Assembly: GCA_012270965.1 (NCBI GenBank)
Contig: JAAXHJ010000044.1
Span: 18,311-82,310 of the forward strand
Length of the DNA: 64,000 bases
Direction of reading: 5' to 3'
From: Candidatus Palauibacter poriticola
GTDB lineage: Bacteria; Gemmatimonadota; Gemmatimonadetes; Palauibacterales; Palauibacteraceae
Numbering within the stretch: position 1 is the stretch's first letter; the number at the start of each line of letters is the position of its first letter. This document shows positions 1 to 64,000 of the stretch, one piece after another. Made by a program: the position numbers and the translations under genes. Under the pieces are notes generated by a model, which was given only the letters and a program-made list of their open reading frames with translations, was not told the origin of the DNA and did no database searches.

Positions 1-1180
1 CCCTGTACTGGACCAGGTACGGCACGTCGAACTCATCGTATTCGACGAACCACGGCGTCTCCCAATCCGGCCAGATCAGATAGTTCTCTTCTGGCGGTTC
101 CAACCGTCCGATGAGCTGGCCGGACGTATCCAGCACCACCCACTCGGCCGAGTTCATCCCCGTACGCAGCAGTAACCAAGTGGTGCCGTCTTCTCCGGCC
201 CGGGCGCTGCGGACTGGCGGAAAAAACCGCGGCTCGCTGAAGGCCTCCTCCACGGCCCGACGATAACGGGCAAGGTCGACACCGGTACTGGCCCTTTGAA
301 CCCAGTCCTCCACTCGCCGGGATAGCCACTCATCGGTGACCCGTATGGGATCGTACGAATAATCACGAACCCAAGCGGTGTCCCCCTCAGCGTCGAACCG
401 GACGACTCGGTAGGTATGGGGGTCAGCCTCGTTCGCCACTTCCCGGTGAACAACCACGAGCCCCAACCCGTATCGCGAAGCCGTCGCCACTGAACGGTCG
501 TATACCGGCCGCACACCGAAATCCCGCCAGCCGGGTCGCCCTTGAATCTCGACTACGAAGGGTAAACCAACGACCGCCGACACGGTGTCGAGACGCGGGT
601 TTTGGTGATCGAGTCGGATCACGTGGTCGGGCCGGCGCGGGTCGGCGACGACCTCGTGGGCGTAACGCTCGGCACGGACGAGCAGGGACCCGTCGCCAAA
701 CATTCCGATCACATCCCAACGTCCGGGCGGCAGAGAGGGATGGCTCCAGATCGGTACCGATCTTGCGTAGCGATACTCCGCATCGAAGAACTGGACGCGC
801 CCGAGGTCCCCATCGGCGACCCAGAGCAACCCATCGTGAAGACCCATGGCGTCCAGCGACTCGAACTCCCCCGGCCCTCCTCCACGACCCCCTATGGAAC
901 CCAGAGGGGCACCGTCCACCGAAAGCACGCGAATGCGGTGTTCAAGCGGTTCCTCTACGAGGATTCTATCGCCATCGACGATCACGTCTCCAACGCTGGA
1001 GAAACCCCTCTCTGCGTCCAAAGCATCGCCAATCGTCGCGCCGCGCTCTAGAATCCACGTTGGCACTTGGCTCCAGACGGCGGCAGGCTCCGCCGCGCCG
1101 AAGGCGTAGAATCCCAGAATCCACCGTATGACGCCTGCCGGTGTCGTGCCTCTCCGCACCCACCTCTTCCTCTTCGTCAT
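1..1180 (-). CDS. Beta-propeller (NHL-like / six-bladed) family protein, paralog of 11217..12401. Start ATG at 1180; the 3' end runs off the window edge.
   Basis: Hand translation of the minus strand from 1180 gives MTKRKRWVRRGTTPAGVIRWILGFYAFGAAEPAAVWSQVPTWILERGATIGDALDAERGFSSVGDVIVDGDRILVEEPLEHRIRVLSVDGAPLGSIGGRGGGPGEFESLDAMGLHDGLLWVADGDLGRVQFFD... with no stop down to at least 600. It is not in the ORF track because it runs off the edge. It shares the GRRGGGPGEF / LWV.D...V.FFD motifs with the 11217..12401 protein. Confidence 0.6.
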   Translation of the reverse strand, partial: MTKRKRWVRRGTTPAGVIRWILGFYAFGAAEPAAVWSQVPTWILERGATIGDALDAERGFSSVGDVIVDGDRILVEEPLEHRIRVLSVDGAPLGSIGGRGGGPGEFESLDAMGLHDGLLWVADGDLGRVQFFDAEYRYARSVPIWSHPSLPPGRWDVIGMFGDGSLLVRAERYAHEVVADPRRPDHVIRLDHQNPRLDTVSAVVGLPFVVEIQGRPGWRDFGVRPVYDRSVATASRYGLGLVVVHREVANEADPHTYRVVRFDAEGDTAWVRDYSYDPIRVTDEWLSRRVEDWVQRASTGVDLARYRRAVEEAFSEPRFFPPVRSARAGEDGTTWLLLRTGMNSAEWVVLDTSGQLIGRLEPPEENYLIWPDWETPWFVEYDEFDVPYLVQYR

Positions 1181-1196
1181 CGGACCCCCGTCGGCC

Positions 1197-1709
1197 TCAA
1201 ATGGTGATTCGCCGAAGGTTCGAACGGATCTCCGCAGCCCGAGAAGGCACGTAGTCTCTTTCAATGATAGCGCCGGTACAGGAGTGACGTCTGACCGCCG
1301 GAGGACTCGCGGCCGGTCGCTCTTCGCGATGCCGCCCGTCAAGAAACCCACTACTCGTCCGGGGGGCGAAACGCGTCTCCGGCGGAGTGACAACCGCATA
1401 GTGTCGCGAGACTCGGCCGTGTGGACCGATGGCCAGGGCGCAATCCCCCACGCCGTTCTCGTCCGTGCTGATGGTGCACTGGTCGTAGGTCGGCCGGTCG
1501 CACGACAGGCCGCCGTTGGTTTTTGCGATGCCGCAGTTCATCCAGGCGTCACGCTTGCGCCCTTCGGCGTTGGGATCGCCCTTCTCAACCTTACACACCG
1601 CGCATGGGGCGGAGGTCGCCTGAGCCGCCGCTGGCTCGGGAGCCGCAGCGTACAAGAGCGGGATCAGTACCACGAGGAACGGGAGCGGGGACAACAATCG
1701 GCGCAGCAT
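1197..1709 (-). CDS. Small secreted cysteine-rich protein (170 aa), paralog of 12398..12895.
   Basis: Signal peptide MLRRLLSPLPFLVVLIPLLYAAAPEPAAAQA, then 8 Cys. The C-terminal block RRHSCTGAIIERDYVPSRAAEIRSNLRRITI aligns with RRRCDGGIIARRYSASEAQAIFASTIRIRI of the 12398..12895 protein. The overlapping plus-strand ORF 1128..1739 is featureless. Confidence 0.5.
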   Translation of the reverse strand: MLRRLLSPLPFLVVLIPLLYAAAPEPAAAQATSAPCAVCKVEKGDPNAEGRKRDAWMNCGIAKTNGGLSCDRPTYDQCTISTDENGVGDCALAIGPHGRVSRHYAVVTPPETRFAPRTSSGFLDGRHREERPAASPPAVRRHSCTGAIIERDYVPSRAAEIRSNLRRITI

Positions 1710-1740
1710 CGTGACGCGTCCTTTCGTCAAGGGTTCTGAC

Positions 1741-2073
1741 CTAACAACCTGATGTGACCGGAATCCGCCAGCGCCACGAGTAGACGACGAGTTCGCTTTC
1801 CTCGAACGTCCGGAGGGCCACCATGATGGGGGCTTGCGACGCGGTGCCGACGAAACCGAACGGGGCGGCAACCAGGCGCTGCGACAGCACGCCACCACCG
1901 GCATCGTAGGTGACGAGGAGCCTCCCGTCGCTCGTGACATCCGCGATCACTTGGAGGAAGCCGGGATCGAGATGGAGGGCGCTCAGGGCGAGCCAGTTCG
2001 GAGGCAGTTCGCCCTCCCCCTCCCCGGTCGGTGGTGGGTCCGGCTGCATGGACGCGACCACCTCTCCGTTCAT
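1741..2073 (-). CDS. C-terminal third of a split propeller paralog. Its ATG overlaps the TGA of the upstream piece (ATGA).
   Basis: MNGEVVASMQPD...LHLDPGFLQV...ESELVVYSWRWR aligns with the contiguous C-terminus of the 12892..13983 protein (..LHLDPGIWN...TELVKYSWERV). Confidence 0.45.
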   Translation of the reverse strand: MNGEVVASMQPDPPPTGEGEGELPPNWLALSALHLDPGFLQVIADVTSDGRLLVTYDAGGGVLSQRLVAAPFGFVGTASQAPIMVALRTFEESELVVYSWRWRIPVTSGC

Positions 2074-2810
2074 CTCATCGCGATCCTCCAGACGGTGTGG
2101 GGCGGATCCCGGAACGCGACGAGCGCATCGGCCTCCGCGACCGCCAGGAAGATGCGGTCCGTCGATGGCCAGAGTGGCGCCACGAACGTCGAACGGGACA
2201 TCCCGCCGTTGCCGTCGGGCACGAAGTGAAGTTCCGTCCCGTCGGACGAGGAGGAGGGCGCGAGGAACCACCAGCCGCCCGGTCCCCGTACGGCCGAGTG
2301 AACCTCCGCCGACGCGGGAGATTCAACCCGCTTGGTGGGCGGAGCGGCCCACGCCATGTGTGACATCGTCCCGTCGGAGTGAACCATCTCGCCCGTGCTT
2401 CGGCCAAGGAAACGGCCACCGACGACCGGTCGGAAAGCGGGCAGCGTTCGGGGCTCCGCGTCCGACCCGTCGTAGAGAAGCACGGTCGGCGCGCGCGCCG
2501 ACCAAGCCAGCAGGCGATCCCCCTCCCTCGAGAGAACGGCACCGCCAACGGTCACGCCGGGCGGCACCCGGTGGGTGCGCATTTGCTCGAGTTCCAAGAC
2601 GGGCTTCTGGCGAGAAGCAGTCGAAGCGCCGGCGAGCCCGGAAGCCGGTGCCGAGAGGAGTGTCCAGAAGCCGGTGATGACCGTCCATGCGTGGACGTCT
2701 CGTCGAAAGCGGTACCAAGCCAACATGGTTTTCGTCTTCCCAAATCCTCGAACTCGGGGGGAACCGGCCAGCGTGTGAAGAAACCTCGATGGGTCGGTTT
2801 GCGGAGACAA
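2070..2810 (-). CDS. N-terminal two-thirds of a split propeller paralog (signal-peptide-like MLAWYRF...ITGFWTLLSAPASGLAGA; alternative start about 2726).
   Basis: VLELEQMRTHRVPPGVTVGGAVLSREGDRLLAWS aligns with SIELTEQSSVTIPDGRLLRGAVLSPSGELIVAWF of the 12892..13983 protein. It ends ...TVWRIAMR*, where the intact paralog continues in frame (RVWRIGGVTDQ...). Confidence 0.5.
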   Translation of the reverse strand: MSPQTDPSRFLHTLAGSPRVRGFGKTKTMLAWYRFRRDVHAWTVITGFWTLLSAPASGLAGASTASRQKPVLELEQMRTHRVPPGVTVGGAVLSREGDRLLAWSARAPTVLLYDGSDAEPRTLPAFRPVVGGRFLGRSTGEMVHSDGTMSHMAWAAPPTKRVESPASAEVHSAVRGPGGWWFLAPSSSSDGTELHFVPDGNGGMSRSTFVAPLWPSTDRIFLAVAEADALVAFRDPPHTVWRIAMR

Positions 2811-3672
2811 GGCGACGAAACGTATGAAGATGGCGCAAATCGACTACTTGTCGGTCGAATCGAATGATCGGACCAAGTCGGGCGGTGGCCCCCCCCCCCG
2901 AAGATTTTCCGAAAGCGAGGCCCAAGACGGGCTGGACATGCCGTACCGTAAACGCCGCGAGCAGCTGATCGGGAGGAATCCCCGGAAGCGCGCCGGGGGT
3001 GCAGCCAGGCCAAGTCCGCACCCTCCGGTTCACCGTTGCGCGACGGATTCCCGTGCGGGCGGTCACGCGCTTCCAGCCCAACCCGGAGCGGCGAAGCTCG
3101 TGCGCCCGGAGAATCGCGAGACCACCCAGCAGTCCGCCAAGGGTCGTCTCGCCTCGGGCGCAAGCCCGGAACTGCTGGAACAGCGTGACGGGAGCACAGC
3201 CGACGGCTTCCGCCAACTCTCTCACGTTGCGCACGGGTCGCGAGGCGGCCTGACGCACGGCATATACGAGAGCGCGGCGAAGAGCTCGGGGAATCTCGGC
3301 TCGTTCGAAAGCCGCCGCCAGGCACAACAGCCCCGACGTGACGCGCACCGCATCAAGCCGGGATGGCAGCCGGGTCCGCAGTGCCGGAAACCAGACAAGC
3401 GCCGATACGCGCACGGCAACCAACAGCTCGGCGACTTTGGGATGGCGGTCGGTCACGAGCACGACCGGCACCCACGGGCGCTCGCGTTCAAGTTTCCCCA
3501 GTAGATCGAGTCTCTCGCGGAGCCGATGTCTCCTGCAGGCAATGATCACGGCTTGGGCATCCCGGGTCCGCGCAACAAGCTCGCCCTCGGAGTCCGCCAC
3601 GTGCACAGCCCGGCCGGCTGCCCTGCCGATCTCCCGAATCTCCCAGGGCGTATCCGCAAGAACCAAAATCAT
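2323..3672 (-). CDS. Transcriptional regulator with a receiver-like N-terminal domain (no phospho-acceptor Asp) and an AraC-type HTH. As given, the ORF reads through a G11 tract and into the propeller gene. The true 3' end is probably near 2844.
   Basis: MILVLADTPWEIREIGRAAGRAVHVADSEGELVARTRDAQAVIIACRR...VPVVLVTD has a receiver fold. ...VRELAEAVGCAPVTLFQQFRACARGETTLGGLLGGLAILRAHELRRSGLGWKRVTARTGIRRATVNRRVRTW is AraC-type. Downstream of about residue 225 the product is low-complexity and overlaps 2070..2810 in another frame. Confidence 0.5.
   Translation of the reverse strand: MILVLADTPWEIREIGRAAGRAVHVADSEGELVARTRDAQAVIIACRRHRLRERLDLLGKLERERPWVPVVLVTDRHPKVAELLVAVRVSALVWFPALRTRLPSRLDAVRVTSGLLCLAAAFERAEIPRALRRALVYAVRQAASRPVRNVRELAEAVGCAPVTLFQQFRACARGETTLGGLLGGLAILRAHELRRSGLGWKRVTARTGIRRATVNRRVRTWPGCTPGALPGIPPDQLLAAFTVRHVQPVLGLAFGKSSGGGATARLGPIIRFDRQVVDLRHLHTFRRLVSANRPIEVSSHAGRFPPSSRIWEDENHVGLVPLSTRRPRMDGHHRLLDTPLGTGFRARRRFDCFSPEARLGTRANAHPPGAARRDRWRCRSLEGGGSPAGLVGARADRASLRRVGRGAPNAARFPTGRRWPFPWPKHGRDGSLRRDDVTHGVGRSAHQAG
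2889..2899. repeat. Homopolymeric tract C11 (G11 on the minus strand).
   Basis: Read directly from the sequence: ggcggtggccccccccccccgaag. Confidence 0.85.
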
Positions 3673-3833
3673 ATCGGCCCAATCTTCCGATGAGGTCGTG
3701 CGTGACCGCGGCGGAGTCTACGGCGTCTGCGGTAGGCCGGGCAACGCGGCGCATCTTGACTCGGCGCGTGTTGACTCGGCGCCGTGTCGGCCCCCCGGTG
3801 TGTAGTGGCGCGGCGGAAGCCGGGATTCCGGCG

Positions 3834-6305
3834 CTACTCGCCGTAGGGGACCCAGATGTTCTTGATCTGGGAGGCGCGGCGCAGGAACTCGCGCCCCTCG
3901 CCTCCGGGGCCGAACCAATTCCGGCCTCGATCCGCGTGCGCCCAGGTGCGCTTGAGGTTCGAGGCGGAACGCCGTTCCACATCGGCGGCACCCCCCTCCG
4001 ACCCGAAGTACCACATCCCGTCGACCGCGTCGTGCTCGGCGAGGATCGGCCGAAGTTCGTCCTCCAGGCCGGTCAGGATGTTGATGACGCCGGGAGGAAC
4101 ATCCGACGTCTCAAGCACGGGATAGGAATCCGTGGCCAACAGCGGCCACCGCTCCGAGGCCACGGCGACGACGGAGTTCCCGAGCGCGACGGGCGGGATC
4201 ACGCTGGAGATGAACCCCAGCAGTGCGGGCTCGACCGGACACACGACCGCCATCGTACCGAGCGGTTCGGGCATGGCGAGCGTCACGTTGCGGAAGGGCG
4301 TACGGTGGACGGCCCCGTCCCATTTGTCCGCCCAGGCCGCATAGGTGAACAGCCGGCGCACGGACGCCTCCACCTCGCACGCCGCGGCCTCGACGCCACA
4401 GCCCGTCAGAGTGCGCAGCCGCTCCTCGAACGACGTCCGCCGCGCCGAGAGGTTCTCCGCCACGTAGTAGAGGATCTGCGCCCGCAGGTGCGCCGTCGTA
4501 CCGTCCCACCCGCTGGCGAGCGCCGCCTCCACCGCGTTGCGGACATCCTTGCGGTTTCCGCGCGCCACTTCTCCCGCCGGGCACCCCGCATGGTCGCGGA
4601 CCGCAAGACTGTACCCGCCGTCCGGCCGCGCCTGCCGCCCCCCGATGTAGAGCTTCGCCGTGCGGTCGACCGGGGGCGGCGACCCGCGAGCCGGCGCTTC
4701 GCCGCCCGGCGCCGCAGTGCCCGCCTCCGCAGGATCCGCCTCCGCAATGTCCGCCTCCGCAATGTCCGCCTCCGCAGCGAGCGCCGAACCCGCCGCACGG
4801 CCCGCCGCGCGCCCCTCCGCGTCGACCGCCCGGCGCGGGCGGACGTACTCCCACAGGCCCTCCCGGCCGCCCTCGCGGCCGAATCCGCTCTCGCGGTAGC
4901 CGCCGAACCCGGACGCGGCGTCGAACACGTTCGTGCAGTTGATCCAGACCGTCCCGGCCTTGATCTGAGAGGCGATGTCGAGGGCGAGGTTCACGTTCTC
5001 CGTCCAGACGCTCGCCGCGAGGCCGTAGCGCGTGTTGTTCGCGAGCGCGACAGCCTCCGCCGGCGTGCGGAAGGTCATCTGAACCACGACCGGACCGAAG
5101 ATCTCGACCTGGGCGATCCGCGCGGCCGGCGACACGTCCGTGCAAAGGGTCGGCGGGTAGAACCACCCGTCCCGGGGCACGCTCCAGGACGGTTGCCAGA
5201 CCGCGGCGCCCTCCTCGCGTCCCTCTGCGACGAGCGACTCGATCTTCTTCAACTGGACCGGCGCGATGATCGCGCCGATGTCGACGCCCTTGTCGAGCGG
5301 GGCCCCCATGCGGAGCGTCTCCATGCGGGCGCGCAGGCGGTCGGCGAGCGCGTCGGCGATCCCCTCGTGGGCGAGGATCCGCGATCCGGCGCAGCACACC
5401 TGTCCCTGGTTGAACCAGATCGCGTCGACCACGCCCTCGACCACGCTGTCGAGGTCCGCGTCGTCGAACACCACGAAGGGCGACTTCCCGCCGAGTTCCA
5501 GCGAGATCTTCTTGCCCGTCCCCACCGTCGCCTCGCGAATGAGGCGTCCGACCTCCGTCGAGCCCGTGAAGGCGATCTTGTCGACATCCGGATGATCGAC
5601 GATCGCGGCACCCGTGCGGCTATCGCCGGTCACGATGTTCACGACGCCCGGCGGGAGATCGATGTCGCGGCAGAGTTCCGCGAACCGGAGCGCCGTCAGC
5701 GAGGTGAACTCGGCGGGCTTGAGGACGACGGTGTTCCCGGTCGCGAGGGCGGGCGCGATCTTCCAAGCGAGCATGAGCAGCGGGAAGTTCCAGGGGATGA
5801 TCTGGCCCGCGACGCCGAGCGGCTCGCAGTCCGCGAGTTCGCCGTCCATGAGCTGAGCCCAGCCCGCGTGGTGATAGAAGTGCCTCGCGGCGAGCGGAAT
5901 GTCGATATCGCGCGATTCGCGGATGGGCTTGCCGTTGTCGAGCGTCTCGAGCGTCGCGAAGAGCCGGGAGTGCTTCTGCAGGTGACGGGCGATCGCGTAC
6001 AGGTGGCGCGCCCGCCCGTGTCCCCCGAGATCCCGCCAGGTCGCCTGGGCCGCCCGCGCCGCCGCCACCGCGCGGTCCACATCGCCGCCCCCCCCCTGCG
6101 CAATCTCGCCCAGTTGCTCTTCGGTGCTCGGGTCGAAAGTCGCGAAGAACCCGCCGTCCGCCGGTTCGCACCAAGCGCCGCCGATGTAGTGCCCGAAGCG
6201 GGGACCCCGTTCCCCGATCCACGCGCGCGCCTCATCGGCGGCCTCCGGGGCGGGACCGTACTCCATCGTCTCGAACAGTTCCGCGATCTTCGGCATCTGT
6301 TTCAA
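3834..6305 (-). CDS. Aldehyde dehydrogenase family protein with two tandem ALDH-like domains joined by an AEADI-repeat linker.
   Basis: The N-terminal domain has ELGGKSP, IWFNQGQVCCAGSRIL and PWNFPL motifs. The second half (KLYIGG...VAENL...MAMPEPLGTMAVVCP...) is a second ALDH-like fold. The DNA repeat gcctccgcaatgtccgcctccgcaatgtccgcctccgcagc lies at about 4730-4790. Confidence 0.8.
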   Translation of the reverse strand: MKQMPKIAELFETMEYGPAPEAADEARAWIGERGPRFGHYIGGAWCEPADGGFFATFDPSTEEQLGEIAQGGGGDVDRAVAAARAAQATWRDLGGHGRARHLYAIARHLQKHSRLFATLETLDNGKPIRESRDIDIPLAARHFYHHAGWAQLMDGELADCEPLGVAGQIIPWNFPLLMLAWKIAPALATGNTVVLKPAEFTSLTALRFAELCRDIDLPPGVVNIVTGDSRTGAAIVDHPDVDKIAFTGSTEVGRLIREATVGTGKKISLELGGKSPFVVFDDADLDSVVEGVVDAIWFNQGQVCCAGSRILAHEGIADALADRLRARMETLRMGAPLDKGVDIGAIIAPVQLKKIESLVAEGREEGAAVWQPSWSVPRDGWFYPPTLCTDVSPAARIAQVEIFGPVVVQMTFRTPAEAVALANNTRYGLAASVWTENVNLALDIASQIKAGTVWINCTNVFDAASGFGGYRESGFGREGGREGLWEYVRPRRAVDAEGRAAGRAAGSALAAEADIAEADIAEADPAEAGTAAPGGEAPARGSPPPVDRTAKLYIGGRQARPDGGYSLAVRDHAGCPAGEVARGNRKDVRNAVEAALASGWDGTTAHLRAQILYYVAENLSARRTSFEERLRTLTGCGVEAAACEVEASVRRLFTYAAWADKWDGAVHRTPFRNVTLAMPEPLGTMAVVCPVEPALLGFISSVIPPVALGNSVVAVASERWPLLATDSYPVLETSDVPPGVINILTGLEDELRPILAEHDAVDGMWYFGSEGGAADVERRSASNLKRTWAHADRGRNWFGPGGEGREFLRRASQIKNIWVPYGE

Positions 6306-6324
6306 CCCCCTCTCAACCCGACCC

Positions 6325-7368
6325 TCACCCCAGCGGGTGCCGGTGGTAGGCGGAATACCGCCCCGTCGCCCGGTGCTCCAATTGGCGTTCGATGTCCGCG
6401 AGCAGTGAACTCGCGCCGAATCGGAACAGCGACCGGTCGAGCCATTCCCCGCCCAGCTCCTCCTTCACCAAGATCAGCCATTCGAGCGCCTGCTTCGCCC
6501 TCCCCACTCCGCCGGCCGGCTTCAGGCCCACGTGGAAGCCGGAAAGCCGCCGGTAGGCGCGGACCGCGCGCGCCATCACGAGTCCGGCCGGGAGCGTGGC
6601 GTTGACCTTCTCCTTGCCCGTCGAGGTCTTGATGAAGTCGGCGCCGGCCATCATGCACGTCCAGCTCGCGCGGGCGACGTTGCGCAGGCTCCCGAGTTCG
6701 CCCGTGGCCATGATCGTCTTCAGATGGGCCCCGCCGCACGCCTCGCGGAAGGCGCGGACCTCGTCGTACAGCGCCTCCCAGCCGCCCGTGAGCACGTGGC
6801 GGCGGGTGATGACGATGTCGATTTCGCGCGCCCCGGCCTCGACCGCCTCGCCGATCTCCTCGACCCGCTGCGCGAAGGGCGTGAGCCCGGCGGGGAAACC
6901 GGCGGCGACCGCGCACACCGGGATGTCGTCGCCGGCGAGCGCCTCGACGACGGCCGGCACCAGCGTCGGATACACGCAGACGGAGGCCACGCGCAGGCCG
7001 AGATCCTCGGCCCCCAGCGCGCGGAGGAGATCGGGACGCACGGGCTGGCGGGCCTTGGCGGCGAGGCGGGCCACCCGTCCCGGGGTGTCGTCTCCGGCGA
7101 GCGTCGTGAGGTCGATCATCGTCACGGCGCGGAGGAGCCAGGCGGTCTGCCACTCCTTCTTGATGCTGCGGCGCTTCCCCAGCGTGGCGGCCCTGCGCTC
7201 GATCGCGCTGCGGTTCGCGGCCTGATCCCGGATCAGATCCAGATCGAGCGGCGTCCCGGCGTTTCGCCCTCGCATGGGGACGACGGCGGCCTTCGCGCCG
7301 GCGCGAACCCGGCGGGGAGATGAAGTGCCGTCCCGGGGTGGGTTCCCGCGTTCCGTCGCTCTGTTCAT
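6325..7368 (-). CDS. deoC: Deoxyribose-phosphate aldolase, long (DERA-like) form. Probable start is the M at 7275.
   Basis: WLLRAVTMIDLTTLAGDDT, ASVCVYP, EIDIVI, LKTIMATGEL and ADFIKTSTG motifs. It lies 20 bp upstream of the ALDH gene on the same strand. Confidence 0.8.
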   Translation of the reverse strand: MNRATERGNPPRDGTSSPRRVRAGAKAAVVPMRGRNAGTPLDLDLIRDQAANRSAIERRAATLGKRRSIKKEWQTAWLLRAVTMIDLTTLAGDDTPGRVARLAAKARQPVRPDLLRALGAEDLGLRVASVCVYPTLVPAVVEALAGDDIPVCAVAAGFPAGLTPFAQRVEEIGEAVEAGAREIDIVITRRHVLTGGWEALYDEVRAFREACGGAHLKTIMATGELGSLRNVARASWTCMMAGADFIKTSTGKEKVNATLPAGLVMARAVRAYRRLSGFHVGLKPAGGVGRAKQALEWLILVKEELGGEWLDRSLFRFGASSLLADIERQLEHRATGRYSAYHRHPLG

Positions 7369-7582
7369 GATGCGTCGTTCATGAGGCGTCCATGGGTGTC
7401 GATGATCGCTGGGAGAAGGCCATCGGTAGAATATCGCTCGGATGCCGAACTCGGGCGAATGAATCTCCCGCTTGGAGGACGGCGATGTCTACGGCGAGGC
7501 GCCGGCGGTTGCTTGACGCCCGGCCGCCCGCGGGCCGAAGCTGTTGCCCGGACGCCCGTGAGAGAGTTCGCTGGAGCCGTGA

Positions 7583-9811
<2,229 letters not shown>

Positions 9812-9848
9812 CCGCGGCCTGCCGTCCGGCACCAGGTGAGGACTTCCG

Positions 9849-10940
9849 TCACCGAACCGGCAAGCCGCGCAGGGTCGGCGTGGGCTTTCGTCGCGGAAGC
9901 TCAGCTTCGCGATGCGCCAAGCGGGAAACTGCTGTTCCGGAGAAGGTAGAGATGCCTGCCACCACCCAGAACCCGCGAGTCCTCCGGCAATGGCACCTCC
10001 TCGTCGAGCTTCCGGCCGGTTCGCCGGTCGAGTCGCCCGCCACGACGGCCGGAAAGCGCGCCAACGAACCCAATACGGGTTGTTCTATGGGTACGTACGG
10101 GAGCCGATACGCGCTCCAAGCGGCCTCGTTGGCCGTCCACCGATGGAATAGCAGAGGACGCCGGACGAACCGCGAAACCCCCTCATCCGACGCGCCCAGG
10201 CTTACGGACAGCAGCAGATCGTCGTCCACGGACGCGACGCGTATCGGGGTCCCGGGCCACCGCAGGATCGTGTCGGGCAGCAGGGCGCTCGTGAGGTAGG
10301 TGAGCCGACCCTATCCCGAGTCGAGCACCACGAAGCGACCGGAGGACGTCTCGGCCAGGCCGGCGATGCCCGGAACGCGAACGGGGCCCTCGCCGAAGCG
10401 TCCGAACGCCGCCTCGAGCCGCCCCCGCGCATCATAGGCGCGGACCTTGCGCCAAGGCCGCCAGACCGTTGATCCGCTGGAATTCGACCGGCCCCTCGCC
10501 GAATCGTCCAAGGGCCGCGTCGCGCCGTCCGTCCTCAACACCTTGCCAAGAACGATCCGCATCGCTCCACTTCCCGTATCGGGCGCACCCCCGGCATGCC
10601 GCGACCGCCAGCACCGTCGGCGAACGGAGCGAGGCGCAGCAAACCGTGGATCCTCCCGCAGAACAGCCACCATCGACCTCTCACCCCCGATCCCGCGCTC
10701 GTCGCGGCTCGGTTTGTCCGGAAGCGCGGTCCCGGCCGGACCGGGGAGCTCGGGACGATAGTGCGAACACAGTTCCGGATTCCCAAAAAGCACCCGCCCG
10801 CGGGACCTGCCGACAATCCACCGCTGAACGGCAGACACCCCGACGGTACGCCGGAACCGCCATAACAAACGCCGATTGCGCGTACAAGGCTCGCCGACCG
10901 CACCGAGGGTGCGGGGCGGGCGCAATCGGATCACCGACGC
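9849..10940 (-). pseudogene. Decayed fragments of a propeller-family paralog.
   Basis: Frame-broken pieces encode AYDARGRLEAAFGRFGEGPVRVPGIAGLAETSSGRFVVLDSG and AALGRFGEGPVEFQRINGLAALAQG, which match the FDHRGRFAQTLGRRGGGPGEFIAPLLMGWYSSELWVSD blade motif. There is no long intact ORF. Confidence 0.35.
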
Positions 10941-11216
10941 GGGCGGCCTGGTCGTGGTTCGAAGGCTGTGGGAGGCGGTGGGGCCGAGCGGCAGGATCGA
11001 CGGACGGCGCGGGAGCGTTGCCGGCCGCTACCGACCGTCGCTGATGGTGGAGCCGTGGGGTGGGTGCTGCTGCCGTAAGGCGGCGGCGTGACAGACCACC
11101 TGCCGCTTCCGGAGCGATGTCGGTTAGACAGATCGCAACCGGCGACCCGGCCGGAAACCGTGGCGCGCCCCAGCGTCGCGTCGGCCCGGCAAGGCAGCCG
11201 TCGGTTCCGCGACCCA

Positions 11217-12401
11217 TCACTTCAGAATCTCATACTTGACGACATACGAAATGTCCATCTCATCGGTCTCTACGATCCAGCACTCCGTCTCCGTAGCGGA
11301 TACAACGCGCGACGCTGCCGGAAGCCTGACTCTTCCAATCGTTGCCCCACTCCGATCAAGGACGAGCCACTCGGCTTCTCCGCTTCCATCGTCGGCCTGG
11401 CCCAACCACGTCGTCCCATCGCCTCCCGCCAACAGTCGTGTCACTGGCGGAAAGTACCGGCGTGTCTCAAAGAATTCTCTCACAGCGCCCGCGTGGGCCG
11501 CGCGATCGACGACCGAGTTCGACGTGAGCATGTTCTGTATTCGGTCGTCGAAAAAATCCTCGGGCACGCTCCGCGGCCGATATGCTACACTTCGATCGAA
11601 AACTGTGTCTCCAGCTGCTGAAAGGCGTGTAACCTGAAACTCCGGCGTCCCGGCGCCATTCCAACTACGTCGATTCACCACAACCGCCGCGGCTCCATCC
11701 GGTGCCAAGTCGATCAAATCCCCCTGAGGAAGGGGCGTCGACAAAAACATGATCGAGTTCGACTGCAATCCCGCCGTTATCTCGGCAATTTCTCCTTCCC
11801 GCGACAGCACCGCCAACGTGTCACGCACCGCACCGCTTGCATCCGAAACCGGAAGCACGACGAACGGTGTGAGCCCGCGAGCAATCGCGTGACTCCCGGT
11901 CTCGGGATACCCCACGATTCCTCCATCCGCCAAAACCGCCCACGGACCCCAGCTGAACACATCGTACGCCGCTTCAAACGGTTGCGCATACGGTACCGTC
12001 TTCACACCGCCGTTGTCGACATCGAAGAAAGTGACACGCCTTGCATTCCAGTCACTCACCCACAGTTCGGAACTGTACCATCCCATGAGCAGAGGCGCAA
12101 TGAATTCTCCCGGTCCGCCCCCGCGACGCCCAAGAGTCTGGGCGAATCGGCCACGGTGATCGAAAACCACAACGGTCCCGTCCTGTGGTTGCAATATATA
12201 TACGTGATTCTGATCCACCAGAACCGTGCCCACTCTCGTGAGCGCCGACGATGGGTCGTCTACGCTTCCGATCGTCACGCCGCGACGGAGCGACCATTCG
12301 GACACCATGGCTGGCGGGGCGGTGTCCGTCCCACACCCACTCCAGGTCAACCACGCAGCCAGCACGCCCGTCGGCCACCTCATGACCCGGCCGATACTCA
12401 T
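11217..12401 (-). CDS. Propeller-family lipoprotein (NHL-like / six-bladed).
   Basis: Lipoprotein signal ...AAWLTWSGCGTD. GRRGGGPGEF and SSELWVSDWNARRVTFFD motifs. The C-terminus is ...ISYVVKYEILK. The start ATG overlaps the upstream stop (ATGA at 12398-12401). Confidence 0.65.
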   Translation of the reverse strand: MSIGRVMRWPTGVLAAWLTWSGCGTDTAPPAMVSEWSLRRGVTIGSVDDPSSALTRVGTVLVDQNHVYILQPQDGTVVVFDHRGRFAQTLGRRGGGPGEFIAPLLMGWYSSELWVSDWNARRVTFFDVDNGGVKTVPYAQPFEAAYDVFSWGPWAVLADGGIVGYPETGSHAIARGLTPFVVLPVSDASGAVRDTLAVLSREGEIAEITAGLQSNSIMFLSTPLPQGDLIDLAPDGAAAVVVNRRSWNGAGTPEFQVTRLSAAGDTVFDRSVAYRPRSVPEDFFDDRIQNMLTSNSVVDRAAHAGAVREFFETRRYFPPVTRLLAGGDGTTWLGQADDGSGEAEWLVLDRSGATIGRVRLPAASRVVSATETECWIVETDEMDISYVVKYEILK

Positions 12402-12895
12402 ATTCGAATGCGTATCGTGCTGGCAAAAATCGCTTGCGCCTCGCTCGCCGAGTACCGGCGAGCGATGATTCCTCCGTCGCAGCGCCGCCGCATGATCGAG
12501 GCAGGAACCAGATCATTACGGATCATCTCCGCGTACCGCGCGTCCAGGTCCGATCCGTAGACCGCAGGCACGGTACCTACGGAACTCGCGTGTGAATAGC
12601 CGAGGGGCACTGATCCGTCCGTCCCGTCGGGACGAAGTCGCCCATCTAACATTACGACGCTGCCGAGACAGAATTGACCGCCGACCTCGCAACGTTCGCA
12701 CTCCGGCGTCGTACAGTAGTCATCCAGACCCCAGAGTGCGTTGTGGACGCAGTAATTACACTCTACCGCGCTTCCATCGGCCGGTCCGGGGCCGGACGTA
12801 CACCAAAAGCACTGCGCCACTGCGGGTGCTGCGACCCCCGCCCCGGCCAGAATAGCAAGGCCAAGACTCAGCATGACGAATCGTGAGCGTGTCAT
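12398..12895 (-). CDS. Small secreted cysteine-rich protein (165 aa, 9 Cys).
   Basis: Signal peptide MTRSRFVMLSLGLAILAGAGVAAPAVAQ, then CFWCTSGPGPADGSAVECNYCVHN...C.. It is a paralog of 1197..1709. It has ATGA overlaps with both flanking propeller genes. Confidence 0.55.
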   Translation of the reverse strand: MTRSRFVMLSLGLAILAGAGVAAPAVAQCFWCTSGPGPADGSAVECNYCVHNALWGLDDYCTTPECERCEVGGQFCLGSVVMLDGRLRPDGTDGSVPLGYSHASSVGTVPAVYGSDLDARYAEMIRNDLVPASIMRRRCDGGIIARRYSASEAQAIFASTIRIRI

Positions 12896-13983
12896 CGTTC
12901 TTCTCCTGCGCTTCCGGTTGAGTCTGGGACGCGTTCCCAGGAATACTTTACAAGCTCCGTATTATTCAACGTCCGGATGGCCAGTACGACGGGACCGATG
13001 GTAGCACTATCGACGAGCCCAAAGGCGGCGTCGACCGTCGTATATCGTGCGAATCGGCCGTTTGAGTTGAACCAAAGCAACAGCCGCTGGTCCGTCCCCC
13101 GGTGCGCCATGGTTTGAGCATAGCCCGGCCCGATGGCGACGACGGAGGTCGTATTCCAAATCCCTGGATCGAGATGCAAGGACCTGGCGATGTTGTTGTC
13201 GAACCAGTCGCCCGTGACCTGTTGGAACTTCACGGGCGGCTGATCCGTGACGCCGCCAATGCGCCATACGCGAAAGGGATTGAAACTCTGCCACACGAGC
13301 GCGTCGTGTCCGTTAGCGGAGAGTGCGATGCTCCCTGCGTAGGTCGAGTCGGGAATCCAGGCGTCTTGGCCGTCGGGCATTTGGACGCGTGGCGGCGAAA
13401 GGTCCGAGGACGCAAGAAACCAGCCGGACGTGGTCCGCGCTGCAATATCGGCTTTCGCTGCGCCGGGCAGACTCTGTCGGGCAACTACGTTTCCCGCCGT
13501 GTCCGCCACAACCAGGTCAGCTCCGCCGCCATCGATGATTTCGAGCGTGGTCGCATCCAAGAACGCGACGCCGATCGCTTGCCCGACATGCTGGGTAAGT
13601 ACGTCCTTGCCAATGGATCCACGGTAAACGCGGATCCCCGGAGTACTATTGAACCAAGCAACGATCAACTCTCCCGAAGGTGACAAGACCGCGCCCCGTA
13701 GCAGTCTCCCGTCTGGTATCGTGACGCTCGACTGCTCGGTCAACTCGATTGAAGGGCGTGACCACCGAGCATCACTTGACTGCCCGAGTTCCGTCGCAGG
13801 TGACACGGTTCCGTGTGGGGTCGGTTCGGCGGATGAGCGGCCGGGATGGGCGAGGAGTAGCAGGGCAACTGAAAGGATCTTAACGATCTGGCAGCATCGC
13901 CGCCGTCCGCGGACGGGTGGAGCTGTCCCGCCTTCACGGACGATTGATTTCCGCGGTTGAACCCGGCCCGTGTTGTTCCCCAC
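12892..13983 (-). CDS. Secreted propeller-family protein (intact paralog). Proposed GTG start at 13983; the start is uncertain.
   Basis: Signal-peptide-like RGRRRCCQIVKILSVALLLLAHPGRSSAEP. The body is homologous to 2070..2810 plus 1741..2073. The 5' 590 nt of the track ORF (to 14574) is Arg/Ser-rich junk that overlaps the IS remnant. Confidence 0.55.
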   Translation of the reverse strand: MGNNTGRVQPRKSIVREGGTAPPVRGRRRCCQIVKILSVALLLLAHPGRSSAEPTPHGTVSPATELGQSSDARWSRPSIELTEQSSVTIPDGRLLRGAVLSPSGELIVAWFNSTPGIRVYRGSIGKDVLTQHVGQAIGVAFLDATTLEIIDGGGADLVVADTAGNVVARQSLPGAAKADIAARTTSGWFLASSDLSPPRVQMPDGQDAWIPDSTYAGSIALSANGHDALVWQSFNPFRVWRIGGVTDQPPVKFQQVTGDWFDNNIARSLHLDPGIWNTTSVVAIGPGYAQTMAHRGTDQRLLLWFNSNGRFARYTTVDAAFGLVDSATIGPVVLAIRTLNNTELVKYSWERVPDSTGSAGEER

Positions 13984-14032
13984 AACCCCTCTCGCGTGGC
14001 CGGGAGAGGTGGGTGCGCACCGCCGGCCCGCC

Positions 14033-14611
14033 TCAGGCCGCATGGAGGCTCTCGTAGTCGGCCGGCGACTCGTAGCCGAGGGCGGAGTGAAGCCGACGCG
14101 TGTTGTGGAAGCCCTCGATGAAGCCGAAGGCCTCGTGCCGGGCCTCCGACGCCGTGCGTAACGAGCGCCTCCGGACGAGTTCGCACTCGGGCGTCGTGAA
14201 GAAGCTCTCGCACAGCGCGTTGCGGTGCGCGTCGCCGACCGAGCCCATCGACCGGGCGATGCCCGCGCCGCGGCAGCGCTCCCCGTCAAGGCGCCGCAGC
14301 TCCGTCGTCGGGCCGTCGCTTCGGAACCCCTCGTCCACGTCCGCCTGCCCGAGCCAGTTCCGGATCGTCGGCTCCGAGAGCTCGAACTCCCGGATCGGTG
14401 AGCCCGGCCCACAACCGGACCGCGCAAGCTCGACCAGCCGTTCCCGGTACTCCGGCAGGTACCGCCCCGCCCTCGCTGCCACGACGCGCCTCCGTGGTTG
14501 GCCCCATGGGAAGGTGCCGGTGAAACCGGGGCAACTCCAGGGCGGAGCATGGCGGGTTTGAACGACACCCTCACTCTCGTGTGCGATTGGCCTCATGGGA
14601 TGCGCACTCAA
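14033..14611 (-). mobile_element. IS3-family transposase remnant: OrfA HTH fused to the extreme C-terminus of OrfB, with the DDE core deleted.
   Basis: RYLPEYRERLVELARSGCGPGSPIREFELSEPTIRNWLGQADVDEG matches the IS3 OrfA HTH. DAHRNALCESFFTTPECELVRRR...EARHEAFGFIEGFHNTRRLHSALGYESPADYE matches the OrfB C-terminal tail. There is an AT-richer patch at about 14605-14650. Confidence 0.7.
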
Positions 14612-14666
14612 GCCAAAAAATCATCAAGAAATAAGGCGTGCAGACGATACCGACCGCATCAGTGTA

Positions 14667-14677
14667 CCCCCCCCCCC
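14667..14677. repeat. Homopolymeric tract C11 (G11 on the minus strand).
   Basis: Read directly from the sequence: agtgtacccccccccccaatcc. Confidence 0.85.
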
Positions 14678-14750
14678 AATCCGGAGTCAACCCTCTTGGT
14701 CCTCGAACCTACGGCGCGGTCAGCGTGCTTCCCTCAAACGCCGCCAAGGG

Positions 14751-15620
14751 CTACGAGAACCGGCGGATCGACTCGGCGACGAGGCGCTGGAAGCCGGGCT
14801 GGGCGAGCTTCGTCGTCTCCAGCACTTCCTCGTGATTCAGCGGTTCGTCAAGCACGCCCGCCGCGTAGTTGGTGAGGCATGAGACGGCGACGCAGCGGAT
14901 GCCGAGGGCGCGCGCCGCGATGACCTCCGGCACCGTCGACATGCCGACGGCATCGGCACCGAGCCGCCGCAGCATGCGGATCTCGGCCGGGGTCTCGAAG
15001 GCGGGGCCGTGCATCGCCGCGTAGACGCCCTCGTGCAGCGTCTGGCCGAGTTCGGTCGCCACACCGAGCACGATCGCCCGCAACTCCCGGTCGTAGGCGA
15101 ACGTCAGGTCGGGGAAGCGATGCTCCGCCCCCACCACGGGACCGATGAGCGGGCTCGTTCCGGTCAGGTTCAGGTGGTCCGAGATCAGCATCAACTCCCC
15201 AGGACGCCAGCCCTCGCGGATCGCCCCGGCCGCGTTCGAGAGGAAGAGGGCCCGGACCCCCAGCACCGCCGCGACCCGCACGTAGAAGGCGACGCGGTCC
15301 GGCGGGCCGCCCTCGTAGAGGTGGACGCGTCCGCTCAGCCCCAGCACCGGCCGGCCACCGAGCATGCCGATGAGGGCGTGGCCAGCGTGCCCGACGACGG
15401 TGGGGCGCGGCCAACCGGGCAGCTCCTCGTACGGCACGCGCAGCGCATCCTCGATCTCCGCACCGAGGCCGCCCAAGCCCGAACCCATGGTGATCGCCGC
15501 GATCGGCGTGTCATCGCCGAGCCGGGTCTCGATGCGCTCCCGCAGCACGCACGCCGCACCCTCGACCTCCGCTCCGATGGCCCTTGGAGCGGGGCGGCCG
15601 GCAACGCTCGGAACCCTCAC
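14751..15620 (-). CDS. Purine nucleoside phosphorylase (PNP/MTAP family). GTG start at 15620 overlaps the nupC stop (GTGA).
   Basis: GSGLGGL, HEGVYAAMHGPAFETPAEIRMLRRLGADAVGMSTVPEVIAA. The long N-terminal extension in the track ORF (to 16805) is spurious and overlaps nupC. Confidence 0.8.
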   Translation of the reverse strand: MRVPSVAGRPAPRAIGAEVEGAACVLRERIETRLGDDTPIAAITMGSGLGGLGAEIEDALRVPYEELPGWPRPTVVGHAGHALIGMLGGRPVLGLSGRVHLYEGGPPDRVAFYVRVAAVLGVRALFLSNAAGAIREGWRPGELMLISDHLNLTGTSPLIGPVVGAEHRFPDLTFAYDRELRAIVLGVATELGQTLHEGVYAAMHGPAFETPAEIRMLRRLGADAVGMSTVPEVIAARALGIRCVAVSCLTNYAAGVLDEPLNHEEVLETTKLAQPGFQRLVAESIRRFS

Positions 15621-17035
15621 GCGAGAACCCCCGCCAGCGTCGCCGTCATCCACGTCGCCACCGTCCCCCCGAGCATCGCGCGCAGGCCGAGCCTCGACAG
15701 GTCCGGGCGGCGGGCGGGGGCGATCCCGCCGATGCCCCCGATCTGGATCGCGATCGAGCTGAAGTTCGCGAAGCCGGTCAGCGCGTACGTACACATGATG
15801 AGCGACTTGTTCGAGAGCTGCAGATCGCCGGCGAGGCCGGCCCCGAGGTTCGTGAAGGCGAGGAACTCGTTCGCGACCATCTTCACCCCGAACAGCGTTC
15901 CGACCTCGACCGCGTCCGCCCAAGGCACCCCGATGAGCCAGGCCACGGGCGCGAAGACCCAGCCGAAGATGCGCTCGAGCGTGATGCCGTCCACGCCGAA
16001 CAGCCCCGTCACCCAGCCGATGATGCCGTTCCCCAAGGCGATGATGGCGAGGAAGGCGAGGAGCATGGCCCCAACGTTCAGGGCGAGCTTCAGCCCGTCC
16101 CCGGCCCCTCCGGCCGCCGCGTCGATCACGTTCGCGTGCGCCCGCGGCGGGTCGACCTCCAGCGTGCCGCGCGTCTCGGGTTCCTCCGTCTCGGGCATGA
16201 GCATCTTGCTCACCACGATCCCCGCCGGCGCCGCCATGATGCTCGCCGCCAGGAGGTGTCCCGCGATCCCCGGAAACACCCCCACGAGGATCGCGACGTA
16301 CGCGGCCAGCGCCCCGCCCGCCACGGTCGCGAAGCCCCCGGTCATCACGGTGTTGAGTTCCGACATCGTCATCCGGTCCACGAAGGGGCGGATGAGGAGA
16401 GGCGCCTCCGTCTGACCGACGAAGATGTTGCCGGCCGCCGAGGTCGTCTCGGCACCGCTCGTCCCGAGGGTCCGCTGCATCGCCCACGCGACGCCGCGCA
16501 CGACGCGCTGCATGAACCCCAGGTGATAGGCGAGGGCCATGAGAGAGGAGAAGAAGATGATCGTCGGCAGGACGCTGAAGGCAAAGTTCGCGCCGATGTT
16601 CACGAACCCGCCCCCGCCCCCGTCCACGGGCGTGGAGCCGTCCACCAGCGACCCGAACACGAACCGCGATCCCTCGTTCGTGTAGCCGATGAGCGCCACG
16701 AACACGTCGTTCACGGTCTCGAAAAAGCCGCGCCCGACGCCGGTCCGGAGGACGAGGAGGGCGAACGCCACCTGAAGCCCGAGCCCCTTGAAGACGAGCG
16801 GCCACGAGATCGACTTACGGTGCGCGGAGCAGAGCCACACCGTCGTGAGCAGAAACACGATCCCGAGCAGGCCCCGCCCCAGGCGGGAGAAGAACGATTC
16901 GTCGATCGCGCCGCCCACCCCCTCGAGTCCCTGCGCCGCCAGCGGAGCCGCGCCGGCGACCAGCACGACGCAGAGGGACGCCGTTGCCGCCGCCGCGGCC
17001 ACGGCGGAGCGGGAGGGATCGCCACGCTGGTACAT
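15617..17035 (-). CDS. nupC: NupC-family concentrative nucleoside transporter.
   Basis: Multi-TM protein with the GIVVSKMLMPETE and SIAIQIGGIGGIAP regions. Start MYQRGD at 17035. The track ORF extension to 19438 is antisense to dnaK. Confidence 0.8.
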   Translation of the reverse strand: MYQRGDPSRSAVAAAAATASLCVVLVAGAAPLAAQGLEGVGGAIDESFFSRLGRGLLGIVFLLTTVWLCSAHRKSISWPLVFKGLGLQVAFALLVLRTGVGRGFFETVNDVFVALIGYTNEGSRFVFGSLVDGSTPVDGGGGGFVNIGANFAFSVLPTIIFFSSLMALAYHLGFMQRVVRGVAWAMQRTLGTSGAETTSAAGNIFVGQTEAPLLIRPFVDRMTMSELNTVMTGGFATVAGGALAAYVAILVGVFPGIAGHLLAASIMAAPAGIVVSKMLMPETEEPETRGTLEVDPPRAHANVIDAAAGGAGDGLKLALNVGAMLLAFLAIIALGNGIIGWVTGLFGVDGITLERIFGWVFAPVAWLIGVPWADAVEVGTLFGVKMVANEFLAFTNLGAGLAGDLQLSNKSLIMCTYALTGFANFSSIAIQIGGIGGIAPARRPDLSRLGLRAMLGGTVATWMTATLAGVLA

Positions 17036-17120
17036 CGGCGCACTCCGGTTGGGGTTCGGGACGACGGGAGCCAAGAACATACCCCGTCGCGGCTTCCGCG
17101 CCACGCTGCGCCTCGCTCCA

Positions 17121-17167
17121 TGCCAATTTGGCACCCCACGTCGGCTTGCGGCTCCGGCGAGTGCCAT
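17121..17167. promoter_or_regulatory. Palindrome TGCCAA-T-TTGGCA followed by GTGCCAT, in the divergent nupC/dnaK intergenic region.
   Basis: Read directly. It does not match CIRCE, and it does not match sigma-54 -24/-12 spacing. Confidence 0.25.
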
Positions 17168-17344
17168 TTTGTCGGGAAAAGGCGGCGGGCGGACAGCCTG
17201 CGGCGCGGCACGGCGATTGCAAGGTGTTTCTTCGTTCGCGGGCGCGCGTTGACGCGTTGAGTTGAAGGAAGGCGCCAACCCGCGGTTCGGACTTGGAGCG
17301 TAACGAGCGGAAACGGCAGACAAGCACAGGCCAAGGACAATCGA

Positions 17345-19291
17345 ATGGGCAAGATCATCGGAATCGATCTCGGGACGACGAACTCGGTCGTCGCGGTAAT
17401 GGAAGGTGGAGACCCCGTCGTCATCCCGAGCGCGGAGGGCGCCCGCACGACGCCCTCGGTGGTCGCCTTCACGAAGGAGGGAGAGCGGCTCGTCGGGCAG
17501 GTCGCCAAGCGGCAGGCCGTCACCAATCCCCTCAACACGGTCGCCTCGATCAAACGCTTCATGGGCCGCAAACGGTCCGAGGTGGGCGAGGAGATGAAGC
17601 TCGTCACCTACGACATCCAGGGCGACAACCAGGACCGCGTCCAAGTCAGGATCCCGCACGCGAACAAGACCTTCACGCCGCCCGAACTTTCGGCCATGGT
17701 GCTGCAGAAGATGAAGCAGACGGCCGAGGACTACCTGGGCCAGGAGGTGACGGAGGCGGTGATCACGGTCCCGGCCTACTTCAACGACGCGCAGCGACAG
17801 GCCACGAAGGACGCTGGCCGCGTGGCCGGCCTCACCGTCCGCCGCATCATCAACGAGCCGACGGCCGCGGCGCTCGCCTATGGCCTCGACAAGAAGTCGG
17901 ACGAGAAGATCGCGGTGTTCGACCTCGGCGGCGGCACCTACGACATCTCCGTGCTCGAACTCGGCGACGGCGTGTTCGAGGTGAAGGCCACCAACGGCGA
18001 CACGCACCTCGGCGGAGACGACTTCGACCAGCGCCTCATCAACTGGCTCGTGGACGAGTTCAAGCGGGACCAGGGGATCGACCTCTCGGCCGACCCGATG
18101 GCCCTGCAGCGCCTCAAGGAGGCGGCGGAGAAGGCGAAGATCGAACTCAGCTCGACGATGCAGACCGACATCAACCTCCCCTTCATCACGGCCGACGCAT
18201 CGGGGCCCAAGCACCTCAACCTCGCCCTCACGCGGGCGAAGTTCGAGCAGCTGGTGGACGACCTGATCCAGCGCACGATTCCGCCCATGGAGAAGGCGCT
18301 GGCGGACGCCGGTCTCTCGGTCGACGAGATCGACGAGGTCATTCTCGTCGGCGGCTCGACCCGAATCCCCAAGATCCAGGCGGTCGTGAAAGACTTCTTC
18401 AACCAGGATCCGCACAAGGGCGTGAACCCGGACGAGGTCGTGGGCATCGGAGCCGCGATCCAGGGCGGCGTGCTCGGCGGCGACGTGAAGGACGTCCTCC
18501 TCCTCGACGTCACGCCGCTCTCGCTCGGAATCGAGACGCTGGGCGGCGTCATGACGTCGCTCATCGAGCGCAACACGACGATCCCCACCAAGAAGTCGGA
18601 GATCTTCTCGACCGCGGAGGACAACCAGAACACGGTCGACATCCACGTGCTCCAGGGCGAGCGGAAGATGGCGAGCGGCAACAAGACGATCGGCCGCTTC
18701 CAGCTCACGGGCATCCCCCCCGCCCCGCGCGGCGTGCCCCAGGTCGAGGTCACCTTCGACATCGACGCGAACGGCATTCTGCACGTGAGCGCGCGGGACA
18801 ATGCGACGGGCAAGGAGCAGAAGATTCGCATCGAGGCGTCTTCGGGGCTCTCCGACGCCGAGATCGAGAGCATGGTGAGGGACGCGGAATCGCACGCGGC
18901 GGAGGACCAGGAGCGGCGCGAGACCGTCGAGGCCCGCAACCGGCTCGACTCTCTCGTCTACCAGACCGAGAAGAACCTCGAGGACTGGAAGGAGTCGCTC
19001 GACGATGCGGACCGGTCCGCGATCGAGGAGACGCTGGAGCGGGGGCGGGCCGCGCTCAAGCAGGACGACACCGGGGAGGTGGCCGCGGCTACCACCGCCC
19101 TCCAGGAAGCGGTCGGCGCGGCGGCGCAGAAGATGTACGCCGCGGCCGGGATGGGGGCCGGCGCCTCGCCGGGCGACATGCCGGGCGCGGGAGAGGGAGA
19201 GGCCGACGTCGAGAGGGAGGCGAACGGCGGCGGGGAGGAGGAAGTCGTGGAGGCGGACTACGAGATCGTCGAGGAGTCCGACGACAAGTAG
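17345..19291 (+). CDS. dnaK: Molecular chaperone DnaK (Hsp70).
   Basis: [22 protein letters not shown] and other canonical Hsp70 motifs throughout. 648 aa. Confidence 0.97.
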
Positions 19292-19429
19292 CCCCTCCGG
19301 CGGCGACGTCTCACCACGCGACCCGGGAGCCCGGATGCATGGGCAACCCCGGGTCGCGCGTCGTTCATCCCAAGGTTCGGCGTTCGGAGGGTCACGGACC
19401 CGGTCTGGCGACCGCCGGTGGAGCGGGAG

Positions 19430-19460
19430 TTGGAGCAACGCCGGCTCGGTTCGCTATATT
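19430..19460 (+). promoter_or_regulatory. Candidate sigma-70-like promoter for htrA (TTGGAG, 18-19 nt spacer, CTATATT).
   Basis: Read from the sequence about 50 bp upstream of the htrA start. Weak. Confidence 0.25.
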
Positions 19461-19507
19461 CGTGCGTCGGGCGTGGAGTCGCGGCCTGAGGAGAGAGAGA
19501 TGGAGAG

Positions 19508-21145
19508 ATGAGCGAAGCGTTGCGTACTCGACTGAACCTGCTGATCGCGACGACGATCGCGTTCGCGTTCGGGGTGGGACTGGCCTCGGTGCTGGATCTG
19601 ACGCCGGTTTCGATCGCGGCGGACACGGACCGCGACCCGGGGTGGGTGGTCGGCGCCCCCTCGCGCGCCGCGGTGACCATGGAAGAAGGCTTCTCCGACG
19701 TGACGCGGCGGGTGGCGCCCGCCGTCGTCACCATCTACCTAACGGCCGAACGAGAGGTGACCGAGGGCCGGTTCCCGCTCGGATTCGAGCCACCGCCGGG
19801 CTTTCAGCTCCCTCCCGGCTTCGAGTTGCCTCCCGGCTATGGACCGCCCTCCGGCGACGAGCCCCCGGCCGAGGATGAGTCGCCCGAGGCCGACCCTCCG
19901 ACGCTAAGGGACTCGTGGAGCGGATCCGGGTTCATCGTCTCGGCGGACGGTTACGTGGTGACGAACAACCACGTCGTTGCGGGCGCCGAGCGCATCGATA
20001 TCGAACTCCACGACGGGCGGGTGTTCGAAGACGTGGAACTCGTCGGACGCGATCCGCAGACCGACGTGGCGCTCCTCAGGCTCGAGGCGGACGACATCGC
20101 CGTCCTGCCGATCGGCTCCAGCGACGCGACGGCCGTCGGAGAGTGGGTACTCGCGATCGGGAGTCCGGGCTTCCGGGCGGTGTCGGGGCCGCTGCTGTCG
20201 TCCGTCACGGCGGGGATCGTCTCCGCCAAGGGACGCAACATCCGCATCCTTCGGAACCGCTCGCCCCTGGCGATCGAGGATTTCATCCAGACGGACGCGG
20301 TCATCAACCGGGGCAACTCGGGGGGTCCGCTCGTGAATGCCGCCGGGGAGGTGATCGGGATCAACACGGCGATCCTCTCGACGGACGGGAATTACCAGGG
20401 GTACGGCTTCGCGGTCCCGATCGAACTCGCGCGCGAGGTCGTCGACGACTTGATCGAGTTCGGAGAGGTCCGGCGGGCGCTGATCGGCGTGTCGATCACC
20501 GATGTCGATGCGGCGGACGCCGCGTTCTACGGACTTGACCGGGTCGGAGGGGCGAAGATCCAGACCTTCTCCTTCGACGACAGCCCGGCGCGGCTGGCCG
20601 GACTGGAAGGCGGAGACGTGATCGTCGGCGTGGCGGGGCAACCGGTCTCCGGCGTCTCGGAACTGCAGCGGCGGATCCGCGCCTTCGAGCCGGGCGAGAC
20701 GGTGGAACTGGACGTTGTGCGCCGCGCCACGCTGGAGCGCGACCGGGCGCGTGTCCGCCTTGTCGGGGCGGAGGACGACTCCCCTCCCCGAGTCGCGTCA
20801 CGTCCCGAGGCGCCCGAACCGACGGGTGACGTCCTCGGTCTCGAGGTCCGGGACGTTGCGGATCTGGCGGCGCGCGAACGTGACCGCTCCGGGATCGACC
20901 CCGGATTCACGGGCGTCCTCGTCGTCGAGGCCGATGCGCGGGGCGCGGTGGGCCGGGCGGGGATCACTCCCCAGGGCGCGCTCATCGTCGACATTAACGG
21001 CGAGGAGGTCCGCACGGCGGGCGACTACGAGCGCATCATCTCCGTGTTCGAGCCGGGCGACGCCGTGAGCCTGCAGTTCAGCTTCCGCACGCGCGACGGG
21101 GGCTGGCAGAACGCGTTCCGGAGCGTCGTGATTCCGGAACGTTGA
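19508..21145 (+). CDS. htrA: HtrA/DegP-family serine protease (trypsin domain plus two PDZ domains).
   Basis: N-terminal TM helix, GSGFIVSADGYVVTNNHVV, GNSGGPLVN and two PDZ-like regions. Confidence 0.85.
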   Translation: MSEALRTRLNLLIATTIAFAFGVGLASVLDLTPVSIAADTDRDPGWVVGAPSRAAVTMEEGFSDVTRRVAPAVVTIYLTAEREVTEGRFPLGFEPPPGFQLPPGFELPPGYGPPSGDEPPAEDESPEADPPTLRDSWSGSGFIVSADGYVVTNNHVVAGAERIDIELHDGRVFEDVELVGRDPQTDVALLRLEADDIAVLPIGSSDATAVGEWVLAIGSPGFRAVSGPLLSSVTAGIVSAKGRNIRILRNRSPLAIEDFIQTDAVINRGNSGGPLVNAAGEVIGINTAILSTDGNYQGYGFAVPIELAREVVDDLIEFGEVRRALIGVSITDVDAADAAFYGLDRVGGAKIQTFSFDDSPARLAGLEGGDVIVGVAGQPVSGVSELQRRIRAFEPGETVELDVVRRATLERDRARVRLVGAEDDSPPRVASRPEAPEPTGDVLGLEVRDVADLAARERDRSGIDPGFTGVLVVEADARGAVGRAGITPQGALIVDINGEEVRTAGDYERIISVFEPGDAVSLQFSFRTRDGGWQNAFRSVVIPER

Positions 21146-21249
21146 TTCGCGAGGCGCCGGGCGGGGCGGGGATTCCTGCTTGCCCCCGTTCCACCCGGTG
21201 CCGAGATTCCCGGCCGATCCCGGCGCTGCGTTCAACCTGGCGGGTTCGC

Positions 21250-21332
21250 GCGAAAGTGGCGGAATTGGCAGACGCGCCAGCCTTAGGAGCTGGTGGCCCT
21301 TGGCCGTGGGGGTTCGAGTCCCCCCTTTCGCA
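21250..21332 (+). tRNA. tRNA-Leu, anticodon UAG.
   Basis: Acceptor stem GCGAAAG/CTTTCGC. D arm GCG-GAATTGGCAGA-CGC. Anticodon stem CCAGC/GCTGG with loop CTTAGGA. Long variable arm GGCC..GGCC. T arm GGGGG-TTCGAGT-CCCCC. Discriminator A. Confidence 0.85.
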
Positions 21333-21493
21333 CTTCGTGCCGTAGCGGTGTGCAAACACCGAGCCGCTGGCAGCCCGTGGCAAACCCCGCGTCAGCGCCG
21401 AGAGCGGTGAAGCGCTCGCCTGACAAGAGGGCCGAGCGAGCAGAGCCAGCGCGCTGGCCCGTGCGGAGATTCGAAGCGAGAGCCATACCGACC

Positions 21494-22765
21494 TTGAGCC
21501 CAGCCGATTCACAAGCCGCCGCGACGGATCCGTTCGACGTCGCGATCAAGCGCGAAAACGACTACCTGCGCCGCCTCGACGTGTCCGTGGACCCCGCGCA
21601 GGTGGCGGCGACGCGTCGCCGGGAGGCCGCCAAACTCCGCAAGACGACCCGCATCAAGGGGTTCCGGAAGGGGAAGGTTCCGGTGCGGATCGTAGAGGAA
21701 CGCTACGGTCCCCTCATCGACGAACGAACCGTCGATGCGCTTGTCAACCGGGCGTATCGCGACGCCGTGCGGCGCCACGGCCTCTCCGCGATTGGGGAGC
21801 CCGTGGTGAGCGACTTGGATTACCAGCCCGGGGAGCGGCTCTCCTTCCGCATCGACGTCGAGGTGATGCCGACCATCAAGCTTGCGCGGACCGGAGGGTT
21901 CCGGGTCAAGCGGCGCGAGGTGGCCGTCGAAGATGCGGACATCGACGAGGTCGTCGAGAACCTCCGCAAGGAAAAAGCCGTGCTCCAGCCCGTGGACCGG
22001 CCGCCGCGGAGCGGGGATGTCGTCGCCGTGGCGATCAGAGAACTCGGGGGAGGCGAGGGCGCCGCGGAGAAACCGTATCGATTCGAGTTGGGCGCGGGCT
22101 ACGCGATTCCGGACGTCGAAAACGCGATCCTCACGCTGGCACCCGGCGAGGAAGGCACGTTCAGGGTCTCCTATCCGGATGATTTCGGGACCGACGAACT
22201 TGCGGGAACCACCCGGTCGCTGCAGATCCGCCTCGACGATGTCCGCGCCAGCGAGCTTCCGGACCTCACCGACGCGTTCGCGGGCGAGGTCGGAGATTTC
22301 GGGACGCTGGCGGAGCTTCGCGAGGCGGTCGGGAAGGAACTCCTGGCGCGGGGTGAACGCCAGGCGGAGGAGGAAGTCGGCCAACGACTCGTCGACGCGG
22401 TGATCGAAGCCAACGCCTTCGAGGTGCCGCCCAGTCTCACGTCGCGTTATCTTGACCGGGTGATCGACGCCCCCGAGGGAGCGGATCCCGAGCGGGTCGA
22501 GGAGGCCCGCAGGTCCGTGACCCCCCACGTGGAGCGTCAGATCAAGCGGGATCTGGTGCTTGATCGACTCATTGAGGATCAGGGACTCGATCTGTCGAGC
22601 GAGGAATTCGACGAGCGCCTGTCGGAACTGGGGAAGGCGAGGGGCAAGAGCCTGGTGGAGATGCGCCGGGAACTCGCGAGGGAGAAGCAGCTCGACTCGC
22701 TCCGCCGCGGTTTTGCCATCGACAATGCGTTCCGGTTTCTGATCGACGGCTCGGACGTGAGCTGA
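21494..22765 (+). CDS. tig: Trigger factor (probable TTG start at 21494).
   Basis: GFRKGKVP motif and the three-domain trigger-factor layout. The track ORF begins at 21293 inside the tRNA. Confidence 0.85.
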   Translation: MSPADSQAAATDPFDVAIKRENDYLRRLDVSVDPAQVAATRRREAAKLRKTTRIKGFRKGKVPVRIVEERYGPLIDERTVDALVNRAYRDAVRRHGLSAIGEPVVSDLDYQPGERLSFRIDVEVMPTIKLARTGGFRVKRREVAVEDADIDEVVENLRKEKAVLQPVDRPPRSGDVVAVAIRELGGGEGAAEKPYRFELGAGYAIPDVENAILTLAPGEEGTFRVSYPDDFGTDELAGTTRSLQIRLDDVRASELPDLTDAFAGEVGDFGTLAELREAVGKELLARGERQAEEEVGQRLVDAVIEANAFEVPPSLTSRYLDRVIDAPEGADPERVEEARRSVTPHVERQIKRDLVLDRLIEDQGLDLSSEEFDERLSELGKARGKSLVEMRRELAREKQLDSLRRGFAIDNAFRFLIDGSDVS

Positions 22766-22810
22766 TGGGCTTCCGTGAGCCGATGAGCTTCTGTGAGCTG
22801 ATGGGCTTCG
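22757..22810 (+). repeat. Three tandem copies of an 18-nt unit (GTGAGCTGATGGGCTTCC and variants) that contain the tig stop codon.
   Basis: Read directly. The units also encode an in-frame mini-[24 protein letters not shown] (22765..22830), that ends 1 nt before the clpP start. Confidence 0.8.
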
Positions 22811-22831
22811 CAAACCACGTGAGGGACTGAC

Positions 22832-23467
22832 TTGAGCACGATATTCGCGCCGTACGTCATCGAACGGTCGAGCCGCGGGGAACGCACGTACGACATCTTC
22901 TCGCGGCTCCTCATGGACCGGATCGTCTTCCTCGGGGCCCCTATCAACGACGATGTGGCGAACGTGGTGATCGCCCAACTGCTCTTCCTGGAGGCGGACA
23001 ACCCGGAGCGCGAAATCCACATCTACATCAACTCGCCGGGGGGGAACGTCCAAGCGGGACTCGCGATCTACGACACGATGCAGTTCCTGAACGCCCCGGT
23101 GGCGACGATGTGCATGGGGATGGCGGCGTCGATGGGAGCGTTCCTGCTCGCCGCCGGCACGCCCGGCAGGCGGCGCTCGCTGCCGAACGCGCGGATCATG
23201 ATCCACCAGCCTTCCGGCGGCTCCTACGGGACGGCGGCAGACATCGAGATTCAGGCGAAGGAAATCCTCAACGCCCGCGAGCGGCTGAACCGGATTCTCG
23301 CCGAACACACCGGGCAGGACGTCGACCGCATCGCGGACGACGTCGACCGCGACCGCTTCATGTCCCCCGAGGAAGCGCGGGATTACGGGCTCATCGACGT
23401 GGTCGTCGCGCGCGAGGCGCAGGTTGACGGCGGGAACGGCCGACCCGGCCCCACCGTGGCGAAGTAG
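22832..23467 (+). CDS. clpP: ATP-dependent Clp protease proteolytic subunit.
   Basis: [20 protein letters not shown] and the Ser-His-Asp region. TTG start. Confidence 0.93.
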
Positions 23468-23503
23468 CGCCCGGGCAACCCGAGGGACCGAGGGGAGGCG
23501 ACG

Positions 23504-24751
<1,248 letters not shown>

Positions 24752-24758
24752 CGGGCCC

Positions 24759-25370
24759 GTGCCGCCGGCGGACAGGGGCGTCACGCACGTCAGGACGGTC
24801 GAGTTCGTCGGCGCGGTCGGCGTGGCCGGCCAGAAGCCTCCGCGCGATCTCCCCCAGGTCGCGATCGCCGGACGCTCGAACGTCGGGAAGTCCTCGCTGC
24901 TCAACCGGCTCGTGGGGCGCAAGAGCCTCGCGCGAACCTCGAAGCAGCCCGGGCGCACGCGCGAGATCAACTTCTTCCTCGTCGACGACCGCTATATGCT
25001 CGTCGATCTGCCGGGCTACGGGTTCGCGAAGGCGCCGAAGACCGTGCGGAAGAAGTGGGGACGGCTGATCGACGGGTATCTGCGCCGGACGCCGAGGCTG
25101 CTCGGACTCGTGCTGCTCGTGGACGCGCGCCGCGGACTCACGGACGACGACGAGCGGATGATCGAGTTCCTGGGGGCGACCGGGACGCCGACGCTCTTCG
25201 CGCTCACGAAGACGGACAAGCTGAACCGATCCGGGCGCCGGCGGGCGACGGAGAAGCTGCGCGAGGCGCTCGGGCTCGACTCGGACCAGTTGGTCGAGAC
25301 ATCCGCGCGCACCGGCACCGGCGTCGACACGCTGCGGGAGAGCATCGCCGCCCTCATCAGCGACGCGTAG
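24759..25370 (+). CDS. engB: Ribosome-biogenesis GTPase EngB/YihA.
   Basis: IAGRSNVGKSSLLN and GRT.EINFF motifs. Confidence 0.85.
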   Translation: MPPADRGVTHVRTVEFVGAVGVAGQKPPRDLPQVAIAGRSNVGKSSLLNRLVGRKSLARTSKQPGRTREINFFLVDDRYMLVDLPGYGFAKAPKTVRKKWGRLIDGYLRRTPRLLGLVLLVDARRGLTDDDERMIEFLGATGTPTLFALTKTDKLNRSGRRRATEKLREALGLDSDQLVETSARTGTGVDTLRESIAALISDA

Positions 25371-25382
25371 CCGTACCCGCCC

Positions 25383-25424
25383 GTGGCGAACCCCCGCTGC
25401 GTTCGAGCGGCCCCGCATCGCGCC
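25383..25424. repeat. REP-like extragenic element, copy 1 (core CCCCGCTGCGTTCGAGCGGCGCCGCATC).
   Basis: Near-identical copies lie at about 49871..49910 and 55959..55999. A rearranged copy lies at about 45075..45116. All are in 3' intergenic spacers. Confidence 0.7.
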
Positions 25425-25460
25425 TACACGCTGCGCTCCGAGTCGCTCCTCGGGCCGCTA

Positions 25461-27149
25461 TTAGTTGATGTCGTACTTGCGGATCTTTCGGTAGATCGTG
25501 CGCTCGCCGATGCCGAGAGCCTCCGCGGCTCGGCGCCGGTTGCCGCCGGCGTGGCGGAGCACCGCGATGATCGCCGCGCGCTCGATCTCCTCCATCGTCA
25601 TTCCGGGCCGGATCGCGATCACAGCCGCGTCCGCAGGCTCGGGGCCGTCCGCCTGACCCGGGTCGTGCTCAGGCTCGGGGCCGTCCGCAGGCTCGGGACC
25701 GTGCTCAGGCTCCGGGCCGTCCCCCGCCACTGAGACGACTTCGGTCCCGGTGGCGTCGGTCGTCTCGACCGCGTCGGTGATGTCGATCTCGATCGCGTCC
25801 TCGATGTCCTCCCCCGCTCCGCTCCGGGGGGGAGCCGGGGGGAGTTGGCGAGCGCCCGACCTGTAGGCCTCGAACTCCCGCTTGAGGTCATCGATGTCCA
25901 CCTTGAGGTCGACGAGGGTGCGGAAGACGAAGGCGAGTTGCGGTGAACTCGGGATGGACCCTGCGCCCACGCCGGCCGCAGGCGCGATGCGCGCCGGAGA
26001 CGGCACGAGGCTCATCCTCCCCGACCCGATCTCGGGCGGGATGTCCTCGGGGCGGATGACGGAGCCGGGCGCGAGCACAACCATGGACTCGATCAGGTTC
26101 CGGAGTTCCCGGATGTTCCCCGGCCAGTCGTAGTCGAGGAGAATCTGGAGCGCTTCCGGAGCGAGTCCGCGAAACTCCCGATCGTGCTGGCGGCTGAACT
26201 CCGAGATGAAGCGGCGGATGAGGACGGGAATATCGCGGCGGCGCTCGCGGAGCGGGGGGACGTGGACGTTGAGGACGTTGAGACGGTAGTACAGGTCGCG
26301 GCGGAACTCCCCGGTCTCGACCGCCTGCCTGAGGTCGCGGTTCGTGGCGGCGACGACGCGCACGCTGACGCGGATCTCGTGGTCTCCGCCCACCCTCATG
26401 AAGCGGCGGCTCTCGAGAATCCTCAACAGCCGCGTCTGGGTGGGGAGCGGCATCTCCGCGATCTCGTCGAGGAGGAGCGTGCCGCCGTCGGCGAGTTCGA
26501 ACATCCCCCGCCGCAGCGACGTCGCTCCGGTGAAGGCGCCCTTCTCGTGCCCGAACAGTTCGGATTCGAGCAGCGACTCGGGGAGGGCGGCGCAGTTCAC
26601 CGCAATGAAGGCCCTGGCGCGCCTCGGGGACAGCCTGTGGAAGGCGCGCGCCACGAGTTCCTTTCCGGTTCCGCTCTCGCCGGTGAGGAGGACGGTGCTC
26701 ATCACGGGGGCGATCATGTGCACCCGCTCGAGGATCTCGCGCACGGCCTCGGTGCGCCCGATGATCCCCGTCTGTCGCTGCAGGTCGTAGCGGTCGAGGT
26801 GCGCCTGCAGGACGACCCGCACTTCGTCGGGATCGACGGGAAGGGGGAGCGCCTCATCGAGATCGAAGGACCGCGCCAACTGCCGGCGCGCGTCCGGGTG
26901 GGTTTCCTCCGTGAGCCCGAGCACGGGCGGGCGCGGAATCTCCGCCTCGAACAGTCCCCGCATCGCGTTGGCGCGCGCTTCGCCGGGAGGGCCCGTGAGG
27001 ACGAGGGCGACCTCGGCCGCCCCGCCCAGCCGTCCCTCGAGTTCGCGCACGGACTCCACGAACTCGACTTCATGGCCGTCGGCCTGCACGGCTTGGCGGA
27101 CGGCGATCGCGGCCTCGACCGCGCGCCCGTCGACGAAGACGCGTGCCAT
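25461..27149 (-). CDS. Sigma-54-dependent transcriptional activator (NtrC family) with an atypical receiver domain and a Pro/Glu-rich repeat linker.
   Basis: GESGTGKE and GAFTGA motifs. C-terminal Fis-type HTH. The receiver lacks the phospho-acceptor Asp. Linker GPEPEHGPEPADGPEPEHDPGQADGPEPAD is encoded by tandem DNA repeats at about 25619-25740. Confidence 0.8.
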   Translation of the reverse strand: MARVFVDGRAVEAAIAVRQAVQADGHEVEFVESVRELEGRLGGAAEVALVLTGPPGEARANAMRGLFEAEIPRPPVLGLTEETHPDARRQLARSFDLDEALPLPVDPDEVRVVLQAHLDRYDLQRQTGIIGRTEAVREILERVHMIAPVMSTVLLTGESGTGKELVARAFHRLSPRRARAFIAVNCAALPESLLESELFGHEKGAFTGATSLRRGMFELADGGTLLLDEIAEMPLPTQTRLLRILESRRFMRVGGDHEIRVSVRVVAATNRDLRQAVETGEFRRDLYYRLNVLNVHVPPLRERRRDIPVLIRRFISEFSRQHDREFRGLAPEALQILLDYDWPGNIRELRNLIESMVVLAPGSVIRPEDIPPEIGSGRMSLVPSPARIAPAAGVGAGSIPSSPQLAFVFRTLVDLKVDIDDLKREFEAYRSGARQLPPAPPRSGAGEDIEDAIEIDITDAVETTDATGTEVVSVAGDGPEPEHGPEPADGPEPEHDPGQADGPEPADAAVIAIRPGMTMEEIERAAIIAVLRHAGGNRRRAAEALGIGERTIYRKIRKYDIN

Positions 27150-27186
27150 CAGACGCAGCCGCCCGGCATCAGACGCAGCCGCCCGC
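27147..27186. repeat. Perfect 20-bp tandem duplication (catcagacgcagccgcccgg, twice) spanning the mogA stop and the regulator start.
   Basis: Read directly. On the minus strand it gives TGATG twice, with a 6-codon mini-ORF (MPGGCV) between the two genes. Confidence 0.85.
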
Positions 27187-28760
27187 AGACGCGTGGCCGG
27201 TATCGCCGCGCAGCAGATCGACGGCATGGTCGACCACGGACTCGAGAGCGGCGAGCCCGTCGGAGACGCCGCCCGGACTCCCGGGCAGGTTGATGACGAG
27301 CGTCTCGCCGCGGACTCCCGCCAGCCCGCGGCTGAGCGCCGCGTACGGCGTGGACTCGGCGCCGGTGCGGCGCAGCATCTCGGCGATCCCCGGCGCGCGG
27401 CGCTCGAGGATGGTGCGCGTCGCCTCGGGCGTCACGTCGCGCGCCGCAAGCCCGGTTCCGCCCGTCGTGAGAACGACGTCCACCCCCTGCACGTCGCACC
27501 AGTGCAGGAGGCGGGCGGCGATCTCGGCGCTCTCGTCAGGGATGACATCGGCGCCGGCCAGCGAGTAGGCGCGCCCCCGAATCCACTTCTTGATGAGATC
27601 CCCGGAACCGTCTTCCCGCTCTCCGGCGGACACGCGGTCGGAGATGGTCACGACGGCGATCCGCGGGGCGATGCGGTGCAGCGAGCCGCGCGGATAGAAG
27701 GGCGGACGCACGACCTCGGCCGCGATCGCCTTCCCCCGGATCATGATCTCGACCGCGGCGCCGAACCCGGCGGCGACGGGCAGGTACGCGGTCGCGATCC
27801 CGTGCCCCATGGAGGGGCTCACGGTGCCGCTGCGCACCTCGCCAACGGCCTCCCCCTCGAAGCGGACCTCGTAACCCGGCCGCGGGAAGCCCCGATCGAG
27901 CAGTCTCAGGAAGCGCAGCCTGCGGGTGAGGCCGGCGGCGCGCTGCGCGGCGAGGGCCTCCGAGCCCACAAAGTCGCCCTTGCCGTGCTTCACGAGCCAC
28001 CCGAGTCCGGCCTCGAGCGCAGTCGTCTCATCGTCCACGTCGTTTCCGTAGAGCGCGTAGCCCATCTCGAGCCTAAGCGAGTCGCGGGCCCCCAGACCCG
28101 CGGGGACGGCGCCGGCCTCGACGAGCACCCGCCACGCCGGCGCCGCATACGCCTTCGGCATGTAGAGTTCGAACCCGATCTCCCCCGTGTAACCGGTCCG
28201 GCTGATCACGCACGGCGCGCCCGCGACCTCCCCGCGCACGAAGTGGTAGTAGTCGATCTCCGCCAGCGGCTGGTCGGTCAGCGGCGCGAGCGTCCTCTCC
28301 GCCAACGGACCCTGGAGGGCGAGGAGGGCGATCTCGTCGCTCTCGTCCGTCATTTCCACGTCGAAGCCCCGCGCGAGCCTGCCGAGGTGCGCCCAGTCCT
28401 TGGCCATGTTGGCCGCGTTCACGACGAGCCGGTAATCCGCCTCGCCCATGCAGTAGACGATGAGGTCGTCGATGACGCCGCCGGTCTCGTGGCACATCGC
28501 GCTGTACTGGGCGTCCCCATCCCGCAGGCGAGAGGGGTCGTTCGTCGTCGCGTAGGCCACGAACGCCTGCGCGTCCTCACCGCGGACGCGGAACTCTCCC
28601 ATGTGGGAGACGTCGAACAGGCCCGCCTTCTCGCGCACGGCACGGTGTTCGGCCCTGATGCCGGTCGGATACTGAACGGGCATCGCGTAGCCGGCGAAGG
28701 GAACGATCTTGCCGCCCAACCGGACGTGTTCCTCGAATAGCGGGGTCGCTTTCAGGTCTT

Positions 28761-28764
<4 letters not shown>
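27169..28764 (-). CDS. gcvT: Glycine-cleavage T protein (aminomethyltransferase) joined in-frame, with no stop, to a MogA/MoaB molybdopterin adenylyltransferase domain.
   Basis: GTG start gives [32 protein letters not shown]. GcvT runs to ...[11 protein letters not shown], then [22 protein letters not shown]...TTGGTG...INLPGSPGG, which is MogA-like. There is no stop between them in this sequence. Confidence 0.7.
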
Positions 28765-31185
<2,421 letters not shown>

Positions 31186-31192
<7 letters not shown>

Positions 31193-31305
31193 GGATCGTC
31201 TCGGGCCGTCATGGCTCGCCTCCGGCCGGTCACGGCTCGTCTCGGGTCGGTCTCGACTTGTCTCCGGTCGGTCATGGGCTCGTCTCGGGTCGTCATGGCC
31301 CGCTC
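31186..31305. repeat. About 5.5 tandem copies of a 20-21-nt unit (CGTCATGGCTCGTCTCGGGC-like) filling the hslV-hslU spacer.
   Basis: Read directly. Several units contain ATGAC. The array overlaps the hslU start and the hslV stop. Confidence 0.75.
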
Positions 31306-31853
31306 CCGTTGCCGTCGGCGCCGTCGGCGAGTTCGAGCACCGTGATCTCCCGGTTCGTGTACACGCAGATCTCCGCCGCGATCTCGAGCGCCTGCCGGGC
31401 CACTTCGGCGGCCGGCAGATCCGTTCGGCGGGCGAGGGCCCGCGCGGCGGCGAGCGCGTGCGGCCCGCCGGAACCGAGCGCGAGAATGCCATCGTCCGGT
31501 TCGATGACCTCTCCAGTACCGGCGATGAGCAGGCTCGTCTCCCGGTCGGCGACGGCGAGCAGCGCCTCGAGCCGCCGCAGATAGCGGTCGCTCCGCCACT
31601 CCTTCGCGAGTTCGACCGCGGCGCGGGTGAGGTGGCGAGGGTAGCGTTCGAGTTGCGCCTCGAACTTCTCGAACAGGGTGAGGGCGTCGGCGACGCCGCC
31701 GGCGAAGCCCGCCAGAATCCGGCCATCGCGCATCGTGCGCAGCTTGCTCGCCTTCGCCTTGACGACGGTCTCTCCCATCGTCACCTGGCCGTCGCCCGCC
31801 ATCGCGACTTCCCCTCCGACGCGAACGCAAAGGATCGTCGTGGCTCGAATCAT
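31293..31853 (-). CDS. hslV: ATP-dependent protease subunit HslV.
   Basis: [25 protein letters not shown], with N-terminal Thr-protease motifs. The track ORF extension to 32621 is spurious. Confidence 0.9.
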
Positions 31854-31858
31854 GCTCT

Positions 31859-32803
31859 TCACTCTCCGCCGCGTGGGTGCGCCCGGGAGTGTACGCGCTT
31901 GAGCCGGTCCACGGATGTGTGCGTATAGATCCGGGTCGTGCTCAGACTCGCGTGTCCCAGCATCTCCTTCACCGAGACGAGGTCCGCCCCCCGGTCGAGA
32001 AGGTGGGTCGCGAAGGAGTGGCGTAGCGAATGCGTGGTCAGGGGGTCGCCCTCCGCAACCCCTTCGAGTTGGGCCGTCACGTCGCGCTGGATCTGCCGTC
32101 GCGAGAGGCGGGTGCCGCGAATGGAGAGGAAGGCGGCGCGGGAGGCGCTCTCCCCCCGTTTCCCAAAATAGGCGCCGAGCGCTTCCGAGGCGGGCCGGCC
32201 GAGAGGGACGACACGCTCCTTCCCACCCTTGCCGAGCGCGCGAACCTGCCCCGTGTGGCGGTCCACGGCGGTCACGTCGAGGCCCTGCACCTCCGCCAGC
32301 CGCAATCCGCACGAGTACAGCAATTCGAGAAGGGCCCAGCGCCGGAGCGCCACCGCGGATCCCTCGTGCCGCGCCGCCTCGCCGGCGGAGTCGAGCAGTT
32401 TGCGGGCGTCCTCTTCGCTCAGAAACGAGGGCAGCGTCCGGTCGCCGCGGGGGGTGCGGACGAGCCGGGCCGGGCTCGCCTCCACCCGGTCCGTGCGCTG
32501 AAGAAAGGCGAAGAACGCGCGTACGGCGGCGAGCTTGCGGGCGATCGAGGAACGCTTCAGCCCGCGCAACTCCAGGTCTCCCATGAAAGAACGGATCGAG
32601 ACGCGATGGACGTCCGCCCAAGTCCAGTCGCGCGTTCCCTCATACGCGCTCACGAAGGCCTCGAACTGATCGAGGTCGCGGCGGTACGCGGACACGGTGT
32701 TGGGGGACAGCCGGCGCTCGGCGCGGGCGTAGCGAAGAAAGTCGTCGACCCATTCGCGCCGGGCTCGCCCTCGCGCACCGGCGGGCGCGGACGTCCGGGT
32801 CAT
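31859..32803 (-). CDS. xerC: Tyrosine recombinase XerC/XerD family (xerC-hslVU synteny).
   Basis: [38 protein letters not shown]. The ATG overlaps the topA stop (ATGA). Confidence 0.8.
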
Positions 32804-35388
32804 TTCCTTGACGACGTCTTGCGGGGCCCGCCGCGCCGCCCCCCCGACTTCTTGCGGGAGGCGCCGGGCCGCCTCCCCGACTTCTTGGCCGCGTCGCGCT
32901 CCTTCCGCTTTCTCAGCAGCTCCAGCGCCACGTCCAGCGTGACTTCATCTGGCTCCGTCCCCTTGGGCAGCGAAGCGTTCGTCCCGCCGTGTTTCACATA
33001 GGGACCGTAGCGACCATCGAAGATCGCGATCGACGCGCCGTCATCCGGGTGCGCACCGACCTCGCGCAACGGTGTGGCGCTCGCCCGGCGACCCCTGGGC
33101 TTGGGCTCGGCGAGCAGCTCCATGGCGCGCTCGAAGGTGATGTCGAGCGGGTCATCGGTCTTCGTCAGCGAGCGGTAGTCCGACTGGTGGACGACGTACG
33201 GTCCGTAGCGTCCGATTCCCACCTTCACCGGGTCGCCGCTCTCCGGGTGGGCGCCGAGCGGGGCGGGCATGGCGAGCAGCTTGAGCGCCGTCGCAAGCGA
33301 CACCTCCTCCGGCCGCAGGCCCTTCGGGATCGAGGCGCGCTTCGGCTTCCTCCCGTCCGCCCTCTCGCCTCGCTGTACGTAGGGGCCGTAACGCCCCTCC
33401 ATGAGGTAGATGGTCTCTCCGGAATCGGGATCCTTCCCTAGACGATCCGGACCGTCCGCCCACTTCCGGAGGTGATCGATCGCCTGCTCCTCGCTAAGGT
33501 CGGCCGGGGCCACGTTCTCGGGGACGGGCGCCCGGAGCCGGTCGCCGTCGCTCTCTAGTTCGAGGAAGGGCCCGTACTTGCCGATCCGCACGCGGGGGGT
33601 GAGATCCTCGAGCCGCACGGTCGAGGCCTCGCGCGGGTCGATGGCCGCTTCGCGCTCGACGAGTCGCGCTTCGAGGCCGTCTCTCCCACCGTAGAACTCC
33701 CCGAGGTAGGCGCGCCAGTCCACATTGCCGCGGGCGATTTCGTCCAGCGCCTCCTCCATCTGGGAGGTGAAGCCGGTGTCGACGAGGCTGGGGAAGTGCT
33801 CCTCCAAGAGACGGGTCACCGCGAAGCCGATGAAGGTGGGGACGAGTTGCTTGTTCTGCCGTACGGCGTACCCTCGATCGACGACGGTCGAGATGATGGC
33901 GGCGTACGTGGAGGGACGCCCGATTCCGTCCGCCTCAAGTTCCTTCACGAGCGTCGCATCGGTGAAGCGGGAGGGCGGCTTCGTCTCGTGCCTCCGGCTC
34001 TCCAGCTTGCGGTTCTCGAGCGTTTGGCCCTCCCGCATGTCGGGAAGGACCGTTTCCTGGTTTTCCAGCGCGACGTCCGGGTCGTCGGAGCCTTCAACGT
34101 AGGCGCGGAAGAAGCCGGGGAACTCGATCACCTTCCCGGCGGCGCGGAAGCGCGCCTCCTCCGCATCCACCTGCACGTTCAGGTGCCGCAGCCGGGCATC
34201 CGCCATCTGCGTCGCGACCGCGCGTCTCCAGATCAGTTCGTAGAGCGCCTTCTGCCGGCCGGTGAGTCCGAGTTCGCCGGCCGTCCGCATGTCGGTGCCG
34301 GCCGGGCGAATCGCCTCGTGGGCCTCCTGCGCGGAGCCGGACTTCGTCTTGTAACGCCGCGGGGCCGGGCTCAGGTATTCCTTCCCATACCGGGCGGCCA
34401 CGCGGCTTCGAATCGCGGTGATCGCGGCTTCGGACATTGTGACGGAATCGGTCCTCATGTAGGTGATGCGGCCGGCCTCGTAGAGCGCCTGAGCGATCCG
34501 CATCGTCTCACGGGCCCCGAGATTCAGCTTGCGGTTGGCCTCCTGCTGCAGGGTCGCCGTCGTGAACGGCGGGTACGGGCTCCGCTTCGACCGCTTCTCC
34601 CGCAGGCTGACGACCGTGAAGGTCGCGTCGGCCAGGCGCGCGCGGAGGGCCTCGGCGCGTCCTTGGTCGAGCAGTACCACCTTGCGCCCGGACTTGAGGG
34701 CACCGGTGCGCTCATCGAAGTCCCGGCCCGTCGCGATCGCCACCCCGTCGAGTGCGGCCAGATCGGCCGTAAAGGGGGCCCCGTCGGCGAGGAGGTGCGC
34801 GCGCAGACGCCACCAGGTGCCGCTCCGGAAGGCGCGCCGCTCCCGTTCGCGCTCCACGAGCAGGCGGACGGCGACCGACTGCACGCGGCCGGCGGAGAGT
34901 CCGCGCTTGATCTTCTTCCACAGGAGCGGCGAGACCCCGTACCCGACAAGACGGTCCAGAATCCTGCGCGCCTGCTGGGCCTCGACGCGGGGGAGGTCGA
35001 TTTCTCCCGGCCGCTCGAGCGCGGCGAGCACGGCACTCTTCGTGATCTCGTTGAACGTGATGCGGCGGCACCGCTCCCGAAGCGACCGTTTACGCGCGGT
35101 CAGGGCCTCCACGATGTGGTAGGCGATGGCCTCGCCCTCCCGGTCGGGGTCCGTGGCGAGAAGAATGGAATCCGCCTTCGCCGCCGCCGCGCGCAGCTTC
35201 CGGAGGACGGGTTCCTTCCCCTCGATCGTGACGTACTCCGGCTCGAAACCCCCCTCGACGTCGACGCCGAAGCCCTTCTTGGGGAGGTCCCGGACGTGCC
35301 CGACGGATGCCTGCACGCTGAAGCCGACCCCCAGATACGACTCGAGGGTGCGGGCCTTCGCGGGCGATTCCACGATGACGAGATTCAC
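32800..35388 (-). CDS. topA: DNA topoisomerase I. It has no Zn-ribbons, a C-terminal domain with GRYGPY repeats, and a basic tail.
   Basis: Internal GTG gives MNLVIVESPAKARTLESYLG, a TOPRIM domain, the active-site Tyr region and four RYGPYV repeats. The ORF is continuous with aroK upstream. Confidence 0.85.
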   Translation of the reverse strand: MNLVIVESPAKARTLESYLGVGFSVQASVGHVRDLPKKGFGVDVEGGFEPEYVTIEGKEPVLRKLRAAAAKADSILLATDPDREGEAIAYHIVEALTARKRSLRERCRRITFNEITKSAVLAALERPGEIDLPRVEAQQARRILDRLVGYGVSPLLWKKIKRGLSAGRVQSVAVRLLVERERERRAFRSGTWWRLRAHLLADGAPFTADLAALDGVAIATGRDFDERTGALKSGRKVVLLDQGRAEALRARLADATFTVVSLREKRSKRSPYPPFTTATLQQEANRKLNLGARETMRIAQALYEAGRITYMRTDSVTMSEAAITAIRSRVAARYGKEYLSPAPRRYKTKSGSAQEAHEAIRPAGTDMRTAGELGLTGRQKALYELIWRRAVATQMADARLRHLNVQVDAEEARFRAAGKVIEFPGFFRAYVEGSDDPDVALENQETVLPDMREGQTLENRKLESRRHETKPPSRFTDATLVKELEADGIGRPSTYAAIISTVVDRGYAVRQNKQLVPTFIGFAVTRLLEEHFPSLVDTGFTSQMEEALDEIARGNVDWRAYLGEFYGGRDGLEARLVEREAAIDPREASTVRLEDLTPRVRIGKYGPFLELESDGDRLRAPVPENVAPADLSEEQAIDHLRKWADGPDRLGKDPDSGETIYLMEGRYGPYVQRGERADGRKPKRASIPKGLRPEEVSLATALKLLAMPAPLGAHPESGDPVKVGIGRYGPYVVHQSDYRSLTKTDDPLDITFERAMELLAEPKPRGRRASATPLREVGAHPDDGASIAIFDGRYGPYVKHGGTNASLPKGTEPDEVTLDVALELLRKRKERDAAKKSGRRPGASRKKSGGRRGGPRKTSSRK

Positions 35389-35982
35389 GGGCGGTCTCTC
35401 AACTCTCCTGTTGTCCTTCCGTTCGTCCTGCCGCTGGTCCTTCTGCGCCGGCGGGCGGGCGGCGAAACGCCGCAGACCTCTCAGCGCTACCTCCACGACA
35501 TCTTCCGGTTCCCGTCCGTCCGTTTCCAGCACCACTTCGGCCTCCCCGTAGGCGGCCTCCCGCGCCTTGAGCAGCGAGGCGAGCGCGGCCGCAGGGTCGG
35601 GTCCGGCCAGCAGGGGCCGGGCCTCGGCATCCTCCCGGGAAAGGCGATGGATCGCGGTCTCGGGGCGCACGCGCAACCAGACGCGCACTCGGCCGCCGGA
35701 TGCGCGGTCGATGTCCCGGCGCGCCATCCACCCGCCCCCGGTTGCGACGACGACATCCGTGGCCCGTGCCGCCCGGGACGCGGCCGTGGCCTCGAGCCGC
35801 CGGAACTCGGCTTCCCCGCCGACGCCGAAGAGGCGCGGGATCGTCTCCCCCGCCAGCTCCTCTACCTCGCGGTCGAGGTCCACATAGCGATACCCCAGCC
35901 GCCGCGCGAGGAGGGGACCGATCGTACTCTTTCCCGCCCCGGAGAGGCCGACGAGCCAGATCTTCCGCGGCAGGCTCGACAC
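35389..35982 (-). CDS. aroK: Shikimate kinase. No stop codon separates it from topA in this sequence.
   Basis: IWLVGLSGAGKSTIG...YVDLDREVEELAGETIPRLF. The linker ...RRFAARPPAQKDQRQDERKDNRRVERP runs straight into topA. Confidence 0.65.
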
Positions 35983-35983
35983 G

Positions 35984-37171
35984 TCACGTCCCGATACGGG
36001 CGAGATAGCCCTCCACGTTGGACCGCATCTCCGCGAGGCTGTCGCCGCCGAACTTCTCGATCCACGCGTCCGCCAGCACGAGCGCCATCATCGCCTCTCC
36101 GACAACGCCTGCCGCGGGAACCGCGCACACATCGCTGCGCTCCCGGATCGCCTTGGCCGCTTCGCCCGTCCGGGTGTCGACGCTGTCCAACGGGCGGCGG
36201 AGCGAGCTGAGCGGCTTCATTGCCACGCGCGCCACGATGTCGCCCCCCGTCGTCATCCCCCCTTCCAAGCCTCCCGCGTTGTTCCGCCGCCGTCTGTAGC
36301 CCCCGCTCTCGCGGCGCGCCGGATCCCGTTCGATCTCGTCGTGGACGTCGGACCCCCGCCGGCGCGCGGCCTCGAATCCCATCCCGATTTCCACACCCTT
36401 CATCGCATGGATCGACATCATCGCGCCGCCGATGCGGCCGCTCAAGCGGGTCTCCCACGTGACGTGGCTCCCGAGACCCGCGGGAACGCCACGCACGACG
36501 ACCTCGAACACGCCTCCCAGCGAATCGCCGGCGCGGCGAGCCGCATCGATCGCCACGACCATGGCGGCTCCGGCCTCCGCATCGATGCAGCGCACGGGCG
36601 AGGCGTCGGCCACGGCGAGAAGATCCTCCGGCAGCGGCACATCCGGCGGCACCTTCACCGGACCGATCAACACCACGTGACTCGCGATGCGCACGCCGAA
36701 CTCGCCCAGCAACCGCTTGGCGACGGCCCCGGCCGCGACGCGCGCGGCGGTCTCTCGCGCGCTCGCACGTTCGAGGATGTCGCGGGCGTCCTTGCGCCCG
36801 TACTTGAGCATCCCCGCGAGGTCGGCGTGTCCCGGCCGCGGCAGGTACACGCGGCGCAGGAGTTCGTCGTCATCCACCTCCGGCGCCTCGACCGCCATCG
36901 CCGCCCCCCAGTTTCTGAAGTCGCGGTTGGGGATGCGGATCGCGACCGGAGACCCCAGCGTCTCCCCCAGGCGCACACCGCCGAAGATCTCGCCCACATC
37001 CCTCTCGATCCTCATGCGGCCCCCGCGGCCGTGCCCGCCCTGCCGGCGCGCCAGTTCCCGCGCCACGTCGTCAGTTTCGAGCGCCAATCCGGCGGGGATC
37101 CCCTCCAGCACGGCGACCACGGCGGGGCCGTGTGTCTCGCCCGCCGTGGTCAACCTCAGACACCTCAACAT
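35984..37171 (-). CDS. aroC: Chorismate synthase.
   Basis: LTTAGETHGPAV, GGRMRIERD and RSDVCAVPAAGVVGE regions. Confidence 0.9.
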   Translation of the reverse strand: MLRCLRLTTAGETHGPAVVAVLEGIPAGLALETDDVARELARRQGGHGRGGRMRIERDVGEIFGGVRLGETLGSPVAIRIPNRDFRNWGAAMAVEAPEVDDDELLRRVYLPRPGHADLAGMLKYGRKDARDILERASARETAARVAAGAVAKRLLGEFGVRIASHVVLIGPVKVPPDVPLPEDLLAVADASPVRCIDAEAGAAMVVAIDAARRAGDSLGGVFEVVVRGVPAGLGSHVTWETRLSGRIGGAMMSIHAMKGVEIGMGFEAARRRGSDVHDEIERDPARRESGGYRRRRNNAGGLEGGMTTGGDIVARVAMKPLSSLRRPLDSVDTRTGEAAKAIRERSDVCAVPAAGVVGEAMMALVLADAWIEKFGGDSLAEMRSNVEGYLARIGT

Positions 37172-37772
37172 TCCGTCGGCATCGCGTACATTCCCTCCTC
37201 ATCAACCGGCCGTCCCAACGGCGGGAAAAGGATGCGCCGAGGGCGGGAGCCGCAACCGGCGGCTGAAACGACCAACTCGGTGGAGCCTCGCCGACGCCGT
37301 CTTCCATCATCCGCCACGAAGAAGCGGCTCATGCCGTACGGGCTGTGAGACGCCACCGTCTACCAGGGTGTGAGGTCACATGGGACCAACAGATGTGGGC
37401 ACCGCCGCAACGAGAATGGCGGGCTCCGGGAAAACCCTGTAGAGAAAGATCTCTTTCCCGTAGCTAGAGTCGTGGGCCCAGCTGCTTTCGTCCACCCGGG
37501 CCCGACCGCCTCATGCGTCAAGCGGCCCTCCGTTGTGAAGAAACGTACGCGCTCTTCCGTGAAGCCCACTTGTGCAAACCCGCGTCCGTCGGCGGCAGGG
37601 AACAGTTGCGCCGGCTATCCGATGCCGTCTCTGATCATAGGCTCAAGCCTCCCCGGTGCCGCCGACGGAGTGGACCCAGAGTAACCCTCGGGCCTCAAGT
37701 GGCCCATCCCCTTGTTCGAACGGCGGAAGAAGGATGTGCCGAAGGCGGGGGCCGCAACCTGCCGTCCCTCCA

Positions 37773-39584
37773 TCATCCGCCGGGCCGGGGTTGGATGATG
37801 TGCGGCGTGACGAGGATGATGAGGTCCTGCTTCACCTCGTATTCCTTCGTGCTCCGGAACAGGGCCCCGAGCAGCGGGAGGTTCATCAGGCCGGGGATGC
37901 CGCTGCGGCTCCGGCTCACCTCGCTCAGCGTCAGCCCGCCGATCACGGCGGTCTCGCCGTCATCGAGCAGCAGTGTCGTCTCGCCGATCTGCTTTTCGAA
38001 CACGAATCCCACATCCGAGAGTCCGACCTTCAGGCCGGACCGTTCGGCCATCAGTTCCAGCCGGATCTGGTTGTTGTTCGTGACGTGCGGAACGACGTCC
38101 AGAATGATCCCCGTGTCTTCGTAGTCGACGTTGACGCGCGCGGACTCGGTCTGGGCTCCCGGCTCCAGGACGCGGATCGGGGTGCGTTCGCCCACCTGGA
38201 TCCTTGCGTGCGCGTGGTCCACGACTCGGATCGAGGGTGCCGCCTGCACGTCCGACAACTGGTGGGACTCCAGCGCTTCGAGGAACGCGAAGAGGGAGAA
38301 CTCGCCGAACGCCACGGCCGTCAGGATCTGGAGGGCGGGCCCGATCGGACGATCGTTCGCGTTCGCCAGCGCCGCGACCGCCGAACCGCCCAAGCTTACG
38401 AGCGTTTCGTTCGTCCGCCTGATGAACCCCTGATCGACGGTGCCATCGCCGTCCACATCGACGAGCTGGGGTGGCGAGTTGGGATCGGGCACCGCGATGA
38501 GGTCGTTGAGGCCCTGCTCCACGAAGCCGCCGTTGCGCTCCTTGAGGTCGTACACGATCCCCAGTTGTTGTACGTCGGTCCGATCCACGAACACGATCTT
38601 CGCCTCGATCGCGACCTGTGGGAGGCGCCGGTCCAAGGCCGCGATGATCGTGTCCATCCGCGCGACGACGGACGGTGCGTCGGTCACGATGACGCTGTTG
38701 CTGCCGGAGAACGACACGACTTGGCCGCGGTTGGGCGTGGCCAGGTGTCGGAGCGTCTCGGCCACCGAATCCGCCCGCGCGTAGTTGACCCGGATCACGC
38801 GCGTTTCGCTGAGCAGTTGATCCCGCGCCTGGAGGTTCTCCAGCCAGTCCACGACGATGATTCCGCTCTCGGTCCGGTGCCAGCCGAGGTTCTGGGCCGA
38901 CAGGATCGCGTTCAGCGCCACGTCCCACGGCTGGTCGCGGATGTCGATGCCTCGAACGACGACGGACGCGACCTCGCCGTTCGGGACGACCGAGATGTCC
39001 GCGAACTCCGAGAAGCCGGCGAGGACGTCGAGCATGCTGGCGCTGTCGTACACCACCGAAATGCGCGGCTCGGTCTCCTGCGTTACGGACGGCGGCCCGG
39101 TCTGCGGCCCGGTCTCCGTGACGGGCGGCGGCCCCGTCCGCAGCTCGGTCTCCGGCGTGACGGGCGGCGGCCCGCGATCACGGCGAGCGCCCGTCGTCGA
39201 CCACGGAGCAAAGGGCGGCCCCGGGTTCTGGAAGGTCACGCGGGTCGTTCCGGAGTCCGCGGCGACGCGGTAGGCGGTTTCCCGATCAAGGTCGAATACG
39301 AGGCGCAACGTCCCGGGCTGGAGCTGAGTGGAACGCATGGCGAGGACTCCGCCGCGGCCGATCCGGTCGTAGTGGCGGCGCGCCAGACCTCGGCTCACCC
39401 CGTCAAGGTCCAAGACTAGTCGCGGAGGATTGGCGAGCATCATGTGGCGGGGCGTGGCCGGTCCGCCGACGACCAACGTGATCTCGGTGTCCGTCCCCTC
39501 GGAGGTGATCCTCACTTCCCGCAGTTCGGCTGGGGAGGCCGCCGCAAGCGCCAAGGCGAAGGCGAGAATGGCCCGGGAGATCAT
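37773..39584 (-). CDS. pilQ: Type IV pilus secretin PilQ.
   Basis: AMIN-like N-terminus. Secretin C-terminus ...GIPGLMNLPLLGALFRSTKEYEVKQDLIILVTPHII. Confidence 0.85.
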   Translation of the reverse strand: MISRAILAFALALAAASPAELREVRITSEGTDTEITLVVGGPATPRHMMLANPPRLVLDLDGVSRGLARRHYDRIGRGGVLAMRSTQLQPGTLRLVFDLDRETAYRVAADSGTTRVTFQNPGPPFAPWSTTGARRDRGPPPVTPETELRTGPPPVTETGPQTGPPSVTQETEPRISVVYDSASMLDVLAGFSEFADISVVPNGEVASVVVRGIDIRDQPWDVALNAILSAQNLGWHRTESGIIVVDWLENLQARDQLLSETRVIRVNYARADSVAETLRHLATPNRGQVVSFSGSNSVIVTDAPSVVARMDTIIAALDRRLPQVAIEAKIVFVDRTDVQQLGIVYDLKERNGGFVEQGLNDLIAVPDPNSPPQLVDVDGDGTVDQGFIRRTNETLVSLGGSAVAALANANDRPIGPALQILTAVAFGEFSLFAFLEALESHQLSDVQAAPSIRVVDHAHARIQVGERTPIRVLEPGAQTESARVNVDYEDTGIILDVVPHVTNNNQIRLELMAERSGLKVGLSDVGFVFEKQIGETTLLLDDGETAVIGGLTLSEVSRSRSGIPGLMNLPLLGALFRSTKEYEVKQDLIILVTPHIIQPRPGG

Positions 39585-40018
39585 CGGTCCGTCCCTCCTT
39601 CGCGCCGTACGCGCAGCGTCTCCCGGCGGCTGACGCCGAAGCTCGTGATGACGAAATCCACCGCGTCCATGCCAATCCGCGCGACGCGGGCCGTGCCGAT
39701 GGTGTCACGTTCGCGGGCCCGGTATCGCCGGCCGGTCGTCCGATCGGTCAAGACCGCCACGCTTCCGAGCTGCGGGTTGTAAACCACGCCGGCCAGCGTA
39801 AGATCGCCGAAACGGGGTCCCTCCCGCGTGTCGAGGTGAAGCGGCCGAAACGGGTCGCGGCGGTCGAAGCCAGGGTAGGTGAAGACCTCCCGCTCGTAGA
39901 CCGGCGGCGGCCGTGTCTGGGCCGCGACCTCAGCGCCGAGCGCCTCACGTGGCCCCGTGTCCCACGGATCGGGCCGGAACGCCGCGGCGAGCAGCACGGC
40001 AAGAATCGCGCGGATCAT
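39581..40018 (-). CDS. pilP: Pilus assembly protein PilP (start MIRAILAVLL).
   Basis: Signal anchor. YEREVFTYPGFDRRDPFRP motif. Position between pilO and pilQ. Confidence 0.6.
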   Translation of the reverse strand: MIRAILAVLLAAAFRPDPWDTGPREALGAEVAAQTRPPPVYEREVFTYPGFDRRDPFRPLHLDTREGPRFGDLTLAGVVYNPQLGSVAVLTDRTTGRRYRARERDTIGTARVARIGMDAVDFVITSFGVSRRETLRVRREGGTDR

Positions 40019-40599
40019 CTTTCCTCCGGCAAAGCGCTGTCCTCGGGGGGGAGCACGAAGGTCTCGAGGATGAGGCGCGCGTGAACGAGTTGCCGTCCCG
40101 AGTTGGTGATCCGGGAGGGTACGATCTCGTCGACCTCGGGCCGTACGATTCGGGCGAAGCCGGCGACTCGCGTCAGAAGCCGCCCAATATCGTGGTATGC
40201 CCCTTCGACCTGAAGCGTCCACAGTTGCCGCACGAAGGCGTTGGTGGAGTCGACCACGGGATCGGCCGGCAGGGCGTGGATGAGATCGAGACCGAGCGCC
40301 TGAGTCTCGGCCGCGATGGCTTCGTAGATCGCCTCGACCTCACGCTCTCGCGGCACGAGCCGCTTCAGCACCGAGAGTTGCCGCTCGCCGAGTACGAGAC
40401 CCTCGCGCATCTCATCCAGGTTTCCGGCGCTCAACTCGGCGACGGCGTTGGCCCGCTCGGCCCGCTCGATCCGTTCCGCCAAATCGGCCAGTTCCACCCT
40501 GCGCGGGCTCCAGAAGTACAGGTGGAAGGCCGTACCGCAGCCCACCAGGAGTACGAGCCCGAGCACTCGGACCTGCGCGCGCGGATCCTTGGGCAGCAC
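40015..40599 (-). CDS. pilO: Pilus assembly protein PilO.
   Basis: Single TM helix plus coiled coil. Position in the pilMNOPQ order. Confidence 0.65.
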   Translation of the reverse strand: MLPKDPRAQVRVLGLVLLVGCGTAFHLYFWSPRRVELADLAERIERAERANAVAELSAGNLDEMREGLVLGERQLSVLKRLVPREREVEAIYEAIAAETQALGLDLIHALPADPVVDSTNAFVRQLWTLQVEGAYHDIGRLLTRVAGFARIVRPEVDEIVPSRITNSGRQLVHARLILETFVLPPEDSALPEER

Positions 40600-40601
40600 G
40601 G

Positions 40602-41222
40602 TCAGGTGGGCTCGACCCGCCGCGACGCGGACGCGTGGGCGAAGCGAACCACGAGGGTGAAGGCCTGCCGGGAGACCTGATCGGGATCGGATCCCCGCTG
40701 CTGGCTGCCGACGATCCTCACATCGGCGATGGAGTCGGAGGTCCCGAGGCTACGAACGAACTCCGTGATCGCGAGCGGATTGCCCGCAACCCCTTGGAGT
40801 TCGACCGTAAGGTCGGGCGGCGGCGAGAGTTGACGCAGAGAGATCAGCCAAGCCGGCGGCGGGAGCGCGCGGCTGATTTCGTCCATCAGGCGCGGCCACG
40901 CGAACCGGTCGCGGTCCAGCTCTTCGACCAGGGCGACGCGCTCGCGAATCTCGCGAGACTTCTCCGTCAAACTGTCGCTTGCGGCCCGGAACTCGGCGAG
41001 CCGCGCCGAGTCCGCCACGGCCGCCTCAAGACGCGCCCCGAGTTCGAGGGCTTCGGTTCGTTGCAACCACCACAGCGCGACCGTGCCCGGCGGGATCGTC
41101 AATGCCGAAACCAGCAGCGCGATGCCCCAAACGTCGATCCGGAGATCGCCCGCCGCGTTCCCATCGGTCGCGCTCCCTCGCCGCGCACGCAGAGACTCGG
41201 GCAGAAGATTGATCTCGATCAT
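40602..41222 (-). CDS. pilN: Pilus assembly protein PilN (start MIEINLLPESL).
   Basis: INLLP motif, then a TM helix and a coiled coil. Confidence 0.65.
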   Translation of the reverse strand: MIEINLLPESLRARRGSATDGNAAGDLRIDVWGIALLVSALTIPPGTVALWWLQRTEALELGARLEAAVADSARLAEFRAASDSLTEKSREIRERVALVEELDRDRFAWPRLMDEISRALPPPAWLISLRQLSPPPDLTVELQGVAGNPLAITEFVRSLGTSDSIADVRIVGSQQRGSDPDQVSRQAFTLVVRFAHASASRRVEPT

Positions 41223-41244
41223 GGCCGCACCCCCGCGCCCACCT

Positions 41245-42201
41245 TCAGCCGCGGAGCGGGGCGCGCAGCGCCAGCCCGACCGAGAGCATGAGCAGCGGTG
41301 CCACCGCACGCAGATCCATCCGGTCCGCGACGCCGGGCGCGACCTCGATCCGTTCGAACGCGCTCGCGAGGCGGGTCTCGACGCCGGTCGTTTCGGCGAG
41401 GATCTCGACCAGCCCGGACGCCGCGGCTCCTCCCCCGCACAGGTATACGCGTGCGATCCCCGGTCCCGTCTCCACGAACGCCCCCGTCCGGTCGATGCCG
41501 CGCGCGATGCGGCGGGCCCACTCGTCGAGCCCGTCCGCGGTCGGGGCGCCGCTGGCCAGTTCGCGAGTCAGCAGGGGAAGTCCGTTCCGGAGCAGGTGTA
41601 TGGCGGTCGACCCGACCCCGATGTCGACCAGCACGATCACATCCCTCATGGCCGCCGGATAGTTCGCCTCGAACGCGTTGCGAAGCGCCAGAGCTTCCAC
41701 ATCGACGGTCGTGGCGTTCAGGCCCGCTTGCCGTAGGAGCGCCACCCGCGTCTCGACGACGCCGCGCTTCGCCGCCGCCAGCAACACGGTCATCGTCGAG
41801 CTTTCGCCGTCCGGATCGATGATCGAGAAGTCCAGCTCCACGTTCCTCATGTCGAAGGGGATGTGCTGCTCGGCCTCCCACGGCATCACGGCGCGGGCCT
41901 CCGCCTCATCCATCCGGTCGATCTCGATCACCTTGCTCAGGACGTCGCGCCCGCCGATGCCGATGACGACATCGCGGGGCTTGATTCCCTCCCGCTTGAA
42001 CATCGAGGAGAGTGTGTCGGCGACACGCTCCGGATCCCGGATCGTCCCACCGCGCACGGCGTCCACCTCGTTCGCGGCGGTTGCGAGCCCCGTCACGCGT
42101 GGCCCGCCCGCGCCATGGTCGATCACCGCGGCCTTGCTGAAACCGCTGCCGATGTCGACTCCGACGGTCGTCTTCCGGCGCCGCAATCCGAATCTCCTCA
42201 C
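41245..42201 (-). CDS. pilM: Pilus assembly protein PilM (actin-like ATPase fold).
   Basis: VGVDIGSGFSKAAV..., two actin-like subdomains. Position at the head of pilMNOPQ. Confidence 0.8.
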   Translation of the reverse strand: MRRFGLRRRKTTVGVDIGSGFSKAAVIDHGAGGPRVTGLATAANEVDAVRGGTIRDPERVADTLSSMFKREGIKPRDVVIGIGGRDVLSKVIEIDRMDEAEARAVMPWEAEQHIPFDMRNVELDFSIIDPDGESSTMTVLLAAAKRGVVETRVALLRQAGLNATTVDVEALALRNAFEANYPAAMRDVIVLVDIGVGSTAIHLLRNGLPLLTRELASGAPTADGLDEWARRIARGIDRTGAFVETGPGIARVYLCGGGAAASGLVEILAETTGVETRLASAFERIEVAPGVADRMDLRAVAPLLMLSVGLALRAPLRG

Positions 42202-42204
42202 GTA

Positions 42205-43044
42205 TCAGTTGCGGAACGACATCGCGTAAACGACCCGCCGGCCCGTCGTGCGCCCGTTGCGGCCGATGGTCGTACCGGTCAGCCGGACCCCGCGCACACG
42301 AGAGAGATCCGCGGGCGCTACGCCCGCCTGGATCGCGCCGCTCGACAACCGATACTCGAACGCCGCGCCGGCCTCGAGCGGGGTCACGAACTCCTGGCCG
42401 TTGCGCCGGATGGACACGGTCTCCGACTGGGAACTGGACCGATGGATGGCGTAGGTGAGCCGCCCATAGACGCGAGCGAGCGCGCCGGGCTCGGGCCTCG
42501 CGGGGAGGCCTCCGCTCCAGCCGCTCGCGCGGCGGAACCATCGGGGCGACATCCGATTCGCACGATCCGCTCCGGCCGCGCGGCAAGCGGTCTCCGCCGC
42601 GGCCGAGATGCTGGAGCTGGGCGTGAATCCGTCCGCGTAGACCCAGGTCGGCGAGTACGGCCCGGAGAACGCCGTGCCGCGCCACCCGGGCTGAGGGTTC
42701 GCGGCGATGGAATCGTAGATGAAGAGATCGACCAGGCCGGCGCTCGGTGCGCCGCATACGACGGCCCTCAAGATGTCAACGCGGATGGACACCGTGTCGG
42801 GCGTCGCGAGGAGCAGGTCGCCCGGCCCGGCGCCGCGGATCTCCGCTCCCATTCCCTCGGACAGAGCGCGCGTGTTCTGCGACGCTTGGATCGCGTCCTC
42901 GTTGCGCAGATGGAAGGCGCTCTGACTCCCCAGGATGGCGATGAGCAGACCGATGAGCAGACCGGCGCCCGTCAGCGCGACGAGCACCTCGGCGAGCGTG
43001 AACCCTCCCGGGCTGGGGAACACGAGGCGACTCGGAGCGCTCAT
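42205..43044 (-). CDS. Type IV minor pilin (prepilin-type N-terminal methylation domain).
   Basis: GFTLAEVLVALTGAGLLIGLL. Confidence 0.55.
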   Translation of the reverse strand: MSAPSRLVFPSPGGFTLAEVLVALTGAGLLIGLLIAILGSQSAFHLRNEDAIQASQNTRALSEGMGAEIRGAGPGDLLLATPDTVSIRVDILRAVVCGAPSAGLVDLFIYDSIAANPQPGWRGTAFSGPYSPTWVYADGFTPSSSISAAAETACRAAGADRANRMSPRWFRRASGWSGGLPARPEPGALARVYGRLTYAIHRSSSQSETVSIRRNGQEFVTPLEAGAAFEYRLSSGAIQAGVAPADLSRVRGVRLTGTTIGRNGRTTGRRVVYAMSFRN

Positions 43045-43409
43045 GGCGCGGCGGGCAGCGGGCGGGGCCGCGAGAGGATGATCTCGAGTTTCGCCGCCGG
43101 GGCCGCCGGCAGGGACACGGTCACGAGGGCGTGCTTGAGCCGCGGCAAGGGTTCGCTCACGTCGTGCGAGACGTCGAATCGGCGTCCACCGATGTCGACG
43201 GTGCTCGTGTGGGAGGTCGCGGCCGCGTGTCCGGCCCGCACGAGCGACTCCACCGCGTTTCGACCCGCGAGCGTGTGCTCCGTGTCCCGCCCCGCCCTCA
43301 CCGCTTGGGAACCGATCCCAAGCACCACGCCCGCCGCACCGAGGATCCCGACGGACGTCACGACGATGGCCAGCAGGACCTCGACCAGACTGAAGCCCGC
43401 GGTCCTCAA
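43041..43409 (-). CDS. Type IV minor pilin (PilV/GspI-like).
   Basis: GFSLVEVLLAIVVTSVGILG. Confidence 0.55.
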   Translation of the reverse strand: MRTAGFSLVEVLLAIVVTSVGILGAAGVVLGIGSQAVRAGRDTEHTLAGRNAVESLVRAGHAAATSHTSTVDIGGRRFDVSHDVSEPLPRLKHALVTVSLPAAPAAKLEIILSRPRPLPAAP

Positions 43410-43882
43410 TGTTGAAACGCTTCCGCGCGAACCCGGCCCACGAAGTTCGACACCAGCCGAATGCCGCGCTTGCCGCGATACAGGTAGACGCTACCGGGGG
43501 ATCCGTGACCCCGCGCGTTGTAACGGAGAGTGGCGGGGCGCAGCCGCACCGAGTCGAGGCGGCCGAAGGCGTGCCCCCCGAGGTCGACGCGCGACAGCAG
43601 CGGTCCTCCGCGCCGCGACACTTCGAGCCGGGTTCCCGCCAGCGTCACCGCGGTCGGAGCATGGTTTGCCACGGCGTGGAGGCGGGCCAGTGCGAGTTGC
43701 GACTCCACCACTCTGGCGGCTCGCGTCAGGCTGAAGCGGTCGAGGGGCTGGCGAGAGATGATGAAGGTCGCGGCCAACCCCGTGACGGCCAGCGCGACCG
43801 CGACCTCCATCAGACTGAACCCACTCCGCCTCGTATGCGATCCCTGCGATCCGGGTAATCCGGGCGGTCCGCCATGCTGCAC
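43406..43882 (-). CDS. Type IV minor pilin (FimT/GspH-like).
   Basis: GFSLMEVAVALAVTGLAATFII. Confidence 0.55.
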   Translation of the reverse strand: MQHGGPPGLPGSQGSHTRRSGFSLMEVAVALAVTGLAATFIISRQPLDRFSLTRAARVVESQLALARLHAVANHAPTAVTLAGTRLEVSRRGGPLLSRVDLGGHAFGRLDSVRLRPATLRYNARGHGSPGSVYLYRGKRGIRLVSNFVGRVRAEAFQH

Positions 43883-43970
43883 GGGGTGCTTCCTTCCTCG
43901 AATGAGCGTTCCGATTCTCCCCGTTAAGGATCGGCCCCCGCGTCAACGGCGCATCAACGCCGGTGTCGAG

Positions 43971-44432
43971 CTAGCAGCTCGTGGCCTCGTTGATCTGTCC
44001 GACGGCACCCGCGGCGTTCGCGGCCGACGAGTTGACGCACCACGTGTTCGGCGAGGATGCGTGTTTCGCCGTGATCTGGTAGCCGTCCGGATAGGCCGTC
44101 ACGGTCAGCGCGATGTTCGTGCTGGCCTGAAAGTCCCGCGTGCCGTCGCCGTCCAGGTCCGCCCCCGCGCCGGCGGCCACGCTGACCGCGGCGTACGCCT
44201 GGTGATTGAAGAAGTACGCTTCCTCCGCCGTCATCATGTTGCGGATGTCGCTCTGCGCGGCGGCGTCGAACGCCTTCTCCTTCGTACTCGTGAACTGCGG
44301 AATCGCGATGGCCGCGAGCACGCCGATGATGACGACCACGATCAGCAGTTCGATCAGCGTGAACCCCTCCGCACCACTCTTCGTCGTTCCGCCACTCCTC
44401 GTCGTTCCGCCATTCCTCGTCGCTGTTCTCAT
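43971..44432 (-). CDS. pilA: Type IVa major pilin PilA with an unusually long, duplicated leader (24 aa).
   Basis: MRTATRNGGTTRSGGTTKSGAEG|FTLIELLIVVVIIGVLAAIAIPQF. C-terminal Cys pair. Confidence 0.75.
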   Translation of the reverse strand: MRTATRNGGTTRSGGTTKSGAEGFTLIELLIVVVIIGVLAAIAIPQFTSTKEKAFDAAAQSDIRNMMTAEEAYFFNHQAYAAVSVAAGAGADLDGDGTRDFQASTNIALTVTAYPDGYQITAKHASSPNTWCVNSSAANAAGAVGQINEATSC

Positions 44433-44541
44433 CCCTCTCCTCACTTCCGCCCGGGTTGGATCTTCGGCAGCACCCCCGGTGGGGCTGCGCGGGCCGCGGT
44501 GCCGGCGACGCGCCGACGACCGCGGACGGTTACCCCACAGA

Positions 44542-45003
44542 TTAGGCATCGTCCAGCAACGGGGTCTCAACACCCCAGTCCGGCGGCTCATCGAAGCCGG
44601 TGACGGCCCGGATTCGGCCATGCCGCACCGACAGCGTCAGCGAATGCACCCGTCCGGCGCCGTCACGCAGCGGCCAACGGGTCTCCGCCGTCCCGGCCGC
44701 CGGCTCCGGGGGCGGCAACCCCAGCGCGCGCCAAGCCTCTCGCACGGTGTCGAACCCCTCCGCGAAGGCGGCCGTCCACGACCGGACGAGGGCCGGACCG
44801 CCGATCCGGCCGGGCCTGGCTCGCAGCCGCAGCGTCCAGTTCGAACCCTCGAAGCGCAGCCACCGGTCCTCCCCAACCCGCCGGTCCGCCGCCGCGCGTC
44901 CGTACCGCTCGAAGGCGGCATCGACCGGCTGTCCGAGGAGGTCCCGCACATGCGGAGCCGTCCCACGGTGGATCGCGTCTTCGTCGCTTGCGTTCGCGGA
45001 CAT
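44542..45003 (-). CDS. Hypothetical protein between pilA and pilC (start MSANASDEDA).
   Basis: ORF only. No recognisable motif. Same strand as, and inside, the pilus cluster. Confidence 0.3.
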   Translation of the reverse strand: MSANASDEDAIHRGTAPHVRDLLGQPVDAAFERYGRAAADRRVGEDRWLRFEGSNWTLRLRARPGRIGGPALVRSWTAAFAEGFDTVREAWRALGLPPPEPAAGTAETRWPLRDGAGRVHSLTLSVRHGRIRAVTGFDEPPDWGVETPLLDDA

Positions 45004-45143
45004 GCGCCAAGAAGAGGAACGCGGGGGGAACCCCGCAAGCCGCGCGGATCCGCGTCCCGAGCAGCTCGCGGCAAGAGTTTCGCTGCGTTCGAGCGGCGCT
45101 GAGGCGGGGTCTTGCCACGGGCCGCCGGAGGTCCGCGGCATCG

Positions 45144-46247
45144 TCACTGGATCGCGTTGATGAGGTCGAAGATGGGGAGGTACATGGCGATGATCATCCC
45201 GCCGACGATACCTCCGAGGATCACGATGAGAAGGGGCTCCAATATCCTCAGCAGACTCTCGGCGCCGACATCGACTTCATCGTCGTAGAAGTCGGCGATC
45301 CGGGCCAGCATCCCATCGAGATCTCCGGTCTCCTCTCCAACGTGGATCATGCGGGCCACCATGGGGGGGAAGGCCTCGGTTTCGCCCAAAGGCCGCGCGA
45401 TGGCGTCACCCCGGCGGATCGCGACCCGACTCGCCCGTATCGCGTCCTCGATCACGCGGTTCCCCGCCGTCCGCGCCGTAATGTCGAGTCCCTCGAGAAT
45501 GGGAACGCCCGACGAGAGTAGCGTTCCCAAGGTCCGCGTGACGCGCGACACCGCGGCCTTCCGGATCAGCGAACCGAGAACCGGCAGTTGCAGCAGGATG
45601 CGGTCGAAGTGCCGCCGGCCCGCGTCCGTGGCGGTCCAGCGCCGCAGCATCAGGGCCGCGCCGGCCGCCGCGGCGAGCAGCGCCCACCACCAGTCTTGGA
45701 CAATCCCGGAGAGGCCGATGACGGCGCGCGTCGGGAGCGGGAGCGTCGCGTCGAAGCTCGCGAACACGGCCTCGAACGTCGGGATCACGAAGAGAAGGAG
45801 CGTCGCGACGACCGCGATGGCCACCGCGAGCACGACGGCCGGATAGAGCATGGCGCCCCTTACCTTGCGACGGATCTGCTCGCTCTTCTCGAGAAAGGTG
45901 GCGAGGCGGTCGAGCATCCCGTCCAGCCTGCTCCCCGATTCACCCGCGTGGATCATGTTCACGTAGAGCGGCGTGAAGATGCGGGGGTGCCTGCCGAGCG
46001 CGCCGGCGAGCGTGTTCCCGGCCTCCACATCGCGCAGCGTGTCGCGGGCCGCCCGCCGCAGCGCGGAGTTGTCCGCCTGGAGCGCGAGCGTCTCCAGCGT
46101 CCGGGTGAGCGGCAACCCGGCGCCGGCCATCACGGAGAACTGCCGCGTGAAGAGCACGAGATCACGCGTCTTCACCCGTGCCGGCCATGCGAGGATCCGG
46201 CTCCGCGCGCGCGCGCGCCGGCCCAGCTTCGCCGCGATCGACGTCAC
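45144..46247 (-). CDS. pilC: Type IV pilus platform protein PilC (GspF family).
   Basis: Two GspF-type repeats and polytopic TM segments. The N-terminus may extend further. Confidence 0.85.
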   Translation of the reverse strand: MTSIAAKLGRRARARSRILAWPARVKTRDLVLFTRQFSVMAGAGLPLTRTLETLALQADNSALRRAARDTLRDVEAGNTLAGALGRHPRIFTPLYVNMIHAGESGSRLDGMLDRLATFLEKSEQIRRKVRGAMLYPAVVLAVAIAVVATLLLFVIPTFEAVFASFDATLPLPTRAVIGLSGIVQDWWWALLAAAAGAALMLRRWTATDAGRRHFDRILLQLPVLGSLIRKAAVSRVTRTLGTLLSSGVPILEGLDITARTAGNRVIEDAIRASRVAIRRGDAIARPLGETEAFPPMVARMIHVGEETGDLDGMLARIADFYDDEVDVGAESLLRILEPLLIVILGGIVGGMIIAMYLPIFDLINAIQ

Positions 46248-46352
46248 GGGCTCTCGGCCGCGGGAGAGGTGGACCGGCCGCCAGCCCCCACATCATCCAC
46301 CCGACACCATCGCCGGCGGCCGGCCCCGTCCGCTCTCCTCACATCGACCCTT

Positions 46353-47441
46353 TCACCTCGCGGATCCATCCGCCGCGGACGTACTCGCCATGCGACGGAA
46401 TTCGGCGGCGTCGGAGGTGATCCGCAGACACTCCTCGAAGTCCACCTGCCGCCGGACGTAGAGCCGGTGGAGCGCATCGTTGAGCGTCCGCATGCCGTAC
46501 CTGCGCGCGGTCTGCATCGCGGACTGGACCTGGTGGACCCTCGCCTCCCGGATCAGAGCCCGGACCGCGGGCGTCGCGATCAGCACCTCGCAGGCGACGA
46601 CGCGTCCGCCGCCTCGCGCGCGGCGAAGGAGCGTCTGGGTGACAACGCCCTCGAAGACCTGGGCGAACTGCGCGCGCACCTGCTCCTGCCGGTGCGACGC
46701 GAAGGCATCGATGATCCGGTGGATGGACTCCGCCGCCGAACGCGTATGCAGCGTACCGAGCGCGAGGTGCCCGGTCTCGGCGACCGTGAGCGCGGCTTGA
46801 ATCGTCTCGGGATCCCGCAACTCGCCGATGAGGATCACGTCGGGGTCCTGGCGCAGGGCGTAGCGGAGGGCACTGGCGAAGTCGGGCGTGTCCCGCCCGA
46901 TCTCGCGTTGGTTCACGATGCATCGCTTGTGCGGATGTACGAATTCGATCGGATCTTCGATCGTCACGATGTGGCCCGCGCGGGCCGTGTTGATGCGGTC
47001 CACCATCGCGGCCAGCGTCGTCGACTTCCCCGAGCCGGTGGGTCCGGTCACCAGCACGAGCCCGCGCGGTCGGTCCGCCAGCCGGCCGACGACGGACGGC
47101 ACGCCGAGTTCGCTTAGGCTCGGGATCTCAACCGGCACGCGGCGGATGGCGCACGCCAGGCTCCCCCGCTGCCGGAACAGGTTCGCGCGAAAGCGCGAGA
47201 GGCCGGGGATCGCGAAGCCGAGATCTAAGTCGGGCTCGCCGGCGAAGCGCGCGCGCTGGTCCTTCGAGAGCATCGAATGGCCGAGCGCCGCAGTATCCTC
47301 CGCACCCAGCGCGCCCTCCGCGCGACTGTCCGTGAGATTGCCGTCGATTCGCAGCTTCGGGCGTTCGCCCGCGGTCAGGTGCAGGTCGGACGCTCCCCGC
47401 TCGACCATCTCGCTCAGCAGTTCGACCAGACGCGCGTCCAT
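46353..47441 (-). CDS. pilT: Twitching-motility ATPase PilT.
   Basis: GLVLVTGPTGSGKSTTLAAMVD, Asp box, His box. Confidence 0.9.
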   Translation of the reverse strand: MDARLVELLSEMVERGASDLHLTAGERPKLRIDGNLTDSRAEGALGAEDTAALGHSMLSKDQRARFAGEPDLDLGFAIPGLSRFRANLFRQRGSLACAIRRVPVEIPSLSELGVPSVVGRLADRPRGLVLVTGPTGSGKSTTLAAMVDRINTARAGHIVTIEDPIEFVHPHKRCIVNQREIGRDTPDFASALRYALRQDPDVILIGELRDPETIQAALTVAETGHLALGTLHTRSAAESIHRIIDAFASHRQEQVRAQFAQVFEGVVTQTLLRRARGGGRVVACEVLIATPAVRALIREARVHQVQSAMQTARRYGMRTLNDALHRLYVRRQVDFEECLRITSDAAEFRRMASTSAADGSAR

Positions 47442-47451
47442 GCGGGCCGGC

Positions 47452-49050
47452 CTACGCCGGTGTCTCCCTGAGCACGTCTTCGAGCGTCGCGATCCCCCTC
47501 TTCGCCTTGGCGAACCCGTCCTGCCGCAGGGTGATCATCCCCTCGCCGACGGCGCGGCGCTCGATCTCCTCCGCGGATGCGCCCGCGAGGACCAGCCGAC
47601 GGATCGCGGGAGACATCGGAAGAACCTCATACAGGCCCTGGCGTCCCGAATACCCCGACCCGCCGCAGAAATCGCAGCCCGCGCCGCGGTAGAAGGCGCC
47701 CCTTCCGCGTCCGCCCGCTTCCAGTCCGACCGAACTCAGGATCTCGGGTGCGTAGCTCGTCTCGACCCGACAGTCGGGACAGATGCGACCGACGAGCCGC
47801 TGCGCGGTGATGACCTTGACGGCACCGGCCACGTTGAACGCCTCGACCCCCATGTCCACCAGTCGCGTCGCGGTCGAGGCGGCGTCGTTGGTGTGGAGGG
47901 TGGAGAGCACGAGGTGGCCGGTGAGCGCGGCCTTCACGGCGATGCCGCCCGTCTCGCGGTCGCGGATCTCGCCCACCATGAGGATGTTGGGGTCCTGCCG
48001 CAGGAAGGCGCGAAGCGTCGTGGCGAAGGTAAGGCCGATCTTGGGACGAACTTGGACCTGGTTGATGCCCTCGATGCTGTACTCGACCGGATCCTCGGCG
48101 GTCATGATGTTCGCCTCGGGCGTGTTGAGTCTCGTGAGGGCGCTGTAGAGCGTCGTGGTCTTCCCGGAGCCCGTGGGACCCGTGACCAGCACCATGCCCG
48201 ACGTTTGCGCGATCCCCGCAAGCAGGGCGCGTTGCGCGCGCGCCTCCATCCCGAAGGATTCGAGGTCGAAGGCCTGTCGCTCCCTGTCGAGGATGCGGAG
48301 GACGACCTTCTCACCGAACAGCGTGGGAAGCGTCGAGACCCGCAAGTCGATAACTCTGTCCGCAACCGTCAGACGGATCCGGCCGTCCTGGGGAATCCGG
48401 CGCTCCGCGATGTTCAGATCCGCCAGGATCTTGAGGCGAGACGTGAGGGCCGCCGCCATCCGGAAGGGCGGACGCATGATCTCGCGCAGTCTCCCATCCA
48501 AGCGATAGCGGACCCGCAGCTCGCTCTCGTACGGCTCAAAGTGAATGTCCGAGGCACCGCGACGGACCGCATCGCCGAAAACGTGGTCGATGAGCCGGAC
48601 GGCCGGTTCCTCACCGGCTTCGGCCGAATCGGCTCCGGCCGGCGGCGCCCCGGCCGCCTCCTCGGCGCGCCCACTCTCGCGTGCCGTGGCGGCTTCGTAG
48701 CTCCGGTCGATGCGCTGGCGCAGCGTGTGTTCCCCGACTCCGACGGCCTCGATCTCGAACTGGGTGAGGAAGTGCAGGTCGTCGATGAGCGCCGCATCGG
48801 ACGGATCCGCCATGGCGACGGAGAGCGTCCGGCCGGCGCGCCGCAGCGGGAGCACGAGATGCCGGCTCGCGAAGGCCGCGGGGATGAGGCGAAGGACGGT
48901 CGGATCCGAGGCGAGCCGCTTGCGCTTCGCCGCCGGAGTGTCCGCCGCCGGGGTGTCCGCAGCCGGGGTGTCCGCAGCCGGGATGACCGGGGCCGGGGTG
49001 TCTGCGCCCGGAGTGCCCGAGGCCGGGGTGTCCGGGGCCGACGAAGGCAT
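47452..49050 (-). CDS. pilB: Type IV pilus assembly ATPase PilB (GspE family), with an N-terminal (PAADT)n low-complexity repeat.
   Basis: GLVLVTGPTGSGKTTTLYS. C-terminal tetracysteine CPDC...CDFCGGSG. DNA 15-nt repeats at about 48905-49040. Confidence 0.85.
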   Translation of the reverse strand: MPSSAPDTPASGTPGADTPAPVIPAADTPAADTPAADTPAAKRKRLASDPTVLRLIPAAFASRHLVLPLRRAGRTLSVAMADPSDAALIDDLHFLTQFEIEAVGVGEHTLRQRIDRSYEAATARESGRAEEAAGAPPAGADSAEAGEEPAVRLIDHVFGDAVRRGASDIHFEPYESELRVRYRLDGRLREIMRPPFRMAAALTSRLKILADLNIAERRIPQDGRIRLTVADRVIDLRVSTLPTLFGEKVVLRILDRERQAFDLESFGMEARAQRALLAGIAQTSGMVLVTGPTGSGKTTTLYSALTRLNTPEANIMTAEDPVEYSIEGINQVQVRPKIGLTFATTLRAFLRQDPNILMVGEIRDRETGGIAVKAALTGHLVLSTLHTNDAASTATRLVDMGVEAFNVAGAVKVITAQRLVGRICPDCRVETSYAPEILSSVGLEAGGRGRGAFYRGAGCDFCGGSGYSGRQGLYEVLPMSPAIRRLVLAGASAEEIERRAVGEGMITLRQDGFAKAKRGIATLEDVLRETPA

Positions 49051-49748
49051 CACCGCGTCCCCGCGCATACTTGCTCCCGGAAGCGGGCGAGGGAGCGCGC
49101 ACCGATGCCCCGCACGCGGGTCAGGACCTCGGGCGTTTCGAACGGCCCGTTCTGGCTTCGGTCCTCGATGATGCGGGCCGCGATGACGGGTCCGATGCCC
49201 GAAAGGCTCTCGAGTTCCGAGCGACTGGCCCGATTGAGATCGATTCGCGCGCCTCCGGGCGGACAGCCCGTCGACATCGGCGCGTGCGGGGCGGGGGCCG
49301 CACGGGGCGCCCCCGGGACGGGGGCCGCGCGGGGCACCGCGGGCTCAAAACGGATGTGCGGCGCGAGGCGGCGCGCGGTGACCTCCCCGACGCCACGAAC
49401 CCGTTCCAAGTCGTCGGCACCGCGGAACGGAGCCCGTTTCCGTTCCTCGATGAGAGCCTCCGCCAGGCTCGAACCGACGCCGGGCAACCGGCGCAGCTCG
49501 TCGACCGGGGCGCGGTTCACATCGATCTGCTCGCCAGCGGCGAGCGGGGTCTGCGCCCGCTGCTCCCGGGCCAGGGCGGCGACGACCTCGCCCTCGATGC
49601 CCTCCAGATCCGTCGCCGGGTCGATCGTTTCGAGCCCCTCGACGCGGCCCGGGTCGGGCACGAGGAGAGTGCGCGTCACGAGACTCACCCCCACCAGCAC
49701 GAGCGCCGCGCCCAGCCCCCTGCGTTCCGCGCGATTCAGATCCCACAC
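49050..49748 (-). CDS. comEA: ComEA-like DNA-binding competence protein with two helix-hairpin-helix modules.
   Basis: VDVNRAPVDELRRLPGVGSSLAEALIEER and IDLNRASRSELESLSGIGPVIAARIIEDR. Confidence 0.75.
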   Translation of the reverse strand: MWDLNRAERRGLGAALVLVGVSLVTRTLLVPDPGRVEGLETIDPATDLEGIEGEVVAALAREQRAQTPLAAGEQIDVNRAPVDELRRLPGVGSSLAEALIEERKRAPFRGADDLERVRGVGEVTARRLAPHIRFEPAVPRAAPVPGAPRAAPAPHAPMSTGCPPGGARIDLNRASRSELESLSGIGPVIAARIIEDRSQNGPFETPEVLTRVRGIGARSLARFREQVCAGTR

Positions 49749-49926
49749 CCCGCACCTCCCACCGTAACAGGACCGATTCCTGTCCGAGGATCGTGAAGCG
49801 GATCAACCGGCCGTCAACACGGTCATCCGTGGGGCGTGTCGGAGGACGCCGAAAAGCGCTGGCGGCCCGCGGTGAAGCCCCGCTGCGTTCGAGCGGCGCC
49901 GCATCCCGCCCGAACGCCGGGAGACG

Positions 49927-50607
49927 CTAGAAGATGAAGGTGATCTCGGCCCAGCCGTCGACCGGGGTTCCGTCGCGCAGCGCGGGCCGGTATTCCCACG
50001 CGCGTACCTGGCGCATGATGTCGCGGTTGAAGTCCTCATCCGGAGTCGGGGGATCCAGTTCGACGAGACCGGGACGCCCGGTGGCGTCGACGAAGACGCG
50101 CACCGTCACTTCCATGCCGCGGACGGATCCGGGGGGATCCCAGTGCGGCACGACGGATCTCGGCACGGGCGACACGTATCCGTCGCCCTCGCCCCCGCCC
50201 ACCCCCTCATCCCCGAGACCGACCCCGGCCCCGCGCCCCGGCGATGGCACCGGCGCGCCGATGGGGAGCAGTTCGGACCCCACCTCGATCCGCGCCTCCC
50301 GGATCTCGATCTCGGGCATGTCGACGGCGAGGATGGGCCGCGGCGGAGGAGGGATCTCGACTGTCCGGGGCACGGAGACCCGCAACGCCCTCAGGCCGCC
50401 CCCGCCGGCGGGGAGATCCGGATCCACGCCGGGCCGGGCCGCCCGCTCGAACTCGGGCACCGGGCGCACCCACGTGAAGAGGAGGAGGGCGTGCAGGAGG
50501 GCGGAGGCGAGCATCCCACCCCACCACGCGGCCCGCTCCCGGCCGCGGGAGCGCGATGACGCGACGCCGTATCGCCACTCCGGCCGTTTCCTTGTCGTCG
50601 TGCGCAC
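49927..50607 (-). CDS. TonB-family energy-transducer-like protein.
   Basis: TM anchor LASALLHALLLFTWV, a Pro-rich spacer, and the TonB C-terminal domain VTVRVFVDATGRPGLVEL...GTPVDGWAEITFIF. Confidence 0.6.
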   Translation of the reverse strand: MRTTTRKRPEWRYGVASSRSRGRERAAWWGGMLASALLHALLLFTWVRPVPEFERAARPGVDPDLPAGGGGLRALRVSVPRTVEIPPPPRPILAVDMPEIEIREARIEVGSELLPIGAPVPSPGRGAGVGLGDEGVGGGEGDGYVSPVPRSVVPHWDPPGSVRGMEVTVRVFVDATGRPGLVELDPPTPDEDFNRDIMRQVRAWEYRPALRDGTPVDGWAEITFIF

Positions 50608-50811
50608 AGATCCGATCCGACTCCAAATGGTCCCCAGGTCGTCGGGACGGCGTCAGGCGGCCGTCAGCGTAATCCCGGTGAGGCATCGTACGGAGGGCCG
50701 CCCCCCCGGGTTCCCCACATCCGGGTTCCCCGAGCTTGCCGCCCGGTCGGACCTTCCGGCACATTGTGCGCCGCCCGACACGTCTCCATTCAGGAGCCAT
50801 CTTCCGTCTCC

Positions 50812-51843
50812 ATGAAAGCGATCCGCAAACCCGGGCCGGCCCCCGGCCTTGTGCTGTGCGACGCGCCGGTGCCCGAGATTCGCTCGCGCGACGTGCTGGT
50901 CAAGGTGCGGCGCGCGGGGATTTGCGGCACGGATCTACACATTCACGAGTGGGACCGCTGGTCGAGGAACCGCGTGAATCCGCCCGTCACCCTCGGCCAC
51001 GAATTCATGGGAGAGGTCGTCGAGACCGGCCGGCTGGTCCGGAACATCGAGGTCGGAGACCGCGTGTCGGCGGAGGGGCACTTGGTCTGCGGACACTGCG
51101 AGTACTGCGGCACCGAGCATGCGCACGTGTGCCGGGACACCCGGATCATCGGCATCGACCGGGACGGCGCGTTCGCGGAGTACGTCTCCATCCCGGCGGC
51201 GAACATCATCCACATCCCCGATTCCATCGACGACGATCTGGCGGCGGTGTTCGATCCGCTCGGCAACGCTTTCCACACGGTTTTGCACACGGACGTGGCG
51301 GGCCGGGTCGTCGCGGTCGTCGGATGCGGCCCCATCGGCCTGTTCGCCATCGGGATCGCGCGCGCGGCGGGAGCTTCGAGGGTCATTGCGGTCGAGCCGC
51401 ACGAGGGGCGGCGGGAACTCGCGGCGCGCATGGGTGCGCACGACTGCCTCGACCCGGCGGGCGGGGACGTGGAGGCGCGGATCGCCGGCCTCACGCACGG
51501 CTACGGGGCCCACGTGGTGTGCGAGATGAGCGGCCACCCCGAGGGCGTGCGCTCCGCCTTCCGCATGTGCCGCAACGGCGGCCACGTCCGGCTGCTGGGG
51601 CTGCCGAAGGACGATGTCGCGCTGAATCTCGGGCGCGACGTCATCTTCAAGGGTCTCCACGTGTACGGCGTGGTGGGGCGGCTCATGTACCGGACGTGGA
51701 TCGCGATGCGGGACTTCCTGGCGTCGGGACGCCTCGACATCGGTCCGGTGATCACCCACCGGATCCCGTTCGACCGCTTCGAGGAGGGGTTCGACTCCAT
51801 GCATTCCGGCGAGGCGGCGAAGGTCGTCCTCATGCTGGATTAG
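50812..51843 (+). CDS. tdh: L-threonine 3-dehydrogenase.
   Basis: MKAIRK..., GICGTDLHIHEWD and GHEFMGEVVETG motifs. Confidence 0.9.
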   Translation: MKAIRKPGPAPGLVLCDAPVPEIRSRDVLVKVRRAGICGTDLHIHEWDRWSRNRVNPPVTLGHEFMGEVVETGRLVRNIEVGDRVSAEGHLVCGHCEYCGTEHAHVCRDTRIIGIDRDGAFAEYVSIPAANIIHIPDSIDDDLAAVFDPLGNAFHTVLHTDVAGRVVAVVGCGPIGLFAIGIARAAGASRVIAVEPHEGRRELAARMGAHDCLDPAGGDVEARIAGLTHGYGAHVVCEMSGHPEGVRSAFRMCRNGGHVRLLGLPKDDVALNLGRDVIFKGLHVYGVVGRLMYRTWIAMRDFLASGRLDIGPVITHRIPFDRFEEGFDSMHSGEAAKVVLMLD

Positions 51844-51856
51844 CGGTTCGGCCCAC

Positions 51857-52564
51857 GTGGCGCGCGCCGTCGCCCCCGTCCTCCCGTCCCCCGTCGCCCC
51901 GGCCTCCGTCGCCCCGGCTTCCGTCGTCCCGGCGCTCCTCGTCACCGTGCTGCTGACCGCCGGATGCTGGCGGCTCGGGGAGGGCACCTCCAGCGAAGCG
52001 CTCGTCGCCTGGGCGGCGTATCCGGAGACGGTCGAGGTGGGGGCGCCGTTCTCCTTCGAGTTCGGCGGGCCCGTGTCGGAGAACCAGTGCGGGCGCTTGG
52101 ACACCGCCACGCTCGCCGTCACGGACTCCTCGATCGAACTCGCGGCGCGCCGGACGACCTTCCAGTCGGTGTGCGCGCCCCAACACGTCAGCTACTACGA
52201 GGCGCGGCCAATCACGCTCGACGCACCCGGCCACTACCGGGTCCGGACCGCGACGGACATCGATCTCGGCACGCTCGTCGCGACGGACGGAGGAGGATTC
52301 TCCGGCATCCGCACGCGGGGCGAAGGTACGATCCGCGAGGCCGGCGGGTGCTGGCTGTTCGGGCCGGGGTGGATCGGCGCCCAGAGGGTATTCGCGCTCG
52401 ACGGCCTGAGCCCCGAGCTTCGCGAGGCGGAGACGGATCGCATCGTCCATGTTCGCGGGCGGCTGCGAGGCTTCATCTCGTGCGGCAACTGGGGTTCGCG
52501 CCCCAGGATCCGCGTGGACACCGCGTGGATCACCGACAAGCGGGTCGGCGATCTTTACCCCTGA
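51857..52564 (+). CDS. Hypothetical lipoprotein inserted between tdh and kbl.
   Basis: Signal with lipobox ...LLVTVLLTAGCW. No recognisable domain. Confidence 0.45.
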   Translation: MARAVAPVLPSPVAPASVAPASVVPALLVTVLLTAGCWRLGEGTSSEALVAWAAYPETVEVGAPFSFEFGGPVSENQCGRLDTATLAVTDSSIELAARRTTFQSVCAPQHVSYYEARPITLDAPGHYRVRTATDIDLGTLVATDGGGFSGIRTRGEGTIREAGGCWLFGPGWIGAQRVFALDGLSPELREAETDRIVHVRGRLRGFISCGNWGSRPRIRVDTAWITDKRVGDLYP

Positions 52565-52660
52565 GCGGCGGCCCCCCGAGCAGCGGCTTCCTGAGCGGCG
52601 GCCCCTTGAGCGGCTCCCCGAGCGGCCCCTTGAGCGGCTCCCCGAGCGGCGCGAGTCCGG
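52561..52660. repeat. About 7 tandem copies of a 12-15-nt unit (YTGAGCGGCNCCCC), beginning at the stop codon of the lipoprotein gene.
   Basis: Read directly: ctgagcggcggcccc ccgagcagcggcttc ctgagcggcggcccc ttgagcggctcc ccgagcggcccc ttgagcggctcc ccgagcggcgcg. Confidence 0.75.
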
Positions 52661-52672
52661 GGACGACGTGAT

Positions 52673-53899
52673 ATGACACTGTATGAGGAGCGGGATGTGA
52701 TGACGTCGAATGTGAACCGGGGCCTCGAGCGCCGCCTCGCCTCCGAACTCGGGGAGATGAGGGAGAACGGGGTTCACAAGGAACTGCTGCACATCATGGG
52801 GCGGCAGGCTCCCGTCGTGGACATCGATGGTCTCGGCGAGACCATCAACATGTGCTCGAACAACTACCTGGGCCTGTGCGACGAACCCTCCGTGACGCGG
52901 GCGGTGAAGGATGGCGTGGACAGGTACGGGGCGGGGACGTCCTCGGTGCGCTTCATCTGCGGGACGTTCGACATTCACCGCGAACTCGAGGCGAAGATCG
53001 CGGACTTCCTCGAGACGCCGGCCTCCCTCACCTACACCTCCGCGTGGAACGCGAACGAGGGCCTCTTCGCGCCGCTCTTGCGCGCGGACGACGCACTGAT
53101 CTCGGACCGGCTCAACCACGCCTGCATCATCGACGGGATCCGCCTCTGCAAGGCGCGCCGCTTCATCTACGACCACATGGACATGAACTCGCTGCGCGAC
53201 GCGCTCGAGGCAAGCCGCGACGCGCGCCACCGGCTCGTCATCACCGACGGCATCTTCTCGATGGAAGGGGAGATCGCGCCGCTACCGGAGATCCGCGAGC
53301 TGTGCGACCGCTACGACGCGATCATGGCCGTGGACGACTCGCATGCGACGGGGGTTCTGGGCGACACGGGACGGGGGACGCCCGAGCACTTCGGGATGCA
53401 CGGCGAGGTCGACATCGTCACGTCGACGCTCGGCAAGGCGCTCGGGGGCATGGCCGGCGGCTTCACGGCGAGTTCCGAAGCCGTCATCGACTATCTCGTT
53501 CAGGCGTCGCGCACCCAACTGTTCACCAACGCCCTGCCCTGCCATTCGGCGGCCGGCGCCATGGCCGCGATCGAACACCTGGAGGCGCACCCGGAACTCG
53601 TGGCCCGGCTGCGCGACAACACGGAGTACTACCGCGAAGGGTTGATCGAACTCGGCTACAAGCCGATTCCCGGCGGTACGCCCATCGTCCCCGTGATCGT
53701 CGGAAGGACGGCGGATGCGATACGACTCAGCCGCGAGCTGCTGCGCGAGGGCGTCTTCGTCATCGGTTTCGGGTATCCCGTGGTTCCCCGCGGCGAGGCC
53801 CGCATCCGCTGTCAGCTTTCCGCCGCGCACGAGCGCGAACACATCGACGCCGCCCTCGCCGCCCTGAAGAAGGTCGGCCGGCGGCTCCACCTGATCTGA
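52673..53899 (+). CDS. kbl: 2-amino-3-ketobutyrate CoA ligase (glycine C-acetyltransferase).
   Basis: CSNNYLGL, DDSHATG and TLGKALGG (PLP lysine) motifs. Confidence 0.9.
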   Translation: MTLYEERDVMTSNVNRGLERRLASELGEMRENGVHKELLHIMGRQAPVVDIDGLGETINMCSNNYLGLCDEPSVTRAVKDGVDRYGAGTSSVRFICGTFDIHRELEAKIADFLETPASLTYTSAWNANEGLFAPLLRADDALISDRLNHACIIDGIRLCKARRFIYDHMDMNSLRDALEASRDARHRLVITDGIFSMEGEIAPLPEIRELCDRYDAIMAVDDSHATGVLGDTGRGTPEHFGMHGEVDIVTSTLGKALGGMAGGFTASSEAVIDYLVQASRTQLFTNALPCHSAAGAMAAIEHLEAHPELVARLRDNTEYYREGLIELGYKPIPGGTPIVPVIVGRTADAIRLSRELLREGVFVIGFGYPVVPRGEARIRCQLSAAHEREHIDAALAALKKVGRRLHLI

Positions 53900-53947
53900 A
53901 GCCCTGACCGCCCTGCTGGACGCCACCGAGACTGAGAGCCTGGGATC

Positions 53948-54652
53948 GTGACTGAGCGCGGACTGAATCGGGAGATGCCCGGGGGGATGGTCATCGCGCC
54001 GTCCATCCTCGCCGCCGACTACGCGCGGCTGGGGGCGGAGGTGGCCGAGGCGGAGGCCGCGGGGGCGGAGTGGTTCCAGCTCGACGTCATGGACGGGCAC
54101 TTCGTCCCCAACCTCACGATCGGGCTGCCTGTGCTCGCATCGTTGCGCGCCGTCTCCGACTCCTTCCTCGACGTGCATCTGATGATCGACAACCCCGGCG
54201 AGTTCCTCGAGCCCTTCGCGGAGGCGGGGGCCGACATGCTCACGCTTCACCAGGAGGTGTCGGTTCACCTGCACGGGAACCTTCACCGGATCCGGGAGCT
54301 GGGCTGCTACGCCGGCGTCGCGCTCAACCCGGCCACGCCCGTGGAGACGCTGGCGGAAGTCCTGGGTGTCGTGGACCTCGTCCTCGTGATGACGGTGAAC
54401 CCGGGGTTCGGGGGACAGAAGTTCATCGCCGAGGCGGTGCCGAAGATCTCCGCCGTGCTGCGGATGGCGGCGGATCGCGGGCTGGCGCCGCCGGTCATTC
54501 AGGTGGACGGAGGGATCGATCCGACCTCCGCCCCCGTGTGCGCCCAAGCGGGGGCGTCGGTGTTCGTGGCCGGTTCCTCGGTCTTTCGGTGGGCGCCCGG
54601 CATCGCCGCGAACATGGCGGCGCTGCGCGACGCGCTCGCGCCCTGCGGCTGA
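53948..54652 (+). CDS. rpe: Ribulose-phosphate 3-epimerase.
   Basis: APSILAADYARLG, LDVMDGHFVPN, VMTVNPGFGGQ. Confidence 0.9.
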   Translation: MTERGLNREMPGGMVIAPSILAADYARLGAEVAEAEAAGAEWFQLDVMDGHFVPNLTIGLPVLASLRAVSDSFLDVHLMIDNPGEFLEPFAEAGADMLTLHQEVSVHLHGNLHRIRELGCYAGVALNPATPVETLAEVLGVVDLVLVMTVNPGFGGQKFIAEAVPKISAVLRMAADRGLAPPVIQVDGGIDPTSAPVCAQAGASVFVAGSSVFRWAPGIAANMAALRDALAPCG

Positions 54653-54666
54653 GGACGGATGACGGG

Positions 54667-55941
54667 ATGAACCGCGACCTTTCCCGCGACGAACTCGTCC
54701 GCTACGCGCGTCACGTAAGCATCCCCGAGGTAGGGCTGGCGGGGCAGCGGCTCCTGCGGGCCTCGAGCGTGCTCATCGTGGGCGCGGGCGGGCTGGGATC
54801 CCCGGCCGCCCTCTACTTGGCCGCCGCGGGCGTGGGACGGCTCGGACTCGTGGACCACGACCGCGTGGAACTCTCCAACCTGCAGCGGCAGGTGCTCTAC
54901 GATACGGACTCGGTCGGGACGCCGAAGCTCGCCTCCGCCCGGGCCCGGCTCAGGGGCCTCAACCCGGACGTCGCCGTCGAGACCTTCGAGACGCGCCTGG
55001 ATTCCGGGAATGCGCTCGACATTCTCGACGGATGGGACTTCGTCATCGACGGGAGCGACAATTTCCCGACCCGATATCTCGTGAACGACGCCTGCGTGAT
55101 GCTGGGAACGCCCTTCGCCTATGGCGCCATCCTCCGCTTCGAGGGACAGGCATCCGTGTTCTCCGCGCCGGATGGCCCCTGCTATCGCTGCCTCTTTCGG
55201 GATCCACCGCCCCGGGATCTCGTGCCCAACTGCGCGGAAGCGGGGGTTCTTGGCGTCCTGCCCGGCATCGTGGGATCGATTCAGGCGAACGAGGCGATCA
55301 AGTGGCTGGCGGGGATCGGCGCGACCCTCGCGGGACGCCTCGTGCTCATCGACGCGCTGCGCATGGAGTTTCGCTCGCTGGACATCGCCCCGGATCCCGA
55401 GTGCGTGGTCTGCGGCCCCGAGCCGAGCGTGACGGGACTCATCGACTACGAGCGCTTCTGCGGGGAGACCGGCGGCGGGGCGAGGAGCGCCGGGGCGGCG
55501 GTCGGCGGCGGCGCGGCGAGCGGCGGCGGCGTGGCGAGCGGCCCCGCGGACGCGGACGGCGCGGTGGACGGGGACGGGATGGCGGACGGTCCCGCGGCAA
55601 CGGAGGATCCTGTGCACGGCCTCGACATCGACGTACACGAACTGAAGCGCCGGATCGACGCCGGCGAGAGCTTCCAGCTCATCGACGTACGCGAAGACTA
55701 CGAGTGGGCGATCTGCAACCTCGAAGAGGCGGGGGCACGGCTCGTGCCGCTCGCCACGCTACCCCAGGCCGTGGAGGGCCTGGACACATCGGAACCCCTC
55801 ATCGTCCACTGTCGTTCGGGCCCCCGCGGCGACCGCGCCGTGGAGTACCTGCGCGCGGCCGGGTTCGACAACGCCGTGAACCTTGCGGGAGGGATCCTCG
55901 CGTGGGCGGAGCAGATCGATCCGGCGATGCCGCGCTACTGA
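54667..55941 (+). CDS. MoeB/ThiF-type adenylyltransferase with a C-terminal rhodanese domain (MoeZ-like). It has a Gly/Ala-rich internal linker.
   Basis: VLIVGAGGLGSPAALYLAAAGVG, CxxC pair. C-terminal rhodanese with catalytic CRSG. Confidence 0.8.
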   Translation: MNRDLSRDELVRYARHVSIPEVGLAGQRLLRASSVLIVGAGGLGSPAALYLAAAGVGRLGLVDHDRVELSNLQRQVLYDTDSVGTPKLASARARLRGLNPDVAVETFETRLDSGNALDILDGWDFVIDGSDNFPTRYLVNDACVMLGTPFAYGAILRFEGQASVFSAPDGPCYRCLFRDPPPRDLVPNCAEAGVLGVLPGIVGSIQANEAIKWLAGIGATLAGRLVLIDALRMEFRSLDIAPDPECVVCGPEPSVTGLIDYERFCGETGGGARSAGAAVGGGAASGGGVASGPADADGAVDGDGMADGPAATEDPVHGLDIDVHELKRRIDAGESFQLIDVREDYEWAICNLEEAGARLVPLATLPQAVEGLDTSEPLIVHCRSGPRGDRAVEYLRAAGFDNAVNLAGGILAWAEQIDPAMPRY

Positions 55942-56032
55942 TGGCGACCCAACGGCCCGTGGCGAAGCCCCGCCGCGTTCGGGCGGCGCACGCCCATGCA
56001 ACGACTCGTCGAGCTAAGGGCCACCAACGTTC

Positions 56033-56986
56033 TTGGCATCTACGGCCAGACCCGTGACGCCGGCCGCTCCCCGCATCGTCTCGCTCCTTGCGTCGGGCAC
56101 GGAGATCGTCGACGCGCTCGGCCTTGGCGAGTGTCTCGTTGGCATCTCGCACGAGTGCGATCATCCGCCGCACCTGCTCGAGCGTCCCCGCGCCAGCCGC
56201 CCCCGCTTCGACCCGGCGGGCCTCTCGAGCGGGGAGATCGACGCCGCCGTGCGGCAGGCCATGATCGACCATGGCAGCGTGTACGAGATTGACGAGTCCG
56301 TCCTCGAGGGGCTCGATCCGGACATCATCATCACGCAGGCCGTGTGCGAGGTGTGCGCCGTGCCGACCGGCGGAGTGCGTGAGGTGCTCGGCGGGCGCGG
56401 GATCGATGCCGAGGTCGTGTCGCTCGACGCTCACACGATTAAGGACATCCTCGCCTCGATCACGCAGGTGGCGCGGGCCGTCGGCCAGCCGGACATCGCG
56501 CGAGACGCCGAGGCAGCGCTCCGCAGCCGACTCGACGCGGTGCGGGCGGCCGTACGCGACGCCACCCCTCGGCGAGTGCTCGGCATCGAGTGGTTCGATC
56601 CGCCATTCACACCGGGCCACTGGGTGCCCGAGATGATCGAACTCGCCGGCGGCCGGAACCTGGCGGGCGAAGCGGGGCGGCCTTCGCGCCAGGTGTCGTG
56701 GGAGGAGATGGGAGATCTCGATCCGGACGCGCTCCTCCTCATGCCCTGCGGCTACGGTCTGGAGGCGGCGCGGACGGACGCCGACGCCCATGCGCGGCAA
56801 CTGGAACGCGTCGCACCGCGGGCGGTCGCGTCGGGGCGGGCCTGGGCCGTCGACGCCTCCTCCTACTTCAACCGCTCGGGTCCCCGCTTCGTCACCGGCG
56901 TCGAGATCCTGGGCGGGCTGCTCCATCCGGACCGCCTCCCAGCCCCCGGCCCCTCCGTCGCCGCCGAATGGACACCCCCGACCTGA
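56033..56986 (+). CDS. Periplasmic-binding-protein-fold protein (BtuF / Fe3+-siderophore class) with no signal peptide.
   Basis: RIVSLLASGTEIVDALGLGECLVGISHECDHP shows the class III PBP architecture. No hydrophobic N-terminus. Confidence 0.55.
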   Translation: MASTARPVTPAAPRIVSLLASGTEIVDALGLGECLVGISHECDHPPHLLERPRASRPRFDPAGLSSGEIDAAVRQAMIDHGSVYEIDESVLEGLDPDIIITQAVCEVCAVPTGGVREVLGGRGIDAEVVSLDAHTIKDILASITQVARAVGQPDIARDAEAALRSRLDAVRAAVRDATPRRVLGIEWFDPPFTPGHWVPEMIELAGGRNLAGEAGRPSRQVSWEEMGDLDPDALLLMPCGYGLEAARTDADAHARQLERVAPRAVASGRAWAVDASSYFNRSGPRFVTGVEILGGLLHPDRLPAPGPSVAAEWTPPT

Positions 56987-57212
56987 CGGAGCCCGCTCAG
57001 CTCCAGCGGGGATCATGACGAATCCCGCCGTCCCGAAGCACCGATCCAGCCTCAGCGCTTCACGGAGATGACAACCACGAGTTGATCTCGGCGTCGGCGA
57101 GGAATTCATCGTGGGTGCGCGCGACATCCGGGTTCGGTTCGCCTTCGCGCGGCGGCGCCCCACAGTTCGGGGATGCGAACGACCCTGAACGCCGGCCTCT
57201 GCGGGGGGGGGC

Positions 57213-58823
57213 TTAGTCGAAGTGGATCTGGCGGACTTCGTCGATCCCGTCGAGTTCGTTGAGGCCGCGCAGCACTTCGGCGGGAACCTCGCCATCGATC
57301 CGCACCACGCCGAGGGAACGGCCCCCTCCACGGCGGCGCGCCAAGTGGTATTCGGCGATGTTCGCGTTCGCCTCGCCGAGCACGGTGCCCACGGCGCCGA
57401 TCACGCCCGGCCGGTCGCGATTGTGGATGAAGAGGCAGGTGCCGAGCGGCTGCGTGTCGACGCGAAACCTCCCCACGCGCACGATTCGCGGCTCCATCCG
57501 CGCACCCATCAGCGCGCCGCCCACCACCTCCGTCTCCCGCCGGCCGTACCGCACGCCCAGTTCGACGTAGTTCGTGTAGTCCCCGACGGCTTGCGTGCGG
57601 ACGCGCACGATCTCCAGACCGCGCTCGGCCGCGATCGACAGCGCGTTCACCACGTTGAGCGGCGGGTCGACCCGGCGCTCGAGAAACCCCACCGCCACGC
57701 TCGCGGCGAGGGGTCCGAGGACGCCATCCCGCGGCCCCCCGTAGCGGACCTCGATCCGGCGCGGAGCCGCGTCGTCCAGTCCGGCCAGCAGCCGGCCCAA
57801 ACAGCGGCCGAGGTACATGATGGGCCCAGCCCCGTCGCGATCTTCGGCCTCGAACGGGGCGTTGAGCGCAGCGCTGAAATCGTCCTCGATCAGCGCGTTG
57901 CGCACGGAGATGGCAATCTGCTGGGACACCTGCCGCTGGGCCTCGAAGGTCGAGGCCCCGAGGTGGGGGCTGAATACGAGCTGCGGCGCCTCACGCAGCG
58001 GACTGTCGGCGGGGAGCGGCTCCGTCGCGAACACATCGAGCCCGGCCGCGCCCAGATGGCCGCTCCGCAGCGCGTCGGCCAGCGCGACCTCGTCGATGAG
58101 CCCGCCGCGCGCCGCGTTGATCAGGATCGCACCCGGCTGCATGGCCGCGATCTCCCGGCGGCCGATGAACCCGCGGTTGTCGGCGGAGAGCGGGACGTGG
58201 AGCGTAAGCGCGTGGCAGGCAGGCAGAAGTTCGTCGAGATCCGTGAGCTCGACCCCCAGGTCGCTCGCCCGCTCGGCGCTCACGAACGGATCGTGGGCGA
58301 TCACGCGCATCCCGAAGGCCCGCGCGCGCCAGACCACCTCCGCCCCGATCCGGCCGAGCCCGACCACCCCCAGCGTCTTGCCGCTGAGCTGGATGCCCCG
58401 CAGCTCCTTGCGCCGCCACTCTCCCGCGCGGATGCTCGCATCCGCCTCCGGCAGCCGACGGGCCGCCGCGAGGAGCAGCGCGAACGCCAACTCGGCGGTC
58501 GACTGCGTATTCGCGGCCGGGGCGTTCAGAACCGCGATCCCGCGGCGGGTTGCGGCGGGGATGTCGATGTTGTCCACGCCGACGCCCGCGCGGCCGATGA
58601 CCCGCAGCGAGTCACCCGCTTCGATGATTTCCGCATCCACCTTCGTGCGGCTGCGCACGATCAGCGCCGCCGCGCCCGGCAGCGCGCGCAGGAGCCCCTC
58701 GCGGTCCCCTTCGCTGTGGTCTTCGACGGCGATCCCCGGCGCGGCGCGCAACGTCTCGATCCCCTCCGGGAGAAGAGGGTCGGCAATCAGAAGACGCTGG
58801 ACGTCCCCGGCCGAATCGCTCAA
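57213..58823 (-). CDS. serA: D-3-phosphoglycerate dehydrogenase (with C-terminal ASB/ACT domains).
   Basis: VVGLGRIGAEV and the NAD-binding Rossmann fold. Catalytic His region. C-terminal regulatory domain. Confidence 0.9.
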   Translation of the reverse strand: MSDSAGDVQRLLIADPLLPEGIETLRAAPGIAVEDHSEGDREGLLRALPGAAALIVRSRTKVDAEIIEAGDSLRVIGRAGVGVDNIDIPAATRRGIAVLNAPAANTQSTAELAFALLLAAARRLPEADASIRAGEWRRKELRGIQLSGKTLGVVGLGRIGAEVVWRARAFGMRVIAHDPFVSAERASDLGVELTDLDELLPACHALTLHVPLSADNRGFIGRREIAAMQPGAILINAARGGLIDEVALADALRSGHLGAAGLDVFATEPLPADSPLREAPQLVFSPHLGASTFEAQRQVSQQIAISVRNALIEDDFSAALNAPFEAEDRDGAGPIMYLGRCLGRLLAGLDDAAPRRIEVRYGGPRDGVLGPLAASVAVGFLERRVDPPLNVVNALSIAAERGLEIVRVRTQAVGDYTNYVELGVRYGRRETEVVGGALMGARMEPRIVRVGRFRVDTQPLGTCLFIHNRDRPGVIGAVGTVLGEANANIAEYHLARRRGGGRSLGVVRIDGEVPAEVLRGLNELDGIDEVRQIHFD

Positions 58824-58858
58824 GGCGTCTCGCTCACGGTAAGTGGCTCCCCTTCAGA

Positions 58859-59971
58859 TCACAGAACCTCGTCGAGGACGACCAGGAGCGCCTCCAACTC
58901 GCCGAGCGTGTGCTCGCCCATGTGTCCGATCCGGAACGACGGCTTGTTCAGGGGCCCGTAACCCGCCGCCACCGTGTATCCGCGCGCCAGCGCGCGGGAG
59001 ACGACCTCCGGCCCCGTCAGATCGTCCGGAACCATGATGGCCGTTACGCAGGGCGAACGGTAGCCTTCCGGCGCGAGCACGCGCCACGGCCTACCCGTTC
59101 GCGCGGCCGTATGGTCCACCCATTCGTACGTTCGGCGGGCCATGGCATCGTGACGCCCCCAGCGCGCCTCCAGCCCCTCCTCCATCATCCGGTCCAGCTG
59201 CCGCTCGAGAGCGAAGAGGAGTGAGACCGCCGGAGTATTCGGCGTCTGCCAGCGTTCCAGGTTCTTCTCGAACTTGAGGATGTCGAAGTAGAAGCCGCGA
59301 TGCTCGACCTCCGCCGCGCGGGCGAGCGCCCTCTCGGACGCGACGGCCAGCGCGAGGCCCGGCGGAAGCGCCACCGCCTTCTGCGATCCCGTGAGAACGA
59401 AGTCCAGTCCCCACTCGTCGGTCTTCACCGGCGCCCCGGCCAGGGACGAGACTGTATCGACGGCGATCAGCACGTCGTCGAACTCGTGGACGACGGCGGC
59501 GAGTTCCTCCAGCGGATTGAGGACCCCGGTCGAACTCTCCGAGTGGACGACGGTGACGAGGTCGTACCGGCCGGGCGCCGCCGCGAGCGCGTCGCGCAGC
59601 CGCTCCGGCAGGTTCGGCTCGCCCCACTCCGCCTCGAGCGCGTCCGCGGGGCGCCCCGTCGCCTTGGCGATCGCGTGGAACCGTTTGCTGAACGACCCGT
59701 TCGTGAGACAGAGGACGCGGCGGCGCGTGAGGTTCGTGATCGCGGCTTCCATCATGCCGGTGGCGGACGACGTCGACAGATACACGGGCCGCGACGTCCG
59801 GAAGAGGCGCGACGCGGACGGCTGCATCGCCTCGATCAGGCCCGAGACCTCGGCGCTCCGGTGCCCGACGACGGGTCGGCGCATCGCGTCGAACAGATCC
59901 GGAGGGACTTCGGTCGGGCCGGGCAGAAAGAAGCGGCCGAACGAGATTGGAGGCGAGATTGGCGGGTTCAT
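58859..59971 (-). CDS. Class-V aminotransferase (phosphoserine or serine-glyoxylate aminotransferase type).
   Basis: AGT-like fold. TGSQKAVALPPGLALA (PLP Lys region). Adjacent to serA. Confidence 0.75.
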   Translation of the reverse strand: MNPPISPPISFGRFFLPGPTEVPPDLFDAMRRPVVGHRSAEVSGLIEAMQPSASRLFRTSRPVYLSTSSATGMMEAAITNLTRRRVLCLTNGSFSKRFHAIAKATGRPADALEAEWGEPNLPERLRDALAAAPGRYDLVTVVHSESSTGVLNPLEELAAVVHEFDDVLIAVDTVSSLAGAPVKTDEWGLDFVLTGSQKAVALPPGLALAVASERALARAAEVEHRGFYFDILKFEKNLERWQTPNTPAVSLLFALERQLDRMMEEGLEARWGRHDAMARRTYEWVDHTAARTGRPWRVLAPEGYRSPCVTAIMVPDDLTGPEVVSRALARGYTVAAGYGPLNKPSFRIGHMGEHTLGELEALLVVLDEVL

Positions 59972-60093
59972 GGCGGGAGATGGTATCGCCCCCGGACGCC
60001 TGTGGCCAATCGTTCGCTGGAGGGACTCGCACCGTCCGGTTGACGCGCCGCCGGGGCGGCGGGATCTTGCGGCCCGACCAAGGGGTTCGCCAC

Positions 60094-60357
60094 ATGCGAT
60101 ACGTCACGATCACCGACCTGTCTCCGGAAGATGTCCTCGGCCGCGCGAAGGCGTTCTTCGGCCGGCATTCGAGACTCGCCGTGCGCGAGGAGACGGAGAC
60201 GTCGGTCACCTTCGCCGGAGAGATCGGCCTCGCCCGCTTCGCCGTCGACCGGGCGGGCGGCCACACGAACGTCCGCGTGGAGACGGATCGCGTCGTGGGC
60301 CTCGACGTGACCGACCTCGCGAAGCGCTTCCTCTACACCCTTCGCAACGTCCACTGA
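60094..60357 (+). CDS. Hypothetical small protein (87 aa).
   Basis: ORF only (MRYVTITDLSPEDVLGRAKAFF...). Confidence 0.3.
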   Translation: MRYVTITDLSPEDVLGRAKAFFGRHSRLAVREETETSVTFAGEIGLARFAVDRAGGHTNVRVETDRVVGLDVTDLAKRFLYTLRNVH

Positions 60358-60413
60358 GAGTGACCGCCCAATCCGGCGCTGAAGCCGGCGCCGAAGCCCT
60401 CACCGGGAGCCGC

Positions 60414-60689
60414 ATGAACGCCATCACGGTTCGCCTCATCATGCCCGACCGCTGGCTCGAGCACGTCGCCGAACTGCCGGCCGGCACGACCGTCGCCGAC
60501 GCGAAGGCCTTCGGCATCCGCGCGATGCTCCAGCGTTCCTCCGACGACCCCGGCGACTTCTACACGGAGTTCGCCGAGCGCCGCATCCGCGATGAGACGC
60601 GCACCCTTGCCGACGTGGGGATCGAGTCGCGCGGCGTCCTCTCGATTCGGGCCTACGACCTCGGCCACTACCCACCCTTCCGAGGGTGA
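60414..60689 (+). CDS. Hypothetical small protein (91 aa).
   Basis: ORF only (MNAITVRLIMPDRWLEHVAELPAG...). Confidence 0.3.
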   Translation: MNAITVRLIMPDRWLEHVAELPAGTTVADAKAFGIRAMLQRSSDDPGDFYTEFAERRIRDETRTLADVGIESRGVLSIRAYDLGHYPPFRG

Positions 60690-60711
60690 CCGGGAGTGTC
60701 GGGACACGAGG

Positions 60712-62016
60712 CTAGCGGTTGAAGTAGCTCCGCGTCTCCCGCCACACGACGCCCGACAGCAGGAGGAGTCCCACCAGGTTCGGTGCCGCCATGAGGCCGT
60801 TGAGGATGTCGGAGATCAGCCACACGACATCGAGTTCCACGACCGCGGCGAGCCCGATCACGAACACGAACCCGAGCCGGTACGGACGGATCACGCGTTC
60901 GCCGAAGAGGTAGGCGAAGCTGCGTTCTCCGTAGTAGGACCACCCGAGCATTGTGCTGAAGGCGAAGGTTGCGAGGCCGAGCGCGACGACGATGTCCCCC
61001 GCGCCCGCGACGAGGCTCGTGTCGAAAGCCAGTTGCGTCATGTTCGCGCCCTCGGCGCCCGACTGCCACGCGCCCGTCGTGAGGATCGCGAGTCCCGTGA
61101 AGGTGCAGACGACGATGGTGTCGATGAACGTCTGCGTCATCGAGACGAGGGCCTGCCGCACCGGCTCGCGCGTCTGCGCCGCCGCGGCGGCGATCGCCCC
61201 CGTGCCCAGTCCCGATTCGTTTGAGAAGATCCCGCGCGCGACGCCGAAGCGCATCGCTTGGAGGACGGTGTAGCCGAGGGCCCCGCCAGCCGCCGCACGC
61301 CCTCCGAACGCGTGCTCGAACACGAGCCGGAGAGCCGCGGGGATCTCCGCTGCGTTGGAAATGAGGACGACGCCGGCGACCCCCATGTAGAGGACGATCA
61401 TCGCGGGCACGATGACGCTCGCCACGCGCGCGATGGAGCGGATGCCTCCGATGATGACAAGCCCGACGGCACCCGCCGCGGCGAGTCCGGTGATCCAGTG
61501 CGGCACGTGAAACGATTCGTGCATCGCGTCCGCCACCGCCTGCGACTGGACGCCGTTGCCGATGCCGAACGCGGCGAGCGTCGCGAAGAGCGCGAAGGCG
61601 ATCGCCAGACCGCGGCCGAACGCGCCCCGGCCGAGGCCGTGCTCGAGGTAGTACATGGGACCGCCCGCCTTTTCCCCCCGGGCGTCGGTCTCCCGGTAGC
61701 GGACGCCGAGCACCGCCTCCGCATACTTCGTCGCCATCCCGAGGAGTCCCGTCACCCACATCCAGAAGAGCGCCCCCGGCCCACCGGCGCCGATCGCCGT
61801 CGCAACGCCCACGATGTTCCCGGTGCCGACCGTTGCGGCCAGCGCCGTCATGAGCGCCTGGAAGTGCGAGATGTCGCCCTCGCCCTCCGGTTCGCGGCGC
61901 TTGACGAACGCGAGCCGGAGCGCGTGCCACAGGCGGCGGAACTGGAGGCCCCGCAGCAGCAGCGTGTAGACGAGGCCCGTGGTGAGGAGGAGGATGATGA
62001 GAGGGACGCCCCACAC
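60712..62016 (-). CDS. agcS: Alanine/glycine:cation symporter (AGCS family).
   Basis: [12 protein letters not shown] plus multi-TM. Typical AGCS N-terminal region. Confidence 0.85.
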
Positions 62017-62392
62017 CCAGGTCTGAATCGCCTCCAGCAGTCCGTGGAAAGACCCCGCGTCAGCGCCGTGAGCCGTGAAGTGCTCGCCCGGGGTCTTGCC
62101 GCGGGCTGCCAGGGTTCCGACTGCGGAGATGGCTGTTCACCTCGTACTGGACGTCAGCGGGGGAGAGCGACGCCGGACCGCCGCGGCGAGCGGGCCGTGA
62201 TGGTGGGCGCGCCGTCGAGCCGGTCGTGACGTTAGGCGCGCCGTCGAGCCGCCGTCAACGAGACGGGACCGGCAACGAGACGGGACCGGCGTGGGGACCT
62301 CCGCGGGCGGGCACACTTTGGCGCGAGGGACGGCCCGCGTACCTTCCCCACGATGCGGGCGACGGCCCGCGCACGACCCCCTGTCCACTTCG

Positions 62393-64000
62393 TTGTTTGG
62401 GATCCCGCTCTTGAACCAGGACCAGCCGGAACCCGCGGCGCGCACGGCCCCACCGGCGGCGGAAGCGTTCGAGACCCTCTCGGGGGCGATCGAGCGGGGG
62501 CGCCACCTCGCGCTCATTGCCGCCGAGGGAGCGGGTCTCGCTTCGCTCTACGCGGCGGCGGCCGTGCGGGACCTCGCCGCCGGCGAGGCGGGGGGACGCG
62601 CCTTCGTGCTTACCGCGACCGTGGACCGCGCGCGGCGCTGCGCGGCGCGCATGCATGCCGAGGCCCGCGCCGCCGGGCACGGGGTCGTCGTCGTGCCGGG
62701 CGCCGCCGCCGGGGCGGTCGCGCGGGCTCCGATCCTCGTTGGTCCGCCGGCCTCGCTGCTGGAGGGGGTGCGAAGGGGCGACATCCCGGCGGGGGCGCTT
62801 TGCACCCTGGTCCTCGATGACGTGCGTGCGCTGGAGCCGGCGCGGGCCGCCGTCGAGGCCGTGGTGCAGGCTTCGGGCGAGGGGGCCCGCCGGATCGCGA
62901 CCACCCACGCCCGGGATGCGGCGTTCGACGAGCTGATCGGGCGCTGGCTGCCGCGCGCGCGCCGGTGGCCGAACGAACTGTTCGCCGAGCTGCGGGCCGG
63001 GGAGCCGGAGGCGGGCCGGGCGGCGGCTACTCCGATCGCGGTCGCGAGCCGGGCGACGCGCGAGGGCCGGCTCGCTCGCCTGGCCGAGTTGCTTCACGAC
63101 ATCGCGGGGCGAACCTCGGACGAACGGCACGCGCCGGGGGCCGGAGGGGCTGCCGCCGTCAGCGTCGAGACCGCCCCCCGCGCGGTCGCCGCCGTGCGCG
63201 CCGCGCTCTCGCTGGCCGGGCTGCACGTCGTCGCGGCCGAGGCAGCCGGCCCGGCCGAGACCGACACCCGTGCGGCCGAGACCGACGGGGGTGCGGCGGT
63301 GCGGGTCGGGGCGTGGGGCGAGGTCGACGCCGCCGCCCACGCCATCGCGTTCGAGCTGCCGCCCGTGCCGGGACCGCTCGCCCGCACGGCGGCCGCCGCG
63401 GAGCGCTGCTACGCCATCGTCGACTCCCTGCATGAGCGGCAGCTCGAGCTGACCGCGAGGCGAGCCGGACTGCGGGTCGTACGCCTGGCCGAGCCCGCCG
63501 AGCCCGCGCTCATGGACGACGTGGCCGCCTTCCGGGCCCGCGTCGCCCACGCGCTCGAGCAGCAGGATCTCGCGAGCGGCACGCTCCTCCTCGCCCCTCT
63601 CATCCGGGAACACGGCGCCGCGCGCGTGGCGGCCGCCCTCGCCGGACTCCTCCGGATGGCGGACCGACCCTCCCCGACCGCCGGCGAGACGGCCCCGGCC
63701 GACGCCAGGCGCGTGCCCCCCGACACCGGCGCGCGGCGCGCCACCCGGCCGACTTGGACCAAGATCTTCGTCGATGTCGGGAAGCGCGACGGCGCGGGCC
63801 CCGGCGATCTCGTCGGCGCGATCACCGGCGAAACACGCGTCGCCGCCGGACAGATCGGGCGCATCGACATCCGGCACAACTTCACCCTCGTCGATGTCGA
63901 TTCGCTGGTCGCCGACGCGATCGTCCGCGGCCTCAACGGAAGCCGGATCAAGGGCCGCCAGGTCGTCGCCCGACCAGCAGGCCTTGGCAAGACCCCGCGT
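62393..64000 (+). CDS. DEAD-box-helicase-like protein with degenerate catalytic motifs and a conserved DbpA-type C-terminal RNA-binding domain. The 3' end runs off the window; the start is uncertain (TTG 62393).
   Basis: Hand translation: ...GRHLALIAAEGAGLASLYAAAAV (motif I lost), ATVDRA (Ia), PPASL (Ib), LVLDDVRAL (II), TTH (III). Helicase-C-like ...VETAPRAVAAVRAALSLAGLHV... Then WTKIFVDVGKRDGAGPGDLVGAITGETRVAAGQIGRIDIRHNFTLVDVDSLVADAIVRGLNGSRIKGRQV. Confidence 0.55.
   Translation, partial: MFGIPLLNQDQPEPAARTAPPAAEAFETLSGAIERGRHLALIAAEGAGLASLYAAAAVRDLAAGEAGGRAFVLTATVDRARRCAARMHAEARAAGHGVVVVPGAAAGAVARAPILVGPPASLLEGVRRGDIPAGALCTLVLDDVRALEPARAAVEAVVQASGEGARRIATTHARDAAFDELIGRWLPRARRWPNELFAELRAGEPEAGRAAATPIAVASRATREGRLARLAELLHDIAGRTSDERHAPGAGGAAAVSVETAPRAVAAVRAALSLAGLHVVAAEAAGPAETDTRAAETDGGAAVRVGAWGEVDAAAHAIAFELPPVPGPLARTAAAAERCYAIVDSLHERQLELTARRAGLRVVRLAEPAEPALMDDVAAFRARVAHALEQQDLASGTLLLAPLIREHGAARVAAALAGLLRMADRPSPTAGETAPADARRVPPDTGARRATRPTWTKIFVDVGKRDGAGPGDLVGAITGETRVAAGQIGRIDIRHNFTLVDVDSLVADAIVRGLNGSRIKGRQVVARPAGLGKTPR

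Follow-up and report, generated by a model that had tools for sequence, protein, structure and literature searches.

An aroK-topA open reading frame in a Candidatus Palauibacter poriticola genome and its probable origin in a frame-breaking indel

The locus and its two enzyme halves

The window (the whole stretch of 64,000 nucleotides that was analysed) holds a single open reading frame (ORF) of 1060 amino acids at 32800..35982 of the minus strand. According to the ORF listing, it begins with GTG and is free of stop codons between its halves: a complete shikimate kinase domain is followed by a 20-residue basic linker and then by a complete, Zn-finger-less topoisomerase I (Table 1). A sequence-only reading of this DNA, in which the strand was left unstated, had claimed that the kinase runs in-frame into TopA without a stop. 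Both the 1060-aa ORF and the Pfam matches bear this out, and all of the strings quoted in that reading were found in the ORF, namely IWLVGLSGAGKSTIG, PPAQKDQRQDERKDNRRVERP and (V/M)NLVIVESPAKARTLE, the last being encoded from the GTG at 35388..35386. Since the Pfam domains of both halves lie in one frame, this is not a chance ORF of high-GC DNA. The candidate junction peptide of the predicted AroK-TopA fusion is VERPPVNLVIVESPAK.

Table 1. Features at the aroK-topA locus (positions are those of the window unless given as amino acids of the 1060-aa ORF).
Feature	Position	Strand	Description
aroC (chorismate synthase)	35984..37171	minus	Pfam Chorismate_synt, E 8.8e-116; TGA 1 nt before aroK GTG
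aroK body (aa 1-179)	35446..35982	minus	Orthologue frame, to ...RFAARPPA; Walker A GLSGAGKS, GGG motif, C-terminal helix
SKI	aa 15-167		Pfam, E 4.7e-33
Frame-breaking indel zone	35431..35450	minus	Longer by a net 8 nt than in the five closest relatives; MAFFT DNA alignment, blastn, three-frame translations
Linker of the fused ORF, QKDQRQDERKDNRRVERPP (aa 180-198)	35389..35445	minus	Ancestral tail plus 10-nt spacer (35389..35398) in the topA frame
Ancestral aroK tail EGPAAGRTEGQQES and stop TGA (35401..35399)	35399..35443	minus	Encoded in the +2 frame only (fused ORF as reference)
Period-12 tandem repeat GAAGGACNNNCG	35413..35441	minus	TRF, 2.4 copies; encodes EGxT in the ancestral frame
topA GTG start codon	35386..35388	minus	Annotated 851-aa TopA of relatives begin MNLVIVESPAKA
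topA	32800..35388	minus	862 codons plus stop; Toprim (E, DPDREGE), RITYMRTDS, four Toprim_C_rpt repeats, basic tail
Toprim	aa 201-313		Pfam
Topoisom_bac	aa 331-760		Pfam, E 4.4e-118
Toprim_C_rpt			Pfam, E 7.4e-68
xerC	31859..32803	minus	Pfam Phage_integrase, Phage_int_SAM_1; ATG overlaps topA stop (ATGA)
GcvT-MoCF_biosynth fused ORF	27169..28764	minus	Second fused ORF of the window

The P-loop of the kinase half lies at residue 12, and its SKI domain (Pfam PF01202) scored 115 bits, the gathering threshold being 22.1. The half aligns with residues 4-165 of the M. tuberculosis shikimate kinase 2iyq, so that the solved fold is covered through residue 169, and it has all of the invariant columns of a 17-sequence alignment (the window and 16 orthologues). 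The NCBIfam equivalog cutoffs for shikimate kinase were not reached; the best model, NF010552, with 117.6 bits, fell short of its cutoff of 186. The assignment to AroK rests on Pfam, the solved homologues and the place of the gene immediately behind aroC, a neighbourhood that identifies the kinase as an enzyme of the shikimate pathway. The aroC-aroK order is the same in relatives. Judged by its sequence, the AroK half is intact.

The TopA half scored 732.4 bits with TIGR01051 (topA_bact; cutoff 456.4) over residues 201-810. The type IA motifs VESPAKA (residues 204-210), DPDREGE (278) and RITYMRTDS (508) are present, from which catalysis is predicted, and four G[KR][YF]GP[YF] motifs were found at residues 801, 863, 924 and 990. 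Zn ribbons are impossible because the whole 1060 residues contain a single Cys, and zf-C4_Topoisom had no Pfam match in the ORF. At the C-terminal end, 18 of 40 residues are Lys or Arg. The Toprim_C_rpt repeats, the lack of Cys4 ribbons and the basic tail are those of the Zn-free mycobacterial-type C-terminal domain, and TopA had been described in just these terms (no Zn finger, GRYGPY repeats, a Lys/Arg tail) in the sequence-only reading. Over the C-terminal 200 residues, identity was 86-88% to the named Palauibacter species and 79% to L001, and the basic tail carries an in-frame insertion of 11 residues (33 nt, low-complexity) in comparison with relatives. The TopA half, too, is intact by sequence.

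The initiation region of topA is unchanged. In DNA alignments and by blastn, the 34 nt before its GTG were identical to those of relatives with a separate topA, and this stretch includes a Shine-Dalgarno-like AGGAG (35408..35404), which at 15 nt from the GTG is a long distance away. Owing to this identity, free TopA (862 aa), with an estimated mass of about 96 kDa, is probably still produced from the internal GTG. Termination-reinitiation coupling may account for part of topA translation in the relatives, and it would then be lost in the window.

Downstream of topA, xerC is followed by hslV and hslU in a tightly packed string of co-directional genes. Between 31500 and 37800, no promoter-like sites were found, and terminator-like sites did not exceed the expectation from shuffled sequence. 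The aroK-topA adjacency is widespread in Gemmatimonadota; it is ancient, and co-expression was already the rule.

The junction and the aroK tail

In the window, the ancestral end of aroK is still present, but it is out of frame. An ORF at 35399..35731 ends in ...TEGQQES, as the orthologues do (...EGxTEGQQES*), and its TGA lies 10 nt upstream of the topA GTG, which is the same spacing as in relatives. The indel that separates this tail from the aroK body is not divisible by three, and the ancestral C-terminus and stop can be read in another frame; this is the pattern of read-through after a frameshift. Read in its own frame, the tail is acidic, with EGxT repeats and the ending ...EGQQES*. The basic linker is therefore not an evolved linker but, as its sequence indicates, an out-of-frame reading of the old tail and the intergenic spacer, and no case could be made for it as a coding sequence in its own right, with ...EGQQES* and the TGA intact in the +2 frame. 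Such a linker, with the old stop still in place, points to a very recent event.

The indel falls in a stretch that is variable by nature. The zone measures 26 nt in the window and 18, 30 or 42 nt in other species, whose tails differ from one another by whole 12-nt units, and the copy number of the 12-nt repeat varies among species. In the window, the zone is flanked by GCCGGCG and GAAGGACAACAG (at 35420-35450). Five relatives share about 90-91% DNA identity with the window, and the blastn alignment of 1082 nt with them contained one gap only, of 8 positions. As the closest relative found has about 91% DNA identity, the alignments do not single out one mutation: +8, +12 then -4, +9 then -1 and, against L001, +6 together with +2 are equally good. 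The indel is therefore assigned to the zone 35431-35450 as a whole.

Two further observations bear on how easily such a fusion can arise. Upstream of the TopA motif, relatives have about 30 open codons in the topA frame, albeit no start codon, and their third frame ends at the TGA that overlaps the GTG. Hence, about half of the frameshifts in the last 28 or so codons of aroK would create this fusion. Moreover, the AroK tail is dispensable, as shown by a relative in which a premature TGA within it yields a product of 183 aa.

Comparison with relatives and the origin of the fusion

In the relatives, aroK and topA are separate genes. The close AroK orthologues (74-92% identical) are all stand-alone proteins of 183-201 aa, and within the TopA cluster (64 members) all 39 of the other members listed have 851 aa. 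A motif scan scored the other 24 Gemmatimonadota loci without exception as separate, with a stop between the genes, and only the window as fused. At 11 Palauibacter-type loci, a TGA lies 10 nt before the topA GTG, and the aroK stop stands 16 nt before the TopA motif. No AroK-TopA fusion occurs among 120 listed homologues and no two-domain AroK-TopA protein among 1.84 billion representative proteins, and nothing relevant to a shikimate kinase-topoisomerase I fusion was found in the literature. Across the homologues, the TopA cluster members listed, the 24 loci and the representatives, the fused architecture is thus not conserved. A stand-alone AroK at least 93% identical to that of the window is absent from a database of 5.8 billion proteins, and a conserved 52-nt junction pattern, used to look for conspecific alleles, gave 0 matches in JGI metagenome contigs.

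Some representative proteins appeared to be partial fusions, with matches upstream of residue 198. These were rejected, as the matching parts are Lys/Ala-rich TopA extensions in which neither Pfam nor the sequence reveals an SKI domain. N-terminal extensions of this kind (30-115 aa) are common in TopAs, so that appendages at this end are tolerated by TopA.

The search is able to recover real fusions, as seen from the contrast control: the GcvT-MoCF ORF of the same window has conserved counterparts of 529-539 aa, 57-89% identical, in at least 11 protein clusters of this clade. The GcvT-MoCF protein was located on only two public contigs, which may hint at differences in sequence or gene calls between contigs; this observation is not relied on here.

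The sequence-only reading had offered two accounts, a genuine fusion or an aroK that lost its stop next to a topA that initiates internally, and had proposed a comparison with orthologues. The conserved stop found in them refutes the genuine fusion. The other account comes close to the present result, in that aroK has no in-frame termination; the wording that aroK lost its stop does not hold, however, as the TGA is intact and was put out of frame by the upstream indel.

The explanation that we consider fairly probable is that the fusion was made by an indel which, recently and in this lineage alone, broke the reading frame in the 3' tail of aroK, a hypervariable stretch with repeats. Compared with the nearest relatives, the indel adds a net 8 nt. 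It would move translation into the topA frame some 45-60 nt before the ancestral TGA, and this frame happens to be open up to the GTG, in the window and in all close relatives alike. Ribosomes starting on aroK would then miss their termination site and enter topA after translating the old tail and spacer as QKDQRQDERKDNRRVERPP. This would yield a protein of about 117 kDa, a complete TopA whose N-terminus carries a complete AroK fold; AroK would exist as the fusion only, with free TopA made alongside it from the internal GTG. Such a fusion, if made and tolerated by the cell, is regarded as a neutral or slightly deleterious accident and not as an adaptation. The chances seem to us evenly balanced that the indel is both real and fixed in a Palauibacter-like population, where all of the shikimate kinase, and possibly part of the topoisomerase I too, would be present as the AroK-TopA protein of about 117 kDa.

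The main doubt is whether the indel belongs to the organism or to the assembly. An artefact of assembly or sequencing, by which two separate genes with a longer in-frame tail (e.g., +9 nt) acquired a spurious 1-nt deletion or another non-triplet indel, is a serious though lesser possibility. The fusion is confined to one metagenome-derived genome, the break falls in a low-complexity stretch of 70% GC with 12-nt repeats, where strain heterogeneity could confuse the assembly, and if one base is corrected, the ancestral stop closes a plausible tail, PPA-x-EGPAAGRTEGQQES*. On the other hand, an identical 1060-aa product occurs on four to five public contigs of at least two size classes in NCBI and ENA, which suggests more than one assembly run. 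Even so, one compared contig matches the window over 23 kb at 100% identity, and the four to five contigs may share one read set; an exact look-up of eight neighbouring proteins led to the same four contigs. There is no homopolymer at the indel site, and the absence of a stand-alone AroK with 93% identity or more from the protein database likewise speaks for a real indel. In the TopA tail, the other indel in low-complexity sequence, of 33 nt, keeps the frame, and none of the neighbouring genes compared is disrupted. Assembly chimerism between 12-nt repeat alleles was judged unlikely, as the DNA alignment implies that a chimeric join of such alleles should keep the 12-nt phase and hence the frame.

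Two readings in which the fused frame would be subject to selection or recoding fare worse. That the protein is a selected bifunctional AroK-TopA enzyme of the Rosetta-stone type, whose tethering is useful in this lineage, appears very improbable. Both domains are intact and co-translation is expected, the adjacency of the two genes is old and widespread in the phylum, and this clade does fix other fusions, such as GcvT-MoCF. Yet a second instance is lacking in relatives, in the 1.84 billion representatives and in the literature, and the linker is the old tail and spacer out of frame with the old stop in place. Shikimate phosphorylation and DNA relaxation are not known to be linked biochemically. 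It is harder still to credit that the fused ORF is only apparent, the normal end of AroK being restored by programmed ribosomal frameshifting or by transcriptional slippage. The ancestral tail and stop are indeed intact in the -1 (+2) frame, but neither an X XXY YYZ slippery heptamer nor an A/T run is present in 35431-35470, and in the relatives one frame suffices for the tail, so that no frameshift is needed. Given a dispensable AroK tail, there would be no selection for a recoding device.

Meaning and relation to known systems

If it arose through a frame-breaking indel, the AroK-TopA ORF opens no new functional class. It is mainly a caution: in a genome derived from a metagenome, an eye-catching ORF for two enzymes can stand for an out-of-frame stop and not for a new bifunctional protein, and the fitting annotation is a frameshifted aroK followed by a topA with its own GTG start. 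Should the indel be real, the locus would illustrate, on a small scale but cleanly, the birth of a gene fusion in a compact operon: the frame of the second gene is open beforehand, a hypervariable repeat tail supplies the indels, and about half of these fuse the genes. It would also mean that an essential topoisomerase and a biosynthetic kinase both survive their tethering. If the indel is fixed as well, the fusion would be a newborn one, caught before any refinement of its linker, and a natural test of how readily a folded passenger at the N-terminus is accepted by a type IA topoisomerase.

Several known systems resemble parts of this arrangement. GcvT-MoCF is likewise a two-domain ORF of the same genome; it is conserved in the clade, whereas AroK-TopA has no second instance. 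In AroK-AroB (shikimate kinase/3-dehydroquinate synthase; NF010556, NF010627), whose models were weakly matched in their kinase part, the kinase is also joined to another enzyme. These are, however, conserved, curated families in which the two enzymes are consecutive in the pathway, while the window has a singleton with a partner from outside the pathway. Reverse gyrase (helicase-TopA) and the chlamydial TopA/SWI protein (NF004966) have a type IA core joined to a further module and gave partial matches to the core. Their partners are conserved and functionally integrated, in contrast to a metabolic kinase attached via an out-of-frame remnant.

The best matches among solved structures were the mycobacterial TopAs (6pcm of M. 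smegmatis, E 9e-176; 5d5h of M. tuberculosis, E 1.4e-160), which share with the window TopA the GxxGPY Toprim_C_rpt repeats, the absence of Cys4 ribbons and a Lys/Arg-rich C-terminus. The window TopA differs from them in being the Gemmatimonadota orthologue, with its frame extended upstream by 198 aroK codons. The separate aroK and topA of Palauibacter (TopA WP_310779220.1, 851 aa; kinases of 188-191 aa) stand in the same order as in the window, aroC-aroK-topA-xerC-hslVU. In these relatives, the TGA 10 nt upstream of the GTG is in-frame and ends aroK, whereas in the window, the net 8-nt insertion shifts it out of frame.

Structure of the combined reading frame

The sequence-only reading had described shikimate kinase (AroK) as continuing in frame into DNA topoisomerase I (TopA), and this was borne out: a single ORF holds four Pfam families in one frame (Table), and the junction, ...RFAARPPAQKDQRQDERKDNRRVERPP-V(GTG)NLVIVESPAKARTLE, is free of any stop codon. 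The whole AroK fold lies upstream of the frame break, since query residues 7–169 align to residues 4–165 of the M. tuberculosis shikimate kinase 2iyq. Every invariant column in an alignment of 17 AroK sequences (the window's and 16 orthologues) is kept. The NCBIfam shikimate-kinase equivalogs scored below their cutoff (117.6 vs 186), so Pfam, solved homologues and the position after aroC are what support the name AroK. The TopA part reached 732 bits against TIGR01051 (cutoff 456); over its C-terminal 200 aa it matches relatives at 79–88% identity, with the frame unbroken. Its description as a Zn-finger-less type with GRYGPY-type repeats and a Lys/Arg tail agrees with the four G[KR][YF]GP[YF] motifs, the one cysteine in the entire protein and the 18 K or R among the last 40 residues. 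The basic tail also carries an in-frame 11-aa insertion relative to the relatives' 851-aa TopA; it is KKSGRRPGASR-like and resembles the adjoining RKKSGGRRGGP.

The genes aroC-aroK-topA-xerC-hslV-hslU follow one another closely on the minus strand, in DNA of about 70% G+C that homologues assign to a Gemmatimonadota genome of the Candidatus Palauibacter group. The aroC TGA lies 1 nt upstream of the aroK GTG, and the topA stop is overlapped by the xerC ATG. Within this string, a consensus scan returned no promoter-like sites, and terminator-like sites did not exceed the shuffle expectation. The called lengths of xerC (314 aa vs 283 aa in the relatives' locus L001) and hslV (169 aa vs 185–194 aa in relatives) probably differ through start-site choices in high-GC DNA and not in reality.

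Features of the aroK-topA region and of the comparison fusion (window positions unless marked aa)
Feature	Position	Strand	Remark
Fused aroK-topA ORF	32800..35982	minus	1060 aa, GTG start (ORF listing)
SKI (shikimate kinase)	aa 15-167		Pfam
Toprim	aa 201-313		Pfam
Topoisom_bac	aa 331-760		Pfam
Toprim_C_rpt repeats	C-terminal to Topoisom_bac		Pfam
aroK 3' tail, 12-nt array	35399-35450		also in relatives' loci L001, L003-L015, L036, L037
Indel interval	35431-35450		
Period-12 repeat	35413-35441		TRF
AGGAG	35408..35404		
Displaced TGA	35401..35399		
topA GTG	35388..35386		
TopA tail insertion	about 32857-32889	minus	
xerC	31859-32803	minus	
hslV	31293-31802	minus	
GcvT + GCV_T_C + MoCF_biosynth	27169..28764	minus	531 aa
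argF/gcvT overlap	28761-28764		ATGA

Separate genes in relatives and the displaced stop

When residues 1–320 were searched against 5.8 billion proteins, the close AroK relatives (74–92% identity) were all stand-alone proteins of 183–201 aa, and the SKI domain was absent from every TopA match. An exhaustive phmmer scan of 1.84 billion cluster representatives returned no protein covering both domains; the top score, 166 bits, came from one domain only. The 90%-identity cluster that holds the window's protein has 64 members, and among the 40 read, those listed besides it are each an 851-aa TopA with the N-terminus MNLVIVESPAKA. The comparison covered 32 loci from GTDB species representatives and three from metagenome assemblies, and a motif-based scan found separate genes in 24 other loci and fused genes in the window only. 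In 11 Palauibacter-type loci the aroK stop is 16 nt upstream of the TopA motif, so that exactly 10 nt separate its TGA from the topA GTG, and topA is shifted by one frame relative to aroK. No AroK-TopA fusion was found in the literature. A genuine fusion, one of the two readings first proposed, is refuted by this stop conserved between the orthologous genes, the feature by which the sequence-only reading itself proposed to judge it.

In its +2 frame the window retains ...AEGPAAGRTEGQQES and then a TGA that again precedes the topA GTG by 10 nt; this is the ancestral aroK tail and stop. The kinase sequence that precedes about 35446 runs in the other frame, now common to topA. The first reading is thus supported in part: its second alternative, an aroK without its stop and a topA starting internally, comes closest, except that the stop is displaced out of frame and not lost. 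In blastn with five relatives (about 90–91% DNA identity), the sole gap in 1082 nt spans 8 positions in the aroK tail. In the multiple alignment this segment is 26 nt in the window vs 18, 30 or 42 nt in other species, which differ by whole 12-nt units, GAAGGACNNNCG. The window thus carries, within a hypervariable repeat tail, an indel whose length is not a multiple of three. It was placed within an interval (Table), since reconstructing its exact form would take a closer relative.

The 12-nt unit encodes EGxT, and AroK orthologues end in ...RPPAD-EGxT-EGQQES with a varying number of these units. Tail codons in the native frame mostly end in A despite the 70% GC genome, and the AGGAG upstream of topA sits within the same purine-rich stretch, whose nucleotide conservation may therefore benefit the initiation of topA and not AroK as a protein. 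The tail is indicated to be dispensable, since a close relative (L037, PANK22-1_SAMN12291211 scaffold_800) has a premature TGA inside it at about 2050 (...PPADREG*TEGQQES*) and encodes a 183-aa AroK.

The basic linker is the acidic aroK tail and the intergenic spacer read one frame over, and relatives encode the same kind of sequence in that frame (RRTGKDERKDNRRVERPPV). In the relatives this frame stays open over about 30 codons ahead of the TopA motif and has no start codon; the remaining third frame terminates at a TGA overlapping the topA GTG. Roughly half of frameshifts in the last ~28 aroK codons would thus fuse the genes, and the fusion is therefore an expected kind of accident. In two Palauibacter loci (L013 and L014, about 2059–2125), aroK and topA share a frame with only one TAG and 21 sense codons between them, and one substitution there would likewise fuse them.

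Mutation or artefact, and the expected products

The indel is more likely than not a real mutation in the organism. The identical product occurs on four to five contigs of at least two length classes in NCBI and ENA, the 5.8-billion-protein database holds no conspecific stand-alone AroK, the indel site is not a homopolymer and the neighbouring genes are intact. A sequence error is possible but less likely: the loss of one base from a true +9 allele would be enough to account for all the observations, and the contigs with the identical product may come from one shared read set. The one contig compared, the 102-kb public scaffold ROBB19-1_SAMN11878273_METAG-scaffold_104, is 100% identical to window positions 22800–45982.

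If the sequence is right, ribosomes initiating at aroK would be unable to terminate there and would yield an AroK-linker-TopA polypeptide. Free TopA is probably still made, because the 34 nt upstream of its GTG, including the AGGAG at a distance of 15 nt, are identical to those of relatives with a separately translated topA. Any contribution of termination-reinitiation coupling to topA would be lost. Many TopA proteins of other bacteria (P0148, P0153, P0197, P0269 and P0281) carry 30–115 aa ahead of Toprim, Lys/Ala-rich and histone-H1/HC2-like; as such long extensions are common, a tethered N-terminal domain would plausibly be tolerated. Database matches aligning upstream of Toprim were rejected as partial fusions, being TopAs that have Lys/Ala-rich extensions of this type and lack SKI. 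Should the indel be real, it would capture a gene fusion at its birth and be of modest instructive value.

Comparison with known fusions

Elsewhere in the window, another ORF of two domains joins GcvT to a MogA/MoaB/CinA-like domain. This fusion is conserved at 529–539 aa (57–89% identity) in at least 11 Palauibacter-clade clusters, and GcvT stands alone (365 aa) in other Gemmatimonadota. The same approach therefore detects genuine fusions, and the AroK-TopA ORF behaves differently. The argF stop overlaps the gcvT start, and the 90%-identity cluster of the window's 305-aa ornithine carbamoyltransferase also includes 529-aa GcvT-MoCF proteins, which points to read-through, or to gene calls merged over the ATGA, somewhere in public data.

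Both parts of the fused ORF are canonical, one a shikimate kinase and the other a mycobacterial-type topoisomerase I whose best solved relatives are the mycobacterial Zn-free structures 6pcm and 5d5h. It lies outside every conserved fusion family. Conserved, functionally coherent fusions are known in AroK-AroB, reverse gyrase and chlamydial TopA/SWI, whereas AroK-TopA is a singleton with an out-of-frame remnant as its linker, and it is best filed as an instance of frameshift read-through of adjacent co-directional genes.

Follow-up and report, generated by a model that had tools for sequence, protein, structure and literature searches.

Can the fold of a helicase be kept under selection once the residues that bind and hydrolyse ATP have gone? 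DEAD-box proteins are ATP-driven RNA remodellers and, to our knowledge, validated pseudohelicases are very few (Utp25 of yeast and PriA of Deinococcus). The question is raised by a gene that runs off the 3′ end of the window (the whole stretch of 64 000 nt of Candidatus Palauibacter poriticola DNA analysed here). A preliminary description had read its product as a DbpA-like protein with two RecA domains, all catalytic motifs substituted and rRNA-hairpin binding probably retained.

The coding sequence of this gene (hereafter the pseudohelicase) lies on the plus strand at 62411..64000, with the first 530 codons inside the window; the 535-aa product is 100% identical to public protein P0001. Past position 64000 the same frame runs on for 5–6 further codons and closes at a stop 21 nt beyond the window end (..GLGKTP/RQRREP, then stop; read in L001). 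The start had been placed at TTG 62393, and the plus-strand frame of this codon is indeed open upstream, with no stop between ∼62198 and the window end. However, the N-terminus of P0001 (MNQDQPEP) corresponds to TTG 62411, and in an alignment of 12 orthologous upstream regions this TTG and the bases preceding it (GGGATCCCGCnC-TTG) are near-invariant, the start being conserved in 11 orthologous loci. TTG 62393 is missing in the other 11 of the 12 aligned regions; a start further 5′ in the frame open from 62201 was rejected as well, TTG 62411 being the sole conserved start. On the grounds of P0001 and the alignment, TTG 62411 is almost certainly the true start. Long ORFs are cheap at the local GC content of 75–80%, as illustrated by the minus strand, which carries a shadow ORF of 540 aa; the plus-strand frame is singled out as the real one by homology, synteny and a dN/dS ratio below 1.

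Upstream of the gene, a block CTTTGG-N-GCGTACCTT (62316..62345, plus strand) forms near-invariant columns in the same 12 regions. It is possibly a promoter, with TTTGGC (62317–62322) and TACCTT (62340–62345) separated by a 17-nt spacer; a consensus sigma-70 scan of the region upstream of the gene gave no match, including at this block, and a terminator consensus scan of this region gave none either. Further downstream, the small plus-strand hairpin GCGGGCGACGGCCCGC (62355..62370), presumed to belong to the 5′ leader, has stem bases kept in the orthologue alignment. A guanidine-II riboswitch candidate at 62322–62370 (20.6 bits versus a gathering score of 32, E 0.087) was judged a chance match; it also shares positions with the putative promoter, and orthologues do not keep its first hairpin.

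The helicase core escapes searches with the pseudohelicase sequence alone: the Pfam DEAD and Helicase_C models gave no match even at E ≤ 10, and Pfam/NCBIfam detected only the RNA-binding domain (RBD), so that a family profile was required to see the core. A profile built from 83 sequences matched DbpA (7pli, 1.8e-37), the N-domain of DeaD (2.6e-26), Mj0669 (7.4e-23) and CshA (2.7e-25) in PDB. The alignment with CshA (profile positions 7–401 on chain positions 12–424) spans both RecA domains and, reaching position 401, takes in the dimerisation region. Among the 83 family members, Pfam DEAD was found in 31 (E ≤ 0.01) and Helicase_C in none. The AF2 model computed from the family alignment (pLDDT 86.7, pTM 0.80) had full-length DbpA as its best Foldseek match (E 1.6e-17), and the canonical helicase P0210 aligned pairwise and collinearly to aa 27–523. 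The protein has a pair of RecA-like domains that are homologous with the DEAD-box core; the two-RecA layout described earlier is confirmed, at the level of profile and structure only. Elsewhere in the window we found no canonical DEAD-box gene (phmmer with P0210 matched the pseudohelicase ORF only).

All features of the protein given below lie on the plus strand, in the order RecA1, reduced RecA2, DeaD/Hera-like dimerisation segment and DbpA-type RBD. The RecA1-like domain (aa 18–196; 62462..62998) has no Q motif, and its motifs I, Ia, Ib, II and III are degenerate. The motif I remnant AAEGAGLAS (aa 37–45; 62519..62545), located by alignment to DbpA, DeaD and P0210 and by a family census, retains the glycine scaffold (A37/G40/G42), with Leu43 in place of the Walker A Lys and Ala44 in place of the Thr. 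In the motif II remnant DDVR (aa 136–139; 62816..62827), which replaces DEAD, the first Asp (D136) is retained and the catalytic Glu is gone. Further, GSGKT is changed to GAGLA, PTRELA to ATVDRA, TPGR to PPAS, SAT to THA (DAA in another alignment), TDVAARGLD to VGAWG-EVD and, with a deletion, the motif VI sequence HRVGRTGRAG to --LARTAAAA. All motif substitutions listed in the preliminary description were borne out by alignment, although some of its strings were one residue out of register, and alignment to DEAD/DbpA profiles left zero intact motifs. Neither the motifs for binding and hydrolysing ATP (Q, I, II, III and VI) nor the RNA-contacting core motifs (Ia, Ib, IV and V) are present in canonical form. 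At the RecA1 end lies a family-specific motif, LPRARRWPNELF (aa 180–191; 62948..62983), aligned with the canonical ‘..dP..v.v’ segment; R182 and P187 are invariant in the family, and conservation of A183, R184, W186 and F191 is 90% or more.

In the reduced RecA2-like domain (aa 207–360; 63029..63490), motifs IV, V and VI can no longer be recognised, and deletions have shortened the loops of V and VI. The place of the motif IVa (QxxR) helix is taken by a variable low-complexity insert (aa 276–296; 63236..63298) with low pLDDT, no secondary structure and low column occupancy in the family; the insert holds an in-frame 21-nt tandem duplication (repeat D6, 63252–63272 and 63273–63293, encoding AETDTRA/AETDGGA).

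The following three-helix segment (aa 361–420; 63491..63670; helices 365–384, 387–401 and 403–418 in the AF2 model) resembles the dimerisation domain of DeaD/CshA/Hera, and its core LLLAPLxxEHGAARVAAALAGLLR is strongly conserved in the family. PF25399 (DeaD_dimer) matched the pseudohelicase at E 0.002, short of its cut-off, and 35 of the 83 family members at E ≤ 0.01. A flexible linker (aa 421–445; 63671..63745; pLDDT below 50 at aa 424–435) leads to the RRM-like RBD of the DbpA type (aa 446–522; 63746..63976), which contains the invariant GPGDLVGAITGE. Here the early assignment of the C-terminus is well founded: PF03880 matched ORF residues 458–527 (P0001 452–521) at E 7.6e-22, with 77.6 bits versus a cut-off of 25.6, and is present in 83/83 family members. 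Its sequence could be aligned with the RBDs of DbpA and DeaD from E. coli and of YxiN from B. subtilis. Of a 59-nt repeat pair, the second copy begins at 63974..64000 and encodes a lineage-specific C-terminal tail of 14 residues, standing where orthologues end in ..LDRGAR and a stop. An 11-mer search for a flanking repeat gave no more matches than expected by chance, leaving the 59-nt pair as the one meaningful result.

We counted at least 433 stretches of species-representative genomes that encode a relative of the pseudohelicase. Among the best 80 of these, the named sources are all Gemmatimonadota except for one contig labelled Akkermansiaceae (L048), a MAG contig that is probably mis-binned; with this as the lone other label, an extension of the family beyond Gemmatimonadota was rejected. 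Members of subfamilies a, b and c each come from Gemmatimonadota wherever the organism is named; the cultivable Gemmatimonas and Gemmatirosa have subfamilies b and c. The JGI label ‘ATP-dependent RNA helicase DeaD’ borne by many family proteins is probably incorrect.

Motif loss was counted in the 278 relatives covering both Walker A and motif II. Of these, 47 still have the Walker A Lys and 12 have it together with Ser/Thr; the DEAD Glu (position 137) survives in four and D136 in 238, and intact Walker A coincides with the DEAD Glu in 0/278. At least ∼85–90% of relatives have retained the P-loop glycine scaffold (A37, G40, G42) and the leading motif II Asp. Deep-branching relatives, among them P0061 with GSGKE, retain GSGK(E/T) and, in part, the RNA-contacting core motifs (PTREAA, GRPSRLL). 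The motifs show a graded decay: the Glu and motif VI are gone in essentially all members examined, and many, the sponge-symbiont Palauibacter clade among them, have also lost the Walker A Lys.

Is the gene under selection? Its overall dN/dS is 0.36. Constraint is strongest in the RBD (0.17), followed by RecA1 (0.24), the dimerisation-like segment (0.32), RecA2 (0.40–0.46) and the linker (0.56). The overall value is ∼3 times that of most neighbouring genes (0.11–0.21), so constraint is relaxed, above all in RecA2. All of the 15 closer orthologue ORFs extracted are uninterrupted up to the stop (503–543 codons), and synteny is kept across Gemmatimonadota down to ∼38% identity; the conserved neighbours are an amino-acid symporter, a K+ channel and SerA/SerC-like genes. 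In the syntenic loci compared, the neighbourhood offered no RNA-related clue and no linked partner gene. An HU gene adjoins many members of groups a and b, though not at the pseudohelicase locus. Comparison with relatives, proposed earlier as a check, reveals a selected and syntenic gene; neither intact motifs nor pseudogene status, each of which would speak against the preliminary reading, was found.

Helicase fold, loss of catalytic residues and purifying selection are documented by sequence, AF2 model and dN/dS, respectively, and we are confident that the gene encodes a selected, catalytically dead helicase derivative. From its sequence, the protein is predicted to have no ATPase activity. 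The idea of a pseudohelicase put forward in the preliminary description stands as regards descent from DEAD-box proteins, loss of the ATP residues and dN/dS below 1; its claim about the rRNA hairpin is not supported in that form (see below).

We favour, as reasonably probable, a functional pseudoenzyme: a descendant of dimeric DeaD/CshA/Hera-type helicases that lost the use of ATP and is selected as an ATP-independent RNA-binding protein. The RBD, the most constrained part, is predicted to tether it to structured RNA. By ancestry, ribosomal RNA or ribosome-assembly intermediates would be the candidate RNA; a role in rRNA or ribosome biogenesis can be suggested tentatively. The conserved helical segment would make the protein a dimer, and the dead, well-folded RecA core would no longer be a motor but serve as a static scaffold, clamp or placeholder, its role being carried by family-specific surfaces (RARRWPxELF and the retained glycine loop). 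A clamp by the core on RNA is doubtful, because motifs Ia, Ib, IV and V are degenerate in the clade; RNA binding may be left to the RBD alone. It is conceivable, if rather doubtful, that the ancestral DeaD/Hera-type helicase bearing the DbpA RBD was replaced throughout Gemmatimonadota by ATPase-dead descendants, of at least three subfamilies, acting as ATP-independent dimeric RNA-binding factors of ribosome biogenesis or RNA quality control. If true, bacteria would have their own counterpart to the pseudohelicase assembly factors of eukaryotes, and the family would be a natural experiment indicating that the RBD-guided function of such helicases is possible without ATP turnover.

Alternatively, the dead protein could regulate or antagonise an active helicase, either as a heterodimer with a DeaD/CshA-type paralogue through the dimerisation domain or by competing for the same RNA site, tuning helicase activity as pseudokinases tune kinases. 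Strong conservation of the dimerisation-like segment agrees with this explanation, and the dominant-negative effect of dead DbpA in E. coli shows competition to be physically possible (PMC2770675, PMC2248767). The phylum does have canonical DEAD-box genes alongside the family: RhlE-like genes, intact in all motifs, occur in the Gemmatimonadota contigs L071, L073, L075 and L076, some of them 0.2–5 kb from group-b members. In L073, for example, such a helicase (7676–9106, minus strand) has intact GTGKT, PTRELA, TPGR, DEAD, SAT and HRIGRTGR. These RhlE-like helicases share with the pseudohelicase the phylum and the two-RecA core and differ in their intact motifs; however, the family-profile match to them is limited to the two RecA domains, and thus no dimerisation domain or RBD was detected. 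No active partner containing a dimerisation domain was found in the genomes examined, and in the Palauibacter clade the family is single-copy, syntenic and not paired with a helicase gene. We consider a regulatory role unlikely.

Still less likely is a scaffold of a non-ribosomal complex (a degradosome-like or stress-response RNP) in which the RecA core would be a protein platform and the RBD would recruit mRNA or sRNA. Bacterial DEAD-box proteins often dock on RNases via their RecA domains, which counts for such a scaffold, as do the presence of SrmB RecA2 in complex with a regulator of ribonuclease activity among the structural matches and the family-specific conserved surface motifs outside the former active site. 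The neighbourhood, however, contains no linked partner gene, and the reading is purely inferential.

That the protein still binds or hydrolyses NTP through relocated or non-canonical residues appears very improbable. The persistence of the P-loop glycines and the first motif II Asp in most relatives and of GSGK(E/T) in the deep-branching ones would fit residual activity, and some annotated pseudoenzymes have proved active (PMC10211241); yet the protein lacks the Q motif, the Walker A Lys/Thr, the catalytic Glu, motif III and every arginine of motif VI, its loops of V and VI are shorter, and the census found no relative with both Walker A and the DEAD Glu intact. Pseudogene decay or the mistaken annotation of a high-GC open frame, to which the long shadow ORF, the dN/dS above that of most neighbours and the C-terminal tail rewritten by repeat insertion might point, is for practical purposes already refuted by the intact, full-length orthologues in many genomes, the deep synteny, dN/dS of 0.17–0.46 across the folded domains, the confident AF2 fold and the conserved TTG and upstream blocks.

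No account of a bacterial DEAD-box pseudohelicase turned up in the searchable literature; the nearest precedent is a ‘data not shown’ remark of 2011 on a Gemmatimonas DbpA domain without a recognisable helicase core. This ‘dead helicase’ family, here found only in Gemmatimonadota, appears to be previously undescribed as such. Its graded decay series offers a tractable system for a helicase fold working with an RNA-targeting domain without ATP.

Among known systems, DbpA/YxiN provides the best full-length PDB match in sequence and fold, and its RBD is homologous (PF03880). DbpA and YxiN are monomeric, active ATPases specific to hairpin 92 of 23S rRNA, with the RBD directly after RecA2; the pseudohelicase, in contrast, has the ∼60-aa three-helix segment and the linker between the two, and reaches only 53.9 bits versus a cut-off of 524 with the NCBIfam DbpA equivalog (NF008744/PRK11776). 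The designation ‘DbpA-like’ claims too much, the architecture being nearer to DeaD/CshA/Hera. To say that rRNA-hairpin binding is kept likewise overreaches, since PF03880 is also found in DeaD and Hera, without the hairpin-92 specificity of DbpA (PMC3695512, PMC7566566). Moreover, when DbpA loses its ATPase activity but still binds its 50S precursor, it acts as a dominant negative in E. coli (PMC2770675, PMC2248767), the R331A mutant blocking 50S assembly (PMC2770675); bare retention of the ancestral site without release would therefore probably be harmful. The family could show how a ‘dead DbpA’ escapes such a block.

Hera of Thermus thermophilus, CshA of Geobacillus/Bacillus and DeaD/CsdA of E. 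coli combine the core, a dimerisation domain and an RRM-like RBD, and the pseudohelicase has this same order. Unlike them, it has lost all ATPase motifs and has a shortened RecA2; the long Arg-rich C-terminal tail of Hera is absent.

Parallels in loss of catalysis come from elsewhere. Yeast Utp25 is a DEAD-box pseudohelicase and a structural scaffold of ribosome assembly (PMC9539457); Utp25/Def of the SSU processome, like the pseudohelicase, kept the DEAD-box fold with motifs degenerate or dispensable and lost catalysis. Utp25 differs in being eukaryotic, in being extended at the N-terminus instead of having a C-terminal RRM, and in its independent origin, with no detectable specific relationship. 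PriA of Deinococcus radiodurans, an SF2 relative, lost its helicase motifs in a lineage-specific manner and is nevertheless retained (PMC4504706); it differs from the pseudohelicase in being a DNA replication-restart protein of another SF2 family.

The plus-strand frame that includes position 62393 contains no stop codon from ~62198 through the window end. A public 535-aa protein (P0001), 100% identical to the product of this frame, starts with MNQDQPEP at TTG 62411, and the gene ends with RQRREP and a stop, six codons after the window end. When 12 orthologous upstream regions were aligned, TTG 62411 proved nearly invariant, together with GGGATCCCGCnC before it; the TTG 62393 of the preliminary description is present in this genome alone. 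The gene was therefore placed at 62411-64021 (62411-64000 within the window). The region has a GC content of 73-80%, and a 540-aa ORF antisense to the gene (window 62255-63877, minus strand) has no independent support and is a shadow ORF of the kind expected in very GC-rich DNA. Thus, ORF length by itself is no proof of coding; the plus frame is considered coding because of homology, fold, family conservation, synteny and selection.

Motifs were called from a collinear pairwise alignment with P0210 (a canonical DEAD-box helicase of the same architecture from Myxococcota; aa 27-523) and from profile alignments, in agreement with each other. These alignments revealed no intact ATPase motif in the gene product. 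The Q motif, present in canonical proteins, is absent, the core being preceded by just 17 residues. Motif I GTGKT is replaced by GAGLA, Ia PTRELA by ATVDRA, Ib TPGR by PPAS, II DEAD by DDVR and III SAT by THA or DAA, depending on alignment; the motif IVa helix has given way to an insert (aa 276-296) that is disordered and variable and contains a repeat; motifs V (TDVAARGLD) and VI (HRVGRTGRAG) read VGAWG-EVD and --LARTAAAA, with a deletion in each. The substitutions reported earlier are thus correct in substance, apart from a register shift of one residue in a few strings; domain 2, which that list did not cover, is damaged as well. Within the disordered insert of RecA2 a 21-nt stretch is duplicated in tandem and in frame (window 63252-63293; AETDTRA/AETDGGA). 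This acidic repeat is longer in orthologues such as P0007, so repeat expansion seems to be how the insert grows.

In single-sequence Pfam searches the protein matched PF03880 (DbpA RNA-binding domain, E 7.6e-22) and, below threshold, PF25399 (DeaD dimerisation domain, E 0.002); DEAD and Helicase_C gave no match at E<=10. Its score against the NCBIfam DbpA equivalog was 53.9 bits versus a cut-off of 524. The two-RecA layout became apparent with a profile of 83 family relatives run against solved structures: DbpA (1.8e-37), the DeaD N-domain (2.6e-26), CshA (2.7e-25; profile positions 7-401, spanning the two RecA domains plus the dimerisation region), Mj0669 (7.4e-23) and Hera (7.5e-20). An AlphaFold2 model built from the same alignment (pLDDT 86.7, pTM 0.80) retrieved full-length DbpA as the top Foldseek hit (E 1.6e-17), then CshA and Hera. 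The layout is RecA1 (aa 18-196), RecA2 (aa 207-360), a three-helix segment resembling the dimerisation domain (DD; aa 361-420), a flexible linker and the DbpA-type RNA-binding domain (RBD; aa 446-522). Among the conserved features of the family that are absent from canonical helicases, the main one is LPRARRWPxELF at the RecA1 end, with R182 and P187 invariant.

The first search found 87 relatives, with identity from 100% down to 32%; all sources that name an organism are Gemmatimonadota. When each species was represented by a single genome, at least 433 stretches encoding relatives were found. Among the best 80 of these loci all are labelled Gemmatimonadota or have no organism label, except a contig in an Akkermansiaceae MAG with a typical subfamily-a gene (L048), a case probably explained by mis-binning and not by horizontal transfer. 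The order SerA-like dehydrogenase, SerC-like aminotransferase, divergent Na/Ala symporter, pseudohelicase gene, (HU), K+ channel is kept down to ~38% identity between relatives. Pairwise dN/dS (NG86) was 0.28-0.39 against ten close orthologues (median 0.36 over 12 pairs); for the same pairs the symporter, SerA, SerC and SSF transporter had 0.11-0.15 and a P-type ATPase 0.20. By domain, dN/dS was 0.17 for the RBD, as claimed earlier a well-conserved C-terminus, 0.24 for RecA1, 0.32 for DD, 0.40-0.46 for RecA2 and 0.56-0.97 for linkers, showing purifying selection on the whole folded protein. Selection is strongest on the RBD, clear on the motif-dead RecA1 and weaker than on core metabolic neighbours.

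An exhaustive profile search produced 720 cluster representatives at E<=1e-30. A table of 149 proteins was compiled (145 from the top 150 matches, P0001 and three earlier-found family members); canonical motifs were present in just one, P0210. The degenerate proteins form three subfamilies: a, the RARRWPxELF group containing the gene studied; b, with the Q motif kept (PTPLQ) and DGxx replacing DEAD; and c (LPHD.../AWAD). Subfamilies b and c come from Gemmatimonadota, namely Gemmatimonadaceae and Longimicrobiales. Among 278 family sequences covering both motifs, 47 have the Walker A Lys, 12 have Lys with Ser/Thr and four have the DEAD Glu. Deep-branching subfamily-a members retain GSGKE, PTREAA and GRPSRLL; the Palauibacter clade, which includes the window, has the most eroded motifs. 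One subfamily-a member (L072 5710-7509; Gemmatimonadota bin741, CP070670.1) has a DEAD box (ICVDEADLC) with GSGHE as Walker A, a possible intermediate or reversion. Two subfamily-b copies on separate contigs of one MAG (Longimicrobiales SMAG_U2027; L070 and L077) could reflect paralogy or strain heterogeneity.

Twelve orthologous loci share two near-invariant upstream blocks, window 62226-62260 (GTGACGTTAG..CCGTCAACG) and 62316-62345 (CTTTGG..GCGTACCTT), which may be regulatory sites shared by the divergent symporter and pseudohelicase genes; the second is a possible promoter (-35 TTTGGC, 17 nt, -10 TACCTT). A conserved GC-rich hairpin, GCGGGCGACGGCCCGC (window 62355-62370; loop GAAG in orthologues), is located ~40 nt ahead of the TTG start, within the presumed 5′ leader. 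An Rfam Guanidine-II (mini-ykkC) match at 62322-62370 (20.6 bits versus gathering score 32, E 0.087) was judged chance, because it overlaps the putative promoter and orthologues do not conserve its first hairpin. Intergenic tandem duplications at 62252-62285 and ~62208-62251 (a 17-nt unit CCG(T/G)CAACGAGACGGGA present twice, and duplicated GCGCGCCGTCGAGCCG) are absent from orthologues. In this genome alone, an 85% identical 59-nt direct repeat brackets the gene (window 62034-62092 and 63974-64000, continuing in L001, the public locus extending past the window, to 9622). The first copy belongs to an in-frame insertion of 75 nt, with the internal inverted repeat AAGACCCCG..CGGGGTCTT, among the N-terminal codons of the divergent symporter gene. 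Eleven orthologous loci lack this insertion, which resembles a small REP/MITE-like element or a recombination scar. In window 63977-64000 and L001 9567-10166, the second copy rewrites the pseudohelicase C-terminus, which in orthologues ends with VVARLDRGAR and a stop, and the downstream K+ channel gene is shortened to 160 aa (TrkA_N/TrkA_C only, no pore domain; 331-347 aa in relatives); this suggests local deletion or rearrangement.

An HU-like (Bac_DNA_binding) gene lies directly downstream on the opposite strand in L003 (7562-7831), L084 (7612-7896) and L086 (7955-8242). This neighbour, absent at that position in the Palauibacter clade, is common to members of subfamilies a and b, suggesting that both occupy the same ancestral locus. 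RhlE-like DEAD-box genes with all motifs intact were found 0.2-5 kb from a subfamily-b gene, on the opposite strand, at four loci (L071, L073, where it spans 7676-9106 on the minus strand, L075 and L076) of Gemmatimonadaceae and Longimicrobiales. The dead family therefore comes in addition to working DEAD-box helicases in the phylum, and the pairing may be recurrent.

The gene product thus has a helicase fold that lacks catalytic residues, a conserved DD-like segment and an RRM-like RBD under strong constraint, with selection acting on all domains. The preliminary description is confirmed in what it observed and supported in part in its interpretation: the pseudohelicase reading holds, but DbpA-like binding to hairpin 92 is not established. 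The protein would work ATP-independently, probably as a dimer; its RBD would bring it to structured RNA, and the dead RecA core may serve as scaffold or placeholder. Less probably, it could regulate an active helicase or form heterodimers with one, or be the scaffold of a non-ribosomal complex. Less likely still is a residual non-canonical NTPase: all that remains of the former active site is the P-loop glycine scaffold (A37, G40, G42) with the initial Asp of motif II, and intact Walker A Lys and Ser/Thr occur together with the DEAD Glu in none of the 278 sequences. A pseudogene is contradicted by the large conserved family, synteny and purifying selection on all folded domains.

No description of this family was found in the literature on pseudohelicases, inactive bacterial DEAD-box proteins or DbpA in Gemmatimonadota; a 2011 remark (‘data not shown’) mentions a Gemmatimonas aurantiaca DbpA-RBD gene without DEAD/Helicase_C domains (PMC3093544). 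Relatives are named ‘DbpA RNA binding domain-containing protein’ (NCBI) or ‘ATP-dependent RNA helicase DeaD’ (JGI), the latter probably wrong; the family consists of catalytically dead DEAD-box derivatives, found here in Gemmatimonadota only. It would gain in interest if an ATP-independent role in ribosome assembly were true. A link to the ribosome would come from ancestry only, the substrates of DbpA, YxiN, DeaD and Hera being rRNA or general RNA (PMC3695512, PMC7566566). In E. coli, 50S assembly is blocked by DbpA R331A, a mutant that still binds but is ATPase-dead (PMC2770675, PMC2248767); a natural dead version must differ in target, affinity or release mechanism. The RecA1-RecA2-DD-RBD layout is common to DeaD, CshA and Hera (PMC11850223, PMC3695512), the nearest relatives by architecture, unlike the monomeric layout of DbpA and YxiN, and points to DeaD/Hera ancestry. 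Another bacterial pseudohelicase, D. radiodurans PriA, belongs to a different SF2 family (PMC4504706); the nearest concept is the yeast pseudohelicase Utp25 (PMC9539457).
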